A DNA stretch of 20,000 nt. Origin: an uncultured virus (IMG/VR IMGVR_UViG_3300042887_003526) (taxonomy: Duplodnaviria > Heunggongvirae > Uroviricota > Caudoviricetes). The translations under genes were made by a program, and so were the position numbers. Below the pieces are notes generated by a model. That model was not told where the DNA came from, searched no databases, and saw only the letters and a list, made by a program, of their open reading frames with translations. The stretch lies in IMG/VR virus record IMGVR_UViG_3300042887_003526; one strand, written 5' to 3'. Of this stretch, positions 1 to 20,000 are shown piece after piece; the stretch's first letter is position 1, and every line of letters begins with the position of its first letter.

Positions 1-198
1 TGTAACAAATTCTTTTGGTGCAGGTAACATGATGCACTTCAACATTGGACCTATTCCAAGACTAGCAGATGTCCTTAGTAAAGAGTTATCGGTATAGTCA
101 TAACAAAAGAATTTTAACCACAAAGGGATCTTTTTTTGATCCTCTGGGGAAGTTGGGAATATCTTAGTTGAAGAAAAAAGTGCTTCTGTTCCGGGCAT
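1..198 (-). CDS. 5' part of a probable baseplate tail-tube cap protein (gp48-like); runs off the window
   Basis: Manual translation: MPGTEALFSSTKIFPTSPEDQKKIPLWLKFFCYDY...CIMLPAPKEFVT, open to position 1. AGGAG SD upstream. I-x-LP-x-P motif and divergent position from gp4 fit gp48 in T4-like phages. Confidence 0.55.
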   Translation of the reverse strand, partial: MPGTEALFSSTKIFPTSPEDQKKIPLWLKFFCYDYTDNSLLRTSASLGIGPMLKCIMLPAPKEFVT

Positions 199-219
199 TG
201 TTGCTCCTATATATTTAAT

Positions 220-651
220 ATGGCATACAAGACTAAATACATACCTAATAATCCCACAAAATATATAGGTAATATTAATTCAATTTTATGCCGTTCTCTC
301 TGGGAAAGAAGATTTTGTAAGTATCTGGATAGCAACAAAAATATAGTAAGATGGGCATTTGAGGCAATACGAATACCTTATGTTTCTCCGATGGACAATA
401 AAGTCCATTTTTATATTCCAGATTTCCTTATAGAAGCAAAAAACAAAGACGGAATAGTTGAAACTATGTTAATAGAAATAAAACCCCTAAAGCAAACAAA
501 ACAACCAGAACACAATAAAAAACACAAAAAAACAATATTAATGGAAAATATGACATATGCAATAAATACTGCAAAGTGGGAAGCAGCAAAAAATTATTGC
601 ACCGAAAAGGGAATAATATTCAAAATTTTAACAGAACAGGATCTATTCTAA
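220..651 (+). CDS. gp4: Head completion nuclease (T4 gp4 family, PD-(D/E)xK fold)
   Basis: P.NP.KY.G, RSLWE..FC..LD, W..E...IPY.SP.D.K.H.Y.PDF, IEIKP..QT..P, N.AKWEAA and F.ILTE are characteristic gp4 motifs. Confidence 0.92.
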   Translation: MAYKTKYIPNNPTKYIGNINSILCRSLWERRFCKYLDSNKNIVRWAFEAIRIPYVSPMDNKVHFYIPDFLIEAKNKDGIVETMLIEIKPLKQTKQPEHNKKHKKTILMENMTYAINTAKWEAAKNYCTEKGIIFKILTEQDLF

Positions 652-652
652 A

Positions 653-1306
653 ATGTCAAATATTAATCTTCCAGATTATCAAGCAACCACTATTACTCAG
701 TTTAGAAATGCTGTAATTGCAAGAAAAGGAATTCAGCAACCCGGAAAATATGCAGTTCAGATGGTAGATGGTAAATTGAATAGTTTATCGTGCTATCCAG
801 AATCGGTAACTTTGCCTCAAAGATCATTTAGTACTGCACCATATAGTCCGTGGGGGCCAATTTTACAATTACCAGTTAGAAGAGAATATGGTGAATGTGC
901 AATGTCCTTTATAATTTATCAGGACTGGGCAGAAAGAAGGTTTTTTGAAAACTGGATGGATACCATTATTCCACCAAAATCAACAGAAGATGCTGATCCA
1001 GTTGGGGTGAGTGCTTTGGAGCGATTGGGTGGTCCCTCTGTGGGTAATATATTTGATGTTTTAGCTGGTACAAGTAGAACAATAAGAACAACACAGTATT
1101 CAGATTACTCTAATGGTTTTAATACCTTTACAGGAACTGTTAAAATATATCCTCTTGCGGTAGAAAATCAAGCACAACAAACATGCACCATTACATTGAA
1201 AAATGCATTCCCCCTGACCATAACACCAACACAAATGTCTTCTGAAGCGACAGGATATGCTACATTTGTTGTAATTTTTGCATTCAAAGAATATGAATTT
1301 ATTTAA
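653..1306 (+). CDS. Baseplate-tail tube junction / tail-tube-like protein (gp54/gp19 fold)
   Basis: ESVTLPQRSFST, R.FFENWMD.I, LKNAFP..I and F.V.FAF.EY motifs; lies between gp4 and gp26. Confidence 0.7.
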   Translation: MSNINLPDYQATTITQFRNAVIARKGIQQPGKYAVQMVDGKLNSLSCYPESVTLPQRSFSTAPYSPWGPILQLPVRREYGECAMSFIIYQDWAERRFFENWMDTIIPPKSTEDADPVGVSALERLGGPSVGNIFDVLAGTSRTIRTTQYSDYSNGFNTFTGTVKIYPLAVENQAQQTCTITLKNAFPLTITPTQMSSEATGYATFVVIFAFKEYEFI

Positions 1307-1317
1307 TTGGAGATATT

Positions 1318-2022
1318 ATGAAATTAGTTGACTTATTAGGAAATAGACCGAAATACTCAGAAACTGTACCATCAACAAACAAAAAAATATGGTTTAGACC
1401 GTTTTTAGTTAAAGATGAAAAAACTTTATTAATGGTACAGGAAACCGGAAAAGAAAAAGAAATATTAATGGCAGTCAAAGAATTAGTAGAGTCCTGCTTT
1501 GAATTAAAAGACGCAGGAAGTATACCAATATTTGATTTAGAATATTTGTTTTTAAAACTAAGATCAAAATCGGTAGGAGAAATTGTTGAACCTTTTCTGG
1601 TTTGTCCGCATACAAATGAAAAGATCAAACTGGTAATTGATTTGGATAAGATTAAAGTTAAAACCTTCAAATCCCATACGAATAAATTAAAATTAGATGA
1701 TGATTTGTTTGTTTGTATGAAATATCCATCACTTAATATGTTTATAGAAAACGAAACATCTGATATGTCTCTTATGGATTTTTACGATCTTGCAGTATCG
1801 TGTGTTGATTATATCGAAACACCAACGGAACGAATAGAATGCGAAAACAAGAATAAAGAAGAGATAAAAGAATTCGTAGACAATATGTCAAAGGTTCAAT
1901 TTGACAAAATAATTGAATTTTTTGCAACAATGCCAAGAATTGAACAAGAAATGCCATATACGACAAGTGATGGAGTAGAAAGAAAGGTAGTGTTACGAGG
2001 TATTCGTGATTTTTTCGGATAA
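1318..2022 (+). CDS. gp26: Baseplate hub assembly protein (gp26 family)
   Basis: P.Y....PST.K.I.FRPFLVK.EK.LL, FDLEYLFL.LRSKSVGE, MKYPS, FF.TMP and C-terminal G..DFF; GGAG SD. Confidence 0.9.
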   Translation: MKLVDLLGNRPKYSETVPSTNKKIWFRPFLVKDEKTLLMVQETGKEKEILMAVKELVESCFELKDAGSIPIFDLEYLFLKLRSKSVGEIVEPFLVCPHTNEKIKLVIDLDKIKVKTFKSHTNKLKLDDDLFVCMKYPSLNMFIENETSDMSLMDFYDLAVSCVDYIETPTERIECENKNKEEIKEFVDNMSKVQFDKIIEFFATMPRIEQEMPYTTSDGVERKVVLRGIRDFFG

Positions 2023-2234
2023 GCCTCAGCCACAATAGTCTCAATACCTATTTTGATTTAACATTCAAAATGATACACATGTATAACTACTCATTGACGG
2101 AATTAGAATCAATGATACCTTGGGAAAGAGACATTTATGTGGAATCGCTGAGGCAGCATATAGAAGAAGAAAATCTAAGACTTATGAACAAGCAGAACAT
2201 GATGAGGGCAATGAACAGCAGAAGAGGAAGATAA
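2010..2234 (+). CDS. gp51: gp51-like baseplate hub assembly protein; first ATG at 2070, frame open from 2010 (probable -1 frameshift extension of gp26)
   Basis: Not in the ORF track. Translation FFRISLSHNSLNTYFDLTFKMIHMYNYSLTELESMIPWERDIYVESLRQHIEEEN...RRGR*. YSLTE.E.M.PWER..Y is the motif of phage proteins annotated gp51. Confidence 0.82.
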   Translation, partial: FFRISLSHNSLNTYFDLTFKMIHMYNYSLTELESMIPWERDIYVESLRQHIEEENLRLMNKQNMMRAMNSRRGR

Positions 2235-3932
2235 ATGAAAGAAAAAAATTTACCAAAACTTAAAAAAGAAATTCTTAAACTATTTGGAAGTTCTCTTTCA
2301 TTGTCCTCTAATGTGAGTCTTCCGTCTAATGTTATACTTCCTACTGACACAGAAACTGCTCCATTACCAAATGGTACAGGAACTGCAACAGAAAAACCAG
2401 AAGATATCAATATAACAATTGCTTTACCTCAAGATAAAAAGACGAGAAATTACAAGAAAACTGTAAAATCTCTGAAAAATAACAAATCGTATAATATTGA
2501 TATAAAAAAAAATGATATACCGCTTCAACTGTATTTCAATAATTCATACGAAGACCATGTTACACCGGAATTAGTAAAACCTGTAAATTTTATTAATTAC
2601 GGAATCAATAGAATTCAAAATACGAATATAAATTCACCACAATTTAACGAAAGCAAAGTAGTAAACAAAAACAATACTACAGAGGTTTCAAATGTTAAAA
2701 ATAATTTTATAAAAGAATATGTTAAAATTATTGAAAATTACAAATCTAATACAAAACCAAATCAAAATTTTATTCAAAAAGAAAATAAAGTTTTAAATAA
2801 TTTCTTCATAAAACCATATACGTTTTTAACAAATAGCGATGATGTGATATTGCGGACAGAAAATAATATCACTAACAATTCCAATATTACAAACCAAAGT
2901 AATCCGGTTACCAACAGTATCATCACAAACCAAAGTAATCCGGTTACCAACAACAGTGCCATTACAAACCAAAGTAATCCGGTTACCAACAGTATTATTA
3001 CAAACCAAAGTAATCCGGTTACCAACAACAGTGCCATTACAAACCAAAGTAATCCGGTTACCAACAGTATTATTACAAACCAAAGTAATCCGGTTACCAA
3101 CAGTATTATTACAAACCAAAGTAATCCGGTTACCAACAACAGTATCATCACGAACCAAAGTAATCCGGTTACCAATAATAGTATCATCACGAACCAAAGT
3201 AATGCGGTTACCAATAATAGTATCATCACGAACCAAACCAATCCAATTACCAACAATAATACTAGAATTGAAAAAAATACAGTAAACAAAACAAATGCAA
3301 TAGTTCAAGATGTTTCAAACAACAATGCATTTATTGATAATAATGTGACTTTTTTCAAGGAACCAAAATACTTTGACTTATCGTCTGAAATTAATCAACC
3401 AATAATAAACAGATTTAGTTCTATTAAAAATGTTTTACAGCATAGAACAATATCAAATTATCTACAATCCAATAATGTTACAAATGTTCCTGCATTTGAA
3501 TCTGGTGGTATAGTCTCAAAACCAACATTGGCAATGATTGGCGAAAAAGAACCAGAAGTAATAATACCAAAAAGTATTCTTCCAAATCTACTTACAAGTT
3601 CAGATAATAGTCCTATGGAAAAAACAAAAATCAATAGAAAAATTAATTCTTTTATTGACCAAGGAAACATATCATCTCTTCCTGCACTCAAATCAATAGA
3701 TCAAAACAATAAAACAAAGAATCTATTAGAAGTAGAAAAGGAAGAAATAGAACACATGAGGACTATTAGAAACGCCGATAAAAAACAACCAAAACCAACG
3801 GCAGTTTCAAACGAACTTCAAAGCCCAGAAGAAACCATACTTGGCGTAGAAAAAATAACATCCACTAGAGGAATAAAACAATTTGCTCCGCCATTGAATG
3901 GACTTCCTTCGTGGAGACAAAGTACAGTATAA
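2235..3932 (+). CDS. Asn-rich tail protein with internal tandem repeats and a tape-measure-associated motif (gp29-like position)
   Basis: 565 aa, directly after gp51. AFESGGIVSKPTLAMIGEKEPEVIIP (3492-3569) matches the A.GG.V..PT.A..GE.GPE.V.P motif common in tape-measure/tail proteins. Confidence 0.55.
   Translation: MKEKNLPKLKKEILKLFGSSLSLSSNVSLPSNVILPTDTETAPLPNGTGTATEKPEDINITIALPQDKKTRNYKKTVKSLKNNKSYNIDIKKNDIPLQLYFNNSYEDHVTPELVKPVNFINYGINRIQNTNINSPQFNESKVVNKNNTTEVSNVKNNFIKEYVKIIENYKSNTKPNQNFIQKENKVLNNFFIKPYTFLTNSDDVILRTENNITNNSNITNQSNPVTNSIITNQSNPVTNNSAITNQSNPVTNSIITNQSNPVTNNSAITNQSNPVTNSIITNQSNPVTNSIITNQSNPVTNNSIITNQSNPVTNNSIITNQSNAVTNNSIITNQTNPITNNNTRIEKNTVNKTNAIVQDVSNNNAFIDNNVTFFKEPKYFDLSSEINQPIINRFSSIKNVLQHRTISNYLQSNNVTNVPAFESGGIVSKPTLAMIGEKEPEVIIPKSILPNLLTSSDNSPMEKTKINRKINSFIDQGNISSLPALKSIDQNNKTKNLLEVEKEEIEHMRTIRNADKKQPKPTAVSNELQSPEETILGVEKITSTRGIKQFAPPLNGLPSWRQSTV
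2880..3257 (+). repeat. In-frame tandem repeat: 10 units of 36/39 nt encoding S(I/A/N)ITNQSNPVTN(N)
   Basis: Unit lengths 12,13,12,13,12,12,13,13,13,13 aa = 378 nt; core aaccaaagtaatccggttaccaa recurs with no unique spacers. Confidence 0.95.
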
Positions 3933-3966
3933 AAAGAAACGACCCCCTACCGGAATAGGGGGTCGT
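3931..3966 (-). terminator. Rho-independent terminator for the ssb transcript, between convergent genes
   Basis: 11-bp stem acgacccccta/tagggggtcgt, followed on the minus strand by TTCTTTTT. Confidence 0.8.
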
Positions 3967-4009
3967 CGGATCTAAGATGCTCTCTTAGATGTATCTGATA
4001 TTATGTATA

Positions 4010-4909
4010 TCAGTCTTCAGCAAGCTTCTTGAAATAATCAAGAGCATCTGTCTCTTCGTCCACCTGATCCTCAACTGGCGGCTTTGAGCGGATAGAAGGC
4101 TTCTTCTCCTTCATATCCTCTTCATCGATATCCTCAGCAGTACGAGTAGATCCCGTACCACTTCCACGGATATCCCCACGAAGAACATCAAACAACTTCT
4201 GCTTTAGTTCGTCATAGGACTTGAAATTAGTCGGATCAACAAAACTCTTAAGAGCATGTTGTGACTTCCAAACAGTCTCCAACTTAACATCCTCGCCATT
4301 TAGAAGCGGAGATGACGAATCAAATTCTGACTTGTCATAATTGACAAATCCACCAACCTGACGAATCTTCAACTTGAAATTTGCACCATTCCAGAAATTG
4401 AACGGATCAAGTGGATCCTCGTCCTTGAACTCCGGTTGCATCGCTTCCTGAATCTTTTCAAAGATCTTTTGACCATACTTGAACAGGAAAACCTTTCCTT
4501 CATTTGACGGTTCAGCAGGATCGCTGACAACGTAAATGTTGGAAATATAATTGAGCTTCCTCTTTCGCTGACGAGCAAGATCCTTATCGCTATCAATACC
4601 ACTATTCCATAGTTGGGTATTCATCTCGGAAACTGGATCCTTCTGACCAAGAGTGGTTAGACAATTTTCGATATACCAACCGCCTGGGCCTTGGAAAGCA
4701 TGGGAATACAACTTAACCCAAGGAATGTCCTCTCCCTCAATTGCCGGCAGGAAACGAATTACTGCAAAACCATTCTTTGCGTTGTCGAGCTTTGGACGCC
4801 AAAAACGATCATCCTTGTAATCATTCTTGGTATTATCTTGTTGGATCTTTTGAACCAACTGATCGATGCTTGACTTCGACTTCTTCTTAAAATCGCTAAA
4901 TGAACCCAT
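4010..4909 (-). CDS. gp32: Single-stranded DNA-binding protein (T4 gp32 family)
   Basis: DDRFW.P..D...NG.AVIRFLP, H.FQGPGGWYIENCLTTLG..DPV, NEGKVFL.KYG.KIF.KI, PF.FW.GANFKLK, NYD.SEF, acidic C-terminal tail. Confidence 0.97.
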   Translation of the reverse strand: MGSFSDFKKKSKSSIDQLVQKIQQDNTKNDYKDDRFWRPKLDNAKNGFAVIRFLPAIEGEDIPWVKLYSHAFQGPGGWYIENCLTTLGQKDPVSEMNTQLWNSGIDSDKDLARQRKRKLNYISNIYVVSDPAEPSNEGKVFLFKYGQKIFEKIQEAMQPEFKDEDPLDPFNFWNGANFKLKIRQVGGFVNYDKSEFDSSSPLLNGEDVKLETVWKSQHALKSFVDPTNFKSYDELKQKLFDVLRGDIRGSGTGSTRTAEDIDEEDMKEKKPSIRSKPPVEDQVDEETDALDYFKKLAED

Positions 4910-4981
4910 AACTTATCCTTCCCCGAAGATCTCCTTCGGACTAAAAAGTAACGGTGGGAACTCCCCACCACATTACAACAG

Positions 4982-5010
4982 AGTTTACCATAATCTAAAT
5001 ATACAGTCAA
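4982..5010 (-). promoter_or_regulatory. Sigma70-type promoter for ssb
   Basis: TTGACT-N17-TAAACT with TG extended -10. Confidence 0.65.
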
Positions 5011-5237
5011 GAGAAAGGTAAAACATTTTTACTTTTTCGTAAAATGTTTAACTCTTGCCCTTCTTGTTTTAGTTTTTCTAAAACGGGTTGTGTTAATAGT
5101 TTTTGTGCCACCGTAATATCCAAAGAATGTTCCTCCAAAACGGCAATTACTGCATCAATATATGAGGTGTTTTTATTCTTTGCTATTTTATTTTCTACTT
5201 TTTTAGAAAAGTCTTCTTTTGTTATTTCTAGGATCAT
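5007..5237 (-). CDS. gp33: Late transcription coactivator (T4 gp33 family)
   Basis: F...VE..., SYIDAV....EE..., KL....L.EKL..E..ELN.L pattern; 76 aa; adjacent to gp32. Confidence 0.85.
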   Translation of the reverse strand: MILEITKEDFSKKVENKIAKNKNTSYIDAVIAVLEEHSLDITVAQKLLTQPVLEKLKQEGQELNILRKSKNVLPFS

Positions 5238-5244
5238 GTTTGAA

Positions 5245-5272
5245 ATTATAGCACCTTTGGGTGGATTGTAAA
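5245..5272 (-). promoter_or_regulatory. Sigma70-type promoter for gp33, probably giving a leaderless mRNA
   Basis: TTTACA-N16-TATAAT with TG extension; ATG begins 7 nt after the -10 box; no SD. Confidence 0.6.
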
Positions 5273-5313
5273 GCTATTTATTTACATTATATATAGTTTA
5301 AGAAGGAAAATTT

Positions 5314-6582
5314 ATGCCAGATACAGGATCAAATATTCTTATAACGACCAATGACAATACAGCAGTTATTGCAACAGACTATGGAACAAGCGGAACTGGT
5401 TTTACTGGAGCCCATGTTCAAATTTTTAAATTATCTTATGGTACAGATAGCACCACCCAACGAGTAGGTACGTCTGCACCGCTTCCCGTATCAATTTACG
5501 GAGTAACTGGAGCGACTTTACCAATAAGTGGTTCTGTCTCCGGTTCCGGTAATTTTAATGTAGTCAATTCCTCTTCTACGGGAAGTTACCTATTGGTCGG
5601 TGGTTCTACATGGGCAACGGTTCCTGTTGGCATTAGCGGAACTATCCAAGGTGTTAGTGGAGGATATCCAGTAGGTATTACCGGAACAGTAAGCATTGCA
5701 AATTCAGGTATAGCAATATATGGAATATCTGGCGCAACTGCTGTAGGTGTAACCGGAGGCAGAAGATTATCATATTCTAGCGATTCCGTTACAGTCTATG
5801 GAAATGTAGGAATAAGCGGGGGACTCGGTTTGGTTGCAGCAACCGATAGCATTGCAGTATATGGTTCTGATCTCGGAGGAAAGGTTCTGACTAGACTATA
5901 CTCCTCAGACGGAACAACATTAGGTGTATCGGGTGATGCACTAAAGGTAGCAATAACCAATGCAGGAATATCCTTCGGCGTAACAATAGCAGCAAGTGTT
6001 GGTATTACTAATGATGGTGTAGTTGGTCTGATGATTCGTGGTACAGGAAATACCGCATCTCATCCAGTAATTGTTAAAGGTACACTAGCAAGCGGCGCAA
6101 TTGAAGTTACCGCTACTAGCAATTTGCCAGTTGCTGTTCAAAATACCGTCACAATAGATGATACCGATCTAATTGATTCATTGGAATCTACATCTAAACC
6201 CATAGTTTCAAATCTGAGTAGCATCAAGACAAATACAAACGTCATTTCTACCATCAATGATAAACTCAGCAATGGAACCGTACAATCTAAGATTACTGAA
6301 ATTGTAAGACCGGGTGTTGTTACTAGTGGTAAGAAGTCAGTAACAGAAACTCCAGTTTCCTTAACAACAGCATCAATTAGTGCAAAGGTAGGAGTACATG
6401 TAAAATGTCCAACTACAAACACCAGTACAGTTTATATTGGTGGAAGAAATATACTCACATCACAAGCAGATGGATATCCACTTGATGCCGGCGAATCTAT
6501 CTTTATAGAATGTGACTTGGTATCAAGAATTTTTGCCCGATCAGAGAAAGGTACACAAATAGTACATTTCATAACATCATAA
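5314..6582 (+). CDS. Gly/Ser/Thr/Val-rich probable virion structural (fibre/decoration) protein
   Basis: Repeated (P/A)V(G/S)I(S/T)G and G(V/I)(T/S)G motifs; C-terminal beta domain GV.VK....N...VYIG......GY.L..GES; AAGGA SD; TATATATA at 5288-5295. Confidence 0.55.
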   Translation: MPDTGSNILITTNDNTAVIATDYGTSGTGFTGAHVQIFKLSYGTDSTTQRVGTSAPLPVSIYGVTGATLPISGSVSGSGNFNVVNSSSTGSYLLVGGSTWATVPVGISGTIQGVSGGYPVGITGTVSIANSGIAIYGISGATAVGVTGGRRLSYSSDSVTVYGNVGISGGLGLVAATDSIAVYGSDLGGKVLTRLYSSDGTTLGVSGDALKVAITNAGISFGVTIAASVGITNDGVVGLMIRGTGNTASHPVIVKGTLASGAIEVTATSNLPVAVQNTVTIDDTDLIDSLESTSKPIVSNLSSIKTNTNVISTINDKLSNGTVQSKITEIVRPGVVTSGKKSVTETPVSLTTASISAKVGVHVKCPTTNTSTVYIGGRNILTSQADGYPLDAGESIFIECDLVSRIFARSEKGTQIVHFITS

Positions 6583-6583
6583 A

Positions 6584-7609
6584 ATGGCAAATTCGAACTA
6601 TTCTAGATCAAGATCCACTAAACAAAAACAAGGCAAGAATTTAGTTCTTGCTAGAAGTGGTCTATTATATGGTCTTACTTATGTAAAGGTAAAAGAAGAA
6701 AAGATAAGTTCAAACAGAGGAATCACATCCACACCTAATTTTTTGTTTTACGACAATAACACAAAGGTGATGATTGATTTTTCTGATTATAATAATACCA
6801 CCAGTGCAGATGAATTGTATTCTTTTTGGAATCTGATAATAGATGGAATGACCTTCACAATCACAGATGGTGAGTTAATCAATCCCGCAAACAAACAACA
6901 ATATGATGTTTCAGGAACATATACATTCACATCAATTGAAAATTTAGTAGTATTTGCCGATGTTGTTTCGGTTGAAAGTATCTCAACAGGAATTCATTTA
7001 TACAATAAAAACGATTTTTCAAATCTACCGACATTTACTTTAGCTACAATAATAGAACCAGAAAAAACAACACCACTAACATCTATAGTTAATAGCTTAG
7101 GAAAGAATACTAAAAACTCTTTTAATTTTCTTGGAATAAAAGTTGGAGATTATGTTCAGTTACAATCCAAACAAAATAAATTTGAAATTGTAGATTATTC
7201 CCTAGATAGCGAAGGCAAAGAAGTAATAACAGTTTTCGGGGAGATAGCAGAAGAAGATAGAATATCTACTAAAACTTTTATTGGATTATATGTGGAAAAG
7301 AAAAACGAAAATACTGTTAGTGTTGATATAACCGATGAAAAAATAGGAGCATGTGAAGTTTTAGAAAATAATATTGTAATATCTTGCACAAGTAATAATA
7401 CAGCATCACAATGTGAATTAAGATCAACCACATCTCTTACTGCTAGATTCACAGAATCGAAAGCATGTACTACTGCAATAGAGGAAGAACAAACATCAAC
7501 TGATTTGTTATCAACTATTATAGATCAACAAAATACATTAATATCTAAAATGGATAGCAGAGTTCAAACCATATCTACTGCAAATTTCCAAAACATGCCG
7601 TTTAGATAA
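6584..7609 (+). CDS. Hypothetical protein, probably late/structural
   Basis: 341-aa ORF starting 1 nt after the upstream stop; no family recognised. Confidence 0.6.
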   Translation: MANSNYSRSRSTKQKQGKNLVLARSGLLYGLTYVKVKEEKISSNRGITSTPNFLFYDNNTKVMIDFSDYNNTTSADELYSFWNLIIDGMTFTITDGELINPANKQQYDVSGTYTFTSIENLVVFADVVSVESISTGIHLYNKNDFSNLPTFTLATIIEPEKTTPLTSIVNSLGKNTKNSFNFLGIKVGDYVQLQSKQNKFEIVDYSLDSEGKEVITVFGEIAEEDRISTKTFIGLYVEKKNENTVSVDITDEKIGACEVLENNIVISCTSNNTASQCELRSTTSLTARFTESKACTTAIEEEQTSTDLLSTIIDQQNTLISKMDSRVQTISTANFQNMPFR

Positions 7610-7610
7610 T

Positions 7611-7832
7611 CTATTTTAATTTTTTGGTTTTCTTAGGATTCAATTTATATTTTGATTTTAATAAATCTTTTAATTCATTAAGAGTCTCAATACAATCTAC
7701 TAAAATACAAAGAGTTACGGAGTCTTTGACAACTCCGTAACTCTTTATTATACAGCCGTTAAGTTTTTCTAAATCTCTTTTAGGCTTACCTTTGTAAAGA
7801 TCAAAACTATAAGCAAATGTTACTTCATACAT
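7611..7832 (-). CDS. Hypothetical protein
   Basis: 73-aa ORF; CTAAATA late-promoter-like motif 7 nt upstream. Confidence 0.6.
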   Translation of the reverse strand: MYEVTFAYSFDLYKGKPKRDLEKLNGCIIKSYGVVKDSVTLCILVDCIETLNELKDLLKSKYKLNPKKTKKLK

Positions 7833-7850
7833 TTGCCTATATTTAGTTGT

Positions 7851-8144
7851 TTATCGCTTTACAGTGACCTTCTGCTCGGCGGCAGAGATACGCTCATGGA
7901 GCTTATCAAGTTCACGCCAAAGTGCTTCGGTGTCACGCTCCTCGTTTACTTCAGCAAGACGCTTTTCTGCACAAGACTTGGTTGCACATGCAAACTCCCA
8001 ACAAACAACGGAAGTAATGACTGCACAAGCAGCGAGAAGAGCAATGGCAATATTTGTGTTGCCATTATAAATTGCTGAAGCAGCAAGAATCGAAGAAATG
8101 ACTGATGCTGTAGAAACGGTAACAAACGCATTCTTATTAAACAT
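7851..8144 (-). CDS. Hypothetical membrane protein (two hydrophobic helices plus coiled coil)
   Basis: Start moved to MFNKN (ATG 8144, AGGAG SD) because the ORF-track start lies inside tRNA-Arg. Confidence 0.7.
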   Translation of the reverse strand: MFNKNAFVTVSTASVISSILAASAIYNGNTNIAIALLAACAVITSVVCWEFACATKSCAEKRLAEVNEERDTEALWRELDKLHERISAAEQKVTVKR

Positions 8145-8158
8145 AAAATCTCCTAAAG

Positions 8159-8232
8159 CGTTCCCGAGTGGACTCGAACCACTGACCATTCGCTTAGAAG
8201 GCGAATGCTCTATCCAACTGAGCTACGGGAAC
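8159..8232 (-). tRNA. tRNA-Arg(UCU), no encoded CCA
   Basis: Acceptor GTTCCCG/CGGGAAC+G; D arm GCTC/GAGC; anticodon arm TTCGC-CT TCT AA-GCGAA; T loop TTCGAGT. Confidence 0.96.
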
Positions 8233-8243
8233 TCAACTCAGTT

Positions 8244-8271
8244 ATTATAACAGATAAACGCTATCTGTCAA
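8244..8271 (-). promoter_or_regulatory. Consensus sigma70 promoter for tRNA-Arg
   Basis: TTGACA-N16-TATAAT with TG extension, 11 nt upstream of the tRNA 5' end. Confidence 0.8.
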
Positions 8272-8274
8272 GTC

Positions 8275-8595
8275 TTAAACTGTAAGTTTCAGGTTTGAAC
8301 CACTGATCGGTTCAACGACCTTCTTACCCGGAACAACTAGGCCATTCACTACTACTGTGGTGAAATGATCTTCTAGTTCCTTTTGGGCATTGAGGATAAA
8401 CATAACATTCTTTGTTTCCAACAGAACGCCCTTGCTTGTGTCTGCGTATGGCATCCACTTAGCAAACATCAACTTGCCTTCTGGCGTTGGAATCAAAATG
8501 GTTGGATCCTTGATTTGATATCCACCATCAACTTCGGTAATGTTTCCAATAATCTCTTCACCACTCAACAGACGCACGATTTTTACATTGCTCAT
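8275..8595 (-). CDS. Conserved T4-like phage small protein (probable Sm-like beta fold)
   Basis: MSNVK.VRL.SGEE.I and W.PY motifs resemble a widespread T4-like phage family; AAGGA SD. Confidence 0.6.
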   Translation of the reverse strand: MSNVKIVRLLSGEEIIGNITEVDGGYQIKDPTILIPTPEGKLMFAKWMPYADTSKGVLLETKNVMFILNAQKELEDHFTTVVVNGLVVPGKKVVEPISGSNLKLTV

Positions 8596-8792
8596 AATTT
8601 ATTTTCCTTTATACCAAATGTGGCATTCTTCCACATTCTTAACTGATCAACCCTAAAATGCATAATTCTACTGTCCGACAAAACAACACACCAAATATCA
8701 TTCTCAAACGTGCCACCATCTCTCACATAAATGGCATATCCATCTCCCATCGGTGTTATAACTGGAATTGGATTTTTAAATTCATAAATCAA
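8592..8792 (-). CDS. Hypothetical protein
   Basis: 66-aa ORF (TTG start, GGTG SD-like motif); ATGA overlap with the next gene. Confidence 0.65.
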   Translation of the reverse strand: MIYEFKNPIPVITPMGDGYAIYVRDGGTFENDIWCVVLSDSRIMHFRVDQLRMWKNATFGIKENKL

Positions 8793-8814
8793 AACATCAC
8801 CAAAAAGTTAATTG

Positions 8815-9039
8815 TTACTTACAATCACATTTTCCGATAAATCTATCCCACAAAGAACACTTGGGTGGTTTTGCAATTGGCCAACAAATACCAATCAGAT
8901 TATCTGCCAAGAAAGCAGCATTCTTTTCTTCTAATGCTCTTTCTCCTGCCTTTAACACTTCTTTTTCTGTTAAGAGCATAGGCACACATCTACCGTCAAT
9001 TTCTATCTTTGTAAAATATAATTTCTTTTCTGCAGCCAT
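8815..9039 (-). CDS. Hypothetical protein, Cys-rich C-terminus
   Basis: 74-aa ORF with AAGGA SD. Confidence 0.65.
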   Translation of the reverse strand: MAAEKKLYFTKIEIDGRCVPMLLTEKEVLKAGERALEEKNAAFLADNLIGICWPIAKPPKCSLWDRFIGKCDCK

Positions 9040-9051
9040 TATAGTTTCCTT

Positions 9052-9402
9052 TTATTTTAGTGTCAATAGGTATTTTGTCCTATTTAACGACGAAAGCATT
9101 TCATCTCTTATATTTAGAAGGTCGGTGTCTTGGGTCTGAAGTGTTATAGGTACTTCATTCATTAAGAAACCTATTGCTTCATCAATGACACGGACAGGCA
9201 TACCTTCTTCGTAATTCTCTAAACTAAAATCAAACGGCTCATTTCTTCTACCATATTTTCCAAAATAAACTTCAACAAACTGATCTATGAGATCACTCAA
9301 AGAATCATAGAGTTTACCTAAAGCCTTATGCTCGGCAAAACTTTTAGTCTGCCAGTGAAAGATTCTTATTTGTTCTTGATAATTTATTAATTGTGCTAAC
9401 AT
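9052..9402 (-). CDS. Ferritin/Dps-like four-helix bundle protein (DUF5856-like)
   Basis: HWQT.S.AEHKALG.LYD.L.DL.D.FVE.Y.GKYGR and DLLNIRDEM....N.TKYLLTL motifs. Confidence 0.75.
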   Translation of the reverse strand: MLAQLINYQEQIRIFHWQTKSFAEHKALGKLYDSLSDLIDQFVEVYFGKYGRRNEPFDFSLENYEEGMPVRVIDEAIGFLMNEVPITLQTQDTDLLNIRDEMLSSLNRTKYLLTLK

Positions 9403-9413
9403 AGTGTTTTGAA

Positions 9414-9806
9414 TGGAGGCGGGGGGATTCGAACCCCCGTCTGATCATATTTATTTATACGAACGCTACACGGTTAGTCTTTGTTTGTGCAAGTAGGGGA
9501 ATCAAAGACACTTCCTTACTACAGGTCGAGTTCAGTATGGGTTTCGGATTGTTTACTAACTCTTTCACAATCCTATCCGAATTGAGTCATGGAAAGTTAT
9601 CGGAATACCTTTCCTATGCTTTCTGACGGTCCTAGCCCGCATTAATAGCGTAATCGCTAGTACACTGTGCGCTGTTACTCAAGCAGCAATTGCCATATAG
9701 TTATTATTATTGGCAGTCGTGAGTTTGATTGCTTTTTACGAAGCCTGCAATCTTCTTCGCCGTGCTTTCTTATACTTAATTATGTCATCGATACCATTTC
9801 GCCCCC
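9414..9806 (-). ncRNA. ssrA: tmRNA (ssrA), one-piece, 393 nt, no encoded CCA
   Basis: 5' GGGGGCG pairs with 3' CGCCTCC+A, giving the G3.U70 Ala identity pair; T arm GGGGG-TTCGAAT-CCCCC; internal tag frame ending in Ala-Ala. Confidence 0.93.
9679..9714 (-). other. tmRNA tag reading frame: (A)ANNNNYMAIAA*
   Basis: GCC AAT AAT AAT AAC TAT ATG GCA ATT GCT GCT TGA; same pattern as E. coli ANDENYALAA. Confidence 0.85.
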
Positions 9807-9807
9807 T

Positions 9808-10329
9808 TTAAATTTCTACTCTCATGGTATATTTTTTACCATTACGAGATGCTTTTGTGAGATGTTTGCTCTTTGGCAAAACCATTCCCATGTTTTCTTG
9901 GTGACCCATTGTGGCGCGAATATGACCAACTGGTTTTCTTATCCCGCGACCACTATGCCCATGCGCCCATACTGTTATGAATCCGCTCGGACTTGGATCT
10001 AGTCTTTCAACATGATGTGTCTTCCCGGATGGAGTCACATACATCATAGAAGGTTCCATGTCGCCACCCCAATGGTGCTTCATCAAATATGCATCCGAAA
10101 CAGAACCTTCTAAATCAGGAGAATCGGCATGCGACACAACAGCAATACTATCATCATTTTTTATGGAATCCATAATCGACTGATGGGTTTTACTTGCAAT
10201 CTTCATTCTATTTTCCCTAGCAATTTCTCCGGCAGCTTGCTTCTGAGGATCTGCCTTTGGTCTTTGGTACTCATAGTTCCAATATTCGTTTAGTACTAGG
10301 TGTGTTAAAATATCTCTAAGAGTCTTCAT
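9808..10329 (-). CDS. Late hypothetical protein, possibly capsid-internal
   Basis: TATAAATA late promoter and GGAG SD upstream; N-terminus MKTLRDIL...NE weakly resembles a capsid-targeting sequence. Confidence 0.65.
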   Translation of the reverse strand: MKTLRDILTHLVLNEYWNYEYQRPKADPQKQAAGEIARENRMKIASKTHQSIMDSIKNDDSIAVVSHADSPDLEGSVSDAYLMKHHWGGDMEPSMMYVTPSGKTHHVERLDPSPSGFITVWAHGHSGRGIRKPVGHIRATMGHQENMGMVLPKSKHLTKASRNGKKYTMRVEI

Positions 10330-10344
10330 GGTTTCTCCTAGAGA

Positions 10345-10352
10345 TATTTATA
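10345..10352 (-). promoter_or_regulatory. T4-type late promoter TATAAATA
   Basis: Exact gp55 consensus, 15 nt upstream of ATG 10329. Confidence 0.75.
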
Positions 10353-10667
10353 TTAACTCATCGCTTTGAATTTGACACAGAAGAATCCTTCTGTCTGAAG
10401 TGGCACAACTGCCAAATCGGTGATCTTTGGGAAAGATCTTTTTTCCCCCAAAAACACATCATTATTCATTACAAATGGGCCACCCTCAAAATCGATATAT
10501 TCGACATCGGTTTCGTCGCCTCCTACACGATAATAATTACTCTTACCGAGCAGATAAAATGTGCCTTTTTCGACATTACATTCATAAACATCACGCTTGT
10601 CGCCGTAACGACTGCGGAAAGAATCAACGAGTGTGGTATTTTCGAGAATTTGTTCTAAGTTTTGCAT
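10353..10667 (-). CDS. Hypothetical protein
   Basis: Start moved to MQNLEQ (10667) because the ORF-track start is inside tRNA-Glu; contains a D.EGGPF motif. Confidence 0.65.
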   Translation of the reverse strand: MQNLEQILENTTLVDSFRSRYGDKRDVYECNVEKGTFYLLGKSNYYRVGGDETDVEYIDFEGGPFVMNNDVFLGEKRSFPKITDLAVVPLQTEGFFCVKFKAMS

Positions 10668-10673
10668 GGTGAA

Positions 10674-10747
10674 TACACCCACGGGGACTCGAACCCCGAC
10701 TCACCGCCTTGAAAGGGCGGGGATTTAACCAGTTAATCTATGGGTGC
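10674..10747 (-). tRNA. tRNA-Glu(UUC), no encoded CCA
   Basis: Acceptor GCACCCA/TGGGTGT+A; anticodon arm CCGCC-CT TTC AA-GGCGG; T arm CGGGG-TTCGAGT-CCCCG. Confidence 0.94.
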
Positions 10748-10757
10748 AGTTGTTTAT

Positions 10758-11114
10758 TTACTTGATCTTCTTACCAACGGCCTTACGCATCTTCCTCTTT
10801 GAAGGTGCAGGACGGGCATTTCCACCGACTACCTGATATGAAGTTTCCTTTGCAAAGAGTTTGGAAACATCAATCTTTGTCGGAATCGAAACTACCTTGG
10901 CCTTCACCTTCTTTGCAAAATGGCGATCCACGCGGTTAATTACGCCTGGGATCCCATAAAATACAATAGCTGTGACCAAGTAATTAGTTCCATGTGCAAG
11001 GGTGAGAGAAGGCATAAATCCTGCATTGCAAACCAGGCCAGCAGTTGCGTAAATTCCCGCCATTCCGAAACAACAACCCTTAATAACGCCATCAAAAATT
11101 TCCTTTGAGTCCAT
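10758..11114 (-). CDS. Hypothetical membrane protein with basic C-terminus
   Basis: Start MDSKE (11114) with AAGGA upstream; two hydrophobic segments. Confidence 0.6.
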   Translation of the reverse strand: MDSKEIFDGVIKGCCFGMAGIYATAGLVCNAGFMPSLTLAHGTNYLVTAIVFYGIPGVINRVDRHFAKKVKAKVVSIPTKIDVSKLFAKETSYQVVGGNARPAPSKRKMRKAVGKKIK

Positions 11115-11130
11115 TTTTCTTTCCTTGTAA

Positions 11131-11355
11131 TTATCGTGCGCGGGCATTCATACGCTGAGCCCTACGCAGATTCTCTTTGTCGCCTGAAGAAATCATCACA
11201 AGTTCTGGCGCAGTCTTGTGATACCAATCCATGAAACCGACCATCGGCTTCACATCCGAACACTTTACACAAGTGTTTGCATTTGGAAGTGCCTCAAGAC
11301 GAGCCTGAGGAATTTGCTTTTTGCAATTGTCGCAGTAACAGATCATCGTTGCCAT
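11131..11355 (-). CDS. DksA/TraR C4-type zinc-finger protein
   Basis: CDNCKKQIPQARLEALPNANTCVKC matches C..C...IP..RL.A.P....C..C. Confidence 0.8.
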   Translation of the reverse strand: MATMICYCDNCKKQIPQARLEALPNANTCVKCSDVKPMVGFMDWYHKTAPELVMISSGDKENLRRAQRMNARAR

Positions 11356-11356
11356 G

Positions 11357-11551
11357 TTAGTTTGCCCTTTCAAATCGAAACTTGATTGTCTTACATTCAA
11401 CACGCTTTTCGCCGTCTATGTGCATTTTGCGTTGCTTGAGAATTCCCTTGTTCCAACCGAACGGCTTACAAACCGTTGCATTGTGCTTGCGAACAAAGAA
11501 ACCCTCACGCTCTGCTTCCAAATCAATGCTGTCAATGATACGCTTTGCCAT
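11357..11551 (-). CDS. Hypothetical protein (64 aa, MAKRIIDSID...)
   Basis: The longer ORF-track frame runs through a promoter and a tRNA; first ATG after the tRNA is 11551. Confidence 0.6.
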   Translation of the reverse strand: MAKRIIDSIDLEAEREGFFVRKHNATVCKPFGWNKGILKQRKMHIDGEKRVECKTIKFRFERAN

Positions 11552-11554
11552 GAA

Positions 11555-11626
11555 TACGCGATTCAGGAATCGAACCTGATTGAACCGATTATAAGTCGGC
11601 CTGCGAAAACCGTCCGCCCATCGCGC
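11555..11626 (-). tRNA. Atypical tRNA-Ile(UAU), no encoded CCA
   Basis: Acceptor GCGCGAT/ATCGCGT+A; D stem GCGG/TCGC; anticodon arm GCCGA-CT TAT AA-TCGGT; T arm TCAGG-TTCGATT-CCTGA; has its own promoter. Confidence 0.8.
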
Positions 11627-11639
11627 AAGTTGTCTCATA

Positions 11640-11668
11640 AGTATACTACTAATGAGACTCAGTGTCAA
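11640..11668 (-). promoter_or_regulatory. Sigma70 promoter for tRNA-Ile(UAU) and downstream genes
   Basis: TTGACA-N17-TATACT, 13 nt upstream of the tRNA 5' end. Confidence 0.78.
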
Positions 11669-11912
11669 GTAAATTTTTCAAGTTAATTCTGCTCTTCTTG
11701 GTTGCGGCATGACCTGCGGCGTCCAAAATGAGGTAATTTCTTGGCTGCCGATCTTCATCGTGGCCAAGCCGATAATTAACTTGTTCGACTGAAAGTCCGA
11801 TAAGTTTACTCTTATTGGACTCAATACATGCCTGAACAATCTTGTTGGCAATTTCTGCCGCTTGCTCGGTAGTCATCGTTTCAATCGGTACATCAATGAA
11901 AAGTCTATACAT
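11649..11912 (-). CDS. Hypothetical protein
   Basis: 87 aa; GGAGG SD; TAATG overlap with the deaminase. Confidence 0.7.
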   Translation of the reverse strand: MYRLFIDVPIETMTTEQAAEIANKIVQACIESNKSKLIGLSVEQVNYRLGHDEDRQPRNYLILDAAGHAATKKSRINLKNLLDTESH

Positions 11913-12274
11913 TAGTCCTCCAGTTTAACAATTCCATCGTCCGTTGTATAGTAAATTCTGTCGAAAACTTCTCTGCACCAAGGCATACAAAGTTCACATG
12001 GGCGAGACATTCGAATGTGCCCAAATTTATTATAACGAACATTAATCAGATCCAACTTGCATCCACGAAATTGCCTTGGAACTTTCCTGAACGCATCAAG
12101 TTCGGAATGCATTTCTTCAAATGGATATCCGATCTCTTTGGCGCGTGGATGAGTCTTGAACATATTTCTGCCAACAGAAATTACTCTGTTGCGATGCACA
12201 ACAAGGCTAACATGCTTTTTCTGCCTTGGTATTTCAAGACAAAGTGGGTATGCGTATGCTAGAAAGTTTTTCAT
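11912..12274 (-). CDS. Zinc-dependent cytidine/dCMP-deaminase superfamily protein
   Basis: H-x-E (HSE) and PCxxC (PCELC) motifs; G.N...THP; I.YTT. Confidence 0.8.
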   Translation of the reverse strand: MKNFLAYAYPLCLEIPRQKKHVSLVVHRNRVISVGRNMFKTHPRAKEIGYPFEEMHSELDAFRKVPRQFRGCKLDLINVRYNKFGHIRMSRPCELCMPWCREVFDRIYYTTDDGIVKLED

Positions 12275-12311
12275 AAAAAACAGGGAAGATTCCTTTCGGA
12301 ATACTTCCCTG
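12275..12311 (-). terminator. Rho-independent terminator
   Basis: cagggaag..attcc/ggaat..cttccctg hairpin followed by T6 on the minus strand. Confidence 0.75.
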
Positions 12312-12332
12312 CGAAGTAGATTAACAAATTGT

Positions 12333-12599
12333 TCAGGCGTTCATCAGGAAACGCGAACCGTCCTTGCGGAACTTGTAGGCGCGATCACCGGGGTGGGTGT
12401 CTGCCATGAAGTAACGACCGCTCGAATCAGTCACGATCTCCCAGTTTCCAAACTTCTCAACGAGTTCACGAATGGAAGACATGGTGGCGCGAAGATTCTT
12501 CACACCGTACTTCAGACGCGCTTCACGGGCATCGATGCCCCAACCGCGATAGAGATGATTGATGACCTGACGCTGCTTGCTAAGATTGCTATTGCTCAT
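12333..12599 (-). CDS. Small winged-helix/HTH DNA-binding protein
   Basis: Start MSNSNL with GAGG SD; SKQ..VIN.L..G..I.A.EAR.KYGVKNLRA.MS.IR is an HTH-like pattern. Confidence 0.6.
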   Translation of the reverse strand: MSNSNLSKQRQVINHLYRGWGIDAREARLKYGVKNLRATMSSIRELVEKFGNWEIVTDSSGRYFMADTHPGDRAYKFRKDGSRFLMNA

Positions 12600-12686
12600 A
12601 CTAACTATTTCCTCAAACTTGTTTGCACTCCTTTTGTTACCATCGGAAACTGCGAGTTGCGTTTCAGTCCCGATCACTATGTCCCT

Positions 12687-12715
12687 ATTCTAACAAAGTC
12701 TTGATCGTTTGTCAA
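12687..12715 (-). promoter_or_regulatory. Sigma70 promoter for the HTH gene
   Basis: TTGACA-N17-TAGAAT with TG extension. Confidence 0.78.
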
Positions 12716-12738
12716 TACCCTTTGTTCGATTTTTCCCA

Positions 12739-12810
12739 AGCCGCCTACTGGATTTGAACCAGCAACCTATGCTTTACAAAAGCATTGCTCTACCGTTGAG
12801 CTAAGGCGGC
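12739..12810 (-). tRNA. tRNA-Thr(UGU), no encoded CCA
   Basis: Acceptor GCCGCCT/AGGCGGC+T; anticodon arm ATGCT-TT TGT AA-AGCAT; T loop TTCAAAT. Confidence 0.95.
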
Positions 12811-12826
12811 AACCCAAATTTTCAAA

Positions 12827-12899
12827 TGCCTCCAACAGGGATCGAACCTGTGACCTATCGGTTAAAAGCCGAATGCTCTACCAGCTGAGCTATAGAGGC
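12827..12899 (-). tRNA. tRNA-Lys(UUU), no encoded CCA
   Basis: Acceptor GCCTCTA/TGGAGGC+A; anticodon arm TCGG-CT TTT AA-CCGA; T arm ACAGG-TTCGATC-CCTGT. Confidence 0.95.
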
Positions 12900-13081
12900 A
12901 AAATTGCGAGTGGACGGGTTCGCATTACGCCTGGATTTTACTCTCGGTTTTCGGATAATCCAAAATTCCTAAACCTACCCAGTTTTGTCTGTTGGGGCAG
13001 TTTTGTTAATAAAATATATCCTGCGCTTATAAAAATCATTGTTAACTAATCATGGTGTTCTCCGTCAGGTGCGTCCGATAA

Positions 13082-13624
13082 TTATACCACAACTTCATTC
13101 TTTGTCAACCACCAATTTGGAATATTTCCTGTACGCCACTTAGCAAATCTTGCCTTTTCGCCTAGGTAATAGGCACGATATGCAGCAACTACATCTTCGT
13201 GCTTATAGGCATCAGGCATTGCTTGTGCAAAGTCAGTCAATCCGCCTTTATCAATATTTTTTGGTATATCGTTTAGTGGACCTTGTAACATTTGTTCCAT
13301 AGAATGTTGTCTGACGTATCTATTGGTATATTCTTTGCATAGACTGTTGGCGTGTTGCCATAACCAAGCATAATTTGCTCTTGATCTTCTCGTCCATATT
13401 GTGCATGGATGATTAATCATGGTTGCTTTGCAAATATTAGTTTGCGAACAAATATATGTCTTGTACTTTCGCTTACCGGAATCAATAGTTACTTCCTGCC
13501 CATCCAACACATGATGGGCAGTTGACAACAATTGACACGATTCAACAATCATCTTGACAACATGCTTATCGCACATCATCTCGGCTGCGTTTGTTGGGTT
13601 TCTATCCAAGACAAAAATATTCAT
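13082..13624 (-). CDS. Pyrimidine-dimer DNA glycosylase / endonuclease V-like protein
   Basis: MNIF.LD..P..AA...CDKHVVKM..E..Q.LSTAH, HPCT.W.R.S..NY.WL, F.QAMPD.YK, AYR.YY...K. Confidence 0.8.
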   Translation of the reverse strand: MNIFVLDRNPTNAAEMMCDKHVVKMIVESCQLLSTAHHVLDGQEVTIDSGKRKYKTYICSQTNICKATMINHPCTIWTRRSRANYAWLWQHANSLCKEYTNRYVRQHSMEQMLQGPLNDIPKNIDKGGLTDFAQAMPDAYKHEDVVAAYRAYYLGEKARFAKWRTGNIPNWWLTKNEVVV

Positions 13625-13788
13625 GACCGTAACTTTTGTTTCTTGACAATTAGTGGCAACTTGCCATCACGATCCAATAGTTCAAGTGTCTTCTTTTTCG
13701 CATTCAATAATTGTAGTTGCATTTTTGTCTTCTTCAACTTCATTCTATGCGACTTCTTCAACTTCATTTTTCTTCCATTGCTATTCAT
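13621..13788 (-). CDS. Small, highly basic hypothetical protein (55 aa)
   Basis: Not in the ORF track: MNSNGRKMKLKKSHRMKLKKTKMQLQLLNAKKKTLELLDRDGKLPLIVKKQKLRS*; GGAGG SD; ATGA overlap with the next gene. Confidence 0.7.
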   Translation of the reverse strand: MNSNGRKMKLKKSHRMKLKKTKMQLQLLNAKKKTLELLDRDGKLPLIVKKQKLRS

Positions 13789-13789
13789 A

Positions 13790-14809
13790 TTAACCTCCAA
13801 AAATTGTATTTAACTGACGATTCACTCTTACAAAAGTAGTACACTTCGGCAAGTCCTTGATACTCTTTGCACCTACATATGTGCAGGCAGATCGTATCCC
13901 GCCCAAAATTTCATCTACAACACCATGAACTGGACCAGAATACTCAATTTCTACAGACTTACCCTCTGCCGCTCTATAATTTGCTACGCCACCCGAATAC
14001 CGATTCATCGCTTCTTTTGATGACATGCCGTAGAATCTCTTTTTAACTACGCCAGATGAATCTGTAACCTTCTCTGCTCCAGATTCGTCTGTACCTGCTA
14101 GCATTCCACCAAGCATTACAAAATCCGCCCCCGCCGCAAACGCTTTCGCTACATCTCCGGGACAAGTGCAGCCACCGTCTGCTACGATATGCCCGCCAAG
14201 ACCGTGGGCCGCGTCTGAGCACTCTATGACTGCGGATAGTTGTGGATATCCAACTCCTGTTATCTTCCTTGTTGTGCAAACGCTGCCAGGGCCAATACCA
14301 ACCTTCACTATATCCGCCCCAGCCAAAATCAAGGCCTCCGTCATTTCGGCAGTCACTACATTTCCTGCTATTATAATTGCATTGTTCCATATTTTTCTCA
14401 TGTCCTTTACTAGATCGATAAATCTTTCAGAATATCCATTTGCAACATCCAAACAAATAAACTTAAATCCCTTGTCAAAATTTCCATGAAGGTAATTTAT
14501 GCTCGGATTATCCAACCCACAACTAAGAGCAACAAAATTCTTATCGTTTAGTAGTGGTACTTCGTCCTTAGTCACATATTTATGAAGACATGTGATTGCC
14601 TGCATTTGTGATAATGCATTTGCCATCTCTATTGTACCTGTGGTATCCATATTTGCCGCCATGAGAGGAACACCTGTCCATGTTTGCGACGAATGTGGAA
14701 ATCTAAATTCACGGGTGATTTTAACTTCAGCTCGTGAATTTAGTCTTGAACGCTTTGGGCGAATTAAAACATCACTATAATCAAGTTTGATTTCATTATC
14801 AATATGCAT
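13790..14809 (-). CDS. guaC: GMP reductase
   Basis: [85 protein letters not shown]; no CBS domains. Confidence 0.95.
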
Positions 14810-14820
14810 AATATAAAAAA

Positions 14821-15018
14821 TTATTTGAAAAAATTCTGTTTTGTTTTTTCTATATGTTCGCGCAAAGTTTTCATTGTCTTTGCAAGTTGTTTGTGATCAA
14901 TTTTGTCCAAAAGATATTTCTCATAGGAAAGCACAGCGTCGGCCGATAGTTCTATGAGTTTTGGGCAAAATTCATCCTCTTTGGGTTTCTCCGCCTGTTG
15001 ATTGGTTCGACTGAACAT
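14821..15018 (-). CDS. Hypothetical protein
   Basis: 65 aa; AGGAG SD. Confidence 0.65.
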
Positions 15019-15322
15019 TTGCTATCTCCTGTGGTTGATTATATAAAGCGGTAAACAGATCTTCTTGTTCATGCACATAATGACGAGCAAAATTAATTGC
15101 TTCGACCAAGGTATTCACCATTTCTTCTGCCTGATCAGGAGTCACAGAATCAATTGCTTCTAATGTGTCCCAATTTTTGAAATTAAGATTTGTATTTCCT
15201 TCAGAGTCTCTGAAAAACGAAATCTTAGGATTAATTCCACTATGGAACAATTCTGCCTCAAAAACCATAGAACCATTTAAAATGTTTTCTGTATCGGCGC
15301 CTGTGTTATTCACGATCTTCAT
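14972..15322 (-). CDS. Hypothetical protein
   Basis: ORF overlapping both neighbours in operon fashion; ATG 15322 (TTG 15328 is an alternative start). Confidence 0.6.
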   Translation of the reverse strand: MKIVNNTGADTENILNGSMVFEAELFHSGINPKISFFRDSEGNTNLNFKNWDTLEAIDSVTPDQAEEMVNTLVEAINFARHYVHEQEDLFTALYNQPQEIANVQSNQSTGGETQRG

Positions 15323-15629
15323 CTTCAATTTCCTTTCTTTGGATTAATTCTTTAGTGTCGTAAAAATATTCAACATTCTGTAAACGGAAACTTCTCCAGT
15401 CTCTCTTGATTATATCATAAACGGGAACCAAATCAAGATCTTCTTCTGAAGAAGGCATCATGATATTCTTGATATACCTTCCGGTATTGTTTGGTAACGA
15501 TTTTCGATCTAGTGTGCAATACATTGCCCTAAATCTACCATCTGTTACTTTTCGGAAAACCACCTTACATGTTCCCTTTAAAAGTGATTTTACTACTACT
15601 TCTCTATTAATTCTCTTGATTGGGGGCAT
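15306..15629 (-). CDS. SH3-like beta-barrel protein (WYL_2/DUF2693-like)
   Basis: V.F.K..DG..R.M.CTL and V.D.....WRSFR...V motifs; GGAG SD before MPPIK. Confidence 0.7.
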   Translation of the reverse strand: MPPIKRINREVVVKSLLKGTCKVVFRKVTDGRFRAMYCTLDRKSLPNNTGRYIKNIMMPSSEEDLDLVPVYDIIKRDWRSFRLQNVEYFYDTKELIQRKEIEDEDRE

Positions 15630-15798
15630 TTGTTTCTCCGGGAAGAGTTGAAGGTTGACCAAATCTTTTACGATTCTTTTTATTTATTCGTTTACCTTCT
15701 GCTTTATCTTCACCAAAATTGAAGTTGTATTCTACCCACTTCTCTTCTAGATTACTAGTCATTTCTTTTAATTTTACTCGTAGATCTTTGAAATTCAT
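15607..15798 (-). CDS. Small late protein, possible capsid-targeting N-terminus (MNFKDLRVKLKE)
   Basis: GGAG SD and TATAAATA upstream; start corrected from the ORF track. Confidence 0.6.
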   Translation of the reverse strand: MNFKDLRVKLKEMTSNLEEKWVEYNFNFGEDKAEGKRINKKNRKRFGQPSTLPGETNAPNQEN

Positions 15799-15812
15799 AA
15801 ATACTCCATAGA

Positions 15813-15824
15813 TATTTATAAATA
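15813..15824. promoter_or_regulatory. Overlapping bidirectional T4 late promoter
   Basis: Palindrome TATTTATAAATA gives TATAAATA on both strands, between divergent genes. Confidence 0.8.
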
Positions 15825-15845
15825 TATAAAGGAAGAGGAACCAAT

Positions 15846-16202
15846 ATGCCATTTAGAAACCCAGTAGCAATTAGAACAGTAGGAATAACCGGAGGCAATA
15901 CAGTCTCGGGATGGAAGTATTTAATAAATCCAAGTTCTGGCGCAACCACCGCAGGAAGATCAGTCAGTCTAAAAGAAGGTGTTCAAATACGCAATGCCGG
16001 AGCCACCGCGTCTACTGTACTTCCTGTCATTTCCATTTTTGGTTTAACTGGAGGAACAGCTAATTCTGCGAACACGGACGGATTCGTTCTTTCAACAGCA
16101 CAAGATGTATTCTTTAAAACAAATGATTTAAATGTAATCATGGTTAAAACAACAAGTGGAACCGTAACAGACGGCGTAACATTATCTTACATTGCATACT
16201 AA
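15846..16202 (+). CDS. Small beta-rich probable virion protein
   Basis: Late promoter and GAGGA SD; resembles the C-terminal domain of 5314..6582. Confidence 0.6.
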   Translation: MPFRNPVAIRTVGITGGNTVSGWKYLINPSSGATTAGRSVSLKEGVQIRNAGATASTVLPVISIFGLTGGTANSANTDGFVLSTAQDVFFKTNDLNVIMVKTTSGTVTDGVTLSYIAY

Positions 16203-16225
16203 GCAATAGTTTATGGTTGATAAAC

Positions 16226-16253
16226 AAAAACCCCCCGTAACTGGGGGGTTTTT
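16226..16253. terminator. Bidirectional rho-independent terminator
   Basis: AAAAACCCCCC-gtaact-GGGGGGTTTTT between convergent genes. Confidence 0.88.
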
Positions 16254-16259
16254 ATATTC

Positions 16260-17318
16260 TTAGACTAACTGAGGTTTTTTACCTCTTGGACCCCGTGGAA
16301 CAATTGGCATTGGCTCATCTGGTCCACCGTTATCATCTCCTCCATCACCGTCGTGGTCACCGTCACCGAGATCAATATCACGGTGTGTCATGCTGGTTGA
16401 AAACATCATTGGACTGCTTTTATTTCCACGGAATACAACTTTCTTTCCACGAATCGTTACTCCTTCGCTGTAAGGAACATGGAACCAATCGTGCCCAGTT
16501 GTTGTTTTCAATTGTTTTGCAATATGACTAGCATGTCGATGATCGTTGTTTATGTTGTAAATACCAGTGTGGTGATGATCAACATGAACAACAAGATGTC
16601 TTCCGTCTGCCATAGGACCGGAGTCATCGACTTGCTTCATTGCTTGTCCAAATGGTCCATAATGTGCATGTGGATTTTCTCTCATATTTTCAAAATGAGT
16701 AATCTTAACTGGTTTACCTGATTTACTGGTGAGTTTTGCTATCTTTAATCTTCGTTGTACTCCAGCAAAGTGATCATCAACGACTTCATGTGCCATCTTT
16801 GATGCTTCTTGTTGCGTTGGTCTTCTTTTATTGTCTGAGAAGAAACCATTATGAAGTCTGGCCAAATGATCATCCAAACTAGCAGCAATGTACTTTGGAA
16901 GTTTACCCTGAGCGCCCTCTGCTGTATGATTAAAAAAAGAACTAATTTTTCCAACAATACCATCTTTCTTCTTTCCGCGCATACCCTTTACAGCATCAAT
17001 CTTCTTTTGAAGATCTGGTGTAACATCCCTCTTTTTCATTTCTTTGCCAGCATCACGAAGTTTATCGCGGAGAATATCTACATGTGATTTTGTTTCCGGT
17101 TCTTTGACATCACCTGTTGATGGTCCAAATAAGCCTTGAATCATTGCATTGAATTTACCAAGGCCCATACGCCCCGCAGATCTTTGAAATGCAGTTGCTT
17201 CTTTTGGTGCATCTTTTGCTTTAGGGGAGAACTTACCCTTTGCACCAAATAGTTTTCCTAGATCAGGACCACCCGGTTCTAACTTTGCTTCTCTTAAATA
17301 ATTGATAAACGATTTCAT
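16260..17318 (-). CDS. Putative capsid-internal protein (basic, His-rich)
   Basis: Start corrected to MKSFINYLRE (17318), a capsid-targeting-like sequence. Confidence 0.65.
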   Translation of the reverse strand: MKSFINYLREAKLEPGGPDLGKLFGAKGKFSPKAKDAPKEATAFQRSAGRMGLGKFNAMIQGLFGPSTGDVKEPETKSHVDILRDKLRDAGKEMKKRDVTPDLQKKIDAVKGMRGKKKDGIVGKISSFFNHTAEGAQGKLPKYIAASLDDHLARLHNGFFSDNKRRPTQQEASKMAHEVVDDHFAGVQRRLKIAKLTSKSGKPVKITHFENMRENPHAHYGPFGQAMKQVDDSGPMADGRHLVVHVDHHHTGIYNINNDHRHASHIAKQLKTTTGHDWFHVPYSEGVTIRGKKVVFRGNKSSPMMFSTSMTHRDIDLGDGDHDGDGGDDNGGPDEPMPIVPRGPRGKKPQLV

Positions 17319-17322
17319 ATGA

Positions 17323-17442
17323 TTATTTTTCTTTTTTAACAGGTACACAATTAGGAACTCTACGTCCTTTTTTATTTTTAGTACCCTTTGCTACATATCC
17401 ATCCCAGCAAGCCTCTTTAAGAAATTTTTTAAAACTTTTCAT
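17323..17442 (-). CDS. 39-aa putative capsid-internal peptide with CW.GY...VPNCVP motif
   Basis: Not in the ORF track: MKSFKKFLKEACWDGYVAKGTKNKKGRRVPNCVPVKKEK*; ATGA overlap with the upstream gene; fills the intergenic gap. Confidence 0.8.
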   Translation of the reverse strand: MKSFKKFLKEACWDGYVAKGTKNKKGRRVPNCVPVKKEK

Positions 17443-18290
17443 TTCTTTTTCTTTCCTTTTCCTCTTGGAGTTGCTACTAAAGTAAATGCATCTCCTTGGA
17501 CATCACTATACACAACGGAATCGTGTTTTTCTGGACTATATCTTTGCTGTGAATTTATCTTACTAGTAGTTTTAGCAAATGTTCTTGGATGTGGGAAATG
17601 TCGCAATTCGGACATGCGACGAAGTTTGCTCCAATCCATTCCTCCATCTGCCAATCTATTTTTTAAATAACCTATATTTCGATCTAGTGCTCTACGCGCT
17701 TTTTCACTACGAGGTCTTTCTTTGGATTCTCTTGCAGCATCAATGGTATTTCTATAAGAATACGAATAATCTTTAAAGGTTCCACCCTCCATTTTTAACT
17801 TTGGATGTTCTTTGTGTGTATGATGCGAGACACTACTAGATCCTCCAATATTGCGAATACGAATTGGCCTCATCTTTGATAAGCGTTTCCATACAGATTT
17901 AGAACCGTCTGTTTGATAATCGCCGCTTTCTAATGCCGCAACTTTATCTGCAATCATTCCATAGACTTTTGGAACTAAATTTCTAACTTTTGCTTTTTTG
18001 CCTCTATGAGCAGTATCAAATGATGGATTTGATGACTGTACTAATCTTTTTCCTTGAAAAGTGCCTGCGTGGGCCAATGGAACTACACCGATTTGTTTAT
18101 CTTTATAATGAACGCTCACTGCTTCCTCGCCTGCTTCAGGGTGTTCTTCGTGATGCCAGACGGTATATGGTCCTATTTTTCCAATATTCCGAGGCACTTG
18201 TATTCTTCTAGAATAATCATATCCTGGCGCGCGGCCGCCGCCTTGAAGAATGGGCATGTCTTCTGCTAGAAATTGCTTAAATGTTTTCAT
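17439..18290 (-). CDS. Putative capsid-internal protein, possible GNAT-like domain
   Basis: MKTFKQFLAE N-terminus (cf. T4 IPII/IPIII MKTYQEFIAE); TATAAATA immediately upstream. Confidence 0.7.
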   Translation of the reverse strand: MKTFKQFLAEDMPILQGGGRAPGYDYSRRIQVPRNIGKIGPYTVWHHEEHPEAGEEAVSVHYKDKQIGVVPLAHAGTFQGKRLVQSSNPSFDTAHRGKKAKVRNLVPKVYGMIADKVAALESGDYQTDGSKSVWKRLSKMRPIRIRNIGGSSSVSHHTHKEHPKLKMEGGTFKDYSYSYRNTIDAARESKERPRSEKARRALDRNIGYLKNRLADGGMDWSKLRRMSELRHFPHPRTFAKTTSKINSQQRYSPEKHDSVVYSDVQGDAFTLVATPRGKGKKKK

Positions 18291-18295
18291 GGTAA

Positions 18296-18303
18296 TATTT
18301 ATA
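18296..18303 (-). promoter_or_regulatory. T4-type late promoter TATAAATA (leaderless transcript)
   Basis: Exact consensus, 5 nt before ATG 18290; no SD. Confidence 0.78.
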
Positions 18304-18307
18304 AACT

Positions 18308-18330
18308 AAAAACCCCCCAGTTACGGGGGG
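18308..18330 (-). terminator. Rho-independent terminator
   Basis: CCCCCC-gtaact-GGGGGG-TTTTT on the minus strand. Confidence 0.82.
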
Positions 18331-18370
18331 ATGACTTTTCAGTTTTCCTTTAAATTTTTTTGACTCCGAT

Positions 18371-18694
18371 TCATCCACGCTCAGGATGGGAAGGAGCTAT
18401 ATCGCCTGGCTGCACATGGGGGAACTCTGGCTCTTCTCCCTCTGGATAATCAATTGCTGGTTCATCTGACTCTGGCTTTGGGTTTGGACTGTACCATCTA
18501 CCATCTTTGCCTTGGACTGGTTCTGGATAACCGGGAGCATTCTTATAAGGCTTCCAAGTTGGTATGGTTTGCTTCTTCTCTTGTAGGGAAGAAATTGTTC
18601 TTTTTAATTGTTCGATCTTAGCATTTGCCTCTGCTAATTGCCATTCGAGGTTATGTTTTTCTTGTAGAATGTTTTTATGAAAGAGATGATCCAT
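18371..18694 (-). CDS. Hypothetical protein (coiled coil plus Pro/acidic tail)
   Basis: 107 aa; purine-rich AAGAAAA leader. Confidence 0.65.
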   Translation of the reverse strand: MDHLFHKNILQEKHNLEWQLAEANAKIEQLKRTISSLQEKKQTIPTWKPYKNAPGYPEPVQGKDGRWYSPNPKPESDEPAIDYPEGEEPEFPHVQPGDIAPSHPERG

Positions 18695-18715
18695 GTGTGT
18701 TTTCCTTTATTTTTT

Positions 18716-18856
18716 TTACTTTACGATTTCCGCCGGAACGGTGGGTGCGTGTTGTGAAACGGCAATCAATGCAATCGCCGCCAAGACGCCTACTGCAATC
18801 AAAATCCATGTGGTAGGCTGAATATCCTTGACGATGTTTTTAATCTTATCTAACAT
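18716..18856 (-). CDS. Small single-pass membrane protein (46 aa)
   Basis: Start MLDKIK with AGGAG SD; hydrophobic stretch WILIAVGVLAAIALIAV. Confidence 0.65.
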   Translation of the reverse strand: MLDKIKNIVKDIQPTTWILIAVGVLAAIALIAVSQHAPTVPAEIVK

Positions 18857-18904
18857 TGTGTCTCCTTGTATTTGAATATATATAAAAGTAACGAAAGCAT
18901 ACAA

Positions 18905-19195
18905 ATGAAAACATTTAAGCAATATATTTTAGAGTCTGGACGGAACAGTCCATGGGGGCCTGCTTTGTCACCTTGGCTACCTTATCCTAATAGTGGCGGA
19001 AAAAATGTAGTTACTCCCGGATCTATAAAACCACCAAAGACCCCACCACCGACTAGGGTAAGTAGACGCGAGCTGTATACACATGGTGGAAGCCTATATC
19101 AATTGCCTACTGACGATTATCCAGACACTCAAGCGCCGCCACCGGGGGTTCCTCGGGAGTGGCCAGGTGAGAATACATCACAGGTCCCTGTTTAA
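18905..19195 (+). CDS. Putative capsid-internal Pro-rich protein
   Basis: Start corrected to MKTFKQYILE; TATATATA at 18877-18884. Confidence 0.65.
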   Translation: MKTFKQYILESGRNSPWGPALSPWLPYPNSGGKNVVTPGSIKPPKTPPPTRVSRRELYTHGGSLYQLPTDDYPDTQAPPPGVPREWPGENTSQVPV

Positions 19196-19217
19196 GAGTA
19201 AATAAGATTTTTTTCAG

Positions 19218-19247
19218 AAGGGGACTCCAAATAGGGGTCCCCTTTTT
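19218..19247 (+). terminator. Rho-independent terminator
   Basis: aaggggactcc-aaata-ggggtcccctt hairpin running into a T tract. Confidence 0.7.
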
Positions 19248-19460
19248 CTAGGATTCCTATAAGAAATTCCTGTAAGAATTCTTTTTTAATGGGAATCATA
19301 GGGGGGACCCTATTTTTCTAGGATTCCTTGGAGAAGGGGTGGGGGTCTTTTTGGGACTTTGCCGGCTTTATTCCGCTAGCGCCTGCACAGGGGGGACCCC
19401 ATTTCCTGAAAACACTGTTTTGTGACCTGTCTAGAGCGTGACACCCGACACATGGAAACG

Positions 19461-19498
19461 AAAAACCCCCACGACTGCGTTATGCAATCGTGAGGGTA
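19461..19498 (-). terminator. Probable terminator for the GC-rich minus-strand genes
   Basis: Imperfect hairpin ccctcacgattgca...gcagtcgtgggg followed by TTTTT on the minus strand. Confidence 0.55.
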
Positions 19499-19539
19499 TG
19501 AGCATTACCGCTAGCGAACTAACGGATGGAGCGAACTCG

Positions 19540-19680
19540 TTACACGCTCAGTGACTTACGCAGATCTTGTTTGATCTTGCGTCGAAGAGCGCGGGGACAT
19601 TTGGTCTTCTTTCCCCATGTCTTTGCACGGAGTCGCTGACCTTGCACTAGTGCGTCATGCACGAACTTCGGTTGCGGCAT
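19540..19680 (-). CDS. Small basic hypothetical protein (46 aa)
   Basis: Not in the ORF track: MPQPKFVHDALVQGQRLRAKTWGKKTKCPRALRRKIKQDLRKSLSV*; AAGGA SD. Confidence 0.65.
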   Translation of the reverse strand: MPQPKFVHDALVQGQRLRAKTWGKKTKCPRALRRKIKQDLRKSLSV

Positions 19681-19816
19681 TCCAGTTCCTTTCCTTGCAC
19701 TTGTTGCAAATCATGATGAGGTCTGAAGGGCGCGTACGGCCACACACAACGCAGCACTGATTACGAACGCGCCACTTGTGCTGACGGAAACGCTTCGATT
19801 CGATCTTGGTGTTCAT
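19655..19816 (-). CDS. Small CxxC...CxxC zinc-finger protein (53 aa)
   Basis: Not in the ORF track: MNTKIESKRFRQHKWRVRNQCCVVCGRTRPSDLIMICNKCKERNWNAATEVRA*; AAGGA SD; TAATG overlap. Confidence 0.68.
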   Translation of the reverse strand: MNTKIESKRFRQHKWRVRNQCCVVCGRTRPSDLIMICNKCKERNWNAATEVRA

Positions 19817-20000
19817 TAGGCGTTTTCCTTTCGGTTGGAGTGATGCATGAGAGTGGCGACCTGCGCTTCGAGATCACCCACGAGTTCGTCCGAACCCGAG
19901 AGCTCGAACTTAGCTTCCGCCAGTTCCTTACGCGCACCGTCGAGAGCATCGAGCAGGTTGTCGATGATGATCAGCGCATCGATGGGGTATCGGTGCAGCG
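19816..20000 (-). CDS. 3' part of a GC-rich hypothetical coiled-coil protein
   Basis: ...LHRYPIDALIIIDNLLDALDGARKELAEAKFELSGSDELVGDLEAQVATLMHHSNRKENA*; mostly C/G-ending codons. Confidence 0.65.
   Translation of the reverse strand, partial: LHRYPIDALIIIDNLLDALDGARKELAEAKFELSGSDELVGDLEAQVATLMHHSNRKENA

What the first reader, a model, noticed from the sequence alone, without database searches (positions are those of the whole stretch)
2005..2234. Probable programmed -1 frameshift fusing gp26 to gp51 (lambda G/GT-like tail chaperone arrangement)
Seen: gp26 ends CGT GAT TTT TTC GGA TAA. Positions 2010-2016 are T TTT TTC, an X XXY YYZ slippery heptamer in the correct phase. The -1 frame has a TGA at 2007-2009, opens exactly at the heptamer and runs to 2234 as the gp51-like sequence. 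Its first ATG (2070) has no SD, and SHNSL..Y...F upstream of that ATG looks like part of the conserved gp51 region. Known: many tailed phages use a -1 frameshift in tail assembly chaperones (lambda G/GT) just upstream of the tape-measure gene. Here the next gene carries a tape-measure-type motif. Inference: products are gp26 (234 aa) and a ~305-aa gp26-gp51 fusion, so 'gp51' is not an independent gene. I do not recall this being described for T4-like phages.
Basis: partly seen in the sequence, partly recalled or inferred. Interest (0 to 1): 0.85.

Follow-up and report, generated by a model that had tools for sequence, protein, structure and literature searches.

The report
Frameshift in T4-like hub chaperone gene
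One tail-assembly gene of this uncultured freshwater T4-like phage very probably makes a 234-residue and a 305-residue protein because some ribosomes slip back one base on a strictly conserved TTTTTTC, doing with one gene what phage T4 does with its two genes 26 and 51.

Summary
gp26 (1318-2022) ends CGT GAT TTT TTC GGA TAA, T TTT TTC (2010-2016) is in phase, and the -1 frame is closed by TGA 2007-2009 and open to 2231.

- All 96 complete related loci (90 unique) plus 4 further annotated phages keep an in-phase T TTT TTN. The codon before it always ends in T, across four amino acids.
- The gp51 homology starts at the heptamer, not at a start codon, and the first start codon wanders from 1 to 61 codons downstream.
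- T4 gp51 (249 aa) is colinear with the predicted fusion across the junction. T4 gp26 ends at the junction.
- Seven phages with a separate full-length gp51 all lack the heptamer.
- A GAGG lies 9-10 nt upstream. Many relatives have a downstream hairpin, but this window's clade does not.
- The gene sits between a tube-family gene and a tape-measure-like gene. Its N-terminal domain weakly resembles the HK97 tail assembly chaperone.

Ten full-text searches found no report, and a 2016 review lists T4 as the exception to G/GT frameshifting. This scan has already noted the same thing on 8 other genomes. No protein-level evidence exists yet.

The parts
653..1306 (+). tail-tube-family gene directly upstream of gp26
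   Evidence: phrog_45 'tail tube' E 8.2e-20. The same upstream neighbour is annotated as tail tube in HTVC008M, ValKK3, phiM12 and DSL-LC03.
1318..2022 (+). gp26-family gene; zero-frame product of 234 aa (the short, G-like form)
   Evidence: PF12322 T4_baseplate E 1.8e-57, residues 11-233 on profile 2-218/219. phrog_150 E 8.7e-59. AlphaFold2 model with mean pLDDT 86.5.
1997..2000 (+). SD-like GAGG 9 nt upstream of the heptamer; candidate upstream stimulator (inferred)
   Evidence: An SD-like 4-mer lies at -18..-5 in 89 of 90 unique junctions. The Glu codon at this place is GAG 62: GAA 13, against 619: 1444 elsewhere in the same genes.
2007..2009 (+). TGA that closes the -1 frame just before the heptamer
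   Evidence: Read directly. In relatives the -1 frame opens 0-93 nt before the heptamer and that part is not conserved.
2010..2016 (+). slippery heptamer T TTT TTC in zero-frame phase
   Evidence: in phase in 96 of 96 complete loci (90 unique). The preceding codon is always NNT, the first Phe codon is TTT in 90 of 90, and the second is TTC 85 / TTT 3 / TTA 2.
2020..2022 (+). gp26 stop codon, one codon after the heptamer
   Evidence: The stop lies 3 nt after the heptamer in 86 of 90 unique junctions, 0 nt in 2 and 24 nt in 2.
2016..2234 (+). -1-frame extension (72 codons plus stop), the gp51-like, T-like part of the 305-aa fusion
   Evidence: phrog_634 score rises from 50.1 bits (from ATG 2070) to 73.7 bits when read from 2010. 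It aligns to T4 gp51 residues 200-237. Invariant F1, F2, L11 and F19 lie upstream of the ATG.
2070..2234 (+). 54-aa ORF from the first ATG, the form usually annotated as 'gp51 baseplate hub assembly catalyst'
   Evidence: No SD-like motif in the 20 nt upstream.
2235..3932 (+). 565-aa candidate tape measure protein with a 9.8-copy 39-nt tandem repeat at 2886-3256
   Evidence: The C-terminal 210 aa give weak matches to six PHROG tape-measure families, E 4.2e-5 to 0.03, each near the C-terminal end of the profile. Tandem repeat.

Best explanation
Gene 26 of this freshwater T4-like phage is decoded in two ways. Most ribosomes read it to TAA 2020-2022 and make the 234-aa gp26. A minority slip back one base on U UUU UUC (2010-2016), read on from CGG 2016-2018 in the -1 frame, and make a 305-aa gp26-gp51 fusion. 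The so-called gp51 is therefore mainly the C-terminal extension of a long form of gp26.

The pair corresponds to T4 gp26 (short) and T4 gp51 (long). T4 encodes these as two separate paralogous genes.

By position (tube gene, then chaperone, then tape-measure-like gene) and by a weak fold match, the pair is the T4-superfamily counterpart of the lambda G/GT tail assembly chaperones. The shared part would hold the tape measure or hub, and the extension would recruit another tail or hub part.

What is shown:
- the signal, its conservation, and the colinearity with T4 gp51.

What is inferred:
- that slippage occurs on the ribosome, and how efficient it is;
- the stimulatory role of the upstream GAGG and of the adjacent stop;
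- the binding partners.
For: (1) Signal. The heptamer is in phase and the -1 frame is open from it.

(2) Conservation at synonymous sites.
- 96 of 96 complete loci (90 unique junctions) keep NNT TTT TTN.
- The preceding codon is AGT 41, TCT 27, GAT 15, GCT 5 or AAT 2. That is four amino acids, always with T in the third place.
- The first Phe codon is TTT in 90 of 90, against 738 of 1009 elsewhere in the same genes.
- phiM12, Melnitz, DSL-LC03 and ACG-2014d also have the heptamer, 4 of 4. So do P-SSM2, HTVC008M and the Vibrio phage ValKK3.

(3) Coding starts at the heptamer.
- The PHROG gp51 score is 73.7 bits read from 2010 against 50.1 bits from the ATG.
- tblastn alignments begin at query residue 1 in 118 of the 120 listed rows.
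- In the 19 of 88 unique junctions whose first start codon is at least 10 codons downstream, the first 18 codons in the -1 frame show 0.49 mean identity and 0 of 19 have stops. The other two frames show 0.28 and 0.23, with stops in 19 of 19 and 17 of 19.
- The first start codon lies 1 to 61 codons after the slip site. L014/L015 have none until 11 codons before the end.
- Several GenBank records annotate no gp51 CDS at all.

(4) T4.
- gp51 matches phrog_150 (the gp26 family) over residues 3-248 and phrog_634 over 147-246. gp26 stops at profile position 235 of 282.
- PF12322 covers gp51 residues 1-201.
- A profile of 91 in-script fusions aligns to gp51 as one stretch, positions 24-283 on residues 16-245, E 1.2e-11. 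It aligns to gp26 at positions 11-239 on residues 4-207. The junction is at about position 238.

(5) Natural control. Seven phages with a separate full-length gp51 keep the RGL..F motif but 0 of 7 have the heptamer. T4 reads GAG TTC TTT GAG.

(6) Stimulators.
- GAGG lies 9-10 nt upstream, with GAG strongly preferred over GAA.
- The stop is one codon after the heptamer in 86 of 90 junctions.
- The 42 nt that begin 3 nt after the heptamer (stop codon included) fold to a mean of -9.06 kcal/mol, against -4.37 for windows of the same genes. 45% of loci fall in their own lowest 5%.

(7) Context and fold.
- Tube-family gene upstream and tape-measure-like gene downstream.
- gp26 residues 1-96 match the HK97 tail assembly chaperone 2ob9 (Z 6.9, rmsd 3.9, 83 aligned). 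They also match 3fgx (Z 7.2) and 3klu (Z 6.6).
Against: - There is no direct evidence: no peptide, reporter or ribosome profile.
- FF is also an invariant protein motif of gp26, so part of the T-run is explained by the protein.
- In-phase heptamers are common by chance here, 43 in 4,793 codons.
- The window's own clade has no downstream hairpin: -1.7 kcal/mol against -3.25 background. RNAalifold finds no consensus structure. The best single register pairs only 51.8% of cells.
- In 44 of 88 unique junctions a start codon lies within 3 codons after the slip site. There, a separately initiated or re-initiated small gp51 lacking only a few residues is also possible, and it may coexist with the fusion.
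- The loci are a biased sample: 13 from a close-relative scan plus the best 80 of 593 confirmed candidates. The P of about 1e-32 assumes independence that related sequences do not have.
- The fold match is below Z 8, which the tool calls common. Foldseek found nothing.
- The window's record is a 29.5-kb fragment rated 15% complete, so a separate full-length gp51 elsewhere in this genome is not excluded.
Confidence: 0.85

Rival explanations
1. The same gp26-gp51 fusion is made, but by transcriptional slippage. RNA polymerase adds one U on the T6 run, so a minority of mRNAs carry the fusion in one frame.
For: The site is a homopolymer run, T6 here and T7-T8 in HTVC008M, L016, L042 and phiM12. 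Conservation of T in the preceding codon also lengthens the run. Nothing in my data separates the RNA level from the ribosome level.
Against: If run length were the selected feature, the second Phe codon should be TTT, which is the commoner codon in these genes (73%). It is TTC in 85 of 90 junctions, which caps the run at six. From my own knowledge, not from a call, known productive slippage sites are mostly 7-9 or more A or T. An SD-like GAGG at 9-10 nt and a stop one codon downstream are features of ribosomal signals. One metatranscriptome contig of a 94%-identical relative crosses 1982-2227 without an indel. However, contigs drop rare variants and the library may hold DNA, so this is nearly uninformative.
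Confidence: 0.07
2. There is no recoding. gp51 is an independent small protein (54 aa from ATG 2070 here), made by its own initiation or by re-initiation after gp26 terminates. The T-run only reflects the conserved FF end of gp26 in an AT-rich genome.
For: This is how public records annotate it. In 44 of 88 unique junctions a start codon lies within 3 codons of the slip site. About half of the long ORFs in this window lack an SD-like motif, so a missing SD does not exclude initiation. FF is an invariant protein motif.
Against: It does not explain several results.
- Amino-acid conservation and freedom from stops in the -1 frame upstream of late start codons.
- The invariant F1, F2, L11 and F19 upstream of the window's ATG.
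- Lineages with no usable start codon, L014/L015.
- The T always kept in the third place of a variable preceding codon, and TTT in 90 of 90 junctions.
- The loss of the heptamer, with the protein motif retained, in 7 of 7 phages that have a separate gp51.
- The colinearity of T4 gp51 with the fusion.
Confidence: 0.05
3. The long form exists in T4 but was lost in this lineage. The -1 ORF is a decaying remnant of a former fusion and has no function.
For: No expression data at the protein level.
Against: The -1 ORF is intact in 96 of 96 complete loci and 4 of 4 further phages, across Kyanoviridae, Schizotequatrovirus and Emdodecavirus. Variation is concentrated at third codon positions: entropy 0.97, 0.68 and 1.36 for codon positions 1, 2 and 3. 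A remnant would not be kept like this.
Confidence: 0.02

Closest known systems
Lambda gpG/gpGT and the conserved -1 frameshift of tail assembly chaperone genes in long-tailed phages (Xu, Hendrix and Duda 2004, known to me only as cited in Atkins et al. 2016, PMC5009743, passages read)
   Same: Two overlapping ORFs lie between the tube gene and the tape-measure gene. [quoted passage not shown] The products are a short form and a long form that share their N-terminal part. The N-terminal domain weakly matches the HK97 tail assembly chaperone fold (2ob9, Z 6.9).
   Different: There is no detectable sequence similarity to G/GT families. The protein belongs to PF12322 (T4_baseplate). It has about 140 more residues after the chaperone-like domain. 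The stop follows the heptamer by one codon, and an SD-like GAGG lies 9-10 nt upstream. Binding to tape measure and tube is not shown. The 2016 review states that this frameshifting is conserved among long-tailed phages 'except T4'.
Phage T4 gp26 (208 aa) and gp51 (249 aa), 'hub assembly chaperones' (Leiman et al. 2010, PMC3004832, passages read)
   Same: Same families: PF12322, phrog_150 and phrog_634. T4 gp26 ends at the junction position, and T4 gp51 runs through it and carries the homologue of the -1 extension.
   Different: T4 makes the two forms from two separate, divergently transcribed paralogous genes. In RB16 and KP13MC5-1 the two genes are in tandem. T4 has no slippery heptamer: GAG TTC TTT GAG. 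Here, one gene plus a frameshift does the job.
   Same: A homopolymeric heptamer with an SD-like GAGG 9-10 nt upstream. Many relatives have a hairpin starting about 5-6 nt downstream.
   Different: The hairpin is absent in the window's clade, differs in register between clades, and has no consensus. Here the frameshift extends the protein, whereas in dnaX it truncates it. The stimulatory role is untested.

Membership tests
G/GT-type tail assembly chaperone frameshift | Two overlapping ORFs, the second in the -1 frame, placed between the tail tube gene and the tape measure gene | tested here: met
   Tube family at 653-1306 (phrog_45), then gp26, then the -1 ORF, then ORF 2235-3932. The tape-measure identity of the last ORF is weak. 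In HTVC008M, Melnitz and phiM12 one small gene lies between gp51 and the tape measure.
G/GT-type tail assembly chaperone frameshift | [quoted passage not shown] | tested here: met
   T TTT TTC at 2010-2016. Kept in 96 of 96 complete loci (90 unique) and 4 of 4 further phages. Absent in 0 of 7 controls with a separate gp51.
G/GT-type tail assembly chaperone frameshift | Tail assembly chaperone fold of the shared part | tested here: inconclusive
   Model residues 1-96 give Z 7.2 (3fgx), 6.9 (2ob9, HK97 tail assembly chaperone) and 6.6 (3klu). The next unrelated row is at Z 5.3, and the tool warns that Z under 8 is common. Foldseek gave no match, and there is no sequence-profile link to PDB chains.
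G/GT-type tail assembly chaperone frameshift | Both products made at a low fixed ratio and both required; neither present in the virion | not testable with these tools
   Needs protein work. For T4, Leiman et al. 2010 state that gp51 is required for assembly, is essential, and is absent from the particle.
G/GT-type tail assembly chaperone frameshift | Shared part binds the tape measure; the extension binds the tube protein | not testable with these tools
PF12322 T4_baseplate / phrog_150 (gp26 family) | Full-length match above the curated cut-off | tested here: met
   195 bits against a cut-off of 24.5, residues 11-233 on profile 2-218/219. phrog_150 E 8.7e-59.
phrog_634 (gp51, 'baseplate hub assembly catalyst') | Match of the -1 ORF to the family profile | tested here: met
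   E 2.7e-20, residues 2-65 on profile 56-119/121 when read from 2010. E 6e-13 when read from ATG 2070.
dnaX-type three-part -1 frameshift signal | SD-like element about 10 nt upstream of the heptamer | tested here: met
   GAGG at 1997-2000, 9 nt before 2010. Found in 89 of 90 junctions. GAG is preferred 62:13, against 30% GAG elsewhere. The function is inferred.
dnaX-type three-part -1 frameshift signal | Stable hairpin a few nt downstream of the heptamer | tested here: not met
   Window clade: -1.7 kcal/mol against -3.25 background. The feature is met in many relatives, with 45% of loci in their own lowest 5%. There is no common register.

The most novel reading that the evidence does not exclude
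gp26 and gp51 are the long-missing G/GT tail assembly chaperones of the whole T4 superfamily. The ancestral state is one gene with a -1 frameshift, as still found in cyanophages, pelagiphages, KVP40-like vibriophages and phiM12. The T4 lineage duplicated the gene and hard-wired the fusion into a second gene (51), after which the slippery site decayed. That would explain why T4 was the one reported exception to the tail-chaperone frameshift. It would also give the 'essential protein of unknown function' gp51 a concrete role: a low-copy long chaperone that couples the tape measure gp29 and hub to the next assembly partner. The signal would be a three-part one (GAGG at 9-10 nt, U UUU UUC, adjacent stop), with a hairpin added in some clades.
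Probability: 0.55. Interest if true: 0.8.

Novelty: new member of a known kind. Interest (0 to 1): 0.72.

Why it matters
The -1 frameshift in tail assembly chaperone genes is one of the most conserved recoding events in phages. T4 is cited as its exception (Atkins et al. 2016). This locus and its relatives suggest that the T4 superfamily follows the rule after all.

Most of its environmental members appear to use a frameshift, while T4 itself uses two paralogous genes. This gives a testable function to T4 gp26 and gp51, whose roles in hub assembly have been unclear for decades (Leiman et al. 2010).

It also corrects the annotation of 'gp51' in up to 535 public phage records that hold this small gp51. 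I checked the junction in 7 of them. The gene is currently called from arbitrary start codons or not called at all.

Finally, it offers a natural experiment on how a frameshift can be replaced by gene duplication.

Tried and rejected
- RNAalifold on 87 junctions gave no consensus structure. A single stem register imposed on all pairs only 51.8% of cells. So I do not claim one conserved hairpin.
- Foldseek against the PDB gave no match with E <= 0.001 for the gp26 model. A sequence profile against PDB chains gave nothing relevant.
- Complex prediction of the tube-family protein (A4) with the -1 extension (A5) returned 'no answer', score 0.00. This is no evidence either way.
- BLASTP of ORF 2235-3932 against T4 gp29 and against the first 373 residues of the HTVC008M tape measure found no similarity.
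- hmmsearch with default filters missed T4 gp51 with my fusion profile. It was found with --max.
- Reads: only contigs were served. Three RNA libraries hold parts of the stretch, and one contig of a 94%-identical relative crosses the junction without an indel. Contigs cannot show rare slippage products or prove transcription.
- The record holding the window is a 29.5-kb fragment, so 'only one PF12322 gene' there says nothing about the whole genome.
- The Xu, Hendrix and Duda 2004 paper could not be opened.
- Ten full-text searches and passages of nine papers found no description of a gp26/gp51 frameshift. Subscription journals are not covered.

Full report
**The observation**

The window encodes a 234-aa protein at 1318-2022. 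It ends CGT GAT TTT TTC GGA TAA. T TTT TTC at 2010-2016 is an X XXY YYZ heptamer in the zero-frame phase. The -1 frame carries TGA at 2007-2009 and is then open from 2010 to 2231. It has no ATG, GTG or TTG before ATG 2070. A simultaneous slip on the heptamer would give 233 zero-frame residues plus 72 residues in the -1 frame, 305 in all.

The heptamer by itself is not remarkable. The 23 long ORFs of this AT-rich window hold 43 in-phase heptamers in 4,793 codons.

**What the two ORFs are**

The first ORF is a full-length member of PF12322 (T4_baseplate, 195 bits) and of phrog_150, the gp26 family. The 54-aa ORF from ATG 2070 matches phrog_634, 'baseplate hub assembly catalyst' (gp51), with 50.1 bits. 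Read from 2010, the match grows to 73.7 bits and covers profile positions 56-119. So the homology runs 20 codons upstream of the only start codon, up to the heptamer.

**Comparison of junctions**

I fetched 13 close and 80 more distant loci from IMG/VR. The 80 are the best of 593 confirmed candidates, so this is a biased sample. I added three annotated phages: P-SSM2, HTVC008M and Vibrio phage ValKK3.

- In all 96 complete loci (90 unique junctions) gp26 ends with an in-phase NNT TTT TTN.
- The codon before the two Phe codons is AGT (41), TCT (27), GAT (15), GCT (5) or AAT (2). That is four amino acids and two serine codon families, always with T in the third place.
- The first Phe codon is TTT in 90 of 90, against 73% elsewhere in the same genes.
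- The second is TTC in 85, TTT in 3 and TTA in 2.
- The stop follows one codon later in 86 of 90.
- Four more annotated phages, including the distant Sinorhizobium phage phiM12 and a Methylophilales phage, show the same.
- tblastn with the 74-aa -1 translation finds 535 phage records, from hosts such as Synechococcus, Prochlorococcus, Vibrio, Sinorhizobium and Pelagibacter. In 118 of the 120 rows I saw, the alignment starts at query residue 1, that is, at the heptamer.

**Independent initiation does not fit**

- The first start codon of the -1 ORF lies 1, 3, 6, 8, 12, 14, 18, 19, 26 or 61 codons after the slip site, depending on the lineage.
- L014/L015 have none until 11 codons before the end.
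- In the 19 of 88 unique junctions with a late start, the 18 codons after the slip site have 0.49 mean pairwise identity in the -1 frame and no stops. The other two frames show 0.28 and 0.23, with stops in 19 of 19 and 17 of 19.
- Four of the seven invariant columns of the extension (F1, F2, L11, F19) lie upstream of the window's ATG.
- Annotators disagree on the start or omit the gene entirely, as in DSL-LC03 and ACG-2014d.

In 44 of 88 junctions, however, a start codon lies within three codons of the slip site. There, a separately made small gp51 cannot be excluded and may coexist with the fusion.

**T4 gives the key**

T4 genes 26 and 51 are divergent neighbours.

- T4 gp51 (249 aa) matches the gp26 family phrog_150 over residues 3-248 and the small-gp51 family phrog_634 over 147-246. 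T4 gp26 (208 aa) stops at profile position 235 of 282.
- PF12322 covers gp51 residues 1-201.
- The two T4 proteins are paralogues (BLASTP E 2e-6).
- gp51 residues 200-237 align with residues 2-40 of the window's -1 ORF.
- A profile built in a script from 91 predicted fusions aligns to gp51 as one uninterrupted stretch, positions 24-283 on residues 16-245, E 1.2e-11. It aligns to gp26 at positions 11-239 on residues 4-207. The frameshift junction is at about position 238.

So T4 gp26 equals the short product and T4 gp51 equals the long one.

**A natural control**

T4 gp51 tblastn finds 1,380 records, and 1,375 of them have the protein in one frame. They come from Escherichia, Klebsiella, Acinetobacter, Aeromonas and similar hosts. 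In seven such phages (T4, RB49, 44RR2.8t.2, Octan, RB16, Pm5461, KP13MC5-1) gp26 still ends with the RGL..F motif, but none has an in-phase slippery heptamer. T4 reads GAG TTC TTT GAG. The protein motif therefore does not force the T-run. The T-run goes with the one-gene arrangement.

**Possible stimulators**

- GAGG lies 9 nt (window, 1997-2000) to 10 nt upstream of the heptamer.
- An SD-like 4-mer is present in 89 of 90 junctions.
- The Glu codon there is GAG 62: GAA 13, against 30% GAG elsewhere.
- In many cyanophage-like relatives a hairpin starts 5-6 nt after the heptamer. The 42 nt that begin 3 nt after the heptamer fold to a mean of -9.06 kcal/mol, against -4.37 for other windows of the same genes.
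- The register of that hairpin differs between clades.

These roles are inferred.

**Context**

Upstream lies a tube-family gene. Downstream lies a 565-aa ORF with a 9.8-copy 39-nt repeat. Its C-terminal part weakly matches six tape-measure families.

An AlphaFold2 model of gp26 (pLDDT 86.5) has an N-terminal domain whose best structural matches include the HK97 tail assembly chaperone (2ob9, Z 6.9). The others are 3fgx (Z 7.2) and 3klu (Z 6.6). This is suggestive only.

One GenBank record (Acinetobacter phage Octan) already names gp26, gp51 and gp28 'tape measure protein assembly chaperone'.

**Rivals**

- Transcriptional slippage would give the same fusion. The preference for TTC, which caps the run at six, argues against it but does not exclude it.
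- Pure independent initiation and a decaying remnant are each contradicted by several results above.

**Literature**

Ten searches and passages of nine papers gave no report of this frameshift. Atkins et al. 2016 state that G-T frameshifting is conserved among long-tailed phages 'except T4'. Leiman et al. [quoted passage not shown] Earlier notes of this scan describe the same signal on 8 other genomes. I tested their claims again on this window.

**Limits**

- No protein-level evidence.
- A biased sample of related sequences that are not independent of each other.
- Weak fold and tape-measure matches.
- The window's record is a fragment.

Noticed in passing
window 2886-3256 (inside ORF 2235-3932): A 39-nt unit is repeated 9.8 times (88% matches). 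It encodes ITNQSNPVTN(N)S-type repeats inside the candidate tape measure protein. Copy number could vary between strains and change tail length.
   Followed up: partly
window 220-651 (+): A 143-aa protein with a TnsA-like endonuclease N-terminal domain (PF08722, E 2.2e-21). It also matches phrog_218 'head closure' at E 1.1e-50, so a nuclease fold sits in a head-completion-type gene.
   Followed up: no
window 4010-4909 (-): A gp32-type single-strand DNA binding protein (phrog_224, E 1.2e-113) lies directly after the tail genes on the opposite strand. The two long ORFs at 5314-6582 and 6584-7609 have no PHROG match.
   Followed up: no
L106 (RB16) 1601-2894 and L108 (KP13MC5-1) 1601-2895: In these phages genes 51 and 26 lie in tandem on one strand (order 54-51-26-25). 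In T4 they are divergent. The tandem order looks like a trace of the duplication.
   Followed up: partly
L098 (DSL-LC03), L101 (ACG-2014d); rows H78, H82, H84-88, H94, H99, H101, H105-106, H112, H123: Many GenBank records annotate no gp51 CDS at all after gp26, although the -1 ORF is intact. Others start it at different codons.
   Followed up: partly
window 2008-2035 and 2112-2140: Contigs of diverged relatives in lake metagenomes and metatranscriptomes match the window only at these two short pieces. One is the slip site with the next 19 nt, and the other is the PWERD-coding part. These are the most conserved nucleotides of the region. All runs that hold the stretch are labelled lake or freshwater.
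   Followed up: partly
L014/L015 1875-1908 and L022 1884-1917: In these loci the zero-frame stop is 24 nt after the heptamer instead of 3 nt, because TTG or TCA replaces the stop. The heptamer and the -1 ORF are unchanged.
   Followed up: partly

Follow-up and report, generated by a model that had tools for sequence, protein, structure and literature searches.

In an uncultured T4-like myovirus from fresh water, an early operon is laid out such that three of its protein genes begin 3, 6 and 11 nt past the discriminator bases of tRNA-Ile, tRNA-Glu and tmRNA respectively. The operon occupies the minus strand of the window (the whole 20,000-nt stretch of DNA that was analysed; all features given below are on this strand) and runs from a sigma-70 promoter through tRNA-Ile(UAU), three genes, tRNA-Glu, two genes and tmRNA to a DUF5856 gene. 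Co-transcription of these interleaved tRNA-type and protein genes is well supported by the anatomy of the locus, i.e. the promoter, the lack of an internal terminator-like site and RNA-library contigs that bridge junctions. It is plausible from the sequence, and in our judgement evenly balanced, that excision of the tRNA-type RNAs by RNase P and RNase Z yields short-leader mRNAs without a Shine–Dalgarno (SD) sequence, which would be read from their 5' ends by a leaderless-type route.

The promoter (11640..11668) is near-consensus (TTGACA-17-TATACT; 11 of 12 matches) with a predicted start about 7 nt upstream of tRNA-Ile, and it is retained ahead of tRNA-Ile in relatives, its −10 reading TATAAT in L004. 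No minus-strand terminator-like site was found between 11640 and 8086. RNA-library contig 9198..9937 spans gene-tmRNA-gene and contig 10639..10799 spans gene-tRNA-Glu-gene; these are assembled contigs from four runs, which cannot show ends and may contain DNA, and their bridging of junctions is evidence that uncut RNA (or DNA) exists. Contigs inside the tmRNA were present in all four runs. Contig cover is absent over 11511..12274, including tRNA-Ile, a gap from which we draw nothing. As in the mitochondrial type of arrangement, tRNA-type genes flank protein genes within one unit, with gaps of 10 and 6 nt on either side of tRNA-Glu, 1 and 11 nt on either side of the tmRNA and 3 nt after tRNA-Ile.

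ARAGORN called five tRNAs in the window: tRNA-Ile(tat), tRNA-Glu(ttc), tRNA-Arg, tRNA-Thr and tRNA-Lys. tRNA-Ile(UAU) (11555..11626; discriminator A at 11555; G1:U72) was matched by Rfam with laxer filters at 39.2 bits (cut-off 29), and all 84 cells are consistent with its cloverleaf, with two compensatory pairs (four distinct sequences; eight aligned). tRNA-Glu(UUC) (10674..10747; discriminator A at 10674) scored 64.8 bits. For both, the boundaries of the first-pass annotation equal those of Rfam; ARAGORN draws each one base longer per end with an extra T:A pair, and this T(−1):A73 pair, drawn for Ile, Glu and Lys, was rejected as it is not kept in relatives. The one-piece tmRNA (9414..9806; discriminator at 9414, then TTC) has an RF00023 match at 9806..9411 of 119.4 bits (cut-off 47), a G3:U70 pair, an acceptor in which GGGGGCG pairs with CGCCUCC, and a tag frame (ANNNNYMAIAA, also given by ARAGORN in L004 and L015); it thus combines tRNA-like ends, tag frame and covariance-model match. 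tRNA-Lys and tRNA-Thr (12739..12899) are followed by a promoter as the next feature and not by a gene; shuffled sequences fold as well as the 174-nt gene-free leader that precedes tRNA-Lys (z −0.57).

CCA is encoded in none of the six tRNA-type genes of the window, tRNA-Ile, tRNA-Glu and the tmRNA included, so a cut after the discriminator would be needed in any case. The bases that follow the discriminators are TTC, TTC, TTC, CTT, TTT and TGG (TT or CT in relatives), i.e. there is no CC directly past this base, as in the CCA-less pre-tRNAs that are RNase Z substrates according to PMC7479834, citing Pellegrini et al. 2003. Unlike that of the usual RNase Z substrate, the trailer here would not be discarded but would stay on as the 5'-terminal part of a functional mRNA.

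The three junctions were borne out as first described. tRNA-Ile is followed by TTC (11552..11554) and ATG at 11551; tRNA-Glu by TTCACC (10668..10673) and ATG at 10667; and the tmRNA by the 11-nt TTCAAAACACT (9403..9413) and ATG at 9402. The tmRNA was correctly placed 1 nt past the upstream stop codon (TAA at 9810..9808, a single A, then G+1 at 9806); L004, L015 and L035 have no gap here (0 nt). The description of the trailers as starting with TTCA in place of CCA held in the window only and is not conserved: relatives have CTT or TTT after tRNA-Ile; TTCACT, TTCATT, TTAAA or TTTAACAAT after tRNA-Glu; and CTAAAGG or TTAAAGG at the head of the tmRNA trailer. What is constant is length, the Ile gap measuring 3 nt without exception across the 12 tRNA-abutted loci (four distinct tRNA sequences among eight aligned) with its letters varying between TTC, CTT and TTT; spacers elsewhere in these genomes are not fixed (Glu 5, 6 or 9 nt; Lys-Thr 14–16 nt), and the constant Ile gap is, to judge by these alignments, more than chance. 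The absence of an SD, at first described for all three junctions, stands for Ile and for the tmRNA (−0.3 kcal/mol against the anti-SD) and has to be qualified for Glu, where the acceptor 3' strand, GUGGGUG, reaches −6.9 kcal/mol; this strand is part of the acceptor stem, and how far it lies from the ATG shifts with the 5-, 6- and 9-nt trailers, none of which contains an SD.

Homologues, together with Pfam coverage for the DUF5856 gene, indicate that the ATGs at 11551, 10667 and 9402 are the true starts rather than codons further downstream. The first gene (11357..11551) encodes a 64-amino-acid protein of the MAKRIIDSIDLEAEREG... family, 97% identical in L004, and conservation across 13 aligned homologues is highest in its N-terminal 17 residues. 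It is followed by a 74-amino-acid DksA/TraR-type zinc-finger gene (11131..11355; PF01258, E 8.9e-07), the ATG of which lies 1 nt past the preceding stop, and by a 118-amino-acid gene (10758..11114) that has the SD-like AAGGAAAG and ends upstream of tRNA-Glu. Behind tRNA-Glu, the 104-amino-acid protein ('SRYGD...EGGPF' family; 10353..10667) aligns from Met1 with its L004 homologue at 53% identity, and an in-frame GTG inside tRNA-Glu is out of frame in the relative with a 5-nt trailer. The 173-amino-acid gene (9808..10329) is SD-led (TAGGAGAAACC-ATG) and carries the stop codon that adjoins the tmRNA. In the 116-amino-acid DUF5856 protein (9052..9402) the Pfam match covers residues 16–113, and the next in-frame start is residue 35; this gene is accessory, having been lost by deletion from L002, L005 and L036 and being absent from L004 and L015 as well. 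Gene finders stretch ORFs into the tRNA, clusters of the 104-amino-acid protein being 107–112 amino acids long, and if our reading is true gene calling in these phages should change. Neither the 64- nor the 104-amino-acid protein had a match in Pfam or PHROGs, and tblastn of the former against cultured phages gave none; its identification as T4 Cef, a modifier of suppressor tRNAs, was rejected as the two do not align. No near-identical record was found among cultured phages, and gp32 is nearest to that of Pelagibacter phage Mosig (57%), followed by cyanomyoviruses (54%).

Relatives of the phage place the same 64-amino-acid gene in three main contexts. Among 100 loci, its start is SD-led in 53, lies exactly 6 nt after a −10 box in 24 and is tRNA-abutted in 12. 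The second class was defined by a promoter score of at least 10/12 with the −10 ending exactly 6 nt before the ATG, a geometry in which transcription would be predicted to start at the A of the ATG, making the mRNA leaderless. All 24 of these loci have a pyrimidine at −1, and the only other in-frame starts are TTG in two and GTG in one. A protein tree of the family (66 columns, unrooted) groups the tRNA-abutted loci in a clade (support 100/96) that is sister to a promoter-abutted locus (89/79). The idea that the promoter before tRNA-Ile is orthologous to that of the leaderless homologues, prompted by their apparent shared location in the end of one upstream gene, was unsupported, as the upstream ORFs differ. 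The geometry extends to other genes: in the 156.7-kb relative G001, an ATG that opens an ORF lies 6–7 nt past the −10 at 11 of 99 promoter-like sites (0.91 expected; P 2.5e-9), the ORFs being 67–492 amino acids long. An example within the window (5007..5272) reads TTTACA-16-(TG)TATAAT, 7 nt and then ATG 5237 of a 76-amino-acid gene (ORF 5007..5237), and its G001 homologue (site 1621) shares the geometry but not the spacer.

Short tRNA-to-ATG gaps also recur among relatives, after tRNA-Pro, -Asn, -Gln and -Glu. G001 has a 230-amino-acid ORF 3 nt past tRNA-Pro and another gene 5 nt past tRNA-Asn; L038 has another gene 5 nt past tRNA-Glu, a slot that is occupied by different genes in different relatives; and the gap after tRNA-Gln is 2 nt in L119–121 and 12–13 nt with AGGAG in L133 and L135. 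In the set examined, most genes 11–22 nt behind a tRNA or tmRNA have an SD in the trailer, the exceptions being those behind tRNA-Ile in L021 and L023 (16 nt; weak SD) and the DUF5856 gene (11 nt; none).

The mechanism we propose is that host sigma-70 RNA polymerase would initiate about 7 nt upstream of tRNA-Ile, that RNase P would cleave each tRNA 5' end, and that an endonuclease, most likely host RNase Z, would cut after the discriminator, freeing the 3' ends for CCA addition. The same cuts would leave the downstream mRNAs with 5'-monophosphates at 11554, 10673 and 9413 and SD-less leaders of 3, 6 and 11 nt, to be translated by 5'-end-dependent (leaderless-type) initiation, a route that the phage group appears to use elsewhere. 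The cuts, the enzymes and the dependence of translation on the cut are what we infer, and translation of these genes may in this way be coupled to tRNA maturation. Such 5'-end-dependent translation is plausible because the 24 promoter-abutted loci and 11 G001 genes share the geometry described above. The first-pass interpretation, that tRNA processing releases near-leaderless mRNAs, is partly supported: it keeps its co-transcription, its required discriminator cut and, by way of the relatives, a plausible reading from the 5' end, and loses the TTCA motif. A phage CCA-adding enzyme (PF01743) and RNase Z (TIGR02651) were not found in either of two partial relatives (70% and 54% complete), the RNase Z family search having matched in 14 of 14 control genomes; the enzymes would therefore have to be those of the host. 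The start codons here would not be the first triplets of their mRNAs, given that the predicted cuts leave 3, 6 and 11 nt ahead of them; the strict leaderless geometry occurs, on predicted starts, only in the promoter-abutted homologues and window ORF 5007..5237. In the Caulobacter reporters of PMC8459731, each added 5' base about halves leaderless initiation (TIE = 0.45 x i^-0.91) and leaders of 3–11 nt lower it several-fold; by our arithmetic the formula gives about 17%, 9% and 5% for the three leaders here.

That short leaders make poor leaderless substrates in those reporters is one of several points in favour of an alternative that we regard as possible if rather unlikely, in which a compacted genome relies on SD-independent initiation on the uncut polycistron through open A/U-rich starts, tRNA maturation being a competing fate and not a prerequisite. 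SDs weaker than −2.5 kcal/mol are found in 30% of 47 ORFs on the contig (a rough call, from a list that leaves out the 64-amino-acid gene, displaced by a longer antisense ORF), which makes an SD-less start unremarkable on its own; the bridging RNA-library contigs also fit; and no structure has to be opened at the starts behind tRNA-Glu and the tmRNA (unfolding cost 0.0 kcal/mol, against 0.10 for the random 10th percentile), which suits reading from a cut 5' end as well. The 64-amino-acid gene does not have an especially open start (4.8 kcal/mol versus a random median of 3.55), a point against that reading. Initiation on uncut RNA is, however, less easily reconciled with a folded tRNA 3–6 nt before the AUG, which, to judge from ribosome footprints, should hinder 30S binding; with the invariant Ile gap; and with the 24 relatives that place the same gene at predicted transcript 5' ends. 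Moreover, CCA-less tRNAs need the discriminator cut, and with a 3-nt gap any later cut lands inside the gene.

It is improbable that the short gaps are functionless, a neutral relic of tRNA insertion into a packed genome with weakly expressed or dispensable genes downstream. Deletion or absence of the DUF5856 gene in several relatives, the changing occupancy of the slot behind tRNA-Glu and the similar packing of ORFs among tRNAs in T4 and T5 would all agree with this, but the 64-amino-acid protein is 91–100% identical across the clade where a neighbouring protein falls to 53%, its family with an invariant N-terminus is present in at least 100 loci, and the G001 ORF behind tRNA-Pro is 230 amino acids long. 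Least probable is that the acceptor-stem 3' strand acts as the SD when the precursor is not folded as tRNA, for which the tRNA-Glu strand and the GGAGGA that ends G001 tRNA-Asn 7 nt before its ATG could be cited, since there is nothing SD-like in tRNA-Ile (AUCGCGU), tRNA-Pro (CUUCUCCG) or tmRNA (CGCCUCC), the Glu trailer ranges from 5 to 9 nt and the stems are stable and conserved.

Excision followed by reading from the 5' end, if true, would mean that phages make messenger 5' ends via tRNA excision, a logic so far tied to organelles; that an abundant lake and ocean group of T4-like phages depends on leaderless initiation to express early genes; and that these genes inform on the translation machinery of their hosts. 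A broader scenario, which we offer tentatively and would on balance lean against, is that leaderless translation is a regular early-gene route in this aquatic T4-like clade and that tRNAs were inserted between promoter and start codon, independently at Ile, Glu, Pro, Asn and Gln. Since RNase P and RNase Z excise precisely, such an insert would remove itself and restore a translatable 5' end; one transcript would then give tRNA and message, with protein made only after tRNA maturation, and the phages would have an independently evolved counterpart, in a bacterial virus, of the tRNA punctuation of mitochondria. Because one and the same gene occurs SD-led, promoter-abutted and tRNA-abutted, it would provide natural test cases for how well 5'-end-dependent initiation tolerates short leaders and 5'-monophosphate ends. 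Our literature search brought up no report of leaderless mRNAs, or of mRNAs made by tRNA excision, in T4-like phages, and in PMC9004378 and PMC12801897 'leaderless' occurs in reference lists only.

In animal mitochondria, RNase P and RNase Z/ELAC2 excise tRNAs from polycistronic transcripts (PMC8601606). The phage operon is similar in that tRNA genes adjoin mRNAs in one transcript (gaps 0–11 nt), that a stop codon directly adjoins the next tRNA-type gene or is 1 nt away from it, and that the predicted mRNAs are near-leaderless and SD-less. It differs in that a bacterial virus would use host enzymes, that its leaders are 3–11 nt versus 0–3 nt, that only some genes are punctuated, with SD-led genes mixed into the same operon, and that its processing is a prediction. 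Leaderless bacterial mRNAs, as described for example in Caulobacter (PMC8459731) and Deinococcus deserti (PMC4007540), likewise start at or near the RNA 5' end without an SD, prefer AUG and have an open start region, and the promoter-abutted relatives would match them in starting at the A of the AUG; unlike these, the 5' end proposed here would come from cleavage, with a 5'-monophosphate and 3–11 extra bases.

The annotated records of T5 and T4 show small ORFs among tRNAs on one strand behind early promoters, as here, and an ORF may end 5 nt away from the next tRNA or within it. The E. coli thrU-tyrU-glyT-thrT-tufB operon yields tRNAs and an mRNA from one promoter that are separated by processing; the leader of tufB is a normal one that includes an SD, whereas the phage abutment is tight and SD-less. 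In T5, 12 gaps from tRNA to CDS have no annotated promoter within them and measure 13–34 nt, and the gap after tRNA-Thr, which contains promoter P11, is 74 nt; in T4, segB begins 41 nt after tRNA-Ile. Such gaps leave room for an SD; the Ile, Glu and tmRNA junctions are shorter than 13 nt and SD-less. The window does hold one junction of the T5/T4 kind: tRNA-Arg(UCU) (8159..8232) lies right behind its own promoter (8271..8244; 12/12) and is followed after 14 nt by a gene (7851..8144) with the SD AGGAG (8154..8150) in the trailer.

The window belongs to a 29.5-kb virus contig with T4-like genes (gp32, baseplate hub, tail tube and head closure), and its gp32 is closest to that of Pelagibacter phage Mosig (57%), then to those of cyanomyoviruses (54%). 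All features of the operon lie on the minus strand. A promoter (TTGACA-17-TATACT, 11668..11640) is located ~7 nt ahead of tRNA-Ile (11626..11555), which is followed by TTC, a 64-aa gene, a 74-aa DksA/TraR zinc-finger gene and a 118-aa gene; then, after 10 nt, by tRNA-Glu, TTCACC, a 104-aa gene and a 173-aa gene with a Shine–Dalgarno (SD) motif; and finally, after 1 nt, by a one-piece tmRNA (9806..9411; Rfam, 119.4 bits), TTCAAAACACT and the DUF5856 gene. No minus-strand terminator-like sites were listed between 11640 and 8086, and none of the six RNA genes of the window encodes CCA. ARAGORN predicted five tRNAs in the window; it did not call the tmRNA (9411..9806) there, and did call its orthologues in the related phage loci L004 and L015. 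Rfam at the gathering threshold missed tRNA-Ile, which was recovered (39.2 bits) only after the filters were relaxed; in its alignment 84 of 84 cells were paired, with two pairs changed on both sides (8 sequences, 4 distinct), and judging from sequence this tRNA is genuine. A gap of 0–1 nt separates the stop codon of the 173-aa gene from the tmRNA +1 (9807..9810 in the window; likewise in L004, L015 and L035), and an RNase P cut there would end the 173-aa message on or 1 nt past its stop, right before the gene for a ribosome-rescue RNA. The tmRNA is one-piece in the clade of the window, whereas more distant relatives (L026, L027, L040, L119 and others) have permuted, two-piece forms with the tags ANEMRIAA, ANRLAMAA and ANRMAMAA.

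The first-pass annotation had placed gene starts directly after tRNA-Ile, tRNA-Glu and the tmRNA, and homologue alignment, residue conservation and the extent of the Pfam match indicate that these ATGs are the true starts. The 64-aa product has 97% identity in L004, and its first 17 residues are the best-conserved stretch of the family (13 aligned homologues); the alignment of the 104-aa product with a 53%-identical orthologue starts at Met1, and an in-frame GTG within tRNA-Glu is out of frame in a relative with a 5-nt trailer; the DUF5856 product matches Pfam from residue 16, with the next in-frame start only at residue 35. Open frames reach through tRNA-Ile (11357..11668, minus strand; 103 aa from TTG) and into tRNA-Glu (10353..10682, minus strand; 109 aa from GTG). 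Clusters of the 104-aa family in public gene calls are 107–112 aa long, and gene callers seem to put the starts of this family inside the tRNA.

The tRNA-gene layout is retained in close relatives. When tRNA-to-ATG spacing was surveyed in related phages, as had been proposed, the Ile gap proved constant at 3 nt in 12 of 12 loci (some being one contig present in two collections), while the Glu trailer varied in length. The letters also vary, both for Ile (TTC, CTT or TTT) and for Glu (TTCACC, TTCACT, TTCATT, TTAAA or TTTAACAAT); the trailer start TTCA, previously taken as a shared feature, is therefore a coincidence of the window. In loci without the DUF5856 gene, the next gene starts 14–15 nt after the tmRNA, with AAGGA; across the loci compared, the DUF5856 gene is accessory. 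It is wholly missing from L004 and L015, and is cleanly deleted (window 9052..9402) in the near-identical L002, L005 and L036, where its first 8 codons are fused to the sequence before a 12/12 consensus promoter (9038..9066, minus strand) at the end of the gene. The -10 TATAAT of that promoter overlaps the ATG of the next gene (9039), and its transcripts would begin within that ORF. The gene after tRNA-Arg in the window is 14 nt on, with AGGAG; more distant T4-like relatives have a gene 11–16 nt after the tRNA, the trailer in most cases carrying GGAG or AGGAG, and the 16-nt trailer after tRNA-Ile in L021 and L023 holds only a weak GGAA. By subtraction from annotation tables, tRNA-to-gene gaps are 13–34 nt in T5, or 74 nt where promoter P11 intervenes behind tRNA-Thr, and 41 nt at segB in T4. 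Trailer lengths and SD presence in the cases examined therefore point to two junction modes, one of at least about 11 nt, usually with an SD, and one of at most 11 nt without; the exception to the SD-led longer mode is the 11-nt DUF5856 trailer. In L014 (3336..3440), the slot after tRNA-Glu and before the 104-aa family gene holds an ORF, led by a strong GGAGG, for a very basic 30-aa peptide (MSRKQNHRKFGRRRK...).

The 5' context of the 64-aa gene was classed in 100 loci (the best 80 of 306 from a metagenome scan, 19 viral loci and the window). It consisted of tRNA-Ile and then 3 nt in 12 loci; a promoter scoring at least 10/12, with exactly 6 nt separating its -10 box from the ATG in 24 and 8 nt in one; an SD motif 3–12 nt upstream in 53; and none of these in 10. 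The spacing from -10 box to start sets the transcription start in established sigma-70 geometry, and since the 6-nt loci also have a pyrimidine at -1, their transcripts should start at the A of the ATG. Among 14 representatives of these promoter-abutted loci, 13 have an upstream in-frame stop 12–33 nt away, and no alternative start was found except TTG in two and GTG in one. On a tree of 69 distinct proteins (two rows omitted for length or an X; label 'S' also takes in 'none'), the tRNA-abutted genes form a single clade (support 100/96) with the 8-nt promoter locus as sister (89/79, branch not starred), and the promoter-abutted class requires at least three changes. Contexts of the 104-aa family span the same range, including many SD-led forms: the gene lies 5, 6 or 9 nt behind tRNA-Glu, or behind tRNA-Gln at 2 nt (L119–121) versus 12–13 nt with AGGAG (L133, L135), and in L122 and L123 a -10 box lies 7 nt ahead of the ATG.

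The same geometry recurs in G001, a relative whose 156.7-kb, 70% complete record includes L015. It contains 99 promoter-like sites with scores of at least 10/12; at 11 of them, an ORF-opening ATG (ORFs of 67–492 aa) lies 6 or 7 nt past the -10 box, against 0.91 expected (binomial P 2.5e-9), and these boxes are consensus with a pyrimidine at -1 (sites in L175–L182). G001 also has a 230-aa ORF 3 nt after tRNA-Pro and an 89-aa ORF 5 nt after tRNA-Asn. The window has one promoter-at-ATG gene (5007..5237; 5007..5272 with its promoter, minus strand), and together with the 11 G001 genes it suggests that early mRNAs without leaders are a common feature of this T4-like clade. T4-late-promoter-like TATAAATA precedes the ATGs of two SD-less genes by 5–6 nt (window 18290 region, minus strand; own contig 27872), a hint that near-leaderless expression may extend to some late genes.

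The 3' end of a CCA-less tRNA must be exactly the discriminator before CCA is added. At a 3-nt gap, a cut farther downstream followed by trimming would be expected to destroy the gene; only a cut at the discriminator is predicted to yield a tRNA while leaving the message whole. Discriminator cuts would give leaders of 3, 6 and 11 nt, which the host would read from the 5' end; this group of phages evidently uses predicted 5'-terminal AUGs to express many genes, and the host is therefore probably able to read such ends. Two points count against this reading: the start region of the 64-aa gene is not especially open (those of the 104-aa and DUF5856 genes are fully open), and each added 5' base costs Caulobacter reporters about half their output, according to a published report. 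That tRNA excision makes translatable short-leader messages we regard as an evenly balanced proposition. According to PMC7479834, a trailer of CC or CCA blocks RNase Z. The layout works in like fashion to mitochondrial tRNA punctuation and extends the packing known from T4 and T5 tRNA regions to SD-less junctions of 2–11 nt; the junction messages would not be leaderless in the strict sense. Phage tmRNAs behind early promoters are already known (PMC9004378); no description of tRNA-abutted, SD-less mRNAs made by excision in phages was found in the literature searched.

Translation on the uncut RNA is possible but rather unlikely in our estimation. Parts of the region occur in 19 freshwater metatranscriptome runs, and in four of these, from four studies, the assembled contigs were compared with the window: a 740-nt contig (9198..9937) spans both tmRNA junctions, and others span tRNA-Glu (10639..10799) and tRNA-Arg (7826..9244). 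The region is thus present in RNA libraries and uncut RNA (or DNA) exists, assembled contigs being silent on processed ends. A neutral relic, and the acceptor strand serving as SD, jointly take most of the remaining probability. Contigs within the tmRNA were present in all four runs, and two of them end at 9796 and 9798, near its predicted 5' end (9806).
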